A stretch of DNA of 60,033 nucleotides from positions 1-60,033 of IMG/VR virus record IMGVR_UViG_3300037484_000683; one strand, written 5' to 3'. This document shows positions 1 to 60,033 of this stretch, piece after piece. Within the stretch, counting starts at the first letter, position 1. Each line of letters begins with the position of its first letter. The stretch is from a virus. Taxonomy: Duplodnaviria > Caudoviricetes. The translations under genes and the position numbers were made by a program. Under the pieces are notes generated by a model, which did no database searches, was not told the origin of the DNA, and saw nothing but the letters and a program-made list of their open reading frames with translations.

Positions 1-43
1 TTCCAGATGCTTATCTAGTTGCCAGCCGTATGGCCCGCAAAAA
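1..43. repeat. Terminal overlap, copy 1 (circular assembly)
   Basis: 1-43 equals 59991-60033 except position 23 (C vs T). Confidence 0.95.
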
Positions 44-162
44 TTATAAACAGCGCCGCATGGTAAAGTGACGCTAGTAAAATGCTTTTCGATTGGAGAT
101 TGTTCACCGTGTTCTGGACAGGTTATTTTGATCTCAGATAATGGGACTAATTGAAGTGTCAT
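1..162 (-). CDS. Small Cys/His protein (CPEHG...LPCG), 5' part; continues across the junction to 59952
   Basis: ATG at 162 after GGGG; manual translation MTLQLVPLSEIKITCPEHGEQ...GWQLDKHLE joins in frame to KQVIKPGPSETK* at 59990-59952. Confidence 0.7.
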   Translation of the reverse strand, partial: MTLQLVPLSEIKITCPEHGEQSPIEKHFTSVTLPCGAVYNFCGPYGWQLDKHLE

Positions 163-305
163 AATTTCCCCCATTTTCTTTTCCAGTCAATCTGTAACGG
201 GCCAATAGAAAAAAAGAGACGATAACCAAAACGTGTAACCATTCCAAGATACCAATATCGCCACCGCAATCTAAAGGCTATAATCCAAACAGGCAGGAAA
301 ATCAT
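159..305 (-). CDS. Small hydrophobic hypothetical protein (48 aa)
   Basis: Manual ORF MIFLPVWIIAFRLRWR...; ATGA overlaps with both neighbours; GGAG RBS. Confidence 0.5.
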   Translation of the reverse strand: MIFLPVWIIAFRLRWRYWYLGMVTRFGYRLFFSIGPLQIDWKRKWGKL

Positions 306-508
306 TTCGTCTCCGATGGGCCGGGGATTTTAGGGAAAGAAAAAACACCTATTGCACGGCTAAACCCAAACGCGACCGCCGCTTCACAGGCTTTAATTGT
401 GGCATCAAAAGAGTGCGTCCTATCGTAAATAGAACTAACGTCCTCAATTGGATACGGAAAACTTTTCGCAATTTCTTGTAGGATTCTATCCTTAAGTTGA
501 TTATCCAT
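302..508 (-). CDS. Hypothetical protein
   Basis: ORF track 302..532; start moved to the ATG at 508, which overlaps the upstream TAA (TAATG). Confidence 0.6.
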   Translation of the reverse strand: MDNQLKDRILQEIAKSFPYPIEDVSSIYDRTHSFDATIKACEAAVAFGFSRAIGVFSFPKIPGPSETK

Positions 509-1263
509 TATGTCCTCGGAGATGTTGAGCACCGGCAGTTAATGGTTTCTTCTGGCGGCCCCGCCGGATCGTGCGGGTATAACATAGGCCAACCTCCTAC
601 GCTAAATGGCGAGCCGACCCTCACCACTTGCCCGTCAATAGCGCGATGGTCTTGACGGGTGCGGTTATCGTGGGTTGCCAGCCATTCGTGAAATTCTACG
701 CCCCAAGCGCTGTACAATCTATAACTGACAGCATTAAGGGCCTTCATTGTTTCAGTTCGAGCTATCGTCTCAAGCCGATATTCCGGCAACCGCTGATTAA
801 ACCATTCAAATTCTGCCGGGGTTACATTGCCAGTCATCCATTGATTGAATAATGTCTCAAGATGCTTCATTGTCATCGGCACTGACCAGCCCTCACTCAC
901 ACCTTGCTCAATTAACCGCCTGATAGTTTCTTCAGTAGTGGCATTGATATACTGAGCAAAATTGATTGTGTATTCATTAAACCATTCCTGAGCTAGTAAG
1001 TCCGCTGCCGGATAGGTCTGTTTGAATTGCCGGTTCAGGTCGTTTACCCGGTCAGTCATCAGGCTGCTAACCGCGCCCGTCATCTGCTGTTGCCAACTGG
1101 CAAGCGACGGGCCGGCCAGATAAACCGCTATTGCCCCGGTCACTACATCCCAATTCAGGCTTGACCGTTGCCGCCTGGCTTCGCGGTTGGCGTCGTTGAT
1201 GATGGCCTCAATATAGCGTTGGTCTGCGGTAAATGAGGCAGTGGCCGCAGTGCTGAATTGCAC
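508..1263 (-). CDS. Phage head morphogenesis protein (SPP1 gp7 / Mu gpF family); probably reached by -1 frameshift from portal
   Basis: Motifs TIARTE, EWLATHDNRTRQDH, HDPAGPPEETINCRC; directly downstream of portal. Confidence 0.9.
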   Translation of the reverse strand: MQFSTAATASFTADQRYIEAIINDANREARRQRSSLNWDVVTGAIAVYLAGPSLASWQQQMTGAVSSLMTDRVNDLNRQFKQTYPAADLLAQEWFNEYTINFAQYINATTEETIRRLIEQGVSEGWSVPMTMKHLETLFNQWMTGNVTPAEFEWFNQRLPEYRLETIARTETMKALNAVSYRLYSAWGVEFHEWLATHDNRTRQDHRAIDGQVVRVGSPFSVGGWPMLYPHDPAGPPEETINCRCSTSPRT

Positions 1264-1316
1264 TTCATAGCTGACGGCAAGTTCATCGGCTTTGGCCCGG
1301 AAGGATTCACGGTCTT

Positions 1317-2744
1317 TTAGTTGGGCTTTTTTTTTACAGGAGGATTGTTTTTATAATCCCAATCCTGAGAAGTCCATTTTTCAAATTCAGCCTCTTTGCG
1401 TTTTAGTAATTCGTCTGCCTCCTCCTCAGCTTCAGGCATGGTCTCATCCCGTGGAACAACTTCTACAGGCTGTTGAGCTTGCCTGGTTAATTCCGGGTTG
1501 GGGTCTAATCCCAAAACGGCCCGGTATTCGTCAACCGTTACGGCCTTCAGTCCCAGGGCTTTCTCAAACCTATCGGCCTGCACCAGCTTACGCTTGACGT
1601 AAGCGGGCGTATTGCCCAGATCATACATTACAAAAGAGCCGTCATCACCCTGTAGGTAGTATTGCCAATCGGATTGCCACCAGTTTAATTCCGGCTCCAT
1701 TGTGTCTTCCCAAAACATTAGCCGGTCAGTTTCTTTGTTTGAGTAGGTAGAGGTGACTAATTGTGGCCGGCTTTCAATGAGTGTAAGTGGCACCCCGTAC
1801 GGGCCGACTATGCGGCTTTCATCGCGGGCATCAATAGAACTGACATCCATCTCCTGGAAAGTGAAGCCGATACGCTGATATTTACCGCCCTGGTCCAGGA
1901 CTGCAACGCTTTCCTCGGCCCAATTCTCGGAACCGCCGTAGACCTCATTCCAACGCCGGCGGGCCGCGCTAACATCATCTTCTTGCATTGGCACATCAAA
2001 GGACAAAAGGCCGCTGGGCATTGCGCCGGCCTTAAAGAACAGTCGAAAGAACTTGGTCAGGTCATTGTCTACATCGGCGCTATGGGCGGCAGCGGAGAGG
2101 GGGGAGAGACCATAGCCCAAACCGTCAAGGGGGTCGCCGGGGTTGGGTAGCTTATTATGCATCACATCTTGGGGCAGGTAGGGCACCCCATCATTCCAAC
2201 TCCGGCCCTCCGGTACGTACCAAAAGCCGATAACCCGCTTGCGGTCAGTCGTTGGCACAATAAATACCCGGTCAGGGCGTAGATTGTACATCTCAGGGAT
2301 AGTGCCCCTGGAGCGGTTGAATATGGTAAAATTATTGCCGGATATGAGCCAGTAGACCCAGGCTTGTGACTTAAATTCAGCCCAGCTTTGGAAGGGGTTG
2401 GGTCGCATGCAGAGCGATTGCAGCCAGTGATTGGGGGGGAGTAATTCGGGCTGCTCAGGCGTGCCGGTGTAGGCCCGTAGGGGCACTTGAGTAGCCGCCC
2501 GTGTTTTATACATTATGGCAGCGTAAATAATAGCGTTGGCATTAAACCCCTCAGTGACATATGCCTCATAGTTGATTAGCTGCCATTGGGGTTGACCATT
2601 GACCCAGGTCGGCCAGATGAAGGGGATTTTCTTGACCTGCCCCCCGGTTGAGGTGGGAGCTTGCATAAAGCGCCGGTAGCCGTGTTGGTAGAATTGATAG
2701 GCCGCTTTGAGGCGATGCCAGGGAGAGGGTTTAGATTGGATCAT
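1317..2744 (-). CDS. Portal protein (HK97 family)
   Basis: LISGNNF, LRPDRV, GLSPL, GAMPSGLL motifs; follows terminase. Confidence 0.93.
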   Translation of the reverse strand: MIQSKPSPWHRLKAAYQFYQHGYRRFMQAPTSTGGQVKKIPFIWPTWVNGQPQWQLINYEAYVTEGFNANAIIYAAIMYKTRAATQVPLRAYTGTPEQPELLPPNHWLQSLCMRPNPFQSWAEFKSQAWVYWLISGNNFTIFNRSRGTIPEMYNLRPDRVFIVPTTDRKRVIGFWYVPEGRSWNDGVPYLPQDVMHNKLPNPGDPLDGLGYGLSPLSAAAHSADVDNDLTKFFRLFFKAGAMPSGLLSFDVPMQEDDVSAARRRWNEVYGGSENWAEESVAVLDQGGKYQRIGFTFQEMDVSSIDARDESRIVGPYGVPLTLIESRPQLVTSTYSNKETDRLMFWEDTMEPELNWWQSDWQYYLQGDDGSFVMYDLGNTPAYVKRKLVQADRFEKALGLKAVTVDEYRAVLGLDPNPELTRQAQQPVEVVPRDETMPEAEEEADELLKRKEAEFEKWTSQDWDYKNNPPVKKKPN

Positions 2745-2889
2745 TTGTACCTCAATATAATCTTGGCCACTTCAGAATGACTCATCTTCTTTTTAGCCAG
2801 CATCTTTTGAAAGTGCAGTAGCAAATAGATATGCCGCTTTTCAGGAGTTTTGTGTACCCAATAAAAGGGGAACCGAGGCAAAAATAGAG

Positions 2890-4572
2890 TCATCCCACAA
2901 AGACTCCTTGCTTAAATAATCTATTTGGAGCTACACACAAACAAAATCCATCACCATCATCAGGAGAGCGGCTAAACTTGTCCTTGAACTTCTCTTTTGA
3001 GACAAGTTGCTTTAAGTCCAGTCGGGATTGTCCGTTACTTGTTTTGATGACATACCCATATTGCCGTTCACACAAGTCCGTCTCAAGATTAGGAGACGGT
3101 GATAAAAGCCTGAGTACCTTTAATGCCTGCCCGGCGTGGTAATACATCTCAGTTACACTATCGGCAAACTTGTCGTTTTCCAGGGCGGTTCCATTATTAT
3201 GGACTTCAAAAACCTTAAAAAGATCAAACCAGCTTTGCAGGTCGGCATCCCGGCGCAAGTTGTCAACGCAAGTTGAATGGTAGCCCCCGCCGGCGTCAAC
3301 TCTGACCCATACCCGTTTGACACCCTTATCTCTCAACTTCTGGCAAGCCTTTTTGACGGCCAGGTAATAAGCAAAGCCATCTTGCTTGGCTATCTCGGTT
3401 TCTTTCCAAACCATGCCGGCGTGCCGGATATAGATCGTGCCTTTGTCGTTTCCATAGCGGGCCGCATCAACTCCTAGCCACGCCTCCTCTGGATTATCCC
3501 CATCATACGGGGGATTGCTAATAGCTGCCTCGTATCGCCCTGGTGGGCAGAATGTGTCATCGGTTCCTTTAGACGAAGCAATACCCAGGACGCGCCAGAG
3601 GGTTTCGAGCGTGGGCCGGTAAATGGCACCGGGTTGCCAGGGTAGTTCAAAGGTATAATCATCCGCATTGTGTTCGTTGACTACCTCGCAGTTTTCAAGC
3701 ATCCCGGCAACGTATTCACGTCTAACCGAGCCGGGGATTATCTCTTTATCCTCTAAAACATTGGGATGCTCCAAGCAACTAATCCGAAAGGATTTGACGT
3801 TTTCGCGCCGCCTGATTTTGTGCGCTTTACAGGTGGTGGTGCGAGGGTTTCGAAGGATCAAAACGATAACGATACCACCGGAGGCCATACTTTCTACCGC
3901 CTCCCAAATGAAACCGGGTATACCTTCGGCTTCATCTAAAACAAACATCAGGTATTTACCATGCTGCCCTTGCGCCCGTTCGGTTCCTGTGCCTTTGGCG
4001 TTGTTTGTGGCCTTACCCTTTACGAAATGATTGCCCTTATACTTGATACGCGGCTCTAAAAGCACCTCGCCGGGCAGGTTTTTACCATCTCTATCGGTGC
4101 GAATTTCTTTGAATAGCAAGTCATTGATCTGGTCATCACTTGGGGCAAAGCAGTAGATAATTGAGGGAGCAAAGCAATCAAAGAAGTGAGAAACAATACC
4201 GGCTGCCAGTTTGGTTTTGCCAACATTGTGACCGGCGTCAACCGATAACCAATTTTGAATAATTTGCCCCGGACGCCAGTATTCGAGATCATCAAGAGTG
4301 ATGTTACCTTGCTCAAAATCGTAACGCTCATGCTGCTGGCGGAGGGCTAAAATGTAAGCATCAAGTATCTCAGATTGCTTATGCCAGGGGGTCCAGCCCA
4401 AAAACTGTTGAATATAGCCGGGGTCAAAGCGGTAGGGGGTAAAGCGTTCATCAACCTGCTCTACCTCGCTCACCACCTCCGCCATAAACGCATCGGCCTG
4501 CGCTGAGGGCAATGATAAAAACCAGCGGGCTAAAGCGGGGTCAACCTGCGAAATGACATCACTCCGTAACAT
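2890..4572 (-). CDS. terL: Terminase large subunit
   Basis: Walker A AGHNVGKT, Walker B FVLDEAEG, nuclease motifs LGVDAARYGND and SPDDGD. Confidence 0.95.
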   Translation of the reverse strand: MLRSDVISQVDPALARWFLSLPSAQADAFMAEVVSEVEQVDERFTPYRFDPGYIQQFLGWTPWHKQSEILDAYILALRQQHERYDFEQGNITLDDLEYWRPGQIIQNWLSVDAGHNVGKTKLAAGIVSHFFDCFAPSIIYCFAPSDDQINDLLFKEIRTDRDGKNLPGEVLLEPRIKYKGNHFVKGKATNNAKGTGTERAQGQHGKYLMFVLDEAEGIPGFIWEAVESMASGGIVIVLILRNPRTTTCKAHKIRRRENVKSFRISCLEHPNVLEDKEIIPGSVRREYVAGMLENCEVVNEHNADDYTFELPWQPGAIYRPTLETLWRVLGIASSKGTDDTFCPPGRYEAAISNPPYDGDNPEEAWLGVDAARYGNDKGTIYIRHAGMVWKETEIAKQDGFAYYLAVKKACQKLRDKGVKRVWVRVDAGGGYHSTCVDNLRRDADLQSWFDLFKVFEVHNNGTALENDKFADSVTEMYYHAGQALKVLRLLSPSPNLETDLCERQYGYVIKTSNGQSRLDLKQLVSKEKFKDKFSRSPDDGDGFCLCVAPNRLFKQGVFVG

Positions 4573-5110
4573 CTTTGTCCTGTAGGATTGCTGCCTGTTG
4601 TGTCATTGCTCTAAATTGCCGCTTTGCTTCTTCCGCATCAATATTGGGGGGGAGTTTGTCACGCCAGGAGATTTCGACTTTATCATTATACATGCCGTGA
4701 TAGCGCATTATTTTATCAAGTGCGGCCTGAGCGTCGTAAAGTTCAAAATGGGTTTTATAATGAACTTTGCCATTCTTATCTTCGTAAACATCCATAGTCA
4801 GCCTTTTAATCAGATGGGATTTAGGGTGGTTTTTCAAATCCGCCATTAACTGAATATCGGCAAACTCGCCCAGGTCGCCCCGCGCGTGTTCAGATAGCCG
4901 GGTAAGGGCTTCATCGGCTGACATAAGACGCTCGTCTAACCGCAACCTGATGTAGTCCATTATCTGTACTTTTCTGTAGTTATCAGAGCCTATCTTTGCT
5001 AACGAAACATCGTTGCCATCATAGCCGGCCCGTCGGGCTGCCTCGGTTTTGTTGAAGGTTTCAAGGTAGGCATTGGCCCACGCTTTTTGCTTGTCTGTTA
5101 AATCTGCCAT
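4559..5110 (-). CDS. terS: Terminase small subunit
   Basis: N-terminal LTDKQKAWANAYL..NKTEAARRAGY HTH; upstream of terL. Confidence 0.9.
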   Translation of the reverse strand: MADLTDKQKAWANAYLETFNKTEAARRAGYDGNDVSLAKIGSDNYRKVQIMDYIRLRLDERLMSADEALTRLSEHARGDLGEFADIQLMADLKNHPKSHLIKRLTMDVYEDKNGKVHYKTHFELYDAQAALDKIMRYHGMYNDKVEISWRDKLPPNIDAEEAKRQFRAMTQQAAILQDKDVTE

Positions 5111-5160
5111 AAGGTATCTTCGCTCAACTCACCCGCTAACGAGGCGCGGGGGTTGGGTGG

Positions 5161-5880
5161 TTATTTAACCGCTATCCAGCCGGCAAAATTCATCCACCGC
5201 CAAAAACAATCAATATGATTAAATCCGGCCATCTTCAAAAGCTCCTCATTCCAGCGAGCCGTAACCGGAACTAACACCCCCTCAAGGCTTAATCGCTTGC
5301 GTTCTATTTGTTCCTGAGTATAGCCATTATGAGCTTTTAGACCGTAGTAGAGTTTTACCATTAGCTCATCTAACTCAGCATCAGCGCCTAACAGTTTTTC
5401 AACCAGGATCAAGGCGCCGCCAGGGGAAAGGTGTTTGTAAATATTCCTGATAATCCGCTGTCGGTATTCAATCGGTGTAAACTGCAAAGTTAGAACACAA
5501 AGGGTGACGCTTGAATAAACTGGGGGGTAATCCGTTCTTAAATCAAGCTGCCTGATGTCTACCGTCTTGCTATTGATATAGCCCTCAAACCGGCTGCGAC
5601 AAGCCTCTAACATTGGCAAGCTAACTTCTACGCCGATGAAGCGATTACCAGCGCCGTATTTATCAATAAGCTCTGCTATAGCCTCACCCCGGCTACAGCC
5701 CAGGTCTACAATATCGGTGTTAGGTTGCCGGTACTGGCAAGCAATATCAAGGCAGGCTTGACGCATCACGGCGTACTGAGGGATTGACCGGGCCAGCATA
5801 TCATCAAAGACGTGAGTTACATCAGGATCAAATTCCCACTTGCCGACGGGTAGGGTTTGGTCAATCATTTGAGTTTGCAT
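5161..5880 (-). CDS. cmoA: CmoA-like carboxy-SAM synthase (class I SAM fold)
   Basis: WEFDPDVTHVFDDMLARSIPQY, DLGCSRG, LTLQF, GYTQEQIERKRLSLEGV and NFAGWIAVK follow CmoA family patterns. Confidence 0.85.
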   Translation of the reverse strand: MQTQMIDQTLPVGKWEFDPDVTHVFDDMLARSIPQYAVMRQACLDIACQYRQPNTDIVDLGCSRGEAIAELIDKYGAGNRFIGVEVSLPMLEACRSRFEGYINSKTVDIRQLDLRTDYPPVYSSVTLCVLTLQFTPIEYRQRIIRNIYKHLSPGGALILVEKLLGADAELDELMVKLYYGLKAHNGYTQEQIERKRLSLEGVLVPVTARWNEELLKMAGFNHIDCFWRWMNFAGWIAVK

Positions 5881-7448
5881 AGTATCTCATCTCTAATTAC
5901 CTGAGCCACCGCCGCCATCATCACCGGAGGCACAGCCCGCCCCAATCGCTCCCATTGCTGACTGTAGGTTCCTGTTAGTTGAAAGTCATCAGGAAAGGCA
6001 CAGATACGCTTAAGTTCGGCAATGGTGAATTTTCGCTTTTCGGTCAGTCCGGCCTTGTAGACAAGGCCGGACTGACCTCTGCCGTGTGTCATTATCGTAG
6101 GAACAACATCGTTAGGCCCAAATTCTCGCTCCGCCCCTGTTACAGCATTCCAACCGCTTTCAGGCTCAACTACCCAATGAGTCCCTATGCTATCGCTTAG
6201 AACAGTTGGCGCGGGTTGGTCGGTAATATCACCATCATTGCCAAAAGCCCCGCGCTTATCTCGATAAGCGCGGGTTTCAACTTCAAATTGTCCTGACCCG
6301 CCGCCGGCTATAATAGTCGGTGCGAGCGCGGCGAGATTGTCAATCTCGCCGCGCTGTGAAGAGTGACCATTTTTGCCACCCTGTTTTATTTGCGCCTCAA
6401 CTAGCGCAGGCGGGAAACGTCCGTTTCCCGCCTGCGCTCCTGTTCCTATTGTGCCGCTTGGGTGTTGCCCGGCGTCTTGCCAGCCGCCACCGCCAAAACC
6501 GCCATTGTCTCCCTGCCTGACAATCCAGGGAATAGCCTCTCTGACACTATACCGATATGTTAACGGCTTCGGGTAAACCGGCTCTAAGCCCAAATCATTT
6601 CGCACCCCGATAAAGATAATCCGCTGCCTCATCTGTGGGACGCCTAACCACTGGGCGTCAAGTAGTTTAGCTTTGACGTTGTAACCACAATCTTTTAGCT
6701 CCTGTAGGATTAGCTTAAAGTATCCTTTTGCTGTTCCCTTGACAAGCCCGCTGACATTTTCGGCTACAAAGACTTTAGGCTGTAACCCATTTAGGATTCG
6801 GGCGTATTCAAAGAACAGATCATCAGTGCGCTGTTTGGTATCGCTATAGTTTTTGACTTTACCCCAACCGGCCTCACGCTTGCCCGCCGTTGAGAACGAA
6901 GCGCACGGCGGGGAGCCGTCCATTAGATCAAGTTCACCAGCCTTTAATCCGATTGCTTCTAATATTTCCCCTGGCTCGACCGCGCGAATATCACGGGTAT
7001 CTAAAATTGATCCGGGGTGGTTAAGCCGGTAAACCTCCTGGGCTGCCGGGATAAACTCGGAAGCCCATAGGACTTTGAAGCCGGCCATGCGATAGCCCAA
7101 ACAGCTACCGCCACAGCCTGAAAATGTACTTATGGCAGTAAAGCCATTCCAGGGTAGGGCGGCTATATCGGTCATTAGAGGGACTTGGTAAGGGGGTTTA
7201 TTTTCTACTCGCTGCTTTGTCATTTTGCCATCATTTTCTATGTAATACCTTACCGACCTATTGGCCTGCACCGTTGGAAACGGCTTGTCAGTCACATCTA
7301 CAAATAAGTGACCGCTGCCCCCCCCGCGTAACCTTAGACCATTGGCATCTTCAACAAAGATGCGCTGATTATTTCGGCTGGCCGGCCCATTCGTATCCAC
7401 ATTTTGGGCAACAGTACGCGGTTTCAATATCTTCACCATATTCTCCAA
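5865..7448 (-). CDS. C5 cytosine DNA methyltransferase fold, predicted carboxymethyltransferase
   Basis: FSGCGG, GSPPC, ENV and QMRQR motifs; motif X reads GRAV instead of GNAV; start position uncertain. Confidence 0.9.
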   Translation of the reverse strand: MENMVKILKPRTVAQNVDTNGPASRNNQRIFVEDANGLRLRGGGSGHLFVDVTDKPFPTVQANRSVRYYIENDGKMTKQRVENKPPYQVPLMTDIAALPWNGFTAISTFSGCGGSCLGYRMAGFKVLWASEFIPAAQEVYRLNHPGSILDTRDIRAVEPGEILEAIGLKAGELDLMDGSPPCASFSTAGKREAGWGKVKNYSDTKQRTDDLFFEYARILNGLQPKVFVAENVSGLVKGTAKGYFKLILQELKDCGYNVKAKLLDAQWLGVPQMRQRIIFIGVRNDLGLEPVYPKPLTYRYSVREAIPWIVRQGDNGGFGGGGWQDAGQHPSGTIGTGAQAGNGRFPPALVEAQIKQGGKNGHSSQRGEIDNLAALAPTIIAGGGSGQFEVETRAYRDKRGAFGNDGDITDQPAPTVLSDSIGTHWVVEPESGWNAVTGAEREFGPNDVVPTIMTHGRGQSGLVYKAGLTEKRKFTIAELKRICAFPDDFQLTGTYSQQWERLGRAVPPVMMAAVAQVIRDEILCKLK

Positions 7449-7917
7449 AGTCCTCCGGCGACTCTACTTGCCGATCAAGCAACCCATTAGCCGCTCGCAA
7501 CCGCAGCGACTCCAACATCCCGGCCAGCCCCGGCCTATCCGCTGTCATGGCGCGGGTGCGTTCAAGCAGCAGTGCCAACTTTTCGGGGATAGGCTGGGCT
7601 TGCTCGGTGATGGCATCGTGAATTTGCAGGGCTAGTAATTCCTCATCAGGCGTCAAGTCGTAATAGTCAACGGGGATTTGTAACGCCGGGTCTTTAACTA
7701 GGGCGCGGGTTACTCGCAAATGACCATCAAATATACGGTTCGTGGATATGTTTACCTTAACGCTGCCAACCCAGCCCAGCAGATCAAGGCTATCGTCAAG
7801 TGATTCGGCTTGCGCCTCTGGATGGCCCCGCCAATTCGCCTCGTTGAACTTATGGGCTAATTCCTCCGCTGTCTCATAGCCGATTTTAACGCGCCGATCT
7901 TCCCAGATGTCATTCAC
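7369..7917 (-). CDS. ParB-like N-terminal domain protein with C-terminal Zn ribbon
   Basis: NWRGHP, IFDGHLR, CPKCGYEW; typical neighbour of phage methyltransferases. Confidence 0.75.
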   Translation of the reverse strand: MNDIWEDRRVKIGYETAEELAHKFNEANWRGHPEAQAESLDDSLDLLGWVGSVKVNISTNRIFDGHLRVTRALVKDPALQIPVDYYDLTPDEELLALQIHDAITEQAQPIPEKLALLLERTRAMTADRPGLAGMLESLRLRAANGLLDRQVESPEDFGEYGEDIETAYCCPKCGYEWAGQPK

Positions 7918-8144
7918 AATTTAATCGCCTCCGGGAACTCTTCACACTCCCACCAGCTACCCCAATCATTACCCCGCCAGTCAGCGTACTCCCACCGGCC
8001 CGATTGAAAACGGTATACCCGGTCGCCGGCGGCATTGATATTTGAGGCATTTACCCGGCGAGCCAGGGCCAGACGTTTAGCCGGAATAGGCGGGTGTTCC
8101 TCCGGGGGATGTTGACGGTAGTTAGCAGGGTAAGGATGATACAT
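7914..8144 (-). CDS. Hypothetical protein
   Basis: ORF coupled to neighbours. Confidence 0.55.
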   Translation of the reverse strand: MYHPYPANYRQHPPEEHPPIPAKRLALARRVNASNINAAGDRVYRFQSGRWEYADWRGNDWGSWWECEEFPEAIKL

Positions 8145-8145
8145 A

Positions 8146-8430
8146 CTATGGCTGGCCCCGCAAAGCTGGATTGTCCATAATTGCTAGCGCAATCGGCCCG
8201 CAAAGTTGCATTACCATTTCCTCATCTAAGGTGATGCCGTAAGCGTTCTCAAAACAGTGTAAAACTTCGTGCCATAAGGTGACAAAGGTCTGGCTATCCG
8301 ACTTGCCGGTGGATAGGTTGATCTGTCCATTTTCGTGATGCGCTTGCCCCCACAGGGATTCGCCGTCATCGTTCTTTAATCCTTCCACCCAAACCACGTC
8401 ATAGAGAAGCGGGCCGACTTTGATTTTCAC
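8146..8430 (-). CDS. Small HEXXH metallopeptidase-like protein
   Basis: TLWHEVLH; start placed at the GTG overlapping the upstream stop. Confidence 0.7.
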   Translation of the reverse strand: MKIKVGPLLYDVVWVEGLKNDDGESLWGQAHHENGQINLSTGKSDSQTFVTLWHEVLHCFENAYGITLDEEMVMQLCGPIALAIMDNPALRGQP

Positions 8431-9026
8431 TTTACTCCGACTTCTACATTTACCAGCCAATCAGGGTCTTGGGCCGCGTAGTGGGCATCGGTCGCGCCCC
8501 AGGATTTGTATGTGCCATCTTTCCAGACAGTAGTTACCATTTTCTCAGTATATGCCAGCTTTTCCCAAATAGTCCTCAAAAACTGAGTTTGCTCATCGGT
8601 GAGACTAAAACGTTTCCGTCTCATCTCCCACGTTTTATTCATATCCGCCTCGGTGTCCCTTTCCAACCGAGCCGCTTCCCAATCAAAAAGCATTTCCAGA
8701 ATATCAATGAACGGCATATCCTCTATGCCATTTGGCCAGTGCTCTGGGTGGTGACTATTGCGGCTAAAATGCAACTGGACAGCATCTATCTTTATACCGG
8801 CTTCATAGTCTTTAGAGCCGTATTCCTGTTTTTGATGACTACGACCTATGTCAAGCTGACAAAAGCCTTCTAGCTCATCAAATTCAAGCTTTGATTGATC
8901 GTGTATATCGGCCCGCTGTTCCAGTTTTCGAGCCAATTCTCGTAAGAAAAAACTGACTTGTCTCTGGTGCCTGATAATTCTGGCAAGTGTTTTTATTTCG
9001 TCTGATAATTTCTCAGGCATCCTCAC
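8427..9026 (-). CDS. HD-like protein (DUF5662 type)
   Basis: HDQSK, HFSRNSHHPEHW, EMLFDW motifs. Confidence 0.75.
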   Translation of the reverse strand: MRMPEKLSDEIKTLARIIRHQRQVSFFLRELARKLEQRADIHDQSKLEFDELEGFCQLDIGRSHQKQEYGSKDYEAGIKIDAVQLHFSRNSHHPEHWPNGIEDMPFIDILEMLFDWEAARLERDTEADMNKTWEMRRKRFSLTDEQTQFLRTIWEKLAYTEKMVTTVWKDGTYKSWGATDAHYAAQDPDWLVNVEVGVK

Positions 9027-9120
9027 CCCTCCCCCACCACCAAATCAACATACCCACCAATGCCGCTGCAATCAGGGCCACAAGCAGGCCGATAAGGAGG
9101 CCGGCGGCGTCAATCATAAT

Positions 9121-9358
9121 TTAATATCCCAACGGGTTAGGAATTGGCACTTCGCACAATCCGATAGCGACAGCCTCCGCTAATTTCCATTCAAAGCGCT
9201 CTTCTTCTCCCTCTAAAAATTCATAGTTTTCATTTGGGTCAGACGGGTTTGTGTTTAATCTTTCCATCCTGGCTCTGTACCACAAAATGGCCAGTGATAA
9301 AACTTCATCCGTGCTTGTTTTTAGGATAAGCGGTTGCGCTCCGAATTGTGCCGTCATC
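9121..9358 (-). CDS. Hypothetical protein (possibly frameshifted from a start at 9410)
   Basis: ORF track 9121..9465; internal ATG overlaps the stop of an 18-codon ORF beginning at 9410. Confidence 0.45.
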
Positions 9359-9409
9359 GGTCCTCTATTCCATCCAATCGTTTTAGGATTGACTCCTCGT
9401 TTGCTGCCA

Positions 9410-9940
9410 TTACTCTTTTTCCTCTGCCACAAAATCAGCCCTGGCCAGCGCGATTCCGGCCTCAAGCGCCCTGACGATCACGTAAGAATTTCCTGCAATA
9501 ACGGCGTAGTAGACTTCATTGACCAGAGCCTGCTCGCCCAGGCCGTTCATCAGCCGTGACAGTGCGCCCTTATTCCGGGCCAACAGGTAGGCAACAATGC
9601 TCTTTAGTTCGTCCGCCTCAAAGGGCTTGTCGAGAAAAGTAATAGCCCCCGACTCGATCAGGGTTTGGCTTATTTCGGCTGGGTTGGTATGTCCCGATAT
9701 TGCCAGAATTGGCATACCGGCCAGGCTAGGATTATCGTGTAAGATTTTGCAAACTTCCGGCCCGTCTGGCTTGCTACCGAGATGGATGTCCAAAACGACC
9801 AGACTGGGCTTGGCCAGCTTGACCAGCCGCAGCGCGTCAAGGCCGGTTGATGCCTCAACTACCATGTGCTCATCGGCCAGTACGTGCCGGATAAAGCCGC
9901 GTACCAGGTCCTCATCATCAATCACCAATATCAGCGCCAT
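9410..9940 (-). CDS. Response regulator receiver-domain protein
   Basis: ILVIDDE, VVLDIHL, AISG and LDKPF receiver motifs. Confidence 0.9.
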   Translation of the reverse strand: MALILVIDDEDLVRGFIRHVLADEHMVVEASTGLDALRLVKLAKPSLVVLDIHLGSKPDGPEVCKILHDNPSLAGMPILAISGHTNPAEISQTLIESGAITFLDKPFEADELKSIVAYLLARNKGALSRLMNGLGEQALVNEVYYAVIAGNSYVIVRALEAGIALARADFVAEEKE

Positions 9941-10482
9941 GCGTCTATCTCCGCTTCCAAATCATCTATCTCGTTCAATATTTCCGGCGGGGACGCTATC
10001 CCCATTTTGGCCGCCTGTTCCTTGAGCCGTTGCAATCGTCTCATTTTGGCTATTTTCTCACTGTGATCACCCGTTAGAGTCAGCGTATCGAAACGCCGGT
10101 TGGCCGCTTCCTGCGCCTGTCGAAGGGCCATCAGGCCGGAAAGTTTGTCGTGAAGCTTTGGATAATTCGGAGGCTTCTCAATATAGCCATCTGCCCCCAA
10201 GCGGGCAGCGCGTTCGCGGCTGATCTTGTCCCCAAAAGCCGAAAGTACAACAACCGGCGTGTTTGGGTCTCTTCGCTTGATAGCTTCCAGAACCACAAAT
10301 CCGCTGACTACTGGTAATCGCAAGTCTAAAATCACCCCATCGAACGTTTCGCTGTCCAGCTTTTGAATCGCCTCATCACCCCGCGTCACTAGCGTCACCC
10401 GCATGCCGCCGTAGCTCTCCAAAATGGCCTGAGCAATAAAGCCGTTTTGATCTTCCACCAGTAGTACGGCCTTCGCTTTCAT
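9931..10482 (-). CDS. Response regulator receiver-domain protein with helical C-terminal module
   Basis: VLLVED, ILDLRLPVVSG, VLSA and IEKP motifs. Confidence 0.9.
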   Translation of the reverse strand: MKAKAVLLVEDQNGFIAQAILESYGGMRVTLVTRGDEAIQKLDSETFDGVILDLRLPVVSGFVVLEAIKRRDPNTPVVVLSAFGDKISRERAARLGADGYIEKPPNYPKLHDKLSGLMALRQAQEAANRRFDTLTLTGDHSEKIAKMRRLQRLKEQAAKMGIASPPEILNEIDDLEAEIDAWR

Positions 10483-10769
10483 TCCGGCGGTCCCGGACTT
10501 AGACTGGCGCTCAGGGTTTGAATCTGTTCAAGTGCAGCCAACAGCTTGGCTTCGAGGATAAGTTTCTCACCCTGAAGCCTGAAATTATCGGTTGTTAAAG
10601 TCTTGTTTTCCTCAGTCAGTCGCCGCCGTTCCTGGCGCTGGTCTCTACGATCAATGTAAGATACTACCGCACCGCCCAGGGCGAAAAGCACCACCACCCC
10701 GAACGCCAGAACCAAAACACCGAAGACAAGATACTCACTGACGGGAAACTCCCTTGACAACAATTCCAC
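10479..10769 (-). CDS. Single-pass membrane protein with coiled coil (holin- or spanin-like candidate)
   Basis: One hydrophobic segment followed by a heptad-rich tail. Confidence 0.55.
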   Translation of the reverse strand: MELLSREFPVSEYLVFGVLVLAFGVVVLFALGGAVVSYIDRRDQRQERRRLTEENKTLTTDNFRLQGEKLILEAKLLAALEQIQTLSASLSPGPPE

Positions 10770-10883
10770 AGCATCTTAACATTTAGCCTTAAGGTGTGAT
10801 ATAATGCCTTAAGGCCAGGCATCCTCTTTGCCTGCGTTTAGCCGGGGCGATTTGCTTCAACACTTCGCCCCGGCGATGGCCAA

Positions 10884-11111
10884 CTATTCGCTGGTGTGAA
10901 AATCTACATAGATAGCCACGCCCAGCTTGAACTGCTTCAAGGCTGCGGGGTTGTCTACCGTCATTTCAATGCGTCCGGTGGGTGTGGCTTTTGAATAGGC
11001 CGCATCCTCTGATAATTCGGGGTCATATTGCGCCGTAAAAACAAGGGTGCGCCCGTCGCCCCCATAGGAATTTTGAGTAATTGATTGCAGAGTGAATTTA
11101 CCGCGTACCAT
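10884..11111 (-). CDS. Hypothetical phage protein
   Basis: AGGAG RBS before ATG at 11111; ORF track 10884..11144. Confidence 0.7.
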   Translation of the reverse strand: MVRGKFTLQSITQNSYGGDGRTLVFTAQYDPELSEDAAYSKATPTGRIEMTVDNPAALKQFKLGVAIYVDFHTSE

Positions 11112-11130
11112 GATGCTTCTCCTATGCCAA

Positions 11131-11178
11131 ACAAAAAAGGCCACAAAACCGGGCGCTCTGCCCAGTCCAGTGACCTTT
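11131..11178 (-). terminator. Intrinsic terminator-like hairpin in the leader of 10884..11111
   Basis: Minus strand AAAGGTCAC...GTGGCCTTT stem followed by a T-run. Confidence 0.6.
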
Positions 11179-11689
11179 GCAACTCAAATTATGGCCCAAT
11201 GCGGGCCGGATACCATTGCTCAATTTTCCTCCGGTAGGTGTGTTACCGGTGGTAGCGTGCTGGGGCGCTTGGCGGCTATCCTGGTGCGGATGCTGCGCCC
11301 CGTTGTAAAAGTTTGCCGGGATAACGCGCCCGGCTCGCGTCACGTGATTATATTTTCTTAGCCTATAAACGGCTTGAAATTCTGCTTAGAGTGCCGGTTA
11401 CGCTTTCCGGCTTGCCGTTCTACGACAACGCCCCCTTTGGGGACTGTAGGCTCTCGGCCCGTGTTCTTCGTGGGAACGGGTTGCTGCTGCCATTTTATCA
11501 TCTATATTTTAACGGGAGGGTTACGCCCGGCCTGTGAGCCGCCGGGTGGCTTTTACTCGCCTTGATCCCCCTGTCGTTGGGGGAGGCCCCTCCCAATGTG
11601 AATTGAGTTTTGCCGGGAAAATTATACCCCGCCCGGCTGAGGTAGCGACAACAGTTTAAAGAGTATGCCGCCTATATGGCCTCACTTAG

Positions 11690-11718
11690 AGTGTAGCACA
11701 GTTGTGCGGGTTTGTAAA
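11690..11718 (-). promoter_or_regulatory. Sigma70-type promoter candidate
   Basis: Minus strand TTTACA-17 nt-TACACT with a TG extension. Confidence 0.5.
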
Positions 11719-11736
11719 GCGGCTGATATATCAGCC

Positions 11737-11958
11737 TCACTCGATAACCCGCCGCGCCTCACCCCCGCTGTCCATCGGCTCCGCTGTCACCTCCCTGGCT
11801 ATCCCCTCGACAAAATAGGCGGCTATCCGGTAGGCCGTCTGGGGTGATGTGCCGAATAGTACGCAGGTATTTTTTGCCCATTCCCCGATTTCCAAAAGGG
11901 CATCGTTGCGGGTGGCAAGGTTTCTCAGGCGGGCGTTGATGCGTTGGGGGATGTTCAT
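11737..11958 (-). CDS. Hypothetical protein
   Basis: Coupled ORF in the minus-strand operon. Confidence 0.55.
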   Translation of the reverse strand: MNIPQRINARLRNLATRNDALLEIGEWAKNTCVLFGTSPQTAYRIAAYFVEGIAREVTAEPMDSGGEARRVIE

Positions 11959-12194
11959 TTAGCCACCACCCGCCGCGCCTCTGCTATCTGCGGCCCGGCG
12001 GCGCGGTCAACTAGCCAGTTGGGTTCGAGTTTATCCAGCCCGGCCAGCAAGGCCAGCAGCACCCGCCGCAGTTCCGCATTCTCCGCCGTCAGCGCGGCCA
12101 GGTCGCTGGCGAGCACTTGCGCGGTTTGCCAGCCGAGCGAGGGCTGCTGGGCCGGGGGGAGGTGGCCGCCGTAGGGTATTCTTCGTTCAGACAT
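11955..12194 (-). CDS. Hypothetical protein
   Basis: GGAGG RBS; coupled ORF. Confidence 0.6.
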   Translation of the reverse strand: MSERRIPYGGHLPPAQQPSLGWQTAQVLASDLAALTAENAELRRVLLALLAGLDKLEPNWLVDRAAGPQIAEARRVVAK

Positions 12195-12197
12195 TGG

Positions 12198-13769
12198 TTA
12201 GGTTCCTCCTGCAAACATAAAGGTTTGGGCGGCGTGAATTTCCTCAGCCGCTAAAATGGCTTTGGGGTCTGATTGGCCAAAGCGGAGCCAATCAGACCAC
12301 CATTCGAGGCGACGGCAGGCAATGCTGGCAAATTTTGGATCTATTTCTACCGCGAGCACTTCATCCCAACCGGCCAACAATGCTCCGATTGGAAGCGATC
12401 CCGTTCCGCTGGTGCAATCTATCATCCGCCGGGGGGCGTACTCAGCCGGCGGTAAGAATAGGCCCGAAATATGTTTGCACAATTTTATAGGCTTCAGCGT
12501 GGGGTGATTATTTTCTTGCCACGTCGTGGCGAATCGCGGTTCTCTTTCCAACCCGCCAGGATTGACCCGGTGGCGCTCCGATAGCGGCATGCCGGACAGG
12601 CCGGCGTTACGCTCGGCTACCTGGACTTTACCCGTGTAAAAAACGGGGTTTGTTTCGGCCAGGCGCTCGGTTATTTCGTGCGTCCAATCGGCCTGATAAA
12701 AATGATAACTCTTTTCATCACCCGTCTGCGCATCAAGGCGGGCCACCGGACAATCCGGGTGGCAGAGGTAGTCAGGGACAGCGATCATGCCGGAGGCGTC
12801 GCCTTTGGCCCTGTAGGGGGTATGTTTCTCCATTTTGTTGTAGATTCCATTTTTACCCATTGCCTGCCCAGGCGGGTCGACTACATCTCCGCTATTGTTT
12901 TTAATCATCTTCACCCCCCGATACTCGCAGCCCGGATGATGCGTTATCATCAGATGACCCGGATGACCACGCCCCGGCATACCGTTTTTACCGGCCTCGA
13001 TATTGACCGCGCCCGCGCCGGTTGCCGTGATGGTGTCTAGCCGGTCAAGGCCGTGCCATGGCGCTTGGGCGATTAGAATCGGCTCAAGCTCAGGAGCTAG
13101 GGGTGAGCCGTATTGATGGCCGGCCCAGGTGCGGGCGAGGGGGGAAAGCGGAGTCCCGTTTGAAATATCCCCCTTGCCTTTGACGTGGGGTACTATCTTG
13201 TCAAACGCTTCGGCCTTGCCATTTCGGTAATCACCGCCGCTATTTACCTTGCCCATATGCCCGCCGTTGATTCTGTCGGTTCGATTCGCCCCTGCCCGCT
13301 TATCAAGCAAAAGCCCCATATTTGTACCATTCGGTTTCCCGGACGAATATACCCAGCCAAGTTGATACAGCGCCGGATTCATCACATAGCCCGCGCAACG
13401 CTGGGCAAAAGCAAGTAAGTCCTGCTTGCGCGGGTGGCTGAAGCTGGCCGTAAATGCACCGGGGTGCAGGTGAGGCAACAGGGCGGCCCAAGTTTCGGGG
13501 CGATAGGCCAGATCAGTATCCCAACGAGCGCCCATAAAACCGGCCGATTGCCGCGCAAAGGCCCCGTCGCGGCCAAATTTAGCCGGGGCGCTATTAGGAT
13601 TGCCAAAACGTTTGGTTTGAGACTCCAGGTTATACGGCCAGTCATCAAAGCAAAAATGGAAAAAAGATTGCTCATACTGCCTCTGCCAGAGTGACCCGGC
13701 CAAGTAATCCAACACGTCACCCTGAACGACTGTCCACTTTTCGCCCTGGCCTATGATTTTATAACTCAT
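12198..13769 (-). CDS. Amino (N6A/N4C) DNA methyltransferase, beta class, with divergent motifs
   Basis: DWPY in place of DPPY, HPTLKP, DCTSGTGS and EID motifs in beta order. Confidence 0.8.
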   Translation of the reverse strand: MSYKIIGQGEKWTVVQGDVLDYLAGSLWQRQYEQSFFHFCFDDWPYNLESQTKRFGNPNSAPAKFGRDGAFARQSAGFMGARWDTDLAYRPETWAALLPHLHPGAFTASFSHPRKQDLLAFAQRCAGYVMNPALYQLGWVYSSGKPNGTNMGLLLDKRAGANRTDRINGGHMGKVNSGGDYRNGKAEAFDKIVPHVKGKGDISNGTPLSPLARTWAGHQYGSPLAPELEPILIAQAPWHGLDRLDTITATGAGAVNIEAGKNGMPGRGHPGHLMITHHPGCEYRGVKMIKNNSGDVVDPPGQAMGKNGIYNKMEKHTPYRAKGDASGMIAVPDYLCHPDCPVARLDAQTGDEKSYHFYQADWTHEITERLAETNPVFYTGKVQVAERNAGLSGMPLSERHRVNPGGLEREPRFATTWQENNHPTLKPIKLCKHISGLFLPPAEYAPRRMIDCTSGTGSLPIGALLAGWDEVLAVEIDPKFASIACRRLEWWSDWLRFGQSDPKAILAAEEIHAAQTFMFAGGT

Positions 13770-14188
13770 CTCTCCCCCTCGCCCGCCGCCCGCAGTGTTG
13801 CATCACCTGCACCCGTACTTTGGGTGTGAGCTTGACGAAGGGCCGCGATGAAGGCCGTCAGGAGGGCGGTAGGAACGTCAACCGCGTGGGCTGAGAAATA
13901 ATCTTGTCTCGCTGGTATCTCGACTTTGGCATATGATACGCCTGCCATTGATTCTATCCTGAGTGACCACCCCCGCGCCGCTATCGCCGCCTCCAGCGCG
14001 TCACGTAGCCAGGCGAGGGCGGGGGAGCCGGTAATGGGCCACTTGCAGCCAAACGCGGCGTATAACTCATCGCTATTAAGCCAAAACTCATAATCACTAA
14101 TTCGATACCTGACCGGGGAAAACCCAATAGTAATTTTCCGGCAAACATCCGGCCCGGCCTCGCTCAACTGCTGCAATAATTCTATCAT
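13766..14188 (-). CDS. Hypothetical protein
   Basis: ATGA coupling, RBS. Confidence 0.6.
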   Translation of the reverse strand: MIELLQQLSEAGPDVCRKITIGFSPVRYRISDYEFWLNSDELYAAFGCKWPITGSPALAWLRDALEAAIAARGWSLRIESMAGVSYAKVEIPARQDYFSAHAVDVPTALLTAFIAALRQAHTQSTGAGDATLRAAGEGER

Positions 14189-14439
14189 CGCTCACCTTCC
14201 TTTTCCGTTTCTGGCTCTGGCCTCATTGCCTCGTGTACCAGCCCGCAAGTTGTACATTTCCAGCCGTTGTCCTGCCAGCAATACAAGCACCAGCAGGTAT
14301 TGTCGCAATCTGCACAGGGTATAAATTCATCCTGTAGCACGGCGAATCCACAGCCAGAACAAACAATGCGGTCTTGATTACTGATTTGTGTCAGGGTCAA
14401 GAGTTCTCCTAAAGGGGTTGGATATTTTTTCTGTTTCAT
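14185..14439 (-). CDS. Cys-rich Zn-finger-like protein
   Basis: Four CxxC pairs. Confidence 0.6.
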   Translation of the reverse strand: MKQKKYPTPLGELLTLTQISNQDRIVCSGCGFAVLQDEFIPCADCDNTCWCLYCWQDNGWKCTTCGLVHEAMRPEPETEKEGER

Positions 14440-14654
14440 CGCTCGATTCCTTCCTTTTCCGTTTCTACCGTCACCACCTCAACACCCGTTAAAAGCCGGG
14501 TGCAAGCCTTCACCCGCGTCTCTACTGCCGGCACCAGCAGCCCCGGCTTCGTGGGATGCGGTAGCCAAATGAGCGAGCCGGGTACGACCTCGCGGCCTGA
14601 TGCGCGGATGAGGTCGAGTTCGTCAAGGATGGGTAGGGGGTGGGTTGGGGTCAT
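14436..14654 (-). CDS. Hypothetical protein
   Basis: ATGA coupling, GGAGG RBS. Confidence 0.55.
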   Translation of the reverse strand: MTPTHPLPILDELDLIRASGREVVPGSLIWLPHPTKPGLLVPAVETRVKACTRLLTGVEVVTVETEKEGIER

Positions 14655-14866
14655 ATCGTCGCCTCTTTCAAGAAAGTCTCTCCGGCCTCAGTAATGTAAT
14701 ACTTGCCGGTATGAAACGAGTTGGCTAATCCGCGCCTTTTCAAAGCACGGGCCACGCTCAACCATTTGGCTTGACCGTAGCCGGCTAACTGTACCTCGTG
14801 GTCCTTATGGGCGGCCAGGTGATTTAGTAATTTAAGTTGATGCTCTGATAATTTTTGGTCTTTCAT
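14651..14866 (-). CDS. Small winged-helix-like protein
   Basis: Start at MKDQKL; LSEHQLKLL...ALKRRGL...YITEAG pattern. Confidence 0.6.
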   Translation of the reverse strand: MKDQKLSEHQLKLLNHLAAHKDHEVQLAGYGQAKWLSVARALKRRGLANSFHTGKYYITEAGETFLKEATI

Positions 14867-14906
14867 CGCTCTCTCGCTTTCCTTCCCGGCCCGCGTGGGG
14901 GGGGGT

Positions 14907-15731
14907 CTACCGCCGCATTTTAGGCCGGGCGCTGGGTGCTGTGTTTTCAACCACTTTGAACCTGCCATCTCTTACGCGGTCCCAAGCCGCCTCCGGTAAC
15001 GTGGCCGGGTTTTCGTTGCTGGCAAACAGGGTTATGGTCTGGCCGGCCAGTGCCGCCCGGTAACGCTCATCTAAAAAATCAAAGCGAAAGTCCTGCATAA
15101 AGGGGGTTTCCCTGGCCTTGTCCATTTCGTCTATGGCCAGCACCTTAACCGCCTTCAGCCGTTCAAACCGGGCAATGTAACCCATATCAACATCAGGATC
15201 GCTGTCTTTCTTTTTGCGCTCGCTGTAGGCATCCCGCATAAATTCGATCAAACTGGTGAATTTGGTATAAACCGCCGGCCCGTTGCCGGTGCGATTCAGT
15301 TCGTTGACAATGGCTATCAGGACTTCGCTTTTGGCATTGCCAGGCCCGCCCCAAATGTATAGCCAACCGAATGGATCACTGACCATCTTACGGGCCGCCG
15401 CGAGCATGGCCCGGTTGCCATCCATTGGGTTGATGTCCTTTAGGCTGCGGTTTAATTCAGCCGGTAACATATTCGATACTTTAGCCATCCGCTGGAGTCG
15501 TTCCTCCTGATGCCAGGCGTTGGGGCAGGGAATCGGCTTGCCAAATCCAGGTTGACCGGGGTCTACATCGGCCCGCAGGAAGCCAGCGCCGGAACAGTCA
15601 GGGCACGGTGTTGGCTGGTTCGGTGTGACCGTCGGGATACTCAAGGAGTCCGGTGTAGGGGTCAAAGACTGGCTTGCTATCGAGGTTGCCTGATTGACGA
15701 TGGCTCTGACTACTTCGGTTATTGTTTCCAT
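14907..15731 (-). CDS. DnaC/IstB-like helicase loader ATPase
   Basis: CPDC Zn site, WLYIWGGPGNAKS (variant Walker A), VLAIDEMD, FASN; follows the initiator. Confidence 0.88.
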   Translation of the reverse strand: METITEVVRAIVNQATSIASQSLTPTPDSLSIPTVTPNQPTPCPDCSGAGFLRADVDPGQPGFGKPIPCPNAWHQEERLQRMAKVSNMLPAELNRSLKDINPMDGNRAMLAAARKMVSDPFGWLYIWGGPGNAKSEVLIAIVNELNRTGNGPAVYTKFTSLIEFMRDAYSERKKKDSDPDVDMGYIARFERLKAVKVLAIDEMDKARETPFMQDFRFDFLDERYRAALAGQTITLFASNENPATLPEAAWDRVRDGRFKVVENTAPSARPKMRR

Positions 15732-16542
15732 TTTGGGTTACTCCGTTTTTGTTTCTTGGTTTAGACAGTGCTGATTTTATCGCCGGTATTGCATCCCCCA
15801 GGCCCATGCCCTTATTAGCCGCCCATTCTGCCAAAGCAGAGACCTCCGGCTCTCCGTGTTTCTCGGTCAGGCCGCATAAGGTTTGATACTGAGTAGGGTT
15901 CTTAAAACGCTTGGCATTAAAGCGGGCTAAAAAACCACGCTGAAAATCAGTATATTCAATCCTGCCAGGCGAGGAATCTAAAACCGGCGAGGGCGGCATT
16001 GTGCCATCTTCTCCGTTAGGAGAAGATTCTTTTAAAGGTGTTTCTTGAGAGTCTTTCTTCAAGTGCAAATCTTGCATAGTAGGCTGTGCAAATTCTGCAT
16101 TGTCAGTGTGCAAATCTTGCATAGTAGATACCTGTTGCTGTGCATTATTTGCACTGTCACTATGCAAATTTCGCATACCAACATCATTATCCTGTTGGAT
16201 AGTAGCTTGCTCGGTATGCGAAATTTGCATAGTAGTTATTAAAGCCTCGCCCTTTTTGGTGCAATAGGTGTGCGGTTTATTTCTCAGGCCGGGAGTCAAA
16301 TCCTCAACGTAGCCATCCTCAATCAACTTGTCCAGATACTTTATGATTGTCCGTCGTGACATTTTAGCCCGCGCTGCAATCGTATCGTGTGAGGCCGTGC
16401 ATGATCCGTTTTCCATCTGACAGTAACGCCACACGACGCCCCAAACATAAGCCGGCTCAAAGGCGGGTGCATACCGCTTTAATAGCTCATCAGGGACGGG
16501 CGTGAATCCTCCGGCGTTATCGAGAAATGGATTTGTTGTCAC
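15598..16542 (-). CDS. Replication initiator with N-terminal HTH
   Basis: FTPVPD, ASHDTIAARAKMSRRTIIKYLDKLIEDGY; internal iterons. Confidence 0.85.
   Translation of the reverse strand: MTTNPFLDNAGGFTPVPDELLKRYAPAFEPAYVWGVVWRYCQMENGSCTASHDTIAARAKMSRRTIIKYLDKLIEDGYVEDLTPGLRNKPHTYCTKKGEALITTMQISHTEQATIQQDNDVGMRNLHSDSANNAQQQVSTMQDLHTDNAEFAQPTMQDLHLKKDSQETPLKESSPNGEDGTMPPSPVLDSSPGRIEYTDFQRGFLARFNAKRFKNPTQYQTLCGLTEKHGEPEVSALAEWAANKGMGLGDAIPAIKSALSKPRNKNGVTQNGNNNRSSQSHRQSGNLDSKPVFDPYTGLLEYPDGHTEPANTVP
16064..16229. repeat. Iterons, probable replication origin
   Basis: Six copies of about TGCA-N5-TGCA (16064, 16087, 16109, 16141, 16163, 16217) inside the initiator gene, as in lambdoid origins. Confidence 0.8.
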
Positions 16543-16560
16543 ATCGGCCTCGCTCTCAAT

Positions 16561-17595
16561 TTAGTACGGTATATCACTACACAAGATGTCCTCAGCCGCC
16601 CCCACCGCCGCCGCGCCCTGCTCTGCCCATAGCGTAGCTTGCTCTTTTACCGGCAGGTACTTAGCGAAGTCCCGGCGATATTCCAGCCAGGGAACAATTT
16701 TGTAATATCGGCGTACTGCCCAGCGTTGAAACTTCTTTAGCTCTTTATCCTGATTGTTATAGACCATTGGATAAGGCAGGATTCCCCGCGCTGTCATTCG
16801 CTCGAAGCGGTATAAAATCCGTTCCATTGTTTCAGACGGGTCAAAACCGATCAGCATATAAACCATTAAATGACTTGGGGGAATACCGGCCTGCTCTAAC
16901 CGGCCAACACCCTCAAAGAATATGCGCTCATCTCTGAGATTGTCCCAGGCTGTATATAATCGCCGGTTTTTGAATTGGTCATCATAATAGCGAATTTGAT
17001 TTAACCAGTAGGCCGCCTCATCTGTTACCAGCCGGATATTGATCCCCTGATTAAAGCAGACTTTGAAGCCGCCTGTTTTAATTTCTCCGATCCGCTGTAA
17101 CCATTGCTCTTTTGGCTGCCCAAAAAAGTCATTGTCCAGCAGGCAGACATGGCGCGGGGTATCGGGCCTCCAAATATCATAAATCGTATTGATAGACCGG
17201 GGCCGGCCTTCCTTTTTCGGCACAACGCAAAAGCCGCAATTTAGCCGGCACCCGCGCTGAGTAAATCCTATTGACCATTGATACTCAGGGTAGATTGAAT
17301 AATCATAGTGTTCATATTCAGTACCTATAATTTGCTCAATTGTTCCGGGGTTTCCGGTTCCGGTTCCCCCGACAACCGCGCCGGGCCATAGGGCTTTGAA
17401 TTGCTCGGTTCGTTTCTGGCTAAAGGTAAAGACGGTCGAACCATAAATAATATCGTATTCAGGCTCAAGAAAACTGCGGTTAATTCGCGGGGTAAAATAA
17501 ACCTCATCACCCCGGCTTTTGTGCCAATGGGCGAGCTTCATTAGGGCTAAATTTGGCAGCTTACCGTCAATGTGCGTTAGCCTAACTACTGTCAT
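16561..17595 (-). CDS. Radical SAM protein
   Basis: QRGCRLNCGFC (CxxxCxxC), N-terminal PNLALMKL, LLDNDF. Confidence 0.88.
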   Translation of the reverse strand: MTVVRLTHIDGKLPNLALMKLAHWHKSRGDEVYFTPRINRSFLEPEYDIIYGSTVFTFSQKRTEQFKALWPGAVVGGTGTGNPGTIEQIIGTEYEHYDYSIYPEYQWSIGFTQRGCRLNCGFCVVPKKEGRPRSINTIYDIWRPDTPRHVCLLDNDFFGQPKEQWLQRIGEIKTGGFKVCFNQGINIRLVTDEAAYWLNQIRYYDDQFKNRRLYTAWDNLRDERIFFEGVGRLEQAGIPPSHLMVYMLIGFDPSETMERILYRFERMTARGILPYPMVYNNQDKELKKFQRWAVRRYYKIVPWLEYRRDFAKYLPVKEQATLWAEQGAAAVGAAEDILCSDIPY

Positions 17596-17879
17596 TGCTC
17601 TTGCCCCTTACTCAGCATTGCCTCAACTTCGCTGACTGCTTCCGCGCCCTGCTCCCTCAACATCCCGGCGTTCAGCGCGTCTTGATAGCGCACCGTCTCC
17701 GCTGTGATCTCAGCTTGCAGTTCAAGACGCTCTGCAAAGATACGCAAAACAAGCGCATCACTATCGCACAATTGGCGACGGAGCGCGGTTAGACGTTTTT
17801 GGATTTGTAGGGGGGTGGCCGGGGAATCGGCCAGGGTTTGCCCGTTTTGGGCAGGTTGGGGTATATTACTTTGTGCCAT
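17592..17879 (-). CDS. Hypothetical coiled-coil protein
   Basis: AAGGA RBS before ATG at 17879. Confidence 0.6.
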   Translation of the reverse strand: MAQSNIPQPAQNGQTLADSPATPLQIQKRLTALRRQLCDSDALVLRIFAERLELQAEITAETVRYQDALNAGMLREQGAEAVSEVEAMLSKGQEQ

Positions 17880-18145
17880 CTGAAAGCTAATCCTTTCTTT
17901 TGGTAGGGCCGGGTAAATGTTTGCGCGTTTACCCGGCCTATTTATTTTTAAGGGGAAAAAGAAAACCCCAGTGAAGCCAACTGTCCTATCCTTGAAGTTG
18001 CAGCGCAAGGCCGCAATTACAAAGCAGTTAACCCCACCGGGGATTCTAGCAAGAGTATAATGTTTTTGCGCGGACAAAGAAAAAACTTGCGCGTTTACAA
18101 CTTCAAAGATAGGTAAATACATTGTACTCTATTTTCTCTGATAAG

Positions 18146-18409
18146 TCAATTAGAACTTTCCAACAAATTCGGCGGGCCGAGTCCGGCCCGCTTCTGGTCC
18201 CGCATTGTCCGAAACATCTTGAAAATCACGTCAAGCGCCGACTCCCGGCCTAATCCTTTGACCCCGCAGAGCGTGACAATCATCGCCTCGATTCGCTCCT
18301 GTTCGCCCGCTGGTAGTTTGGACAGGCGACGTTCGAGTTGGTCGCTGTAGGTTTTGTCAGCCCGATGAAATGATAATGTGAGGGGAATTAAAGTTTTCTT
18401 TTTGCTCAT
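18146..18409 (-). CDS. Hypothetical protein
   Basis: ATGA coupling. Confidence 0.6.
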   Translation of the reverse strand: MSKKKTLIPLTLSFHRADKTYSDQLERRLSKLPAGEQERIEAMIVTLCGVKGLGRESALDVIFKMFRTMRDQKRAGLGPPNLLESSN

Positions 18410-18744
18410 TTTCCCACCTTGATAATGGTCAACTCCAAGTCAGGGTAACGATACTCAAACAGTTTTTGCTTAATCCGAAATGTATCAGTCAAAACGCCTT
18501 TTGTGTCCTCGATTACCCGCTTGCCCCCGGCGTAGTAAGCAAAGTCAGCCTCATAGCTTATCGCCTGGTAACGCTTGCCCCGCTTGGTGAATCCGGCCTG
18601 CAACTCGAAAACCGGATGCACTTCCAGGCCGGTTATTTCGCCGGCGTACTCTCGGAGTTGTAAACCTTGATAGTGATGAAATTCAGCGACGGAATCAAAG
18701 ACAAATCCCGCGTAGTGAACTTTGCGATTGTTGAATTTACTCAC
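18406..18744 (-). CDS. DUF1064-type PD-(D/E)XK nuclease
   Basis: SKFNN, FDSVAE, YEADFAY, IEDTKG motifs. Confidence 0.85.
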   Translation of the reverse strand: MSKFNNRKVHYAGFVFDSVAEFHHYQGLQLREYAGEITGLEVHPVFELQAGFTKRGKRYQAISYEADFAYYAGGKRVIEDTKGVLTDTFRIKQKLFEYRYPDLELTIIKVGK

Positions 18745-19058
18745 TCCGCACCCTCCCCCGACAGCGCCTTAAGCAGTTGACTTTGCAAAACCAACCTGTC
18801 ACTTGCGTGATTTAACTGGACTTCCAGAGCGTGGTACGATCTCCGCATTTCCTCCAACTCCACCCGCGCCGGGTGCTGCTCACAGGTGCGCCAGTGGTCG
18901 AGCACCGCCGGATCATCATTCCAAAATGTAGTGCCACAATAGGCACAAGTGGCGGCAACCAGGTCAAGCCGGGCTTGTAGCTGGTCAACGGTGGATTGCT
19001 TAAAGAGCAGCTCAATTTGTAGCGCTTTGATTTTGGTGAGGAGTTCGGTTTTGGTCAT
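18741..19058 (-). CDS. Hypothetical protein with CxxC...HxxxC
   Basis: GGAGG RBS before MTKTEL. Confidence 0.6.
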   Translation of the reverse strand: MTKTELLTKIKALQIELLFKQSTVDQLQARLDLVAATCAYCGTTFWNDDPAVLDHWRTCEQHPARVELEEMRRSYHALEVQLNHASDRLVLQSQLLKALSGEGAE

Positions 19059-19747
19059 TGGGTGGCCTCCATCGCTTCGAGTAGTTGTTTCCCGATCCAT
19101 TCACAATATGCTGGGGGAATCGCCTGGGCCATTTCGTCTCTGGTCATCCAATCTATTTTCATTGCAACCCGTCCCGATTCGGCCTGAAAATTATGACCTA
19201 CACAGGTTATAAATTCCCGGTTTTTCAATTTGTGGTAAGCCCCCTTCGACGGGGGCATTTTGTAGCTATGATTGCAGGGAGCCGGGGGCCAGTAAATCGG
19301 GGGGTTGGTTTCAAACAGACGATGCCGGTAAACTCTCAGGCCGGGAAACATAGAACCACAGAGGGTTATCGGGTTGACAAGCGGGGCACCCTCTACGTTT
19401 TCGATTACGTAGGCTAGTCCGGTTTCCAGCAATAAATCACGTACCGGCCCAACCAGGTCAGGATGATTGCCATTAGAGAGGGAGGCGGTTACACTGTAAA
19501 ATTGACACGGTGGACTTGCGCTTATCGCTGCAAAATCCGATAGATACCAGCGCTGGCCAGTGTTGTCGGTGATGCAGCCGCCGGCAATGAGAATCCGCAA
19601 GCTCTCCAGGGCGTCCATTTGAACGAAGGGAAACGGGTAACGTGGCATAGGGGCAATATCAACCCCAACGACTTCAAAGCCGGCCTGATTGTAGCCAACC
19701 GAGCAACCGCCGGCCCCGCAAAAGGCGTCGAGCAGAAGCGGCTTCAT
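19055..19747 (-). CDS. Short C5 cytosine DNA methyltransferase
   Basis: LDAFCGAGG, ASPPCQ, IENV, RHRLFE. Confidence 0.88.
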   Translation of the reverse strand: MKPLLLDAFCGAGGCSVGYNQAGFEVVGVDIAPMPRYPFPFVQMDALESLRILIAGGCITDNTGQRWYLSDFAAISASPPCQFYSVTASLSNGNHPDLVGPVRDLLLETGLAYVIENVEGAPLVNPITLCGSMFPGLRVYRHRLFETNPPIYWPPAPCNHSYKMPPSKGAYHKLKNREFITCVGHNFQAESGRVAMKIDWMTRDEMAQAIPPAYCEWIGKQLLEAMEATQ

Positions 19748-20040
19748 CCCCTATCTACCTCCGCTAAAATCTTTACAATCCCCCGTACTCGCTCCCGTAT
19801 TGCCTCTAATGCTGCCTCTGCTCGTTTGTCTACTCTGTTGATTGCGCCAGTCTGCGCCCGGACCTGTATCCATAGCCATTCATCTTTTATGGCTAAAGAA
19901 ATCGGGTCGGTCTGGGTCAGTAAAGCGCGGTACGTTTTGGCCTGCGCTGCTATTTCTCGGCACCGGTCAACGACAAAGAGATTGGTATTGGTTGTCATTG
20001 ATACAATGTGCAGAAATTGGCCTATGATAGATTGCGTCAT
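19744..20040 (-). CDS. Hypothetical protein
   Basis: ATGA coupling on both sides. Confidence 0.6.
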   Translation of the reverse strand: MTQSIIGQFLHIVSMTTNTNLFVVDRCREIAAQAKTYRALLTQTDPISLAIKDEWLWIQVRAQTGAINRVDKRAEAALEAIRERVRGIVKILAEVDRG

Positions 20041-20963
20041 ACCTGCACCGCCTGAAACATCGGCAAATGGCTATAATCGCTATCTAGCGCCTTGACAGTC
20101 CGGGGCGATAGCCAGAGGCTTTCAATCCGCTTGCCGCCACTGTTCGTCTGCGCTTCTTTGTCTACCCGTCGCCAGCCGTGTGCCTCGTAAAGCTCGGCAT
20201 ACAGCGGGCAGGCGTAGCCGGAAACGACCACGTAGCCGAGGGCAGAGCGGAGGAGGGCAGCGGCTTCTATGTGGAAAGCCCTATCAACTTCTAGGGTGTA
20301 ATTATTCCCGTGACTTCTTTCTTCGAGGACATAAGGTGGATCAAAATAAATCAAGGTATCAAAATGGTCATATCTTGTTATAACTTCAATGGCTGGCCTA
20401 TTTTCCATTTGAACCTCAATCAGCCGACTGGCTATTGTCCACAAATCATCAAAATATAAACCATACGGATAACCCTTATCGTTTATAGCCACCTTCCAAC
20501 TGCTACCACTTTTGGTATTCGCCGCACCATCCATAGACATCCAGCACAGGCAGAAGAATCGCCGGGCGGCCTCTAGCGGGTCGTCAACCGGTTGCCATGC
20601 GTTGTCAAACTCAGCCCGCGCCCTGGGCGTCAGGCGGATTTTTCTAATCAACTCGTCCGGCCTGTCTCTCAGCATTCTAAAGAAATTGACCACGTTGCCG
20701 TCAAGGTCGTTTATTGTCTCTAAAGGGCTTCTAGGTTTTCGGAGTAATACGGAGCAAGCGCCCGCGCATGGTTCGACATAATTCTGATGCGGAGGAAAAA
20801 AACTTATAATCCACGGTGACAGCTTCCATTTGCCGCCAAAGTAGCGGAGCGCTGGGCGTTTGATTTCTTCGGATAGTGGTTCACTCAGGGCCACTTGGGC
20901 CGCCGTTTCCAGCGATGAATCGAGGGGATTTTTAAGCTCTGAGGGGGTGGGATTTATTGACAT
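20037..20963 (-). CDS. Dam-like (D12 class) N6-adenine DNA methyltransferase
   Basis: YFGGK, YVEPCAG, INDLD, YFDPPY. Confidence 0.92.
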   Translation of the reverse strand: MSINPTPSELKNPLDSSLETAAQVALSEPLSEEIKRPALRYFGGKWKLSPWIISFFPPHQNYVEPCAGACSVLLRKPRSPLETINDLDGNVVNFFRMLRDRPDELIRKIRLTPRARAEFDNAWQPVDDPLEAARRFFCLCWMSMDGAANTKSGSSWKVAINDKGYPYGLYFDDLWTIASRLIEVQMENRPAIEVITRYDHFDTLIYFDPPYVLEERSHGNNYTLEVDRAFHIEAAALLRSALGYVVVSGYACPLYAELYEAHGWRRVDKEAQTNSGGKRIESLWLSPRTVKALDSDYSHLPMFQAVQV

Positions 20964-21084
20964 TTGTGGGCCTCCTATGGTAAATTAGGAGGCAATCCGG
21001 CGAACAGTTTGGCGACCTACGCCGGATGGCCTCTTTGCTGGCCTGGCTGCCCCCGCGTGGGGTGGCCAGGCTTGTTTTTTGTGG

Positions 21085-21285
21085 TTACAAATCTAGGTTA
21101 GTTGTGTGAACATCTACTCCACTCGCCACCGCCTCCCCGCGCACCCGCTCCAGTTCGGCCCGCAGGCGCTCGACCGCATCTACAAGTTCCCAAAAGAATG
21201 TGCCAGCGCTCAAGGGGAAATGCTTCGCTTCCCAGGTTTTTACCGTTTTTTTGATCTCTGCCAATCTCTCAGGTGTCATCTTCAT
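21085..21285 (-). CDS. Hypothetical protein
   Basis: GGAGG RBS. Confidence 0.6.
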   Translation of the reverse strand: MKMTPERLAEIKKTVKTWEAKHFPLSAGTFFWELVDAVERLRAELERVRGEAVASGVDVHTTNLDL

Positions 21286-21414
21286 TACCTCCGCGTACTA
21301 TGCGCATTATACACAGCGGCATCATCGCCCTTTAGCCGCTGCTGCAACCACATATTGCGGGTTGCCATCGGGGAGCCGCTTAGGCTAGTGCTACCCGTTC
21401 AATATCTCTAATCC

Positions 21415-21546
21415 TTATCCCTTGCTCTTTTTAACCTGCTTGCTAACCCGGCCCGTTTTCTTGCGCTTCATCCGCGCTCGCCCGTTGCCGTTTGTGACCG
21501 TTACTTTCTCGCCGCCACTTTTGATTTTTACCTTAACTTTTGTCAT
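21415..21546 (-). CDS. Very basic 43-aa peptide
   Basis: Manual ORF MTKVKVKIKSGGEK...VKKSKG*; below the track length cut-off. Confidence 0.35.
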   Translation of the reverse strand: MTKVKVKIKSGGEKVTVTNGNGRARMKRKKTGRVSKQVKKSKG

Positions 21547-21604
21547 AACTGGTTTTGTGGTTCAGGTTCAAGTTCCCAGGTTGAATCGAACGCGCCTCCT
21601 TTTG

Positions 21605-22117
21605 TTATCGCCGTCGCCACCCATTCTCGGTATAGTCGCCCATTTCCAGGGTATCAAGCAGCGCCGTGACTTGCTCAACCACCGAGGACTCGCCGGTGTT
21701 GGTTCCTTTGGGTAGACAGTTTAATAAATCCAACTGAGTGAGATTACATGCTATCTCGCAACTTTCCAGACGCGCCCGGATGACCCGGAATTTGTTGGAT
21801 GGCAGCGCGTCGGCTTCGATCTTATCAAGCGCCCGCTGCGTCTTAATGCTGAAATAGAGGATATTTTCGGTATATTCAAACCACTTCGGAGGCCGCCCGC
21901 CGACCTTGCGCCGGGGTTTCATTGCGAGTAGTTCTCTGGCCTTCAACTCAAGCAGCCTGGCATCCTGCCGAATAACCGGCAGTAGCTTAACGAGAATAGC
22001 ATACTTCTCGCGCTCGATACCCCGATGGATAGCCAACCCCAGCGCGGCGGTTAGCTTGTCCTGAGTGTGGATACATTTCCAGGCTACGGCCAAAGTTTCA
22101 GGTGTCCAGATTGCCAT
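21605..22117 (-). CDS. Hypothetical protein
   Basis: GAGG RBS; 170-aa ORF. Confidence 0.6.
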   Translation of the reverse strand: MAIWTPETLAVAWKCIHTQDKLTAALGLAIHRGIEREKYAILVKLLPVIRQDARLLELKARELLAMKPRRKVGGRPPKWFEYTENILYFSIKTQRALDKIEADALPSNKFRVIRARLESCEIACNLTQLDLLNCLPKGTNTGESSVVEQVTALLDTLEMGDYTENGWRRR

Positions 22118-22424
22118 CGGCCTCTTTATCCTCGCGCAACTTTTTGATTACCTGAAAAACCACCATAGGCCCACCGACAACAACCAGGGCCGCCGGATCT
22201 AAAAACAGCAGCGGCCACAATTTCTCTAACTGGCCGAAATGTACCAGGACCACAAAGGTAGAAAACATCACCCCCACGGAAACGATCAGTGTCCCAACGA
22301 CAACGCTGACCCAGGTCCAACCGTGTGGGCCGGGGCGCAGGTATATTTGGGCCGCGTAGGCCCAGCCAAGCGCGTTGAACACTATTGCTATACCACCAAG
22401 AACGTAACCGATTGAGTATTCCAT
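22098..22424 (-). CDS. Three-helix membrane protein (holin-like candidate)
   Basis: Three hydrophobic segments and a charged C-terminus. Confidence 0.6.
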   Translation of the reverse strand: MEYSIGYVLGGIAIVFNALGWAYAAQIYLRPGPHGWTWVSVVVGTLIVSVGVMFSTFVVLVHFGQLEKLWPLLFLDPAALVVVGGPMVVFQVIKKLREDKEADGNLDT

Positions 22425-22944
22425 TTTTTGCAGTCCCGAATATTTCCGAATGTTTTGGTTTTTGAAAAAAACATAATGTTTCTGAGAGTTGTGCTAAGAT
22501 AGAAAAAGGGGTACCAGTTTGCCGGTGTGTGCAAACTGTTTCCTTTGGGCTGTCTCTCTCCTCTTGCTTGGCGGCGGGTGAGAGAAACGGCAAATTCACA
22601 AAGTCCCTGGCTTAACTGGCCGGGGATTTTTTATATTCGGTTTGAGTGGGAATTATGCCGGCGTTTTGCCGGATTGAATAGAAAAGGTTAAGATGGTTTG
22701 TAGCGCTCACGGAAGTTCGCCTTTCGTGTTCGTTAGGGGGTCGTGGCCCTGCTGTGAGAGGGAGGGCTGCGATCCTCGTTTCGTGGTTGCCCCGGCTTTT
22801 GGCCGGGGTTTATTTTTTAACTACGATTTGTTGCGTGGCGTAGTTATTTTACGCCACATTTACGGATTTTATAATTGCCTAATTTAGTACCTTTTGGCTA
22901 GTATGTCAAAGTTGGGTACTAAAGTACATTAATGGCAGGTATTT

Positions 22945-23232
22945 TTAATGCTCTGCCATTTCCTCAATATCCGGGACTTCGATCATACTCCCCCCGGCTA
23001 TCAATTCCAAAATATTCACCAGCTTCATTTTAGTCATCGCCTTATCTATCTCGTTTTCAGTTCGACCAAATAAGCGCATCTGTAGCGCCTCAAAGGCCCT
23101 AATGTCAGCCAGTGCCTTTTTTACGGCCCAATCGGAGGTATCGCCCTGGTAGGCGTTGACCAGCCCTTGCCGGTCACATTTGGCGCATTGGAGCGCCAGC
23201 CATAGAACCTCTGCTACTTTTCGTTTACTCAT
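22945..23232 (-). CDS. Hypothetical protein
   Basis: GGAG RBS. Confidence 0.6.
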   Translation of the reverse strand: MSKRKVAEVLWLALQCAKCDRQGLVNAYQGDTSDWAVKKALADIRAFEALQMRLFGRTENEIDKAMTKMKLVNILELIAGGSMIEVPDIEEMAEH

Positions 23233-23303
23233 AATTGCTCCGTCACCAGAGACAGAAAAACCCAGCTTGACTTGGCAGCGATGCCAGCGGGCCGGGTTTG
23301 GTT

Positions 23304-23573
23304 TTAGTTGCTTTTCTTCGGTTTGATTTTAATTTGATCTGGCTCAATCTCTAAAGCATAAGCCCCTAGCGCTTCCAATAAAGTCGTGTTATTGACGCTG
23401 CGGGCGTATCGGGCATAGGCTTGTAACGAATCCAGACCAAGCCCCTGCTTGCCGTTATTCTGCCGGGAATAGGTGGTAGTTGTAACCCCCACCATATGAG
23501 CGAACTTCTCAGCAGACAGCTTTACCCTCTTTCGCTCCTGATCTATCAACTCCATCACTTGCGCCATGTCCAA
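23304..23573 (-). CDS. XRE-type HTH regulator (Cro/repressor-like)
   Basis: LSAEKFAHMVGVTTTTYSRQNNG HTH; first gene at the divergence point. Confidence 0.8.
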   Translation of the reverse strand: MDMAQVMELIDQERKRVKLSAEKFAHMVGVTTTTYSRQNNGKQGLGLDSLQAYARYARSVNNTTLLEALGAYALEIEPDQIKIKPKKSN

Positions 23574-23617
23574 GTTTCCTTCCCTCCGATAAAATGACCC
23601 AATGGGCCTTAAAGAAT

Positions 23618-23646
23618 ATCATACACCTTTTTTCACTCGCTGTCAA
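23618..23646 (-). promoter_or_regulatory. Leftward promoter
   Basis: Minus strand TTGACA-17 nt-TATGAT. Confidence 0.8.
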
Positions 23647-23748
23647 TACATCGGCGCTATGGATTTGGCTGTAATTCTCGTTTTTTAATGTAGCCTGGTC
23701 GCAACCTTAAAATATATAAAACTGATGCCATTTAATGACATTAGTGTA

Positions 23749-23777
23749 TTGACATTCGTGTTAATATATGATACAAT
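23749..23777 (+). promoter_or_regulatory. Rightward promoter
   Basis: TTGACA-17 nt-TACAAT with a TG extension. Confidence 0.8.
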
Positions 23778-23839
23778 ATACTTATTCTTAGATAACAAAT
23801 TCACACGACAGCCCGCCGGTTGAAGCCCGGCAAAGAGGA

Positions 23840-24061
23840 ATGATGACACGTAAACAAATGCTCTCTCATCTAAAATCACTCGGCATCACTGACGCCGTCG
23901 TTGACAAAAACGCCAGCACGGAAGGCAATCCGGCAATTCTCCTGCGCTGGAATGGTCAAGAGGAGTATTACACCGGCTTTGGCGCTGACATCCACGCTGA
24001 GCCACAACCGGAATACGAAGCTTGGTTAGTCCAGACCTTTGGCGATAAGCAACCCAACTAA
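23840..24061 (+). CDS. Hypothetical early protein
   Basis: GAGG RBS; first rightward ORF. Confidence 0.65.
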   Translation: MMTRKQMLSHLKSLGITDAVVDKNASTEGNPAILLRWNGQEEYYTGFGADIHAEPQPEYEAWLVQTFGDKQPN

Positions 24062-24096
24062 CCCCCGGCCCCGCGCCGGATCACAGGAGAGCAACG

Positions 24097-24294
24097 ATGA
24101 AACGCAAAACCGTAACCTGCCGCTGCAACGCTTACCGCTTCCCTCACCGCTGGCAAGGTGGGAAGTGTGAGGCGCTAAAGCCACACCGGTTTGAGGAAAT
24201 GGCAGGGTTAGACGAATGGGCCGACGAGTACCAATACCGGATGCTTATCAAGGATGGCCCAGAGTTTGAGTACGATTACCTATTGGACAGCTAA
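24097..24294 (+). CDS. Hypothetical protein
   Basis: AGGAG RBS. Confidence 0.6.
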   Translation: MKRKTVTCRCNAYRFPHRWQGGKCEALKPHRFEEMAGLDEWADEYQYRMLIKDGPEFEYDYLLDS

Positions 24295-24380
24295 CCGGCC
24301 CGCGCCGGCCCGCAAACCGCCCGGCAGAGCGCCGGGATACGACAGCAGCCACCGTTGAAGTCGGGGGCAATGAGGATTAA

Positions 24381-24665
24381 ATGAAGTTTCTACCAAACAG
24401 CGAAGCAATGGGCGGCCACGTGGCCATCGAATTAGAGGACGGAAGCGTAACGTTTCAGTCGTCAACCACCTGTAGGTTTGGCAATGATTTATCCTTGTCC
24501 ATTCGGAAGATGGAAAACGGAATGGTCATTGCTTCCCAAAATAAGCAAGTTTGGGAAGTGACACCCCCGGAGGCTGCCGCCTTGATAGCGGCAGCCGGTG
24601 GGCCAAACCAGCCTGATCCCTGGCTGGCAAACTTTATAGACCCATCCGTTTCTATCTACGGATAA
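24381..24665 (+). CDS. Hypothetical protein
   Basis: GAGG RBS. Confidence 0.6.
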   Translation: MKFLPNSEAMGGHVAIELEDGSVTFQSSTTCRFGNDLSLSIRKMENGMVIASQNKQVWEVTPPEAAALIAAAGGPNQPDPWLANFIDPSVSIYG

Positions 24666-24747
24666 CCCCACCCAAAAGCAAACCGCCTCAGATATTCGCT
24701 GTATCTGAGGCGGGCCAAACAAAAACTATAAAAGGAACAATTCTACT

Positions 24748-25089
24748 ATGAAAAAGAATACCATAATTTTATCAAACGGTCAAGCCGCCACCGTACCCGA
24801 AGGCGCAGACCCCACCGTTTTCCGCCGACTCTGCGAAGCCCGCATCAACCCAGCCCCCGCAAAGCGCAAGCCCACGAAGCGCACCACCACCCGCACCGGC
24901 AAGCAGAGCAAGCGCAGCCAGGTTGCCGCGATGAAATCAGCGGTAAGCTGGGCAACGGTGGAGCTAGTGAAGCGGGTCAACGGCGAAGTTAAGTCGCCGG
25001 TGAGCGATAGTTGGTACACGGTCAATACCGGCGAGTTTGTGGCCAGCGTTGACCGGAAAACCAACGAAGTGAGCTACCAAGATGAGTAG
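24748..25089 (+). CDS. Hypothetical basic protein
   Basis: AAGGA RBS. Confidence 0.6.
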   Translation: MKKNTIILSNGQAATVPEGADPTVFRRLCEARINPAPAKRKPTKRTTTRTGKQSKRSQVAAMKSAVSWATVELVKRVNGEVKSPVSDSWYTVNTGEFVASVDRKTNEVSYQDE

Positions 25090-25226
25090 GCTCATTCGCC
25101 TCCTGGTAGGTCAGCCAGAGTACCGGCCCGGTGATTTGTACAAGTTTTACAGGCCCCAGCCGGTGATATTGACCCGGCGGTTGCCAAAGTAATTATTGAA
25201 GTTTATTAGCAAAGGAAAATCAGACT

Positions 25227-25883
25227 ATGAACATTGTAAATCCCGAAACCGGCGAAGTGAGCAGCGTCGAACTGCAAAGCGCCGAAATCAACGAACTGGC
25301 AAAGGCGCTGTCGAAAGCGCAGGGGGTGATGACATCGGCTCAAAAGGATGGAAGTAACCCCCACTTTCGGTCAAGCTACGCTACGCTGTCCAGCATTATC
25401 CAGGCCGCCCGTAAACCTCTGGCCGACAATTGCCTGAGCGTGGTCCAGTCGTTGTTGCCGGATAACACGCTGGTAACGACCCTGATGCACGAAAGCGGTC
25501 AATGGATGAGATCCTACCTGAAACTCAATCCGGCCCAAAACACCCCGCAGGGGGTAGGGTCCGCGCTGACTTATGGCCGGCGTTATTCACTGGCTGCCAT
25601 TGTTGGCATTAGTCAGGATGATGATGACGGGGTAGAGGCCAATGCGCCGGGCGAGAAAAAGCCAGCAGCCAAACGGCCAGAGCAACCGTCCCCCGCTGCC
25701 CAGCCGGTAACGCAATCCAAGCCAACCAATGGAAAGGCCGAAATTGACCCAATGACGCGCTTTTGGTCTGAGGTCAAAGCCGCCGGTCTGGAGCGGTCCA
25801 AAGGATTAGAGATTTTGGCCGGGGCGAATAATGACCCAAGCCGCGCCGTTGACGTACTGCTAGGAATGGCGCAAGCCGCCTAA
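25227..25883 (+). CDS. erf: ERF-family single-strand annealing recombinase
   Basis: KDGSNPHFRSSYATL, LMHESGQW, PQGVGSALTYGRRYSL. Confidence 0.93.
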   Translation: MNIVNPETGEVSSVELQSAEINELAKALSKAQGVMTSAQKDGSNPHFRSSYATLSSIIQAARKPLADNCLSVVQSLLPDNTLVTTLMHESGQWMRSYLKLNPAQNTPQGVGSALTYGRRYSLAAIVGISQDDDDGVEANAPGEKKPAAKRPEQPSPAAQPVTQSKPTNGKAEIDPMTRFWSEVKAAGLERSKGLEILAGANNDPSRAVDVLLGMAQAA

Positions 25884-25961
25884 ACCCAACCCCCGCCGGC
25901 CCGTTACCCCTTCGCGTGGAGGTGACGGGCCGGCATATGAGCGAACGAAAGGATCGAAACG

Positions 25962-26207
25962 ATGGAATCACCAGATGTAAAATACTACCCAAAAGCCGGC
26001 TACATAGGTGGAGATACCTGGATTTTATATGAATCCGACTCGATTAAGCATTTTACAGTTGCCGCCCGAAAGCGCCTGGCTACTCTGAGTAATGAGCACA
26101 AAGGCGAGAGCGATTTTGATTACGAGGCGGCAGAGGCGATTTTGATAGCAGAGGGATTGTATACCCCCCAGCCGGGGGAGAAGGAAGCGAATGATGGAAC
26201 AAGTTAA
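25962..26207 (+). CDS. Hypothetical protein
   Basis: AAGGA RBS. Confidence 0.55.
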   Translation: MESPDVKYYPKAGYIGGDTWILYESDSIKHFTVAARKRLATLSNEHKGESDFDYEAAEAILIAEGLYTPQPGEKEANDGTS

Positions 26208-26478
26208 AATTTGCCCGACCTGCAAAGAATCAATCTCTAAAACACCCCTAGAAGCAATTTTGGTTACTTTCGAATTTGACTTGACGGGCCACATTTACGA
26301 GCAGGGATGGCACAGGGCTTGCTACCAGCCCGCCGCCGCCGACCTCGTGGCTGCGTTGCGAATGGTCCGGGATGCAATAAGCATGGAGGATGATCTTGTC
26401 GTGGCGTTCAGGGGTGAGGATTTGGAGCAGATAAATAAAGCCCTCGCCCGCGTAGATGCGGCAGGGGGTGAAGCGTGA
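26191..26478 (+). CDS. Hypothetical protein
   Basis: Coupled ORF with CxxC. Confidence 0.55.
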   Translation: MMEQVKICPTCKESISKTPLEAILVTFEFDLTGHIYEQGWHRACYQPAAADLVAALRMVRDAISMEDDLVVAFRGEDLEQINKALARVDAAGGEA

Positions 26479-26717
26479 AATACTTAACCATAGAAGCCTG
26501 CCCGGTTTGCCGTGCTCAAATGACCATAGAACACGGCGTTAGGGACGGTGGCAAATCGGGAATGTTTGTTCACCTGGAGCGCTGCGAGAACTGCGGAGAG
26601 CATAGCCCGTTCGTGGCCTACGATTGTCCAGATTGCAAAATAGCAGAATTGCCGAAATTACAACAAAAAGTTGACCGCCGCCGCCGCCGCTATCCCCAGG
26701 GGGACGTGCCACCATAA
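26475..26717 (+). CDS. Cys-rich hypothetical protein
   Basis: Three CxxC pairs; GTGA coupling. Confidence 0.55.
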   Translation: MKYLTIEACPVCRAQMTIEHGVRDGGKSGMFVHLERCENCGEHSPFVAYDCPDCKIAELPKLQQKVDRRRRRYPQGDVPP

Positions 26718-26761
26718 AAATACCTAACTAAAGTACTATTGTAAACCAAACAGTTTGGTTA

Positions 26762-26805
26762 TATAATGTACACATAGATAAAAATTAGTTTGGTTACAGG
26801 AGATT
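26762..26805 (+). repeat. Duplicated promoter/leader, copy 1
   Basis: 41 of 44 nt identical to 29625-29668; runs from TATAAT to the AGGAG RBS. Confidence 0.9.
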
Positions 26806-26808
26806 GAA

Positions 26809-27066
26809 ATGACACAGAAAAGTTTACTTGAACAGGCCGAAGAACTGACAGCCAAATTTGAAGCGAAATCCCTAGAGGCCGCCGAATTGGATGCTCAGAT
26901 TGAAGCCAAATACGGCTTCCCGGCTGCTGACAATCGCGCCAAAAACGATGAACACGCGGTGATGTCAATGCGATATTACGTCCTCCTGGAGGACGCTGAG
27001 AATTTACGTCAACAGCAGATCGAGATTACCAGGAAATTTGAGGCAGAGGGCTTTGAGGGTGAATAA
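26809..27066 (+). CDS. Hypothetical coiled-coil protein
   Basis: AGGAG RBS. Confidence 0.7.
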   Translation: MTQKSLLEQAEELTAKFEAKSLEAAELDAQIEAKYGFPAADNRAKNDEHAVMSMRYYVLLEDAENLRQQQIEITRKFEAEGFEGE

Positions 27067-27346
27067 CACCAAAGCCCGCTCGGAACTCATCTTCAACACC
27101 GCCGTCTCTGCATTAGAGGCGGCGGGAGGGTGCGAGGTAATTGACCGGCTCCCCATCGGCCAGGCTCGTACGCTGGCATACGAGGCACTTTATCGGCAGG
27201 TAATCGAGGCCACCAGTTGCCACCGCGAAACCGCCAAGCGCAATGTAGCCAAAGCGCTGCGGCGGGCGCGGTACGGCGAGATCATCAAACGTGGCGGGCT
27301 GCGAGAACCGGCAGGAGGCAGGCCACCTAAAACAACAACCACCTAA
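27059..27346 (+). CDS. HTH-like protein, paralogue of 29895..30209
   Basis: NNTKAR.E.IFNTA and CHR.TAKR.VAKALRRARYGE shared with the paralogue. Confidence 0.75.
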   Translation: MNNTKARSELIFNTAVSALEAAGGCEVIDRLPIGQARTLAYEALYRQVIEATSCHRETAKRNVAKALRRARYGEIIKRGGLREPAGGRPPKTTTT

Positions 27347-27424
27347 ACCAAAAGCGCCGGCCCCGCGCTATCAACACGAGGCCGGCCAGCACCCACAATT
27401 CAACCCGACAAAGGAACCTGAATT

Positions 27425-27712
27425 ATGAATACCGCTTCAAATAGTACCCCAAAATCGAATAGTTTCAAAACCGACGTGACTGACCCCAGTGGCGCGATTC
27501 ACCTGTGCCAATGGTTCAGCCTCAACGAGCGCCCCGACAGTGAGCGTCGGGAAGTTGCCGCCGACCTGGGCACGGTAATCCTGGCCGAAGTCTGCAAGCC
27601 GGCTACGTTCGCACCTGCGCCGGTTGCCGTGCAAAATACGCCCTGGCAAGGGCCGGATGTAGCCAAGATGGAAGCCGCCTTTGCAGCCGCGTTTATTAAG
27701 GCGGTGGCATAA
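27425..27712 (+). CDS. Hypothetical protein
   Basis: AAGGA RBS. Confidence 0.6.
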   Translation: MNTASNSTPKSNSFKTDVTDPSGAIHLCQWFSLNERPDSERREVAADLGTVILAEVCKPATFAPAPVAVQNTPWQGPDVAKMEAAFAAAFIKAVA

Positions 27713-27843
27713 TGGCAACCCCACTATCAGCGGATGATCTGAAGAAACTGGCTGATGCCCTAAAAGACGCCAAGCCGGAAATCAAAGATGCGGACACGCT
27801 AAAACGGGCCGCAGCCGGCATAATGAGCGGTGGCAAACAATGA
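27712..27843 (+). CDS. Small hypothetical protein (43 aa)
   Basis: Manual ORF MATPLSADDLKKLAD...; overlaps the stop and start of both neighbours. Confidence 0.55.
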   Translation: MATPLSADDLKKLADALKDAKPEIKDADTLKRAAAGIMSGGKQ

Positions 27844-28361
27844 TCCACCACCTGACCCCCTACCGAACTACCGCCACGCCAGTTGTGGCGGTAGACCTGA
27901 ATAATACCCTGATGAACCAAATCGCCGGCATAGCCCGCGCATCCAAAGGCCGGTTGAAAGTAAAAGATTTTGACGAATGGGACGTGGACCTAAGCGCCAA
28001 AATGGGAATGACCAAATCCAGGTATCTCGAATGGGCCTGGAGTAATCCCTACACCGAAATGAGCAGCCCGGCCTTCACTGGCGCAGCCAGAGGGCTGGCC
28101 AGCATCAAGCGGGCCGGTTGGCAAATCTGGATCGTAACGGCCAGTGTACTGACCCTGGGCAATATCGAGGGCTGGCTCGGTTGCAATGGGATGGCCTGGG
28201 ATCGGATAATCAAGACCCAGGACAAACGGGGAATCGGTAACGTTCTAATTGACGATAGCCCGCGAACCTGTCAGCAGTTTTTTGATGAGGGCTTGCCGAT
28301 TTTGAGATATGAGCTACCCTGGAATAGTCACTTAACTAATGTGCTGGGGGTTGGTTGGTAA
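27840..28361 (+). CDS. HAD-family 5'(3')-deoxyribonucleotidase-like protein
   Basis: VAVDLNNTL (DxN variant of DxD), IVTAS, K, LIDDSP, PWN. Confidence 0.8.
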   Translation: MIHHLTPYRTTATPVVAVDLNNTLMNQIAGIARASKGRLKVKDFDEWDVDLSAKMGMTKSRYLEWAWSNPYTEMSSPAFTGAARGLASIKRAGWQIWIVTASVLTLGNIEGWLGCNGMAWDRIIKTQDKRGIGNVLIDDSPRTCQQFFDEGLPILRYELPWNSHLTNVLGVGW

Positions 28362-28374
28362 AGGAGAAAACGAG

Positions 28375-28614
28375 ATGATAACAAAACATTGGGCAGAGGA
28401 AATAGGGCAAGCTGTAGACGAAATTGACAATAAATCTTTTGAAGCCCAGCCGGTCACGATTGTCATCACTACCGATGTTGATGACACCGGCAGGTACTTT
28501 GACGCAACGATATTCAAGGGGCTTTTGCCCATCAGCGGCTTATCACTGGTTGAGTATATCGGCGCTGAAAGTTTGAGCGAGTTACTTCAAAAACTTAACG
28601 AGGGCTGGACATAA
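28375..28614 (+). CDS. Hypothetical protein
   Basis: AAGGAG RBS. Confidence 0.6.
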   Translation: MITKHWAEEIGQAVDEIDNKSFEAQPVTIVITTDVDDTGRYFDATIFKGLLPISGLSLVEYIGAESLSELLQKLNEGWT

Positions 28615-28631
28615 GCAAGGAGAAATACGAG

Positions 28632-29519
28632 ATGGGAATGGATACAGAGATTTCTTGGGCGGACGCGTCTTTCAATCCCTGGGTGGGCTGCTTCAAAGTT
28701 TCCCCCGGCTGCAAACATTGTTACGCTGAAACATTTATGACTCGCAAAAGCCGCTGGGCCAACACCTGGGGACCGCCGGAAACAACGGAGCGCATCAGAA
28801 CCAGCGCGGCGAATTGGGCCAAACCTTTACAATGGGATAGGCAGGCTCAAAAAGAGGGCCGCCGGATAAAGGTATTCTGCGCTTCATTAGCAGATGTTTT
28901 TGAGGATAATATACAGGTCAGAAGTTGGCGACTTGATCTATTTATGTTGATCTCAGATACCCCTAATCTGGATTGGCAGATTTTGACCAAGCGGCCCGAA
29001 TTTGCCAGAGAGTTTTTTGAGCAGCACCCCGGCTTTTTGTTGCCGAATGTCTGGCTAGGCACTTCAATAGAAAATCAGGAGCAAGCCGACAAACGGATAC
29101 CCGAACTGCTGAGAATACCGGCGGCGATTCGTTTCCTGAGTGTGGAGCCGTTAATTGGGCCGGTAGACTTGCTGAGTGTGGACTCTCGCCAGGATGCCAG
29201 GTTAATCGTAAATTATCGCAGGGTAATTGACTGGGTTATCGTTGGCGGCGAATCTGGCCCCAACTCTCGCCCGATGCATCCCGATTGGGCGCGGTCAATC
29301 AGGGACCAATGCATGGCGGCAGGCGTAGCTTTCCACTTTAAGCAATGGGGAGAATTTTTACCTGATGGGCAAGAGATGTCATATAGAAAGGGTAATTTAT
29401 ACAGAGACTATGGCCGTATTCTTTCGTCCGGTGGAAAATTCTACAATGTCGGTAAACACGCCGCCGGTCGCTTACTGGATGGCCGGGAGTGGAATGAGAT
29501 GCCAACCCCCCGCCCGTAG
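28632..29519 (+). CDS. Phage Gp37/Gp68 (DUF5131) family protein
   Basis: NPWVGCFKVSPGCKHCYA, LTKRP, NVWLGTSIE, WVIVGGESG, FHFKQWG. Confidence 0.93.
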   Translation: MGMDTEISWADASFNPWVGCFKVSPGCKHCYAETFMTRKSRWANTWGPPETTERIRTSAANWAKPLQWDRQAQKEGRRIKVFCASLADVFEDNIQVRSWRLDLFMLISDTPNLDWQILTKRPEFAREFFEQHPGFLLPNVWLGTSIENQEQADKRIPELLRIPAAIRFLSVEPLIGPVDLLSVDSRQDARLIVNYRRVIDWVIVGGESGPNSRPMHPDWARSIRDQCMAAGVAFHFKQWGEFLPDGQEMSYRKGNLYRDYGRILSSGGKFYNVGKHAAGRLLDGREWNEMPTPRP

Positions 29520-29529
29520 GCAGCGCACG

Positions 29530-29556
29530 GCCCCGGTTGACAGCCGGGGCTTTTTT
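29530..29556 (+). terminator. Intrinsic terminator
   Basis: GCCCCGG-loop-CCGGGGC followed by TTTTTT. Confidence 0.8.
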
Positions 29557-29624
29557 GTTGGGTGTTCTTACACTACTTTGTGTTATAGGCATAATGGCTT
29601 ATATACAATCAAGTAGCTTGATTG

Positions 29625-29668
29625 TATAATGTGTACATAGATAAAAATTAGTTAGGTTACAGGAGATT
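29625..29668 (+). repeat. Duplicated promoter/leader, copy 2
   Basis: Matches 26762-26805. Confidence 0.9.
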
Positions 29669-29673
29669 AAACA

Positions 29674-29892
29674 ATGGACTTTCAAGAATACCTCAGAAAA
29701 CAAAATGAATTGATTGCCGAAAAAGACGCCCTGTACAGCGCTGCCAGCCGCCGACTAGACAAGGGTGACAAGGCCGGGGCAGCGGTTGTGTATGCTCTGA
29801 TTGATGAGACGCAGGCAGAGCTTGACGCCCTGGTAAACCCAAATGACGAATTATTGAAAGACGGCGAAGGTCTACTGACCTTTGAAAGCTAA
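29674..29892 (+). CDS. Hypothetical helical protein
   Basis: AGGAG RBS. Confidence 0.7.
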   Translation: MDFQEYLRKQNELIAEKDALYSAASRRLDKGDKAGAAVVYALIDETQAELDALVNPNDELLKDGEGLLTFES

Positions 29893-29894
29893 CA

Positions 29895-30209
29895 ATGACT
29901 AACAACACCAAAGCCCGCACTGAGCAAATATTCAACACCGCCGCCTCTGTCTTAGAGGCGGCGGGTGGGTGTGTCTGGTTTGATGATTTGATGACCACCC
30001 CGGCGGCCCGCTGGCAGGAGTTACAAAAAATGTATGCCGCCGTTATCGCTGCCACCGGCTGCCACCGTGACACCGCCAAGCGCCACGTAGCTAAAGCCCT
30101 GCGCCGGGCGCGGTATGGCGAGATGGTGAAACACGGCGGGACCAGGCCAGGCGCAGGTGCGCCACCTGGAAATCGGAACGCGGCAAGGAAAACCAAGCCT
30201 CCTGAATAA
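29895..30209 (+). CDS. HTH-like protein, paralogue of 27059..27346
   Basis: Shared motifs; C-terminal HGGTRPGAG basic tail. Confidence 0.75.
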   Translation: MTNNTKARTEQIFNTAASVLEAAGGCVWFDDLMTTPAARWQELQKMYAAVIAATGCHRDTAKRHVAKALRRARYGEMVKHGGTRPGAGAPPGNRNAARKTKPPE

Positions 30210-30221
30210 GGGGGCTTTTTT
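30195..30221 (+). terminator. Intrinsic terminator
   Basis: AAGCCTCCT/AGGGGGCTT stem plus T-run. Confidence 0.65.
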
Positions 30222-30239
30222 GTTGCCCGAAATCGGGGG

Positions 30240-30268
30240 TTGACAGCGGTTTTAAATTGTGGTACTAT
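30240..30268 (+). promoter_or_regulatory. Sigma70-type promoter
   Basis: TTGACA-17 nt-TACTAT with a TG extension. Confidence 0.75.
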
Positions 30269-30304
30269 TGCCTTTAGAGGCAACAAAACAACCGAGGGCA
30301 ATCA

Positions 30305-30490
30305 ATGAGCGATTTTATCACAACCCAGGAAGCGTCCAAAATCATCGGCTTGAAGGTGCGCCGGATTCGCCAGATGTGCAACGAGGGCAAGTTGCAGGCC
30401 GTCAAATTTGGCCGCGATTGGCAAATCGAGCGGGCCAGCGTCGAGCAGTACGCCGCCGCGCACAAACCGAAACGGGAGGCAGCACAATAA
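30305..30490 (+). CDS. Excisionase-like HTH (HTH_17/MerR-like) protein
   Basis: ITTQEASKIIGL..RRIRQMCNEGKL.AVKFGRDWQI. Confidence 0.88.
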   Translation: MSDFITTQEASKIIGLKVRRIRQMCNEGKLQAVKFGRDWQIERASVEQYAAAHKPKREAAQ

Positions 30491-30738
30491 TGATATTACT
30501 GCAACCAGTCAGGATGGTAGCCCCCAACCGTTTCGGTATCCAGGCCCCCAGTCGCCTGCAAAGTCCGGTATTTATAAATGATGTAGATTTTATGTTGCTG
30601 GCCGATGCTGCCAGGATTGCCCTGGTATCATTTGAGGCGGATGGTATTAGTAATCCGCAACGAGTAACGGCATACAATGGCTGGATAGTCCAGCCAAAAC
30701 TAACGGTCCAAAATATCAGCAGGATTATCAATGGCTAG
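30490..30738 (+). CDS. Hypothetical protein
   Basis: TAATG coupling, GGAGG RBS. Confidence 0.55.
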   Translation: MILLQPVRMVAPNRFGIQAPSRLQSPVFINDVDFMLLADAARIALVSFEADGISNPQRVTAYNGWIVQPKLTVQNISRIING

Positions 30739-30970
30739 AAACAGCAAAAAACAACCCTTTGCATATGCCAAAAAAGGCAGTGACGGCAAGTGGTACCACT
30801 GGACGGCTCTGGCTGGTAAACTGGCCGCCGGTGTAGCTCTGGGCGGTGGAGCCGTGTTGGGTAAATGGCTTTTTGGAGATGTCCTGTTTGATATGGTCAG
30901 ATTTGGCCTGTCCAGCGATGTGGTCAATGAGATCAAAAGATGGTTTGGGGCAGAGGAAACAAAACGATGA
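30731..30970 (+). CDS. Small membrane protein
   Basis: One glycine-rich hydrophobic segment. Confidence 0.55.
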   Translation: MARNSKKQPFAYAKKGSDGKWYHWTALAGKLAAGVALGGGAVLGKWLFGDVLFDMVRFGLSSDVVNEIKRWFGAEETKR

Positions 30971-31242
30971 TCCGCGCCCTGGCCAGCCGTGCCGATATGC
31001 CGTTTATGGTCACGATTCCCAATGACCCGGACGCGCTGAAACTAATCCGGCTCCTCCTGATTTTCTTTAATTTCCTCTGGTCCAACCGGCAGGAGGTTTT
31101 GTTACTCGTTGAAAATATCAACAAAGCGGTTGACCTGATTGAAGCCATCTTGGATACTTGCGCCGTGTGTTACGATATGTACTTGGGGCTAAAATGCAGA
31201 GTGAAATACGCCTTCGCACAACCAGTTTCAAGCTTTATCTAA
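30967..31242 (+). CDS. Hypothetical protein
   Basis: ATGA coupling, GAGG RBS. Confidence 0.5.
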   Translation: MIRALASRADMPFMVTIPNDPDALKLIRLLLIFFNFLWSNRQEVLLLVENINKAVDLIEAILDTCAVCYDMYLGLKCRVKYAFAQPVSSFI

Positions 31243-32375
31243 GTATCGGCCTGTGTGCCGTTGTTTTGGTTATATTCATCTCGGTTTGGTTCGCCGCCGA
31301 GGTGAGCTTCATCCTGTATTCGGTTGGCGGCGTGTTTCTCGCCACCGGCGGCGTCAGCGTCTATGCCCGGTTTTCGGCAATCCGGCATAACCGAGAGATG
31401 GCCCGGATCAGTCTGGAGCGGGAGCGTCAGCAGTTGCGCCGGGAAACGGCAGAGGCAAATAAGGCCGAACTGTTGGCCGGGGTCGTCTTATTTTCTCGAA
31501 ACGAACGCGCCTTGCTGCTACCTGGCAACGATATGAGATTGATAGAGGCGTTAGCCAGCAATGGCGCAACGTCGGACCCGCTGGCCCTACCTGCGCCCGC
31601 GCTGGACTTCTACGCCGCCATGTCGGACCCGCTGCAAGCGTATGCGATTATCGGCCCACAGCGGGTAGGCAAATCCATAATGCTGCAACACCTGACCCAG
31701 CACTTGACCCGGCAGGGCCGAACCTGCCTCGTTATCGGCACAAAAGCTAAACCGGGCGAATGGGTCAATTGTCGCCGCTACATCGGCAATGCTGATACTC
31801 AGGCCGCGCTCGATTCCATCATAGCCGAGGTAGGTAAGCGCATCCCTGGCAATATCACCACGCCGCCGCTGTGTGTGGTGTTGGACGACTGGCTGAATAC
31901 CGTCGCTCTTAACCCCGATCTGGCCGAGGCGTTTTTTGTAGATGCCGCCACCCGAATGCTGACCGCCGGAATCGTGCCGTACTTCCTCTTGCAGAGTGAT
32001 AGCAAAACCGACTGGGGAACCCGGCATGGGGCGCAACTCAAAAACAACTTTACCCACCTGATACTCAAAGCGCCCCGGATTGACGGTCAGCTAGACCATA
32101 GGGCGCTACAAGGTGTGATGATCTACCCCGGCGAAAAAGAACAGCACCCCGTCCGTTTGCCGGTGGGCCTGCCGATATTTGGCGACGGTGAGCCGGTGGT
32201 TGACCTCCCTGCCCCAGAGCCGAATGGACAGGAGCGCCGGATATTGGAATTGATAGACGCTGGCTGGGCACGCCGGGCGATTACTGAGGAGGTTTGGCAG
32301 CAGCGCGGCAATTTTTACAACGCCAAACTTGAGGCCATAGCCCGGCGATTTGGCCGTGAAACTGGAAATACATAG
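31194..32375 (+). CDS. Membrane-anchored P-loop ATPase (FtsK/HerA/TraB-like) with C-terminal HTH-like region
   Basis: Two N-terminal TM segments, coiled coil, IIGPQRVGKS, VVLDD, LLQS. Confidence 0.75.
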   Translation: MQSEIRLRTTSFKLYLSIGLCAVVLVIFISVWFAAEVSFILYSVGGVFLATGGVSVYARFSAIRHNREMARISLERERQQLRRETAEANKAELLAGVVLFSRNERALLLPGNDMRLIEALASNGATSDPLALPAPALDFYAAMSDPLQAYAIIGPQRVGKSIMLQHLTQHLTRQGRTCLVIGTKAKPGEWVNCRRYIGNADTQAALDSIIAEVGKRIPGNITTPPLCVVLDDWLNTVALNPDLAEAFFVDAATRMLTAGIVPYFLLQSDSKTDWGTRHGAQLKNNFTHLILKAPRIDGQLDHRALQGVMIYPGEKEQHPVRLPVGLPIFGDGEPVVDLPAPEPNGQERRILELIDAGWARRAITEEVWQQRGNFYNAKLEAIARRFGRETGNT

Positions 32376-32580
32376 GCGAAACCGCGAAAAGACTTCGCAT
32401 TTCGCATTTCGCATTAGAAAACGAGGCAAAAAATGACCACACAAACCGACCAACCCATCACCCTAACCGCCAACGGCCAGCCTCGCGAGCTTCGCCAACC
32501 ACCCGCCCCGCTGGTGCTGCGATTGCTGCGGGTGGTATGCGCGGTGGTCAGGTGGGTGGTGGGGTAGATAGGAGGAAATT

Positions 32581-32796
32581 ATGGCAGAAAATGACTTTAC
32601 AACGGCTAACGCCAAAAACGGCATACCGGGCCAGGCAATCATCGACGCCGGATTAAACGTTTTTGCGTTGCAATTGTTACTTGAGTCGTTTACCGAGATT
32701 GCCGGCGGTAATACTGAGCCGGTAGAGTTTACCTATTTGGGCGTTAATGTGCGGTTGCAGATAGCGGCGCCCGCAGACGCGGGGGAGGCCAGATGA
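32581..32796 (+). CDS. Hypothetical protein
   Basis: AGGAGG RBS. Confidence 0.6.
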   Translation: MAENDFTTANAKNGIPGQAIIDAGLNVFALQLLLESFTEIAGGNTEPVEFTYLGVNVRLQIAAPADAGEAR

Positions 32797-33065
32797 AAAT
32801 ACTCGTTGATGTAGAGAAAATACCCCTACAATTAAACAACCAACAATGGACCACGCCGGCCTATGTGAATTTGGATAAAAGCGGCATATCCATAGATGTG
32901 TTAGTCTCTGACGGTCAAATCGGCGTAGAGGTTGCACTGCTGGAAGATGGCAAAATCAGAATGGTTATCAGGAATTACACAGCCAGCAAAGAACCAACGC
33001 CGCAGGTTTTTGATTTATACGATTTGAATAAGTGGCCCGCAGACGCGGGGGAGGGAGAGAGATGA
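32793..33065 (+). CDS. Hypothetical protein
   Basis: ATGA coupling. Confidence 0.6.
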   Translation: MKILVDVEKIPLQLNNQQWTTPAYVNLDKSGISIDVLVSDGQIGVEVALLEDGKIRMVIRNYTASKEPTPQVFDLYDLNKWPADAGEGER

Positions 33066-33280
33066 CACCTAAACTAATAGAGGCACTTAAAGAACTTTTG
33101 GTCATCATTGACGAATTGCGGATTATTGATGATCCCGATATAACCCGGCAATTATTAGGTATAGATGGCCTTATTTATTCCGGTGACTTCGTTGACGCCT
33201 ATGAGGATATTCGGAGCGAGCTGGAAGCGTTGGGGATTTTGCCAAATCATTTAGCAGAGCTACCGAGGTACGAAGAATGA
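33062..33280 (+). CDS. Hypothetical protein
   Basis: ATGA coupling. Confidence 0.6.
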   Translation: MTPKLIEALKELLVIIDELRIIDDPDITRQLLGIDGLIYSGDFVDAYEDIRSELEALGILPNHLAELPRYEE

Positions 33281-34086
33281 GCAAGAAACACAAAGAAACC
33301 GATTGGATTAACTATCTTCTGTGGGGTATTTACATCCTACTCCTGATGGTTTTGTTACCTCATACCGCCTGGATGTTTGCGCGGGGCGAATCTAGCGAGG
33401 CCGGCCCGTTTGGTATCTCCTGGGGGATCGCCACGGCCTGGGCAGCAGCAACCGTTTTTGAGTTGGTCATTGCCGCGATGACTCACAAACTGTCTAGCCA
33501 CATATCCAAGACCCCGAAGTATACCGATGAGTGGAAACGGCTAAGGGCGCGATACGTGAACGCCTACGGAGCCGGCCTACTGCTGGCCTGGGTTGTCTCT
33601 ACGTATGCCAACCTTGCCCACGCGGTGGAGTTTGGCCAAACGATTAAAATCTTCAATGATTGGGGTTTGCCCGTTTGGTCGTATTCGGTAGCATTCGGTG
33701 CTATCCTGCCTACCGCTTCGCTCCTATTCGCCTGGGTTTTGTCGAGCGTAATCGAGCAGGACAGCAACGAAGCTCAGGCGAACCCTGAGCTTGATAAAGC
33801 GAAGGAAACCATTCGTATTTTACAGCATAGCCTTCGGCAGACCGAAGAACTACAGAGGCAGGCCGAACAAAAGGCGGCTGAGGCTGAATTGAGATTTAAC
33901 GCCGCCGGTGATATGTTCGCCATGCTCCTGTCAAACCAAAAAAAGGATCGTGTTTTATTCGCCCGCCAACGGTGGCCCCAGTTGCCACAATCGGCCATCG
34001 CTATTATCACCGAAGTTTCACCGGCCCGCGTTTCGGAAGTGTTGACCGAAGCGAACGGAGCCACCCGGCCCGGCGGTGCGCTGTGA
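33277..34086 (+). CDS. Four-TM membrane protein with coiled coil and C-terminal HTH (DUF2637/Spd-like architecture)
   Basis: VSTYANLAHA, GAILP, PQSAIAIITEVSPARVSEVL. Confidence 0.65.
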   Translation: MSKKHKETDWINYLLWGIYILLLMVLLPHTAWMFARGESSEAGPFGISWGIATAWAAATVFELVIAAMTHKLSSHISKTPKYTDEWKRLRARYVNAYGAGLLLAWVVSTYANLAHAVEFGQTIKIFNDWGLPVWSYSVAFGAILPTASLLFAWVLSSVIEQDSNEAQANPELDKAKETIRILQHSLRQTEELQRQAEQKAAEAELRFNAAGDMFAMLLSNQKKDRVLFARQRWPQLPQSAIAIITEVSPARVSEVLTEANGATRPGGAL

Positions 34087-34352
34087 CAACCCAAAGAGGG
34101 TTTTACGAGAAACTAGCGCAGGCGGAGCCGTGCATTGTACCAGTGCCAAACTTGCCGATAAAACTCGGCCCACAGGATATTATAGCGGCCCGGCTTCTCT
34201 TGTGGCTAGAAAGCCAGATGCCAGCCGATGCCACGCAAGGCGACCTTGATGACGTGCTTGATTCCGCCAAGTGGTGGTCTATGTTTTTTGGCAGTGCATT
34301 TTCGGCAACGGTTGACGCCCCCACACCCGAAAGCAAAGGCACCCCGCTGTGA
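34083..34352 (+). CDS. Hypothetical protein
   Basis: GTGA coupling. Confidence 0.5.
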   Translation: MTTQRGFYEKLAQAEPCIVPVPNLPIKLGPQDIIAARLLLWLESQMPADATQGDLDDVLDSAKWWSMFFGSAFSATVDAPTPESKGTPL

Positions 34353-34555
34353 CCTGGCTCCCCATCGCCCAGCAGCAGCCCGCAGTAGGCCAGCGCTGCC
34401 TCGTTTGGGATATCCGCTACAGGGAAGAAACGCTGGCCTACTGGACAAGGGATCATACCTTTGAGGAATGGCAGCGAGGCAAGTCAAGGCGGGTTGATGC
34501 CAGCCATTGGCAGCCTTTGCCGGGACCGCCGGAAGGAGAACCAAAGCCGCTATAA
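34349..34555 (+). CDS. DUF551-like protein
   Basis: TWLPI..QP and SHWQPLPGPP. Confidence 0.75.
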   Translation: MTWLPIAQQQPAVGQRCLVWDIRYREETLAYWTRDHTFEEWQRGKSRRVDASHWQPLPGPPEGEPKPL

Positions 34556-34569
34556 CAGGCGGCTTTTTT
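34543..34569. terminator. Terminator at the convergence of the two arms
   Basis: AAAGCCGC-loop-GCGGCTTTTTT. Confidence 0.8.
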
Positions 34570-34570
34570 G

Positions 34571-34840
34571 TTACCCTGGCCTCTCCGTTAAATACGCCTC
34601 AATATTTGTGCCATGCCCCGCAACCCACCACGTATTTACCAAATCATTAGCCGAAACCATCAACGCATCATACTGCGCTTTGGTCACTGGTCGACCTGCG
34701 AAGTCACCCGCTACCAATCCCGACAATGCTGCCGAATTATGCCGCGACAGCAGGCCAGCCAATCTATCTCTGGCCGCCCGTAAATCGGAAGCGGCTCCGC
34801 CTACCTCGTCAAGATACTGATTAAAAGTAATTATAGCCAT
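34571..34840 (-). CDS. Hypothetical protein, last gene of the tail operon
   Basis: Position and RBS. Confidence 0.65.
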   Translation of the reverse strand: MAIITFNQYLDEVGGAASDLRAARDRLAGLLSRHNSAALSGLVAGDFAGRPVTKAQYDALMVSANDLVNTWWVAGHGTNIEAYLTERPG

Positions 34841-34843
34841 AAT

Positions 34844-35317
34844 TTAAGACCTTTCATACGTCGCATTGATAGCAATTCTATCCCCATTAGCCAGCGCGAA
34901 GTTTGGCGTAACTCCGATAGCATTGGCGTTTCCGCTGGCTACGATTTGAAAATCAGCCGCACCCACTGCCGCCAAAACCCCATTATAAAATGTACCGGCG
35001 CTTAAATCTCGCACTTGCCCATTACCAATAACGACATCAATAGAGCCAGTGTCCACCGGGGCAATGGCTGCCGGGATGCCCCCGATACTAATAGCATTCG
35101 CCGCCGTGCCTGCCCCGGTAACGGCCAACCGTGCCCGCAAATGCACAGTATTGGCAATGGTTATATACCGAGCGTAAACCGTTGTAAATGTCACTGCCCC
35201 CGATTGGGTTAGTGTCGGCGTCCAAGTCACCCATAGCCCCACCTCCGGCTTGGTCAGCTCGTCTATCTGCTGCTGTAGCCGTGTAACCTGCTGGATTAGC
35301 TCATCTAAGTTTTTCAT
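34844..35317 (-). CDS. Tail fibre/tip-associated protein
   Basis: N-terminal coiled coil, WVTWTPTLT...ARY..I.NTVH beta-rich domain. Confidence 0.7.
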   Translation of the reverse strand: MKNLDELIQQVTRLQQQIDELTKPEVGLWVTWTPTLTQSGAVTFTTVYARYITIANTVHLRARLAVTGAGTAANAISIGGIPAAIAPVDTGSIDVVIGNGQVRDLSAGTFYNGVLAAVGAADFQIVASGNANAIGVTPNFALANGDRIAINATYERS

Positions 35318-36450
35318 CCAATGACCGCCTCGTAATCCAGCCGGGCCGAAATATCCTCTTTGCCGGCGTCGCCCCCGTCTTTTGAGATGACAACCGCTCG
35401 CACAATGCTATCAAATTCACGATTGCGGTAACGGGCTTTGACCTTATAGCCAATGTCCCAATCCCGGCCAAAACGTGTTCCCTGTGTATCCATGGGCACA
35501 GCGGAGAAACGTACTTGAGGCCGACCCGATTCGAGTAAACTTCTGGCCCTGGCAATGACTCCGTTATCGGTTGCTTGATCTCTGGCATCCGCTTCGGCCT
35601 CGCAACGCGCCCAAATAGAGGCACTATAGCGGGTACTGTCATAAACCTGCTGTACATTGCGATCCGCTTCCTCTCCCTGACCAGTGCCATAGATATAATT
35701 TTCTTCATCCTCGTAATCGTATTCGAGGCTGGCATTTCTGAGATTGCCTTTATCCTTGTCAAATGTTACCCGGTCGGTAACGTCCTGCCCTGGCTGGCCG
35801 GTAAACGTTTGAAATTGAAACGTGATGCTATTTGAAGTGACCACGTTGGGCACAATATCAAAAAATACCTCGTTACCGGCCTCACGGGATGCCTTAGCCA
35901 GTCCAGCTATAACCCCCTGGCCGGAAGCGGTTAATAATTTCTTGAAGGGGAATGAGTCGGAAATAGTCGGGCCGGCGCTCAAATCAGCGGCGATGCTCAA
36001 ATTAGACCAGACCCTTGTGCCGGCGGTCGGGGTAGGAGCCACCCCATCGGCAATTGCCTGGGTGACAATCTCTTTCATCATATCATCAGCAAAATCCGTT
36101 TTGCTGGCCTGAGCGCTGGCGGCAAAGGCGGCTACAATACGTCGCCTCAATAGGTCGTTGGTATCTAACCCCCCGACCGTCAACACCTCATCACTGCCCT
36201 GCATCTCGAATTTCCACTTGCGCACAAAGTAGGCTCGCCACAAACCCAAGCGCCCGCCGGTGGGTTGCCGCCACACTTGCAGCATTCTATCCGGGGCAGT
36301 CAGCAGGCTGTCATCAAACGAGGCCGGCATTTGCAGGTTAAATTTGCCTATACCGTTGACCACCCGCCCGCAGGTAATCGCCACGAAATTGTCAAGCGCA
36401 GCCAGTCTAACGCCTCGGTCATCGGTTAGCCAGAGTTCATAAAAGGCCAT
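35314..36450 (-). CDS. Siphovirus tail-tip hub protein (ReqiPepy6 Gp37-like)
   Basis: RVVNGIGKF, YGTGQGEEADR, FGRDWDIGYKV; position after the distal tail gene. Confidence 0.75.
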   Translation of the reverse strand: MAFYELWLTDDRGVRLAALDNFVAITCGRVVNGIGKFNLQMPASFDDSLLTAPDRMLQVWRQPTGGRLGLWRAYFVRKWKFEMQGSDEVLTVGGLDTNDLLRRRIVAAFAASAQASKTDFADDMMKEIVTQAIADGVAPTPTAGTRVWSNLSIAADLSAGPTISDSFPFKKLLTASGQGVIAGLAKASREAGNEVFFDIVPNVVTSNSITFQFQTFTGQPGQDVTDRVTFDKDKGNLRNASLEYDYEDEENYIYGTGQGEEADRNVQQVYDSTRYSASIWARCEAEADARDQATDNGVIARARSLLESGRPQVRFSAVPMDTQGTRFGRDWDIGYKVKARYRNREFDSIVRAVVISKDGGDAGKEDISARLDYEAVIG

Positions 36451-36479
36451 TTGACTTATCCATACATTGGGTATATAAT
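36451..36479 (+). promoter_or_regulatory. Promoter of the RAMP/array cassette (leaderless first gene)
   Basis: TTGACT-17 nt-TATAAT; ATG lies 7 nt after the -10 box. Confidence 0.85.
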
Positions 36480-36485
36480 GTCTAT

Positions 36486-36623
36486 ATGATTAAAATAAGT
36501 TTTTATATCACCAAAAAACAAAAGAAGGCTCTTGAGGACTTAAACGAATTAAGTTTGTCAGAGCATATCAGGCGGGCCATAGATGAATATTTGGCCCGTC
36601 TCAGAAAAGAAAGGAAAGAATAG
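36486..36623 (+). CDS. Ribbon-helix-helix (CopG-like) regulator, 45 aa
   Basis: Manual ORF MIKISFYITKKQKKALEDLNELSLSEHIRRAIDEYLARLRKERKE; missed by the track. Confidence 0.85.
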   Translation: MIKISFYITKKQKKALEDLNELSLSEHIRRAIDEYLARLRKERKE

Positions 36624-36625
36624 TT

Positions 36626-37207
36626 ATGTACACAATTCTCGTTTCCGTTGAAGGCATCGCCCCGTTGATGCAGCACCGTTACCCGCTGCCCGACTTTGCC
36701 GATTTGAGCAAGGGCGGCAAAAAGAAAACGGGTGAGCAGGATTACAGCCAGGAGTGGCGGGAATATCTTTACGTCTCGCCCGATGGTGACATCTACCAGC
36801 CTGCCACCCATTTTGATGGGGCGATGGTCAAGGCCGCCGCCGGTTACAAAATCCAGGGCGCAAGGGGCAAGACCTATAAAGACCTTTTCAAAGGTAATGT
36901 TTTTGTCAGTCCTGATGCTATCTATCATGGTGTTAAAGCTCCTGAAAATCTTGACGCTGATGCTGATAAGCCACTTTACCTTGATGTTAGACCCGTCGTT
37001 GTCCAGCGGGCGCGGGTGGTGCGAATCCGGCCCTGCTTTGCTCCTGGCTGGAAACTCAGTTTTGAGATAACCGTCCTTGATGACCAAGTACCACATAACG
37101 TAGTTAATGAGGTTCTTTCCCTTGCCGGTCGTACCGTTGGCGTTGGCGACTTTCGCCCGCGCTTTGGCCGGTTTATGGTCACCCGGTTTGAGGTTGCCAA
37201 GAATTAA
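36626..37207 (+). CDS. Small solo RAMP/Cas7-like RNA-binding protein
   Basis: First strand VSVEGIAPL, IYQPATHFDGAM helix motif, WKLSFEI strand, C-terminal Gly-rich loop AGRTVGVGDFRPRFGRF; directly followed by repeat arrays. Confidence 0.75.
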   Translation: MYTILVSVEGIAPLMQHRYPLPDFADLSKGGKKKTGEQDYSQEWREYLYVSPDGDIYQPATHFDGAMVKAAAGYKIQGARGKTYKDLFKGNVFVSPDAIYHGVKAPENLDADADKPLYLDVRPVVVQRARVVRIRPCFAPGWKLSFEITVLDDQVPHNVVNEVLSLAGRTVGVGDFRPRFGRFMVTRFEVAKN

Positions 37208-37209
37208 CC

Positions 37210-37278
37210 TTGTGGTGAGGAGTGGCCTGGTCTGGTATGGTACGGTCGGGTGCGGTTTGGTTTGGTGGGGTAAGGTTT
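37210..37278 (+). ncRNA. Putative guide RNA unit 1
   Basis: NN = GA GT CT CT AT AC CG GC TT TT GG AA TT. Confidence 0.65.
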
Positions 37279-37282
37279 CTTT

Positions 37283-37391
37283 TTGTGGTATGGAGGGCTA
37301 TGGCGTGGTGGGGGTCGGTGGGGTAATGTTCGGTACGGCCTGGGATGGTTGGGCGTGGCGAGACAAGGCGAGGTACGATATGGTGAGGTTA
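37283..37391 (+). ncRNA. Putative guide RNA unit 2
   Basis: NN = AT GG AT GT GG TC GG AA TC AC CT AT TG GT GA AA GA AC AT GA TA. Confidence 0.7.
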
Positions 37392-37395
37392 CAAT

Positions 37396-37479
37396 TTGTG
37401 GTAGGGGACGGTCGGGTCGGGTGCGGCAAGGTAAGGCCAGGCAGGGCGGGGCGAGGTAAGATAAGGTGAGGTATGGAAT
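37396..37479 (+). ncRNA. Putative guide RNA unit 3
   Basis: NN = AG AC CG CG GC AA AA CA AG GG GA AA AA GA AT AT. Confidence 0.65.
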
Positions 37480-37484
37480 CCATT

Positions 37485-37568
37485 TTGTGGTATGGATTGG
37501 TTAGGCTAGGTGATGTCAGGCGCGGTAAGGTAAGGTCAGGTCAGGTGGGGATTGGTATGGTGTGGCTA
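37485..37568 (+). ncRNA. Putative guide RNA unit 4
   Basis: NN = AT TT TA TA GA CA GC AA AA CA CA GG TT AT GT TA. Confidence 0.65.
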
Positions 37569-37587
37569 TTCAGTTAGGGGTAAATCA

Positions 37588-37851
37588 GTGTCAAGATATT
37601 TTCAAATAGATGAACTCCCAGGATTAAGATTTTTATGGTTTTCCCGTCTCTCCCTTGAGACGTGGCGACCCTTGAAACAGTTTATCTATGAACGCGATAG
37701 AGGGATTTGCAGCTACTGCAAAACTCAATTCCCCTATGAACAGACTCATTGCCATCACGCTTTAGAACTTTCCGAAGGCGGTACAAATCATCCAAGTAAC
37801 CTCAAAACTCTTTGTCATAACTGCCATAAAATTAGACATCCTTTTATGTAA
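37588..37851 (+). CDS. HNH endonuclease (87 aa)
   Basis: RDRGICSYC, HCHH, GGTNHPSNLKTLCHNCH; GTG start after AGGGG. Confidence 0.92.
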   Translation: MSRYFQIDELPGLRFLWFSRLSLETWRPLKQFIYERDRGICSYCKTQFPYEQTHCHHALELSEGGTNHPSNLKTLCHNCHKIRHPFM

Positions 37852-37853
37852 CC

Positions 37854-37978
37854 TTGTGGTAAGGGCGGGGCGGGGTACGGCACGGCGCGGCGTGGCGTGG
37901 CGAGGAACGGTCTGGCAGGGCAAGGTGAGGAACGGCACGGCGGGGCAAGGTGAGGCCTGGCAAGGTATGGATAGGGCT
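37854..37978 (+). ncRNA. Putative guide RNA unit 5
   Basis: After a 6-nt first unit GGTAAG, NN = GG GG AC AC GC GT GT GA AC CT AG AA GA AC AC GG AA GA CT AA AT TA CT. Confidence 0.75.
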
Positions 37979-38001
37979 AGAAATTCTATCCCTAATTTTT
38001 T
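37972..38001 (+). terminator. Terminator closing the cassette
   Basis: TAGGG-C-TAGA/TCTA-T-CCCTA imperfect stem followed by ATTTTTT. Confidence 0.6.
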
Positions 38002-40552
38002 AATCCTGACTTTTGAACTGTTCCTTCCATAACATCCATCCCGTAATCGTTGGACTACCGGAGGTTGCCACAAAGCTGCTAATAGTATTAGCAGCGGGTA
38101 GCAAGCTCCATGTCCCAAAATCCGAATTAGCTAAAATCGCATCTGGTCTAGGCCCAAAGAAATTAGATATTATTGATTTTTCGGTAGGGGTTAGGTCAAT
38201 CGTCAAACGCTCACCACTCAATAAGCTATAATTGAATAATAATTCTCGCCCGCTGGTTTCGTTCTTTAATGTCTCAATAATGCCCGTAGTGCCACCGCTG
38301 CGCTCGTAGATGATTTTGGGGAAGGCCGGGGCGTTGCCCTCGTTGGTTGCCGTGATCTTGCCGGCGAAGTTGCCTGTGCCGGTGGTGTCAAATCCGAGCC
38401 ATAAATTGTATTTTTGAGGTACGATAGAATCAACATACTTACTAGCTAAAATAGCTTGCGGAGTAGCCGAGCCTGGTAAATTTATATCTAAGTGTGCCCA
38501 GGCGTAACCATTCCAACGAGCTATTCTATCTGCCAGTGTGATACCCCCTGAGCTAGTAAATGCACCCGAAACGTAAAGGATACCATCATTGCCATAACTT
38601 AAAGCCTGTCCGGTATTATTTATACCACTACCCAACGCGATAAAGCCTGTTCCATCCCAAACGGCTATTCTACTAGCACTTACACCTCCCGCCGTTGTAA
38701 AGGCCCCGGTAACAAAAAGTAATCCATTAGGGGCTATGGTTAAAGCAAATCCTTGTGAGTTAAGTCCAGAGCCTAATGCCGTAAAGGCACCACTAGCCCA
38801 TTTTGCTATACTATTGACTGTTACCCCCCCGGCTGTTGAAAAATCCCCCGTTACATAGATAGCGCCGTCTATTCCTGTTGTTAAGCCTCGGCCTATATCA
38901 TTTAAGCCCGTTGACATAGCACTAAAGGCCGTACCGCTCCAGGAGGCTATCCGATTTGCGGCCACACCTCCAATAGTAGTAAATGACCCTGTAGCGTAAA
39001 GCGTGCCATCATGACCAAAAGTTAGGGAATTTACATCGTTATTTGCCCCTGTGCTTAGTGCGTTCCATGCACTGCCATCCCATCGGGCAATTCTAACCGT
39101 GTTGGCTACCCCGCCAGCTAGTGCAAATTCTCCCCCAATATAAACCGACCCATCTGGGCCTATAACAATACATGTTATAATCCCATTTGTGCCCGTACCC
39201 ATCGCTGAATAAGTAGCCGTTTGTTTGTTGTATCTAACGATATAATCAGCGTTGGCAATATTATCAAAGTTGAGGAAGTTACCTGCGAAATAGACATAAG
39301 TTGCATCTTCGGCAATCCCCCGAATTATCGTGTAAGTACCCGCCGCATTAGGCGGCCCCAATGCCGACCACTGCCCTGTTGATCGTAGTCGCGCTGCTAC
39401 TATCCTAAACGTCGCACTGTCATTCGTATCAAGCAGTGCCGCCGATTCGCCTATTTCAGTCCAATAAGGAGCCGGTGAGAAAAACCGCACCGCCACCCGT
39501 TCCCAGGCGCAAGGCTCCGAGGCTTGTATGTCTCCCTCTAGCCCCCCGTCGTAATGGGCCGCAATCTGCTTATGGATCGTTGCACCCTGATAGCGCAATC
39601 TGACCGGCTGCACCCCGTTCTCATCTTCGGGGTAGGTATCCGGCGATAGAGCATTAAGTAGCACCTGTTTTTTACTGTGGAAATCACTTTGACTTGTGCC
39701 GGTGATGACGCCGGTCAAGGTAAAGACCCGGCTGTCAATTTTGAGGCTGTTTAGCTCACCCCCCGGCAAAGCGGCATATTTATCTACGCCCAAATCCTGG
39801 GGAGCCGTGCCCACGCCCGACATACCCCCTATTTTTAGGTTATAGTCATCTTCTAAATCTTCTACCTTCCCCCCGGCTCGACTGGCCGCACTGCGCTGGC
39901 TGGTCGCTGCGTTCTCTGGCCCAAGCCATTCGCAACCTTCCTGAGTACCATCACAGTAGGTAGTCCAATATTCCTTCGCCTCCACCTGAATCCCGTCAAG
40001 GTAGAAGTCACCAGAGCCAGCGCCGTTTTGGTGTACTTCCAGTAGTACCGAGGCATTGGCCTGTGCTGCTGGGAATTGCAAACCGTACAGTGCCCAATTG
40101 GAATCTATTTGTTCCAGCAGGGTGGGAGCCGTAAAGGTTGCGCCGTTAAGTGACCAATCCCAGGCCGCGGGCAATGTACCACGCACGCGCATGGTAACGT
40201 AGTGAATGGCATTGGTTAAAGCCGATAAAGTAAATTCAATGCCCTCATTATCGGCATTGGTCTCCACCCGATAGGAATAGAGGCCATAGTGCTGATAGGT
40301 GGTAGACCGGGTAACGGTGGTGCCAGCTTCGGCGGCAAAGTTGCCGGTTAGTTCAGCACTAGGATTCATCACATAATTGATCGTGGCTTCCGGTGTTATG
40401 AGTTTCCAATCAGACATACCACCCCCGATATTGCAGGGATTCTCTGCTGACAGAATCGCAGGCAGCCAGACACAATACCCCTGACACTGTGCCCCAACAG
40501 GCAAGGCCGATAGCAGCCAAAGCAAGCAAACCGTTAAAAGTCGTTTCCACAT
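38000..40552 (-). CDS. Distal tail protein with carbohydrate-binding-like and beta-propeller insertions
   Basis: NYVMNPSAE...LDGIQVE module, repeated LY.GG.FT.AGG...IA.WDG blades, NEGNAPAFP; follows the tape measure; second start possible at 40417. Confidence 0.8.
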   Translation of the reverse strand: MWKRLLTVCLLWLLSALPVGAQCQGYCVWLPAILSAENPCNIGGGMSDWKLITPEATINYVMNPSAELTGNFAAEAGTTVTRSTTYQHYGLYSYRVETNADNEGIEFTLSALTNAIHYVTMRVRGTLPAAWDWSLNGATFTAPTLLEQIDSNWALYGLQFPAAQANASVLLEVHQNGAGSGDFYLDGIQVEAKEYWTTYCDGTQEGCEWLGPENAATSQRSAASRAGGKVEDLEDDYNLKIGGMSGVGTAPQDLGVDKYAALPGGELNSLKIDSRVFTLTGVITGTSQSDFHSKKQVLLNALSPDTYPEDENGVQPVRLRYQGATIHKQIAAHYDGGLEGDIQASEPCAWERVAVRFFSPAPYWTEIGESAALLDTNDSATFRIVAARLRSTGQWSALGPPNAAGTYTIIRGIAEDATYVYFAGNFLNFDNIANADYIVRYNKQTATYSAMGTGTNGIITCIVIGPDGSVYIGGEFALAGGVANTVRIARWDGSAWNALSTGANNDVNSLTFGHDGTLYATGSFTTIGGVAANRIASWSGTAFSAMSTGLNDIGRGLTTGIDGAIYVTGDFSTAGGVTVNSIAKWASGAFTALGSGLNSQGFALTIAPNGLLFVTGAFTTAGGVSASRIAVWDGTGFIALGSGINNTGQALSYGNDGILYVSGAFTSSGGITLADRIARWNGYAWAHLDINLPGSATPQAILASKYVDSIVPQKYNLWLGFDTTGTGNFAGKITATNEGNAPAFPKIIYERSGGTTGIIETLKNETSGRELLFNYSLLSGERLTIDLTPTEKSIISNFFGPRPDAILANSDFGTWSLLPAANTISSFVATSGSPTITGWMLWKEQFKSQD

Positions 40553-43500
40553 CTATGCTCCCAAAAACATCTGCATAACCCCGAAGTCATTTATCACGCT
40601 TGAGCTATCAGCCCGCGTGTTGACCGTCATACTGAAATAGTTATTCGTGGTGCGCCCCATCCCGGCAACGTCTTCAATGCTACGGCCCGCCGGCGCAACT
40701 AAAACCCGCTCGCCCGATTGCACCCGCAAGGGGAAGCTATCGTTAGGGAAGCCGGGGGGAACTTGAAAACCGAGCGGCCCCGTGCCAGAGGCAAAGCCCA
40801 GGCCCCCCGCCGCGCCCGATGCACTTCCGGCCCCCTTTGCCGCTTGCGCCGCCGCCTCTGCTGCCTCTTTCATTTTCTCAAATTCTTTTATGGCCGCCTT
40901 GATCGCCTGGATTAAATCATCCTCTATTTTATCAGCGGCTTTCTTGAAGGCATCCCCGGCCGATTTCATCCCCGATACAATAGCCGTTGTCAGGGCAACC
41001 GAGGCTGAATTTGCCGCCGCAATTATACCAATGAGGCTATTTACACTGCCGATAGTAGTTGTAATCTGGGCTACTATTTGAGCCGTTGAAGATGTCCAGG
41101 TTGCCACCAGTAAGGGTAGGTGGACTATATAAATGGTACTCATAGTCAGAATGAGCATCGTTAGCGGCCCAACTGTCAAGCCTGTAACTTGCTCCGTAAC
41201 GGTGGTGATAAACAGGGTAAAACTCGCACCTAACATTACTACCTGTAGAGTGGCGGTGGTAAAGAAGGTGGTAAAAGTCACGCCCAGCATTGTTACCAGG
41301 GCCGGGATAGTTTCAGTCAGGGTGGTGATAAGTACACTAAAATCTATACCGGTGCCCTCGCCCCCCCCGGATAAGGCTCCAAAAACAGCGCTTAAAACGG
41401 TAGTGATACCACTGGACAGCGTTTCAAAAACTGCCATAATCGGCGCAGTCAGGGTGGTAAACCAGGAAATGATACCTGTCACCATGTCAGGAATAATCGA
41501 ATGGCCTACCAAAGTATCAAAAAGACCTTGCCAAAAAGCGGTTATCGAAGCTACCAGCCCGCCAAAAAACCCAACGATAAAACCACCCATACCCAGGATA
41601 CTGGCCTGAATCGTGGTAACAATACCACTGATAAATGTAGCCATACCCGAAAATCCCGTTTGAGCCGCCAGAAGCGCCGCCGGAATATCGCCGGCAAAAA
41701 CCGCTGTCCAAAAATCCATCAGGCTGGTAACGGTAACAATAATGCCAGTAATAGCGGTTGATACGCCCATGACTAATTCGTCCCAAACACTAATGATTGT
41801 TCCTACCGCCCCCACAACCGCCCCCACTAACCCCACTACTATTGAAATAGCGACCAGAATAGCGGCTCCAATTCCGGCAAAAACCAAACCTGTAGCAGTC
41901 AGCAGAGCATTACCTACATCGGCCCAATTGATGCCAAGACTGGTAAATGTGGCTCCGATTTGTTCAATTGCTGGCCCGACAGAGGCCGTTATCCCCTGAA
42001 CAATGCCATTAAAAACGGCCTGTATGACCGTCCAGGCCGTTAGAACTGTCGCGGCAATAACCGGCCAGTTTGCCGTAAACCATTCGACCAGCCCGGCCAG
42101 AGCAGGCACCACAATATTGATTCCGGCCACAATCCCGCTGACCACCACTGAGAATCCAACCGCCAGCGCGTTTAAGATATCGCCGGTGGTGATGCTTTCC
42201 ATCTGTGTGCCAAACGCGGTAGCAAAATCAGTCACCAAAGCTGACACCTGGGCAAAGGTACTTTGTAGAATCCCAACCGTCTCATCGGTCAGCCCTAGCG
42301 CTCTAAGTAACCCGCCAGTATCGCCGGACCCGAAGAGACCCTCGCTACCAAAAGTCGCCAAAAGCGCTTTGGCCTGTTCGATCCAGCCGGAAACAATTGC
42401 CAGGGTATCCGGGCCAAACCCGAATTGGTAGAGAGCCATTCTGATGCCCTCGCCCCAATCCCGCCCAAAAGCGTTAAAAATGGCCCGCCCCTTTGACATC
42501 CCCTTAGCCAGCGTCTTTACCAAATCCTCGCCCATCGTTGCCATTGGGCCGCCCAAAACAAAATCACTCAGCACCCCGGCAATTGCCGCCACTGCCGGTG
42601 TTGCCGCGTCAACCAGAGGCCGCAAAAAGGTACGCGCCCCAATAACAAAAATATCTGAGAAAGTGGATTGCAATCCCTTAACTGATGTCGCCATTTCCCT
42701 GGCAGTTCCAGCAAAGGTGTTTTGAGAGAAGCGGGTAACGGCGGCAAAAAGCTCGTCAAATATTTCGGGCGAGTTCTCTGCTTGTGCGTTAAACTCCTCA
42801 ACCGACATTCCCATTTCAACGCCGATGACTTTAGCCAGGTCAATACCGAGCCGGCGCAACTGGCGCAGGTCAACCTCAGTTAGTTTGCCGATTCTCTTCA
42901 CCTGAAATAGCTGATCGGCGGCAAAACCCAGACTGTCAGAGGTGATGCCCACCGCCCCGGCGAGATCCAAAAAGGCCGGGACAAACTCTTTGGTTTGCTC
43001 AACGCCAAGCCCTGCGGCAATAGCGTATTTGGTGGTCATCTCAACGGTTTCGGTTTCGAAGGGGGAAACAACGGCCAACCGAGAGACAAAATCAAGCAGG
43101 TCTTTTGTCTCCCTGCTGGCAATTTTGAAGGCATCGGCCTGGTCCATTGTCTGTTGCCAGGCTGATTTTGTGGAGGTGGTGTACTCGGTTTCGGTAGTGG
43201 TCAGACCGGCTAACTCGCGCTCTGTAGCCTGAATTGACAAAGCTAGTTGATCGTGCTGTGCTTTGGCCTTGATGACATTTAAGCCATTTTCACCATAGGC
43301 AGCGGTCAGATCAATGATGCGCTGCTGCTGCTCCTGATAGGTTGCCCGTTGGGTCATCAATTTGGCGTTTAGTTCATCGGTCGCAATGGCAAGCTCTTCC
43401 TGACTCATCACCTGTTTCGTCACCGCCGCCGTTACCGTCTCGGTAGTCTGCTCATACATATTATTGGCGGTGAGTAGAGCTTTCAACGAGGTTTCAAGCT

Positions 43501-43753
43501 GTTGTGATGAGCCAACCGCTTCCAGGCCGGTAGAAACAAAACCGGTGATACCCTCAACGATTTTGCCAAAGATGTTGGCGGCAACGATACCCCCGGCAAT
43601 CGTCGCCATGTTGCCCAGCGCCCCGCCAAAACCGCCCAGCATGCCGGTAACACCCTTAGCGGCCCCCCCTAAGCCGCCCAGGGCTTTGGTGGTGGCATCT
43701 ATGGCGTTACCAGTGCCGGTTTGTTTTATGACAACTTCAACTACATTAGCCAT
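40553..43753 (-). CDS. Tape measure protein
   Basis: Over 1000 aa, Ala/Gly-rich amphipathic repeats, SPFE motif, VPPGFPND..SGERV; start at MANVVEV. Confidence 0.92.
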   Translation of the reverse strand: MANVVEVVIKQTGTGNAIDATTKALGGLGGAAKGVTGMLGGFGGALGNMATIAGGIVAANIFGKIVEGITGFVSTGLEAVGSSQQLETSLKALLTANNMYEQTTETVTAAVTKQVMSQEELAIATDELNAKLMTQRATYQEQQQRIIDLTAAYGENGLNVIKAKAQHDQLALSIQATERELAGLTTTETEYTTSTKSAWQQTMDQADAFKIASRETKDLLDFVSRLAVVSPFETETVEMTTKYAIAAGLGVEQTKEFVPAFLDLAGAVGITSDSLGFAADQLFQVKRIGKLTEVDLRQLRRLGIDLAKVIGVEMGMSVEEFNAQAENSPEIFDELFAAVTRFSQNTFAGTAREMATSVKGLQSTFSDIFVIGARTFLRPLVDAATPAVAAIAGVLSDFVLGGPMATMGEDLVKTLAKGMSKGRAIFNAFGRDWGEGIRMALYQFGFGPDTLAIVSGWIEQAKALLATFGSEGLFGSGDTGGLLRALGLTDETVGILQSTFAQVSALVTDFATAFGTQMESITTGDILNALAVGFSVVVSGIVAGINIVVPALAGLVEWFTANWPVIAATVLTAWTVIQAVFNGIVQGITASVGPAIEQIGATFTSLGINWADVGNALLTATGLVFAGIGAAILVAISIVVGLVGAVVGAVGTIISVWDELVMGVSTAITGIIVTVTSLMDFWTAVFAGDIPAALLAAQTGFSGMATFISGIVTTIQASILGMGGFIVGFFGGLVASITAFWQGLFDTLVGHSIIPDMVTGIISWFTTLTAPIMAVFETLSSGITTVLSAVFGALSGGGEGTGIDFSVLITTLTETIPALVTMLGVTFTTFFTTATLQVVMLGASFTLFITTVTEQVTGLTVGPLTMLILTMSTIYIVHLPLLVATWTSSTAQIVAQITTTIGSVNSLIGIIAAANSASVALTTAIVSGMKSAGDAFKKAADKIEDDLIQAIKAAIKEFEKMKEAAEAAAQAAKGAGSASGAAGGLGFASGTGPLGFQVPPGFPNDSFPLRVQSGERVLVAPAGRSIEDVAGMGRTTNNYFSMTVNTRADSSSVINDFGVMQMFLGA

Positions 43754-43792
43754 ATACGCTAAACTGAGATATAATATTTGCACGGAGAAAAC

Positions 43793-44008
43793 ATGAACAC
43801 ATTAAAATTCACCTGTTCTGAGCATGGCTTGCAGACTGCAAGGGTTGGATTTCTTCCCTTCTTTGGCGCATACTTTAGGATACAACTCAATTGCGGTTGT
43901 ACATTTGACGCATTTCCAGGTAATCCATTTCGTTATGTTGGAAAAAAAGAGGGCGAATGGACATCTGTTCCTTATAATTCAGACACCCCTCTTATTGCTC
44001 AAGATTAG
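43793..44008 (+). CDS. Small antisense-oriented Cys/His protein (moron)
   Basis: TATAAT at 43770, GGAGA RBS; CSEHG...LNCG. Confidence 0.65.
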   Translation: MNTLKFTCSEHGLQTARVGFLPFFGAYFRIQLNCGCTFDAFPGNPFRYVGKKEGEWTSVPYNSDTPLIAQD

Positions 44009-44216
44009 CCAAGTGTATGCCTGTGCTTTGCCGCTTTTAATTCGTATTCCTGACATCTCATATCCTGCAATACTTCAAACAGAAATTGCCCGCGCTGTTC
44101 GTGAAAAACAGAGGGTGGAATGTGATACATCATCCTGACCTGATAATCCAGGTACTCAGGTGGCGCTTGACCTGTTTTGGTAATCAGGTACTCGGTCAAG
44201 CGCCATTCTAGTTTTT
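44005..44216 (-). CDS. Tail assembly chaperone, frameshift extension (gpT-like)
   Basis: -1 frame open from the GGAAAAAAC slippery site at the end of 44208..44498. Confidence 0.75.
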
Positions 44217-44498
44217 TCCGTTTTTAGCCACCGGGTTAGCCATCTGCATTACGGCATTTCTAAACTGCTCGCTCAAATCCCGCATCTGGCGCAAGGTGAG
44301 TTGCCGAAAGAATTGCGTCATTTCCTCTTTAGAAATGCCCTGGACAATGGCGTATTTTTCCATCATCTGGCGAATCTTGGTGGGGGAATTGGATTCCATA
44401 TCTTCCAAATCTCCCCACTGAAACTCATCCATATTGATTTTGTCCAGGTCTAAAACGATCTGAGTTGGCTCTGTTTGTTCGTGAATTAGTTTTGCCAT
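44208..44498 (-). CDS. Tail assembly chaperone (gpG-like)
   Basis: Between tail tube and tape measure; ends GGA AAA AAC TAG. Confidence 0.82.
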   Translation of the reverse strand: MAKLIHEQTEPTQIVLDLDKINMDEFQWGDLEDMESNSPTKIRQMMEKYAIVQGISKEEMTQFFRQLTLRQMRDLSEQFRNAVMQMANPVAKNGKN

Positions 44499-44514
44499 AG
44501 TTCTCCTGAGTGGG

Positions 44515-44976
44515 TTAGCTCGCTACGATGGTAGTAGTCAGATCACCTACCTTGACTTTAAAGCCGGTAATAATCGGGCCGCCCGCTGAAGCGTCTGCCG
44601 GGGGATAAGTAAAGGCTGTAATCACCCCGGCCCCGCTGGTAATCTGCTCATCATCAGCCGCCCCGCCGCGAGGCGACCAACGAACATAGAAATTAGGTGA
44701 ACAGGTGGCCGTTTCAAATCGCTGTCTGACCACCTGGTAGGCTTCGGCGTCCGTCTCGGTATAGATGATGGTGAATGTCAGTTCAAGCGGCTCTTTCTTG
44801 CCGCTTTTGACAATCGCCCCCTCCCCTGAAAACGTATACGCCTCGCCGCTGATGCGGGTTTGCTCCGTATCAGCTACGCTTTGGGCCACGCCGCTGATGT
44901 CAGTCCAGGTCACATTATCGGTACTGATCTCGACCTTAGCGCAGGCATTGGCTACCGCTCCGCTTGTTTGTGCCAT
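44515..44976 (-). CDS. Major tail tube protein
   Basis: EISTDNVTWTDISG, RWSPRGG; position. Confidence 0.8.
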   Translation of the reverse strand: MAQTSGAVANACAKVEISTDNVTWTDISGVAQSVADTEQTRISGEAYTFSGEGAIVKSGKKEPLELTFTIIYTETDAEAYQVVRQRFETATCSPNFYVRWSPRGGAADDEQITSGAGVITAFTYPPADASAGGPIITGFKVKVGDLTTTIVAS

Positions 44977-45003
44977 TTTGGAACCTCCAAATTATCCTTA
45001 ATC

Positions 45004-45336
45004 TCAGCCTGGTTCATTAGATGGTGGCGGATTTAGCCAGGCTATTGCCTCATCCTGCCATTGTTTAATAATTTTCGCTGGCCGTTTAATGCTCTTGGCC
45101 AGATTACTCACATTCGCCTCAATGAGTTGAGTAACGGTAAAAACCCCGGCCATTGCCAACGTGCCGGCCCGTTTATCCCAATCAGGTAGCTCGGATAGTG
45201 GGGGGGTTGCCACTCTAACTAATGTGCCACTTTCGAGCATCCGGGCTATAGTGTTCGGACTTAGCTCACCGTCTTTGATAATGTCGCCATATTTTTGCCC
45301 GGTTGAAAGCGGGGTGCGTCTAACCATTCTGTACAT
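45004..45336 (-). CDS. Hypothetical protein (HhH-like C-terminal part)
   Basis: GGAG RBS; LAMAGVFTVTQL. Confidence 0.6.
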   Translation of the reverse strand: MYRMVRRTPLSTGQKYGDIIKDGELSPNTIARMLESGTLVRVATPPLSELPDWDKRAGTLAMAGVFTVTQLIEANVSNLAKSIKRPAKIIKQWQDEAIAWLNPPPSNEPG

Positions 45337-45353
45337 TTATGCTCCAAAACAAA

Positions 45354-45403
45354 CACGGCCTACTCAGGCCGCGTGATACACTGTGGCGGTCAAGTAGGCC
45401 GTG
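45354..45403 (-). promoter_or_regulatory. Long hairpin before the RBS, related to 58605-58648
   Basis: CACGGCCTACT/AGTAGGCCGTG stem with inner CCGC/GCGG. Confidence 0.65.
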
Positions 45404-45449
45404 CGGATTACTCCGGTGGGCCGAACTAAAGTAGAGTTTTTAGAACTTC

Positions 45450-45926
45450 TTAGAAAGTCCTGAATACCAATCTAAACCGTGCCCCGATATATTTTAACTC
45501 TGGTCCACCGTACTCAAATACCACCCGATTCCAGCTCCATTGAAAATTAGCGATACCAGTCAAGCTGAATGGGTTAGGGCAGTTTTGGGTTTTGAGATTG
45601 GCTCTAATTGCATCTATACCGCTAACTAGCGTGGCCATATCCTCGCCAATGTGGGACCGCTGCCGCCCATAGTAATCGGCGTGAATGACAATTTCCTCAT
45701 CAATGAAAGGCGTAGAGCCAAAGGTGATTTTTTGCGTTCCACTGCCTACGCTGACCGGCGCTTCTTCCTCTGGGTAAATCTGCAATACCTTTTCGTCATT
45801 CATCCCCTCGGTTAGCTCGCTGAAATTCTGACTTTCGGTCAAATCCCCAGAGGCAACCAGAGCCGCGCCCAGAGTGGTATCAATAGCCGTGCAAATTTGG
45901 GCGACCGTAACGGTAGATGCTGGCAT
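45450..45926 (-). CDS. Tail terminator/completion protein
   Basis: Position between the gp10-like gene and tail tube; size. Confidence 0.6.
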   Translation of the reverse strand: MPASTVTVAQICTAIDTTLGAALVASGDLTESQNFSELTEGMNDEKVLQIYPEEEAPVSVGSGTQKITFGSTPFIDEEIVIHADYYGRQRSHIGEDMATLVSGIDAIRANLKTQNCPNPFSLTGIANFQWSWNRVVFEYGGPELKYIGARFRLVFRTF

Positions 45927-46370
45927 TTATTTAGCTACCTTCCTGATATAGTCATTAAATAATTGTACAATCCGGCCCTGGTTTGTGTCCAATGCCTTTT
46001 GCAGAAACAGCCGGGCTTTGGTGCCCCGCCGTGATATAGCCCGCGCTACAAGGAAGGCCGTTGTACCATGCCGCCGTGCCCAGGTTTCCAGTGCAACCAG
46101 TGGCGGCCAATGCGGACGTGTCCCCCGTTCCATATACAAAGCCGATAGTTGATTGCTGCCCACCACGCCGGTTGTCGAATTGTTACGACTTTCCACGCTC
46201 GGCATAATGCTGGCCCTGGTCACACCCCGATCAACCGGCGCGTTACGCCTGGCATCGCCGGCAACGAGTAGCGTAGCCTGGCGCATTGGTTCGGTTGTAT
46301 CCTTGACTTGCCCTGATATGCGGGTTAGATTCACTACTGTTTCATTCAATCCCTTGAATGATATTTGCAT
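45927..46370 (-). CDS. HK97 gp10-like neck protein
   Basis: ARRNAPVDRG..RASI, YMERGT, FLQKA. Confidence 0.85.
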   Translation of the reverse strand: MQISFKGLNETVVNLTRISGQVKDTTEPMRQATLLVAGDARRNAPVDRGVTRASIMPSVESRNNSTTGVVGSNQLSALYMERGTRPHWPPLVALETWARRHGTTAFLVARAISRRGTKARLFLQKALDTNQGRIVQLFNDYIRKVAK

Positions 46371-47042
46371 CTATCGCCGCCCCACCGCTGGCTTGACATA
46401 GCGGCCATTAACCAAAATCATTTTAACGTCAGGGTCTAGCACCTGCCGGTAAAGCAGCGTCCCTAACTCGGAGCTCGCCAGGGCATCACTCATAGCCCCT
46501 TCCAGCCGTTTGTACCAGCGGGCCGATTGCATAATGCAAGCCTCTTTAATGTCAGCAGGCACAGCCACTGAATACCCCCATTTCGCCGTCACTCGCACCG
46601 TTGGCGCTCCCCGGCTCCTGTCGGTTTCAGGGGGGAACCCGCGCAGCCCGCCAAACTTACCGCCCGTAAAATACGCCTGGTCTCCGGTCGGGTTAGTCAT
46701 CAACATCGTATAGGGTAGCATATTAAAATTAGGGTCTTTATAGTCACCCCGGAAGGGTATCCAATCGCCTGCCGCCCAACTGACATATGTGGTGTCGCTG
46801 ACACTTTCCTTAACCTCGACCAGAGTGATAGCCACGCACTCATCAATAGACATATAGGCTCTACCTGTGCCGGCGTAAATTCGAGCTATTGCAGTGGTCA
46901 GGGCTACAAAGCCATCAATTCGATTTGTAAACAGGTTGATGGTATTCTCTGCTGCCGCAATGATGGCGGTCAAGATAGTATCATCGGCTACAGAGGTCTT
47001 ATTCATCTGGGTTCGAAGTTCGGCGGCAGTTGCGTAGGCCAT
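46371..47042 (-). CDS. Head-tail connector/adaptor
   Basis: AYATAAEL, VRVTAKWGY..VPADIKEAC. Confidence 0.85.
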   Translation of the reverse strand: MAYATAAELRTQMNKTSVADDTILTAIIAAAENTINLFTNRIDGFVALTTAIARIYAGTGRAYMSIDECVAITLVEVKESVSDTTYVSWAAGDWIPFRGDYKDPNFNMLPYTMLMTNPTGDQAYFTGGKFGGLRGFPPETDRSRGAPTVRVTAKWGYSVAVPADIKEACIMQSARWYKRLEGAMSDALASSELGTLLYRQVLDPDVKMILVNGRYVKPAVGRR

Positions 47043-48286
47043 TATCTCAACTCCAACCAATTCAATTCGGCAGCAGTGTCAGTCGCTCCGCCCGGTATAG
47101 AAGTAGCCACCACCGATAGACTGTCGGTCAAAGGGGTTGTCGGGTGATTGCCGTCAATGTCAAGGGCCAGGGGAAGTTTTGATAAAACATCCTTATGTAT
47201 TTCACCCCCAATAATACCAGCGCCAACTACAACATAACCCGACCCAACCTTGACCCCTCCGGTAATGGCCGTAGCCGCCACGTCTTTTTCAACTATACTG
47301 TAAGTCGTGTCAACATTTGCCCAGCTTGCCCCGGTCAACGTTCCTCCGTAGATAAGTTCAAAAAAGGTATTTTGGTCATCGGCAAACACTTCAACCTCCG
47401 CTTGTCTTATCTGCCCGCGGTTGACAATACTATTAAATAAAGCTCTGGGTCGAATAGATAAAATAGGGCGACGGGTGGTTACTGATACGGACGTGGTGCC
47501 ATTCCCAGCGCTAATAGGGATACCTCGCTCTGTCTCAAAGCCACCTTCACTGATGACCTGAGAGCAAATCTGTTTCAGACTGTGGACTGCGCTTATCGTT
47601 GAGCTAATCTCGTATCTAACCGGCAGATTAGCTGTTGTCATATAAACAGAGGTCAGAACGTTGGCATTTTTGAAGTAGTTGGCATAAATAATTTGACCAT
47701 CCATCACAAAGCCGATTCTAACCCGGCCCACGCCTAACCATTCCATATCAATGACCAGGATTTGAGTTTTGCTGACATCTAATTGATAGCCGCTTGGATT
47801 TCTCTGGCCATCTCGATTACCAATCAGGGTATCCGGCTTCCAATCGGCCTGAGCCACTACATTGTCAACCGCCGCCCCGGTGACATAAGTACGTCTCACA
47901 AAACGTAGGGTCGTACCGCTAACCTCCAAAAATATACCGTTTCTGTCATCAAAATAACCAACCCGTTGAGTTATCCCAGCGGTAGGAGTTGCCCCGGCAA
48001 AGGTCATTAAAATATACTGGCTTTTGCCGGGCTGGTAACGATGATACGCTTTCGTCTGTCTGATAATCGTATCATTTTGGCCAACGGTTAGATTGACGCT
48101 CGATTCATTGGGTAAATGAGTAATCGCCGCGTTACCGCTGTTATTGGTGATCTTCTCATTCCACAAAAGGGTAAATGTGTCATATTGCGCCTGGCTATCA
48201 AACAAGCTGGCCGGGTTACTGGTACGCCAACGGCCAAAGGCATCTATGGCGGCAGAATCGGCAGGATAAATAGCAACGCCATCCAT
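47042..48286 (-). CDS. Beta-rich virion structural protein
   Basis: DAFGRWRTSNP..LFD, RYQPGKSQ, WLGVGRVRIGF pattern seen in phage virion proteins. Confidence 0.65.
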   Translation of the reverse strand: MDGVAIYPADSAAIDAFGRWRTSNPASLFDSQAQYDTFTLLWNEKITNNSGNAAITHLPNESSVNLTVGQNDTIIRQTKAYHRYQPGKSQYILMTFAGATPTAGITQRVGYFDDRNGIFLEVSGTTLRFVRRTYVTGAAVDNVVAQADWKPDTLIGNRDGQRNPSGYQLDVSKTQILVIDMEWLGVGRVRIGFVMDGQIIYANYFKNANVLTSVYMTTANLPVRYEISSTISAVHSLKQICSQVISEGGFETERGIPISAGNGTTSVSVTTRRPILSIRPRALFNSIVNRGQIRQAEVEVFADDQNTFFELIYGGTLTGASWANVDTTYSIVEKDVAATAITGGVKVGSGYVVVGAGIIGGEIHKDVLSKLPLALDIDGNHPTTPLTDSLSVVATSIPGGATDTAAELNWLELR

Positions 48287-48912
48287 TAGATAGTTTCCCC
48301 CGGTCTCCGCACAAAACCGGCCAACCCTACCAGGCCATCATCTACAATCAATACGTCCGGTTGTCGCCCTAGATGTTTTGCCAGGTCGTTGACCGCTTCA
48401 TAAACGGGCGGGCACTGGCGACGGCTGCCCAATGGCGAATAATCGTGAAAGACCATCAAGCCCCCATCAATGAGCCGGTTAAAATAGGGGAAATCCATTT
48501 TTACCCGCTTGTGATCTCCATCAACAAAAATGAAATTGTAACAGGCCGTGCCATCGCTTTCCCTGAGATAATCCCAACTCAGCCGGTGTAAAATCTCCAC
48601 ATTGGGGAAGCGGATTAACACCCTGGCACTTTTGACCGCTTCCACTTCACCTTCTGAAGCGTTCAGAGTGGTGATCCTGCTGGCGGGCATGGCGCTGGCC
48701 AGGTAGAAACAGGAGTACCCGTAAGCCGTGCCGATTTCCAGCGCCCGCCCGCCATTATAAGGTTTGGCGAGGTGATACAGGGCTGCGGCCTGGTAGGGGA
48801 AAACCGCCTTTTTGGTATTGTTTACTGCACCCCGCGCATTTTTTTCGATATTGATAAGCTCAGGGTGGAGGGCCACATATTCGGCTAGAAGTTGCTCAGG
48901 TGTGTTATTCAC
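48286..48912 (-). CDS. Class I SAM-dependent O-methyltransferase-like protein
   Basis: LEIGTAYGYS, FIFVDGDH, VFHDY. Confidence 0.88.
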   Translation of the reverse strand: MNNTPEQLLAEYVALHPELINIEKNARGAVNNTKKAVFPYQAAALYHLAKPYNGGRALEIGTAYGYSCFYLASAMPASRITTLNASEGEVEAVKSARVLIRFPNVEILHRLSWDYLRESDGTACYNFIFVDGDHKRVKMDFPYFNRLIDGGLMVFHDYSPLGSRRQCPPVYEAVNDLAKHLGRQPDVLIVDDGLVGLAGFVRRPGETI

Positions 48913-49072
48913 AGTAGCCCCCCCCATTTACGAAGAGAGCAGCCAACACGCCAAGCGCGACAGTGGTAATAAACCACATTAGGCAACCGGTAAGCTCCAG
49001 GTCGTAGTGATCTAATATATACCTGCCGATTTTGAGCGAAATATGGCCTGTATCATCGTGAAAAAAATTCAT
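48905..49072 (-). CDS. Small membrane protein
   Basis: ATGA coupling, C-terminal TM segment. Confidence 0.5.
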   Translation of the reverse strand: MNFFHDDTGHISLKIGRYILDHYDLELTGCLMWFITTVALGVLAALFVNGGGYCE

Positions 49073-50313
49073 ACCAACCCCCGCCCTGATAGCTCGCTCA
49101 TCAATTGCTGTGGTATTTTCTTGGCATCCCATTCGCCGGGCTTTTTACCCTCACCCCCGATAGCATTGGCGTAAACCAGAGGAGGATGCTTGCAACCCAA
49201 TATCAACCCGTCAAACTCGCCCTTTTCTCTGGCTTCGATTATTCGCTTTGTGCCTAGTTTCTCAAATTGCCAGGCGTTTTCTTTTGGATCCAAAAACCTG
49301 AGTAAAAAGCCTTTGCGCCAGATAGCCGCCTGCAAGCTGGCTTGAAAAGGAGCGTCATTGGTGGATTGGATAAACAATTCACTAAGCTGATTATGGGGCA
49401 CTTTGGCCCTATCGCCGGCCAGGTCTATTTTAGCAACCTCTGGGTGTTGGCTCATAAAATCCCAAACCGACTGAATAGCCTTAGCTCCTACCGGCTCGGT
49501 TAAAAAGTAATCTTCCAACATCAGCAAAATCAACTCACCATTATATTGGGTCAGATATTTTATCAAACCACTTGACCACGTGTAATCAGCCTGATTGCCA
49601 ATGGCCCAATTCGTAAAATTGCCGGGTAGGTTATAGGGTCGTTTCTCATACCTGACCACCTTGACCGGCTGCCCACCTCCCCAAAACTTATTAAACAAAT
49701 AAGCAAACGGCGGCAAGCAGTGAAGGTAGTCGTTGGAGGTCAGGACCGTTACCTCTAACTTGTCAGGCTCAACAAAGCGCCTGACTATCGACATAGCCTT
49801 TACTGGCATAGCGATAATAGCCGCCTGCCAGATGACCATTTCATAGCCAGCAGGTAAGGCCGCTTTGACTTCATCCAATGTCGGCCATTTGGCAGCGTTA
49901 TATGGCGACTTGACCGGCTCAACAAAGTAGCGGGCATCGTCAATTAGAATGAGGTGAGGTAAGCCCGTTTCTTTAATGGCAGTCAGTTCTGCTAATAGCG
50001 GACATTCCTCTGTCAACACAGCCGGTTTGTCCTTGCATCTATGGGCATCTAGCCAAAAAATAGCAGGCTTCTTAAGCCGCTTGACTACTTTGGGCAACTC
50101 AACCGCGCTGTCGCCGTGAATAAGTCTGGCCTTAATGTCCAACCCCACCGCCCGGTTATAATAGCCCTCATCAATTTCAATGCTGACCACTTTGGGGAAA
50201 CTATCAGCCGCCCAGCGGGTGGTGTAGGCTTTGAAAATGCCGGTCTCAACGAAAGTAGAGATATTAAAAGCGTCTCGCAACGCCAGGGTTAAATCTTCCA
50301 ATTCTTTACGCAA
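49069..50313 (-). CDS. Methyltransferase-like domain fused to a GT-A glycosyltransferase-like domain
   Basis: FVETG, HGDS, FWLDAH, ILIDDAR; then LLMLEDYFL, SLQAAIW, AWQFE. Confidence 0.75.
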   Translation of the reverse strand: MRKELEDLTLALRDAFNISTFVETGIFKAYTTRWAADSFPKVVSIEIDEGYYNRAVGLDIKARLIHGDSAVELPKVVKRLKKPAIFWLDAHRCKDKPAVLTEECPLLAELTAIKETGLPHLILIDDARYFVEPVKSPYNAAKWPTLDEVKAALPAGYEMVIWQAAIIAMPVKAMSIVRRFVEPDKLEVTVLTSNDYLHCLPPFAYLFNKFWGGGQPVKVVRYEKRPYNLPGNFTNWAIGNQADYTWSSGLIKYLTQYNGELILLMLEDYFLTEPVGAKAIQSVWDFMSQHPEVAKIDLAGDRAKVPHNQLSELFIQSTNDAPFQASLQAAIWRKGFLLRFLDPKENAWQFEKLGTKRIIEAREKGEFDGLILGCKHPPLVYANAIGGEGKKPGEWDAKKIPQQLMSELSGRGLV

Positions 50314-51157
50314 TGCCTAGCTCCTCTTGTAAAATCACTCGCAACTGCCGCGCCCGCATGCTCCATGCGTGGTACTTGGCGACTAATCGTTTACCCCACC
50401 TGGCCCGCTCCTGCCACTCGCCACTATCCAAAAGGTAATCGCAGACGGTAGGAATATCGTCAAGGTGCTTCACCTCTACATAGTCGCGGCCCGGCACTCG
50501 CTCGTCGCCGGATATAGCCGGGATTGGACCGGTAACGAGGCAAGCCCCGCAGGATAGCGCATCAAAGACCCGGTGGGGGCGATTGCCGGGCACTCTGGGC
50601 CAGTTGACCACGATCTTGCTTTGGGCCATAGCGCGGGCATAGTCCACTATATTGAGCGTGCCGGTAGCAAAGTTCAAGCCTCGTTCTTTGTAATAAGCCC
50701 TCAACATATTCCGTAGCCGGCCCCGCTCCTCGTTGCTGCCACAGTAGAATGACACGTCAATATCTCGTTTGGATTCATAATCCCGCATCAACCTATCGTT
50801 TACGCAATAATTCCAGCGTCTAACCGGTTTGCCCAGATGAGTGAAGCGGTCGAGGCTGTCGTGATCCACTAAAATCAAATCGGCGTTTTTGGCCCGCTGT
50901 AAACGTGATTCCAAATGGCCTTCTGACAAAGTGCTGTCAATCACCACGTAGACCAGCGGCTTGTGTAGGCCGGCGTACCGTTTTGGCCCCGCATCCTCCT
51001 GAATGACAATATCAAATTTGTTGAGCGCATCAGCGTTAAGCCCATCAAAATGAGTCCACTTAAATTCAGGCACCGCGTATGAAAAATAGCCCATATTGCG
51101 ACAATCACGCTCCTGGGTAGACGGGGCAGACTTGACCACCAAAGCCACGTTAATCAA
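50306..51157 (-). CDS. GT-B glycosyltransferase (CgeB-like)
   Basis: DVSFY, SKIVVN, RVFDALSCGACLVT. Confidence 0.8.
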   Translation of the reverse strand: MINVALVVKSAPSTQERDCRNMGYFSYAVPEFKWTHFDGLNADALNKFDIVIQEDAGPKRYAGLHKPLVYVVIDSTLSEGHLESRLQRAKNADLILVDHDSLDRFTHLGKPVRRWNYCVNDRLMRDYESKRDIDVSFYCGSNEERGRLRNMLRAYYKERGLNFATGTLNIVDYARAMAQSKIVVNWPRVPGNRPHRVFDALSCGACLVTGPIPAISGDERVPGRDYVEVKHLDDIPTVCDYLLDSGEWQERARWGKRLVAKYHAWSMRARQLRVILQEELGIA

Positions 51158-52067
51158 GGCGCAAATGCTCCCCTACATAACCAAGCCAGCCAGGGAAGAG
51201 TAGGTATTTCTCTGCCCATTGCCGGCTATGTTTTCCCCACTCAATTACACGGGCACGGTCCAGGCACAAGGTACGCAATTCCTGGTATAGCCCATTTTCA
51301 TCATAGGCTTTAACAACTGGCGGAGCCGGGAAAAATCCTTCCAAATATTCCTCACCGCGTAAGGCCGTGATGACTACTGAGCCAAAAGCCAATGCCTCTT
51401 CACCACTGCGGCCCAGGCCCGCCGGCATATCGATGTCGGGGATTTGGTCAATAAAAATGTGGGCCTTGCGCTTTTGGGCTAAACATTCTCGCCAGGGCAG
51501 ATTGAGCAATGAGGTATAAACCAGGTCGGGGAACTCCTGTTTTAATTGATCTACCACCCGCTCTATTTTGTCAGTCCCTTTGAGCTTGCGCTTATTCTCA
51601 GTTCGAGGGGAGTGCATAATCTGTAAGGGGTAGGGCTTGTCAATATCCCACCCAAAATCCAGCACCGGATGACACAAGGGCACGGCCCAGGCAGCAGCCT
51701 TATCCATTAAATCCATCATGGCAAAGGTGGTTTTCACCTCAAGCATTTCGGCTATGTGCTTGAAATAATGTGGCTCTTGCCAGTAGGCAGTATCACCCCA
51801 AAAGGCTACCCAATTCGCCTTAGTCGGCATTAGTAAATCCAGCGATACGCCCAGGCCAGCAGCGTCGGCAATCATCGTAAAGCGTGAGGATTCAATGAGA
51901 CTGCGGCAATAATCGGCATTAGCACGGGTCAAAATAATATCTTCTTCCCCTGGCCAAAGGGGGTGTGTTTCCAGGGTGATAAGCCGTGTTTCTTCCCACA
52001 TTGAAAAGGCCCGGCGCAGATTGTAAGCCGCCCCAAAAGTGGGGTTAAGGGCGAGTATTGTTATCAT
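51150..52067 (-). CDS. GT-B glycosyltransferase-like protein
   Basis: HSP...KGT, HIFIDQI, GRSGEEALAFG. Confidence 0.78.
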   Translation of the reverse strand: MITILALNPTFGAAYNLRRAFSMWEETRLITLETHPLWPGEEDIILTRANADYCRSLIESSRFTMIADAAGLGVSLDLLMPTKANWVAFWGDTAYWQEPHYFKHIAEMLEVKTTFAMMDLMDKAAAWAVPLCHPVLDFGWDIDKPYPLQIMHSPRTENKRKLKGTDKIERVVDQLKQEFPDLVYTSLLNLPWRECLAQKRKAHIFIDQIPDIDMPAGLGRSGEEALAFGSVVITALRGEEYLEGFFPAPPVVKAYDENGLYQELRTLCLDRARVIEWGKHSRQWAEKYLLFPGWLGYVGEHLRLD

Positions 52068-53698
52068 CCCTTCACCTTCCCGCTAAACTTCTCTACCGCC
52101 TGCCACGCCTCCGGGCTATCTATCCGGCCTTGAATTAGACCATTCCACCGCCGCGCCTCCATATTGTGATGCTTAATGGCAATCTCACCTTTGGGCATCT
52201 CGTAGCGGGTGGTGGCGTTCCATTGGTTCATCAGGACAAAGGTGCGGAGAGGCTTATCATAAAGCGCCCGCAGTAAGGCCCCTTGATCTCGTTTGCCGTA
52301 TTTTTGCCATTCGCTCTGCCACATCTGGAAAAAGCGCCGGGTATTTGCATTGCGCCGGTAGGCCATCATTCCGCCGTTGTACTGTAGCAACTGCTGGCCG
52401 CCCATCACCTCCCAGGTTTCAACGCACTCATCTAGGTTGTCGGGTCGCTTCATCTCCCCCACGATACCATATTTATTGTTATCCTTGCAGATAACAAATT
52501 CCCACCCATCTCGCAGGACTTGAAACAAGAATGAGACATCCCCGACTATTTCAATATCGGCGTCGAGGTAAAGAACATAATTCCAGGCAGCCGGGGCGAG
52601 TTCGTCAACCTTCAATTTTGCCACCCGCCCGCCGGCGTCAACATCATCCTGCTGGATAAAAATATCTTCACTGCCAATAGGTTTTTCAGCTACCAACGCG
52701 ACCGGCAGCCCCGGCATTTGCTTGTGAACGCTGTCAATGCAGCGCTGGGCACATTTACGGGATGGCTCTCCAAAGGCAACGACATACACACCGCTATTGC
52801 CTTGCCAGTCGGGTAAGCTGTCAATATCCTCGTGTTGAAAATAGCTGTTGACCATTTGCCGATGATCGGCGGCCCAATGCTCAACGGTGTAGTTATCAAG
52901 TATCACTTGACGTAAGGCATCGCGGTCAACCGGCTCCGCAAAGGCGGCCCGCTCGGTTGCCTCAATCATTGCCTTGACGTTGCCACACTCATAACGGTAA
53001 ATGCCTGGTATGTCGGGCAATTCGTCAATGAGACCGATGTGCTCAGGTACTACGATTTTAACACCGCAGGCCAGGGCTTCTAATGGTGGCATCGGGACAC
53101 CCTCGAATAGCGATGGCACCAGCAAAATATCAAGCTCCTGGAAGTAGGTTTGAATGTCTTTCCACTCGTGGTACTCGCAACGGACGCCAGTCCAGCCGCG
53201 CCCGCTCGCCCGCAGGGTGATACGCCTGACAAAATCGGAACCGGCTAATTGCTCAAATAATCGTTCCCCTTTGCGCCCATCGTTGTAGGTAAACCCCATC
53301 ACCCCGATAACCGGCTTGTCGCCTTTTGGAGCCGGTTTAATGGTGAATTTGTCCACTTCAACCGGAGGCCGGCATTGGTAGATTTTATCAGCCGGTAAAT
53401 ATTGATGGTACATTTTGGCCGTTGTTACGCAGGTATCAACCAGCCCTGCGGAGGTGTGCCACATCTGCTCTTTGCCCTTGTTTTGAGTATCAAGATGGCT
53501 AAAATACGCGCCTATCGGTGTACCGTGCCAACCCTTGCACTTTTGGTGATAGGTGTTGTAATTGTTGAAATAGTTAAAATCGGCGGTAGGTTCTGGCGAT
53601 TCCGACAGGCTCCAACCGTTATGCACGGCCAGGTATTTGGCCAGCCGGGGCAGGATGCGGTCACTATTCATGCGGTCGGTAATGATGTGGACTCTCAT
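52064..53698 (-). CDS. GT4-like plus GT8-like bifunctional glycosyltransferase
   Basis: DILLVPSLFEGVPMPPLEALACG; then LYLDAD, YNGGM, DQGAL, WN. Confidence 0.88.
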   Translation of the reverse strand: MRVHIITDRMNSDRILPRLAKYLAVHNGWSLSESPEPTADFNYFNNYNTYHQKCKGWHGTPIGAYFSHLDTQNKGKEQMWHTSAGLVDTCVTTAKMYHQYLPADKIYQCRPPVEVDKFTIKPAPKGDKPVIGVMGFTYNDGRKGERLFEQLAGSDFVRRITLRASGRGWTGVRCEYHEWKDIQTYFQELDILLVPSLFEGVPMPPLEALACGVKIVVPEHIGLIDELPDIPGIYRYECGNVKAMIEATERAAFAEPVDRDALRQVILDNYTVEHWAADHRQMVNSYFQHEDIDSLPDWQGNSGVYVVAFGEPSRKCAQRCIDSVHKQMPGLPVALVAEKPIGSEDIFIQQDDVDAGGRVAKLKVDELAPAAWNYVLYLDADIEIVGDVSFLFQVLRDGWEFVICKDNNKYGIVGEMKRPDNLDECVETWEVMGGQQLLQYNGGMMAYRRNANTRRFFQMWQSEWQKYGKRDQGALLRALYDKPLRTFVLMNQWNATTRYEMPKGEIAIKHHNMEARRWNGLIQGRIDSPEAWQAVEKFSGKVKG

Positions 53699-53976
53699 TT
53701 GGTTTCAGATACAAATTCTCTGCGAATACAATAATATATTTCGACTGGTCGCAATTGATGTTCTAAAATCACCAATTCAAACGGGCCAAAAGTAATAGTA
53801 TCAAATATTTGGGGATCATCTGGGTGAATAAAAATCTCCCTGTTGGCTTGTAGCATCAATTCGCCGGAAATACCCAGAATACCGTCTTTTGGCCCTGTCC
53901 ATTCAAAATCGTAATTAACAGGTTCCCCGGCTGAATTGTAATCAGCATTGGTATTTATACCTGCTGTAACTTCCAT
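53695..53976 (-). CDS. Hypothetical protein
   Basis: AAGG RBS; ATGA coupling. Confidence 0.55.
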   Translation of the reverse strand: MEVTAGINTNADYNSAGEPVNYDFEWTGPKDGILGISGELMLQANREIFIHPDDPQIFDTITFGPFELVILEHQLRPVEIYYCIRREFVSETK

Positions 53977-53977
53977 T

Positions 53978-54379
53978 TTACCTTCTCTTTATTTGTCTTT
54001 CTTGGGCAACATCATAAATTTGCCGAATTGTCAATATCATAAATTTGCCGAATTGCCAATATTGGACAGGATTACCATATTCTTTTCCCGAATAAGGACG
54101 ACCCTGCTCGTCCAATTTTAAGCGTCTGACCAGTCCATACCCCAAGCCGTTCCTTCTTAAAATGGCCTCGGTTATGTTGAGGGATATATTCCGAATTTGA
54201 ATATCAAAAACACTTACATCAGCCTCGGCAAAGCGAAAGGCGGCATTACGATAGGTGTACCCCAGAGGCCACAAAAGAGCATCAAGAATAATCGTAATAT
54301 ATTTACCAGAGGTAAAATAAACATTCCATTTAGCCCGCCTAAACTTTTCCGAATAGATGTTCGACAATTTCACCGCCAT
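53978..54379 (-). CDS. Hypothetical protein
   Basis: ORF track; start uncertain. Confidence 0.5.
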   Translation of the reverse strand: MAVKLSNIYSEKFRRAKWNVYFTSGKYITIILDALLWPLGYTYRNAAFRFAEADVSVFDIQIRNISLNITEAILRRNGLGYGLVRRLKLDEQGRPYSGKEYGNPVQYWQFGKFMILTIRQIYDVAQERQIKRR

Positions 54380-54926
54380 TCCAACACCTCCCTAATAGCC
54401 AAATCCTAACCGGCTCAATTGCCAGTGCTCGCAATAAGGCCGCCTGGTCTTGTCCTTGCCAGCGGTTCCATTGCCGCGCCCATTCGTCAAACAACTTGGC
54501 GCAGCGTTGCCGGTGAAAAAACATTACACCAGCCTGTAACTGCATAGGCCAGAAGTTTCCAAGTTCGTGTAAGGTTTGTTCCTTTTCATCGCTATTTTGA
54601 ATGTGTCTAAACAAATCGTTACCCTGATTCCTGCTGGGCGCTATAGCTAAATCCCAATTGTCTAGCAGGTCAAAGCCGGGGGTGATGTCGCATTTTATCC
54701 GGGTATCTGCGTCCAAATAAAGCACCTTGTCAAAGTCCACCAGCCTGGGCAGGTTCACTTTTGCCAGCCTAGATTTTTGCTCATCAGTCCTGAATTGATC
54801 TACATCAAACTGATATTCCGTGATAACTTTAACAGGTAGATCATTGTGCTTTAACAGGCTGGCTATACTCTGCTCGGCTTCGTATTGAGCCTGCTGTCCG
54901 TAAACGACATAGGCGACGCCGTTCAC
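54339..54926 (-). CDS. GT8-like glycosyltransferase
   Basis: LYLDADT, QAGVMFF, DQAALLRAL; paralogous to the C-half of 52064..53698. Confidence 0.85.
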   Translation of the reverse strand: MNGVAYVVYGQQAQYEAEQSIASLLKHNDLPVKVITEYQFDVDQFRTDEQKSRLAKVNLPRLVDFDKVLYLDADTRIKCDITPGFDLLDNWDLAIAPSRNQGNDLFRHIQNSDEKEQTLHELGNFWPMQLQAGVMFFHRQRCAKLFDEWARQWNRWQGQDQAALLRALAIEPVRIWLLGRCWNGGEIVEHLFGKV

Positions 54927-55022
54927 TATACTTTCTTGATTTTAAACAGCTTAAAAAATACAGTGATTATCACTATAAAAATTACAACGGTATATTCGAG
55001 AATAGAAGGTTTTTCCATTGCA

Positions 55023-55187
55023 TCACCGATTGAGCAGTGATATAACCTGATCTCCACCGATTAACAGAAAGGCCAGCAAGCCAGCAAAGAAAGCAATCCG
55101 GCCCATTTCAGCCACTTTGGGATTTGTCGCCAGAGCGTACATTAAGACACCGACGACAGCGACCAATAAGGGAAGTAAAACAATCAT
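55023..55187 (-). CDS. Small two-TM membrane protein
   Basis: AAGGAG RBS; two hydrophobic segments. Confidence 0.65.
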   Translation of the reverse strand: MIVLLPLLVAVVGVLMYALATNPKVAEMGRIAFFAGLLAFLLIGGDQVISLLNR

Positions 55188-55197
55188 TGTAATCTCC

Positions 55198-55824
55198 TTA
55201 CATAATCCAACTCGGCGGCAAGGCATTAACTATCGGCCTTGCCTGATAAAGTGCCTGTAAAAAGCCCAACTCACTACCGTTTTGCCACAGTTCAAATAGC
55301 CGCCGCGTCTCCTGACATTGCCGGACAAACAGCACTCGGTGATTGTAAATAGGCACTCTCAGATCGTGGACAACTGCCTTCGTTTCGGCCTGCTCATCTG
55401 CCATGCCAACATCAGAGGCCAGGGTATCGTAGTTCAAAAGCGGAACCGCTAACTGCCATTTGGTGAGCAATCCAAAGCCGGTCAAAATCAAGTCCTGTCG
55501 TAAATTGGCCGATGTATCCCACAGGAGGAAACGCCCGCTTGTGGGCATTGTGCCGCCATAAGGAAAGATGGGCACTGCCGGGAACCTGTTGACAAGAGAG
55601 TTTTCGAGCTCGGGCGTAAATCCCTTTAGAACAATGGCGCAATCGGTCAAATCCTGCACGGTTTGCAGGACAGCAGGTTTAAGAATTTCTAAGAGACCAT
55701 CCCTTAGTCCATCCCTCGCCTGCTGCCTGCCAACCGGCCACCAATCGCCCGGATAGAGCGGCTTTTGCTTGCCGTGATCGTCAACGTACATATTTGCCTT
55801 AGCTCTAATCCAGACTTGACTCAT
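55198..55824 (-). CDS. Degenerate GT8-like protein
   Basis: GFGLLTKWQLAV, YNHRVLFVR, RLFELW and FLQALY echo the GT8 paralogues, but there is no DxD. Confidence 0.55.
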   Translation of the reverse strand: MSQVWIRAKANMYVDDHGKQKPLYPGDWWPVGRQQARDGLRDGLLEILKPAVLQTVQDLTDCAIVLKGFTPELENSLVNRFPAVPIFPYGGTMPTSGRFLLWDTSANLRQDLILTGFGLLTKWQLAVPLLNYDTLASDVGMADEQAETKAVVHDLRVPIYNHRVLFVRQCQETRRLFELWQNGSELGFLQALYQARPIVNALPPSWIM

Positions 55825-56267
55825 TAGTCTACCACTTCGTCCCACGCTGTGACGGGCACCGCCTTATAACGACTGTATGCACCAAACAACGTGGCCGCAT
55901 ATTCCGAATCGGCTACGGCAATAGTGGTGTAGAAGCGCACATACTCAAAACCTCCGTTGACATCCAACTCCTCAGTTCGCAGTTCAATGCAAATCTGGGA
56001 ATTGGCATCGCTGCCGGCCTGGGTTAGCGCAGCAGTCACCTTGCCGGTGATTGCCTTTGCTCCTGTACCTATTGCGTCGCTGGCCTGCTCCAACCCGGCT
56101 ATCAGGGTACTGGCCGCGCCCATTGCACCCAGCGTCAGATATAGCCAGGCCCGATGATAGCTTGCCATCAGTACCCAATCTGAGACGTGGGTGGCTACTT
56201 GCCGGGTCAGGGGGTAGTGTGTAGCCAGGGGAACAAAATCTTCACTTACTCTATTTGTGTATGCCAT
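55824..56267 (-). CDS. Capsid-associated (decoration-type) protein
   Basis: Directly after the capsid gene; LEQASDAIGTGAK, ELDVNGGFEYVR. Confidence 0.65.
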   Translation of the reverse strand: MAYTNRVSEDFVPLATHYPLTRQVATHVSDWVLMASYHRAWLYLTLGAMGAASTLIAGLEQASDAIGTGAKAITGKVTAALTQAGSDANSQICIELRTEELDVNGGFEYVRFYTTIAVADSEYAATLFGAYSRYKAVPVTAWDEVVD

Positions 56268-56269
56268 TT

Positions 56270-57598
56270 CTAGCTACCTCCTGCCGTGCCGGTCAAAATC
56301 ACAAACGGGCTGGTCTGGGTCGTACCGTCGCTCCACGTAAAGGGGAGATTGAGCCAGGGTTGACCGTCTACCCGGCTGACACATCTCCAGGAAGTGATGT
56401 CGTTTTGGAATTTGAAAATTTTGGTGGTATCAACCGTGATGGCCTTGCGATTGCCGACAAGATATTTTGACCAGTCAGCTAACAAGACGCTGCCCAACGA
56501 GCCAGGGCCGGGCATCTGCTCCACGAAAAAGAGCGGATAACCCAACAGTGAGGCCGGGAAGCCGTCGCGGGCGCTGGGCATAAAAACATAACTTGGGTGG
56601 CTTGCCGGCCCATTGAGTTGCAACAGTTCGGCCATCCAGCGCCGCGAGAAAAACCAAACAGGGTTGGTTCCTTGAAAACTTTCAAGCATCCGGGCCAGAT
56701 CGTTGACTGACAGCGCATTAGCCGCCGCCGGGTTGAGGGCAATTGTCGCCGGGGCGTTGATAACCCCCAAAGGCTGTCCGGCCCCGGACCCATTGATAAA
56801 GGCGTTTTGCCGTTCCCACTTGGTTACACCGCTGAACATGGAGTTCAGCAGGGCTTCCAACGATACGGCGCTGTCCTCTAACAGTTCGTCTGAGGCTTCG
56901 GTGTAGCAAACCAGCTTGTGGGCTACTAGCTCAATCTGGCGGAAGGTCGGCTGAGTTTCCTCTTTTGTGCCCGTCTCTTCTGTCCATTTTGCCAGCACTC
57001 CGCCCCACCAATGCGGCTGCCCTGCGGTCGTGCCACCCTGATTAAGCGCCGGAATTTGAATAGCCCGGCGCATCATCGGGATAACTGTGGCCCGACTTTC
57101 GACCAGCATCGAGTCGCCGGTGTCGGTCCACTGCAGGAACTGGTTAGGCATCTCGGTAGGAACTAAAAAGCCGCCACTGGCCCCGATACTTTCGACCAAG
57201 TCCTTGCTTTCCGACCAGCCATTTTCACCGGTATGCGCCCCGCTACTTGGCTCTTTTGGATCCGAAAAAGTTTTCAGCCGTTGATTAGCTTTACCCCGAA
57301 AGGTAACGCTATGGATTTCTCGCAAAAACTCGCCGGCGGTTTTGAAGCCGCCAGGGGTAGGCTTATCGTCACCCTTTTGGGGGGTGAAGTTCATACCCTC
57401 AAAAGCCTTCGCTGATTCTTTGACCAAGATCAAAGCATCAATTCGGCCTTTGATTTGTTTTTGCTCTTCTATCATCGCCAGCGCCTTCGTGGTCTCTTCA
57501 GCCGTTATGTCCGGCTTGATGAGTAAGGTATTGGCATCATTTAAGAGCTTGCCCGCTTCGGCCTTCATTTCGACCAGGCGGGTGTCCTGGATTTCCAA
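56270..57598 (-). CDS. Major capsid protein (HK97 fold)
   Basis: N-terminal delta-domain coil, GGFLVP, SDELLEDS, FINGSG..QPLG. Confidence 0.95.
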   Translation of the reverse strand: MEIQDTRLVEMKAEAGKLLNDANTLLIKPDITAEETTKALAMIEEQKQIKGRIDALILVKESAKAFEGMNFTPQKGDDKPTPGGFKTAGEFLREIHSVTFRGKANQRLKTFSDPKEPSSGAHTGENGWSESKDLVESIGASGGFLVPTEMPNQFLQWTDTGDSMLVESRATVIPMMRRAIQIPALNQGGTTAGQPHWWGGVLAKWTEETGTKEETQPTFRQIELVAHKLVCYTEASDELLEDSAVSLEALLNSMFSGVTKWERQNAFINGSGAGQPLGVINAPATIALNPAAANALSVNDLARMLESFQGTNPVWFFSRRWMAELLQLNGPASHPSYVFMPSARDGFPASLLGYPLFFVEQMPGPGSLGSVLLADWSKYLVGNRKAITVDTTKIFKFQNDITSWRCVSRVDGQPWLNLPFTWSDGTTQTSPFVILTGTAGGS

Positions 57599-57600
57599 AT

Positions 57601-58581
57601 TTACACCTCCAATAGTTTGAGCTTTTCCTGCTCAATTTCAATAAGTTTAAGGTAGCGGGTGCGTGTATCCTCATTCGGCCCGGCCTCACTTGCGCTTTCG
57701 GAGGTGGGTGGTAAAGTATCGGACTTTTGCGGCCCGGTTGGTTTGCTACTTTCTGTTTCGTCTTTAGGCATTTCCATTAAGCCAGCTTCCATTAAGCAGT
57801 TATGAAGCTCTGCCATTGCCGCCTTGATACGCTTGGCGTTGCGGTCAGACAGGACGCGGCCGGCTTTATCCTCTGGGGTATCATCGCTCTTATCCTCTTC
57901 CTCTGAGGCATACAAGGCGCGCATCTGTGTCCGCGCCTCGGCCTCGGTAGGATGTCTACCCATCGGCTTGCCGGTTGGCTTGCCCTCGGCGTCAAGTTTG
58001 TAGACACAAAACTCATCACCTTCAGGGATAACGCCGTAGGGCTTACCCTCAGAGGGCGCAGCTTTGGCGGCTGTGGTAGTGGTGGCAGAGTTGGCCGGAA
58101 ATAAAACGGGGCTAACTTCGTAAAGTTTTATGCCCCGTAGATTCCGCACTGACTTACCATCTTTGTTTGAGTAATCTTTGTCAACAGCATCGTAGCCGAA
58201 TGACCACTGATGAACGGCCCCGCTTTTAATCCGGCTAAATGCTCCCTTACCCTCTGGGGTATCAAGCAGGAACTGGAAGCGGCCCCACGCCCCGCCGGTC
58301 ACATCGGCGTGCTGGTTCATCATCTCCTGGGGCAATTCGGCTCGTTTCACTTCTCGAAGTTCTTTGACTACGCCCAGCGAGGCCATAACCGAATCCGTGC
58401 GATGATTATCTAGCAGCTTGATTTGGTTGCCGCGCTCGCTGAAAGTCTTGGTAAAAGCGCCGGGGTGAATTATGTCACCCACTTCATCAACATTGCCCAT
58501 AACCGCCCAGATAGCTTCAACGATGCCTTGTGCCTCATCTACGGTGGTTATAATCGCCTCAGTTTGTTTACGTTCCATCAT
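57601..58581 (-). CDS. Prohead protease (HK97 type)
   Basis: DEVGDII.PGAF, LDNH, WSFGY, LYEVSPVLFPAN. Confidence 0.95.
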   Translation of the reverse strand: MMERKQTEAIITTVDEAQGIVEAIWAVMGNVDEVGDIIHPGAFTKTFSERGNQIKLLDNHRTDSVMASLGVVKELREVKRAELPQEMMNQHADVTGGAWGRFQFLLDTPEGKGAFSRIKSGAVHQWSFGYDAVDKDYSNKDGKSVRNLRGIKLYEVSPVLFPANSATTTTAAKAAPSEGKPYGVIPEGDEFCVYKLDAEGKPTGKPMGRHPTEAEARTQMRALYASEEEDKSDDTPEDKAGRVLSDRNAKRIKAAMAELHNCLMEAGLMEMPKDETESSKPTGPQKSDTLPPTSESASEAGPNEDTRTRYLKLIEIEQEKLKLLEV

Positions 58582-58604
58582 TCCCCCTTTTGGGAATAAA
58601 AAAA

Positions 58605-58648
58605 ACGGCCCGTGAGCCGCGTCATTATGTAGCGGTTCAACAGGCCGT
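58605..58648 (-). promoter_or_regulatory. Long hairpin plus T-run before the protease RBS
   Basis: ACGGCC/GGCCGT stem with inner CCGC/GCGG, followed by a T-run on the minus strand. Confidence 0.65.
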
Positions 58649-58687
58649 GTAAGGTTTTAGCCTTAGTGGGCTGAGTTATTTGGTTGA

Positions 58688-58987
58688 TTAAAATAATTTA
58701 CATATTTGTATTCTATTTGTTGTTTTTATACTTTCTACTGAAATAAAGACTATTTCTATCGGACCAATTCGTACCAATGTCAATCCACAGTAAGACTTGA
58801 AACTGATGGTCAGCCAATGGTACGGATGTAGCCTTAAGGTGAGACGCTCACCATAAAACAACCAATTTGGCAACGGAATCAACCAGACAAATTTGCGATT
58901 AAATAATTTACCCCTGATACCCAGTGCAGGCCCGGCCCAGCGATCATAATGCAAAATGCGAATCTCTAACTTCATTTTGTTTATCAT
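58688..58987 (-). CDS. Hypothetical protein
   Basis: ORF track. Confidence 0.45.
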   Translation of the reverse strand: MINKMKLEIRILHYDRWAGPALGIRGKLFNRKFVWLIPLPNWLFYGERLTLRLHPYHWLTISFKSYCGLTLVRIGPIEIVFISVESIKTTNRIQICKLF

Positions 58988-59002
58988 GATTATTTGGCTA
59001 GG

Positions 59003-59209
59003 TTACTTTTGAATAGATGAAACTCTTTTGCTTTCCATCTCGCCTACCCATACCCCAGCTAAAATTATAGACAATAATATACCAATTATGTAGACCCATT
59101 GGGGTAAAATAACCTTCATAGCCGGCTCTAAATCGAGAACACCAAACGCCCCAACAATGCAAAAGGCAGTAATCATTCCCAGTATAAAAATTCTAACCCC
59201 TAATTTCAT
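59003..59209 (-). CDS. Small two-TM membrane protein
   Basis: GGAG RBS. Confidence 0.6.
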   Translation of the reverse strand: MKLGVRIFILGMITAFCIVGAFGVLDLEPAMKVILPQWVYIIGILLSIILAGVWVGEMESKRVSSIQK

Positions 59210-59232
59210 AACTTCTCCGGCTTCGTGCCTGG

Positions 59233-59490
59233 TCAGAGTTTTTCTGATTCTGCATCAAGTTTTAATGCCATAATCTCTAACGGATTCGTCTCAAAGTCAT
59301 CAATCTCGTTTATACGATTTTTAAGGCAGGAACAAGAGCAATATAGGCCAAATAATACGGGTTTAAGATAATTTCCCGAAAGTGCAAAACTGCTACCATT
59401 AGCCGGAGAGACAGCAATCCAACCATAGGCCGTCCCCTCCAAAACTCGCTTTTTACAAACATCGCAGATCATAAACGTTTCGCGGGTCAT
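59233..59490 (-). CDS. Cys-containing hypothetical protein
   Basis: CDVC...CSCSC; GGAG RBS. Confidence 0.6.
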   Translation of the reverse strand: MTRETFMICDVCKKRVLEGTAYGWIAVSPANGSSFALSGNYLKPVLFGLYCSCSCLKNRINEIDDFETNPLEIMALKLDAESEKL

Positions 59491-59631
59491 AATTTCTCCG
59501 GCCTTGTTCCGATAACCAACTCAGCTATCAAGTAAACCAATGCCGTGATGTGGCGCACCATCTGCGAAAAGATTTGCACTTTTCGACTTGTGTCTATTTT
59601 ATCATATATTGCTTCAGATTGCAATGAGGGG

Positions 59632-59955
59632 TTACGATAACCGTTTTGGCTCATTATTTTTAACCGTTTGCCTAAAACTAGCTAACATCTGATGATTTTG
59701 GATAATTCTATCTGCTTGATATTGCAATCGTTTAGCCTCGCCAATTTCCCTATACCAGCGCATCATACCGTCATCTGTCTCGCCATAGGGTGCGCCCGCC
59801 TTCAGGTAGATTTCCCAAAAGCAATCATAAAGCTCTTGTATTGCCGGCTTCAATTGCTGAAAGATAGGCGTAAGATTTTCGGCTATGTCCTGAGCAAATA
59901 CCGTAAGGGCTTTACCAAATTGTTTCAATTCTTCTACTTGGTTTTGTTCAATCAT
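59632..59955 (-). CDS. Hypothetical protein
   Basis: GGAG RBS; ATGA coupling. Confidence 0.6.
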   Translation of the reverse strand: MIEQNQVEELKQFGKALTVFAQDIAENLTPIFQQLKPAIQELYDCFWEIYLKAGAPYGETDDGMMRWYREIGEAKRLQYQADRIIQNHQMLASFRQTVKNNEPKRLS

Positions 59956-59990
59956 TTCGTCTCCGATGGGCCGGGCTTAATAACCTGCTT

Positions 59991-60033
59991 TTCCAGATGC
60001 TTATCTAGTTGCTAGCCGTATGGCCCGCAAAAA
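59991..60033. repeat. Terminal overlap, copy 2
   Basis: Matches 1-43 with one mismatch. Confidence 0.95.

What the first reader, a model, noticed from the sequence alone, without database searches (positions are those of the whole stretch)
37854..38299. Array 5 decodes (NN plus one skipped base) to a homologue of the neighbouring tail gene
Seen: the NN series from 37864 is GG GG AC AC GC GT GT GA AC CT AG AA GA AC AC GG AA GA CT. Read as codon positions 1-2 this is G G T T A V V E/D T L R/S N/K E/D T T G K/N E/D L. The phage's own distal tail gene at 38296-38240 (minus) reads GGT GGC ACT ACG GGC ATT ATT GAG ACA TTA AAG AAC GAA ACC AGC GGG CGA GAA TTA = GGTTGIIETLKNETSGREL. Eleven of 19 dinucleotides and 29 of 38 bases match. 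The mismatches are conservative or synonymous (A/G, V/I, V/I, L/L, R/K, T/S, K/R, L/L), and the preceding AG also matches the preceding Ser codon. Inference: the guide specifies a gapped target NNx-NNx in which the skipped base is the wobble position, so synonymous changes would not allow escape. The true target would be the orthologous gene of a related phage, with self protected by the 9 mismatches. NN equals the sense strand, so pairing would be with template-strand DNA rather than mRNA.
Basis: partly seen in the sequence, partly recalled or inferred. Interest (0 to 1): 0.96.

Follow-up and report, generated by a model that had tools for sequence, protein, structure and literature searches.

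The report
Phage VIPR guide array targeting sibling tail gene
The repeat array is a guide RNA of a recently described phage system (VIPR) that reads DNA two bases at a time while skipping every third base, and here it is aimed at the tail gene of closely related rival phages.

Summary
The NN series of array 5 matches the phage's own Dit-like tail gene at 29 of 38 positions. The next best site in the genome scores 23, and 0 of 300 shuffles exceed 25. That phage has an empty site where this one carries a 1.55-kb cassette.

The kind is already in print. It is a VIPR system (bioRxiv 10.64898/2026.04.26.720920): a small RAMP protein (Vipr) plus vrRNAs of GGY/NN pentanucleotides that recognise DNA by a "1 nt skip rule" in which the skipped base is the codon wobble.

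- The 193-aa gene upstream matches the solved SUSP1 Vipr (PDB 36pp, profile E 4e-25).
- Its model has a Cas7-like fold.
- All 8 loci found with its homologues carry such arrays.

So this is a new member of a known kind. The possibly new part is an HNH nuclease gene inside a phage-borne cassette whose last guide targets the neighbouring gene's allele in cassette-less siblings. That geometry resembles a homing element, but this reading is inferred, not shown.

The parts
36451..36479 (+). sigma-70-like promoter of the cassette (TTGACT-17-TATAAT)
   Evidence: 11 of 12 consensus matches, the only promoter-like site in 36300-38150. Function is inferred.
36486..36623 (+). 45-aa ribbon-helix-helix protein; likely regulator or DNA-binding accessory gene
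   Evidence: Pfam RHH_1 E 2.9e-5, 24.3 bits against a cut-off of 20.5
36626..37207 (+). vipr: 193-aa RAMP (Cas7-like) protein that would polymerise on the GGY motifs
   Evidence: phrog_4652, E 1e-22. Matches PDB 36pp 'SUSP1 Vipr protein': phmmer E 1e-9, family profile E 4.1e-25. AF2 model pLDDT 95.2. Top Foldseek hits are type VII Cas7, Cmr4 and Csm3, E 6e-8 to 1e-5.
37214..37278 (+). vrRNA array 1, 13 units GGYNN, leader CCTTGTGG
   Evidence: no target found
37287..37391 (+). vrRNA array 2, 21 units (17 start with GG); NN decodes to a Walker-A-like G-x-V-G-S-G-K-S-T-L
   Evidence: target searched and not found
37400..37479 (+). vrRNA array 3, 16 units
   Evidence: no target found
37489..37568 (+). 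vrRNA array 4, 16 units
   Evidence: no target found
37588..37851 (+). HNH endonuclease gene (accessory, vap-like). The ORF is open from 37552; GTG 37588 is the likely start.
   Evidence: Pfam HNH E 2.1e-9. The start was chosen by alignment with the HNH genes of the G002, L001 and L003 cassettes. CxxC...HH...N...N...CxxCH is invariant in 5 of 5 sequences.
37859..37978 (+). vrRNA array 5 (the finding). The guide part is 37859-37958 (20 units); the last 4 units do not match the target.
37969..38001 (+). terminator-like hairpin plus T run closing the cassette; overlaps the last two units of array 5
38240..38299 (-). self near-target in the phage's own Dit-like gene (31/40 = 78% NN match)
   Evidence: rare residues at mismatch codons
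38000..40552 (-). Dit-like distal tail protein gene (850 aa), convergent on array 5
   Evidence: It follows the tape-measure gene 40553-43783. Pfam SPP1_Dit C-terminal domain E 2e-4 (below cut-off); phrog_106 minor tail protein.
35314..36450 (-). Tal / gp37-like tail gene. In L009 it follows Dit after 3 nt, so 36451-37999 is an insertion.
   Evidence: Pfam Sipho_Gp37 E 8e-19; empty site in L009

Best explanation
The region 36451-38001 is a VIPR (Viral Interference Programmable Repeat) cassette inserted in the 3-nt spacer between the Dit and Tal tail genes. It appears to be one + strand operon: promoter, RHH gene, vipr, vrRNA arrays 1-4, HNH gene, vrRNA array 5, terminator.

How it would work, by the published mechanism, which was not tested here:
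- Vipr protomers bind each GGY and polymerise along the RNA.
- They present each NN dinucleotide for pairing with one strand of double-stranded DNA.
- One target base, the codon wobble, is flipped out per step.

Array 5 specifies about 57-60 bp in the conserved motif S-G-G-T-T-A-V-V-E-T-L-R-N-E-T-T-G-K-E-L of the Dit gene as it occurs in sibling phages. The carrier's own allele differs at 9 of 40 guide positions.

My inference for the outcome: in a cell shared with a sensitive sibling, the complex binds the rival's Dit gene and the co-encoded HNH nuclease cuts there, or the complex merely silences it. Either excludes the rival. Repair from the carrier genome would copy the cassette together with the resistant allele.

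Shown here: the cassette's anatomy, the homology to Vipr, the NNx match and the empty site. Inferred: transcription and processing of the arrays, binding, cleavage and the ecological outcome.
For: **Match and statistics**
- Self match is 29/38, against a next best of 23.
- 0 of 300 shuffles reach 26.
- L009 matches 37/38, or 39/40 with unit 0.
- Among 120 Dit homologues, the decoded pattern is met at 18/19 by 3 proteins and at 17/19 by 3 more. Self meets 13/19.

**Protein**
- PDB 36pp 'SUSP1 Vipr protein' is hit at E 4.1e-25 by the family profile and 1e-9 by the single sequence.
- The fold is Cas7-like.

**Association of protein and arrays**
- 8 of 8 IMG/VR loci with a homologue have GGNNN arrays directly downstream.
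- Of 5 related virus records, the 2 with the protein have arrays and the 3 without have none.

**Further cases of the code**
- Second case: the array of Mu-like loci L004/L005/L007 scores a local 20 (24/28 over 14 units) on gemA of cassette-less L021/L023/L024. On its own gemA it scores 20-22 of 34.
- Third, weaker case: the G002 array's best hit is the orthologue of its neighbouring chaperone gene (32/48, local score 17, reached by 1 of 300 shuffles).

**Literature**
- GGY/NN vrRNAs, the 1-nt skip, the wobble logic and anti-phage targets are in 10.64898/2026.04.26.720920.
- The filament and gapped R-loop structure is in 10.64898/2026.04.26.720927.
Against: - No RNA data show that the arrays are transcribed or where they are cut.
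- Arrays 1-3 are separated by only 8-9 nt and lack the roughly 40-nt structured 3' tail described for the SUSP1 clade.
- No target was found for arrays 1-4 or for most arrays of the related loci.
- No perfect 38/38 target exists in the collections scanned.
- The published experiments show silencing, not cleavage. Nothing here shows that the HNH works with Vipr. It could be an independent homing endonuclease gene that travels with the cassette.
- The effect of 9 mismatches on binding is unknown. Self at 78% is only just under the 80% line used in the paper.
Confidence: 0.9

Rival explanations
1. Silencing only. The cassette is a VIPR that represses or blocks the rival's tail operon by binding alone, as shown for SUSP1. 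The HNH is a separate free-standing homing endonuclease with its own protein-encoded specificity that happens to sit in the same mobile cassette.
For: All published functional assays are repression assays. The Mu-like cassettes L004/L005/L007 have vipr plus arrays, no HNH was found, and they still match the neighbouring gene. HNH genes are common free-standing mobile genes in phages (30 PHROG HNH families hit).
Against: HNH sits inside the cassette, between vipr or the arrays and the last array, in 5 of 5 cassettes of this Vipr clade (window, G002, L003, and both cassettes of L001). The cassettes lie at four different genomic sites. The discovery paper lists HNH among Vap domains (fig. S21 legend). 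Silencing a diffusible structural protein would not by itself hurt a co-infecting rival that can use the carrier's Dit.
Confidence: 0.35
2. Self-regulation. Array 5 acts on the phage's own Dit gene (78% match) to tune tail-gene expression.
For: The best match within the genome is the adjacent gene. The same holds in L004 and G002.
Against: Orthologues in cassette-less phages match far better than self: 98% against 78% and 24/28 against 21/28. The self allele carries rare residues exactly at the mismatch codons. The paper found no self hits at or above 80%.
Confidence: 0.04
3. Chance resemblance, or a structural repeat (G-quadruplex, protein-binding iterons, Rho site) that carries no sequence information in NN.
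For: Most arrays have no identified target. GG every 5 nt could form two-layer G-quadruplexes (my knowledge, not tested).
Against: 0 of 300 shuffles come near the observed score. L009 matches 39/40. There is an independent second case in Mu-like phages. The protein is homologous to the solved Vipr.
Confidence: 0.01

Closest known systems
VIPR systems (Vipr + vrRNA), type II of Escherichia phage SUSP1 and the P. fulva prophage; bioRxiv 10.64898/2026.04.26.720920, 10.64898/2026.04.26.720927, 10.64898/2026.10.15.759431
   Same: Homologous ~20-kDa RAMP protein (PDB 36pp). Tandem GGY/NN pentanucleotide arrays next to vipr. Target read as NNx with the skipped base at the wobble position. Targets lie in competing phages. 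No self hit at or above 80%.
   Different: - An HNH nuclease and an RHH protein are the accessory genes, rather than the DNA-binding vap1.
- Arrays have 13-23 units (9-16 reported for SUSP1 and P. fulva; up to 30 mentioned in the structure paper).
- Arrays 1-4 are back to back with 8-9-nt linkers, and no ~40-nt pseudoknot tail is seen.
- The identified target is a structural tail gene of sibling phages that lies right next to the cassette's own insertion site. It is not a satellite gene or a lysis-lysogeny regulator.
Nuclease-associated VIPR types (III-V in the discovery paper)
   Same: A predicted nuclease as vap. HNH is named among Vap domains in the fig. S21 legend. Their vrRNAs hit IMG/VR viruses.
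   Different: The paper describes types III and V as enriched in defence islands of cellular genomes and acting as host immunity. Here the cassette sits inside a phage tail module. I could not assign a type: the classification tables are in supplements that were closed.
Class 1 CRISPR Cas7 backbone filaments (Csm3, Cmr4, type VII Cas7)
   Same: Same fold (Foldseek E 6e-8 to 1e-5) and a G-rich loop GVGDFRPRFGRF. A protein filament presents a guide RNA in segments, with periodic flipped bases.
   Different: 5-nt guide period with only 2 pairing bases, and a 3-nt target period. There is no repeat-spacer array, no cas1/cas2 and no other cas genes in the cassette.
Free-standing HNH homing endonuclease genes of phages (e.g. 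T4 mobE; only listing and abstract seen)
   Same: A small HNH gene lies in an intergenic insertion that is present or absent among relatives. The recognition site lies in the neighbouring conserved gene of the empty allele, and the carrier allele is variant.
   Different: Here the site is specified by an RNA array plus a RAMP protein, not, as far as can be told, by the nuclease itself. Cleavage and homing are not shown.

Membership tests
VIPR system | Vipr protein: a small RAMP homologous to characterised Vipr | tested here: met
   PDB 36pp 'SUSP1 Vipr protein': profile E 4.1e-25 over positions 1-174; single sequence E 1e-9, residues 8-186. Cas7-like fold, pLDDT 95.
VIPR system | Tandem pentanucleotide GGY/NN arrays next to vipr | tested here: met
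   Five arrays with 89 units. 83 start with GG and 77 have Y at position 3 (my count). All 8 of 8 homologous loci also have arrays.
VIPR system | Natural target matching NN by the 1-nt skip rule at >=80%, with skips on the wobble position | tested here: met
   Array 5: L009 37/38 and 39/40, in frame with the skip at codon position 3. Only gap 1 gives an outlier. Arrays 1-4: no target found.
VIPR system | No self target at >=80% NN | tested here: met
   Best self hit is 29/38 = 76%, or 31/40 = 78%.
VIPR system | Accessory (vap) gene with a DNA-related function | tested here: met
   HNH (E 2.1e-9) and RHH (E 2.9e-5) in the same operon.
VIPR system | vrRNAs are expressed as ~100-nt RNAs, bind Vipr, and have a conserved structured 3' tail | not testable with these tools
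   No RNA run holds the locus. Sequence shows conserved TTGTGG leaders and a terminator hairpin after array 5, but no long tail after arrays 1-3.
Homing endonuclease element | Presence/absence polymorphism at a precise site among relatives | tested here: met
   L009 has Dit stop, AAA, then Tal start. The window has 1,549 bp in that spacer.
Homing endonuclease element | Recognition site in the empty allele close to the insertion point; carrier allele not recognised | tested here: inconclusive
   The guide match lies 240-300 bp from the insertion point and scores 98% in the empty allele against 78% in the carrier. Whether 78% escapes recognition was not measured.
Homing endonuclease element | Site-specific cleavage and copying of the element into the cut allele | not testable with these tools
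   No assay was possible. The word 'homing' occurs 0 times in the three VIPR preprints.
CRISPR-Cas | Repeat-spacer array with an adaptation module (cas1/cas2) | tested here: not met
   Tandem-repeat and ORF scans show only 5-nt units and three small genes.

The most novel reading that the evidence does not exclude
HNH-bearing phage VIPR cassettes may be RNA-guided homing or drive elements. The last vrRNA of each cassette is aimed at the neighbouring gene's allele in cassette-less siblings. Vipr-vrRNA would mark that site, the HNH would cut it, and repair from the carrier would copy the cassette together with the linked resistant allele.

This would explain several observations:
- Cassettes of one Vipr clade sit at four different sites.
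- The guide next to the flank matches that flank's orthologue. This is strong for Dit in the window and for gemA in the Mu-like phages (which have no HNH), and weak for the chaperone gene in G002.
- In the Mu-like case the target gene is far more diverged (80%) than the flanking genes (97-98%) between carrier and empty-site phages.
Probability: 0.3. Interest if true: 0.8.

Novelty: new member of a known kind. Interest (0 to 1): 0.45.

Why it matters
The case gives an independent natural confirmation of the VIPR code in an uncultivated siphovirus. The guide matches its natural target at 39 of 40 positions, and the empty-site allele and the mismatched self allele can be set side by side. That pair of sequences is a ready-made substrate set for measuring how many NN mismatches protect self.

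It also places a nuclease-linked VIPR inside a phage. The discovery paper associates nuclease types with host defence islands. The guide points at the allele next to its own insertion site, which raises the testable idea that VIPR can drive gene conversion between phages as well as silence rivals.

Tried and rejected
**Closed or empty tools**
- Rfam at gathering thresholds found no family.
- ARAGORN found no tRNA.

**Early ideas from the anatomy, dropped after the target evidence and the papers**
- A TRAP-like ring protein binding triplets.
- G-quadruplexes.
- A Rho-loading site on the complementary RNA.
- RHH iterons or a centromere.
- Translation of the arrays as pentapeptide repeats or by 5-nt steps. 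ORFs 37107-37469 and 37856-38032 run through the arrays.

**Does unit position 3 (Y) encode the wobble base?** My count from the outputs is 6 of 19 against L009. That is what composition alone would give, so I rejected it.

**Targets of arrays 1-4**
- Nothing above background in the phage's own genome (best local score 10-12).
- Nothing in five whole related virus records or the other loci (best 12-15).
- The best hits were inspected. The score of 15 for array 2 lies in a 49-codon open frame with no homologue in the window, so it is probably chance.
- A 10-unit NNx pattern from array 2 gave 0 hits in IMG/VR.
- The same pattern gave 34 hits in genome contigs. All are generic P-loop genes, and the best full-array score is 29/42, so there is no target.
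- A Walker-A regex over all fetched DNA gave 4 unrelated hits.

**Exact-pattern scans for array 5**
- All 19 units in metagenome contigs: 0.
- 12 units in metagenome contigs: 0.
- 12 units in IMG/VR: 1 hit, the L009 contig.

**Orthologues of the G002 chaperone gene.** Two IMG/VR scans returned only G002 itself and the L009 contig. The third case therefore stays weak.

**Complex prediction, Vipr with HNH:** no verdict.

**The look-up of sequencing runs:** no RNA holder listed; one run holds a 0.04 share.

**Not seen.** Supplements of the VIPR papers (type tables, target lists) were closed. They may already list HNH-type phage loci, or this clade.
Full report
**What is there.** The window is a whole 60,033-bp virus record. 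On the minus strand it carries a siphovirus tail module:
- a tape-measure gene, 40553-43783;
- an 850-aa Dit-like gene, 38000-40552;
- a Tal/gp37-like gene, 35314-36450.

Between Dit and Tal, on the plus strand, lies a compact cassette:
- a promoter-like site, 36451-36479 (11 of 12 consensus positions);
- a 45-aa ribbon-helix-helix gene;
- a 193-aa gene of PHROG 4652, function unknown;
- four back-to-back arrays of 5-nt units GGYNN: 37214-37278, 37287-37391, 37400-37479 and 37489-37568;
- an HNH endonuclease gene (ORF from 37552, likely start GTG 37588);
- a fifth array, 37859-37978;
- a terminator-like hairpin, 37969-37991, with a T run.

Each array follows a TTGTGG leader. Of 89 units, 83 begin with GG and 77 have a pyrimidine third (my count).

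**Checking the observation.** With the real series, no other place in the genome exceeds 23, on either strand, at gaps of 0 to 3. In 300 shuffles of the dinucleotides (gaps 0-2), the best fixed score was 25 and the best local score 18, against 29 and 20 observed. Only a gap of one base gives an outlier. Arrays 1-4 have no comparable match within the genome.

**Testing the prediction.** I fetched orthologues of the Dit C-terminus.

At the protein level, I read the array as codon positions 1-2, which gives the pattern G-G-T-T-A-V-V-[DE]-T-L-[SR]-[NK]-[DE]-T-T-G-[NK]-[DE]-L. Of 120 homologues, 3 meet this pattern at 18 of 19 positions and 3 more at 17. The phage's own protein meets 13.

At the DNA level, IMG/VR locus L009 matches 37 of 38. 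Adding the degenerate unit GTAAG in front gives 39 of 40, and the single mismatch is guide G opposite A. The figures below use the 40-position count:

| Locus | NN match |
|---|---|
| L009 | 98% |
| L010 | 85% |
| L013 | 82% |
| L011 | 80% |
| self | 78% |

In L009, Arg is AGA and Leu is CTN, as the array requires, so the agreement is at the nucleotide level and not only at the protein level. The wobble bases are unconstrained.

L009 is also the empty site. Its Dit stop is followed by AAA and then the Tal start, whereas the window has 1,549 bp in that spacer.

At three of the mismatch codons the carrier's own Dit has residues that are rare in the family:
- Gly in 1% of 119 homologues, where 87% have Ala;
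- Ser in 4%, where 79% have Thr;
- Arg in 13%, where 61% have Lys.

**The partner protein.**
- All 8 IMG/VR loci found with the 193-aa protein carry GGNNN arrays directly downstream. L001/L002 are duplicates, and L005/L007 share the same array.
- Of five related virus records, the two with the protein have arrays and the three without have none.
- The family is large: 2,577 representative clusters at E <= 0.001.
- A profile of 61 members hits PDB 36pp, 'SUSP1 Vipr protein', at E 4.1e-25. The single sequence hits it at 1e-9, and the alignment includes the C-terminal GVGD-RPRFGRF loop.
- The AlphaFold model (pLDDT 95.2) is closest to the Cas7-family subunits of type VII, III-B and III-A complexes.

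**What is known.** A literature search found three 2026 bioRxiv preprints.
- Of 10.64898/2026.04.26.720920 I read the abstract, the Results, the Discussion, two Methods sections and search passages. It describes VIPR systems: a ~20-kDa ancestral RAMP, Vipr; vrRNAs of YNNGG repeats; recognition of double-stranded DNA by the NN bases with one skipped target base that generally falls on the wobble position; no PAM; natural targets in competing phages and satellites; no self hits at or above 80% NN; and seven types whose accessory genes include DNA binders, helicases and nucleases. An HNH domain is named in a supplementary figure legend.
- Of 10.64898/2026.04.26.720927 I saw the abstract, one section and passages. 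It shows the filament, the thumb that displaces GGY, the pocket for the skipped base and the R-loop triplex.
- Of 10.64898/2026.10.15.759431 I saw the abstract, one Methods section and passages. It shows competition between phage and satellite.

The finding is therefore a VIPR locus.

**What may go beyond the papers.** The word 'homing' does not occur in any of the three texts, and the discovery paper links nuclease types to host defence islands.

Here an HNH gene lies inside the cassette in every member of this Vipr clade that I looked at: the window, G002, L003 and both cassettes of L001. These cassettes sit at four different places: Dit|Tal, chaperone|tape measure, next to the portal gene, and upstream of the tape-measure gene.

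The guide nearest the flank points at the flank gene in three cases:
- **Window.** Array 5 is convergent on Dit, and its target lies 240-300 bp inside that gene.
- **G002.** The single array is convergent on the tail chaperone gene. Its best hit in about 600 kb is the orthologous site of the window's chaperone gene (32/48; local score 17, reached by 1 of 300 shuffles). Its own gene scores 28/48.
- **Mu-like phages L004/L005/L007.** These have vipr and arrays and no HNH was found. The array matches the adjacent gemA, and it matches better in the cassette-less L021/L023/L024 (24/28 over 14 units) than in self. L023 and L024 are empty sites. Between L005 and L024 the flanking genes are 97-98% identical, while gemA is only 80% identical.

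Tight linkage of a guide with a resistant allele of its target is what a selfish killer-and-protector haplotype needs. With a nuclease it would amount to RNA-guided homing. This is an inference. I know of RNA-guided retention of IS200/605 elements by TnpB only from memory, not from any call.

**Limits.**
- There is no evidence of expression.
- No targets were found for arrays 1-4, although array 2 decodes to a Walker-A-like motif.
- No perfect target was found in the scanned collections.
- The complex prediction for Vipr with HNH gave no verdict.
- The VIPR type could not be assigned, because the supplements were closed.

**Verdict.** The kind is already described, so this is a new member of it. 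The homing-like arrangement is worth a bench test.

Noticed in passing
window 37287-37391: Array 2's NN series decodes to [IM]-G-[IM]-V-G-S-G-[NK]-S-T-L, a Walker-A (P-loop) motif. Its target is probably an ATPase gene of some other element. None was found in the phage, its relatives, IMG/VR (exact 10 units) or genome contigs (34 generic hits, best 29/42).
   Followed up: partly
L001 3104-4223 and 6001-7197 (same in L002): Two VIPR cassettes lie in tandem in one phage. Each has vipr, array(s) and HNH. The two Vipr proteins are only about 32-36% identical to each other's clade.
   Followed up: partly
L028 (G002) 4394-4468, + strand: A 15-unit GGYNN array lies on the strand opposite to the G002 cassette, between it and the tape-measure gene. 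It may be a divergent or solo vrRNA. No target was found (best local score 14).
   Followed up: no
L005 5909-6849 versus L023/L024 2492-2501: The Mu-like VIPR cassette (vipr plus arrays, no nuclease found) is inserted between a 66-aa gene and gemA. gemA is 80% identical between carrier and empty-site phages, while MuB and the downstream 105-aa gene are 97-98% identical. This is a mosaic block around the target gene.
   Followed up: partly
window 37107-37469 and 37856-38032, + strand: ORFs of 120 and 58 codons run through the arrays. They are by-products of G-rich repeats and would be false gene calls.
   Followed up: no
L008 6519-6718: A 40-unit stretch of GGNNN units follows a Vipr homologue; it is probably several vrRNAs without clear separators. 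An HNH ORF lies at 7219-7551, but it sits just before what looks like the packaging module, so its link to VIPR is unclear.
   Followed up: no
window 38000-40552: The Dit-like protein is unusually long (850 aa), with beta-propeller repeats (DUF5122, Rax2-like) between the N-terminal part and the SPP1_Dit-like C-terminal domain.
   Followed up: no
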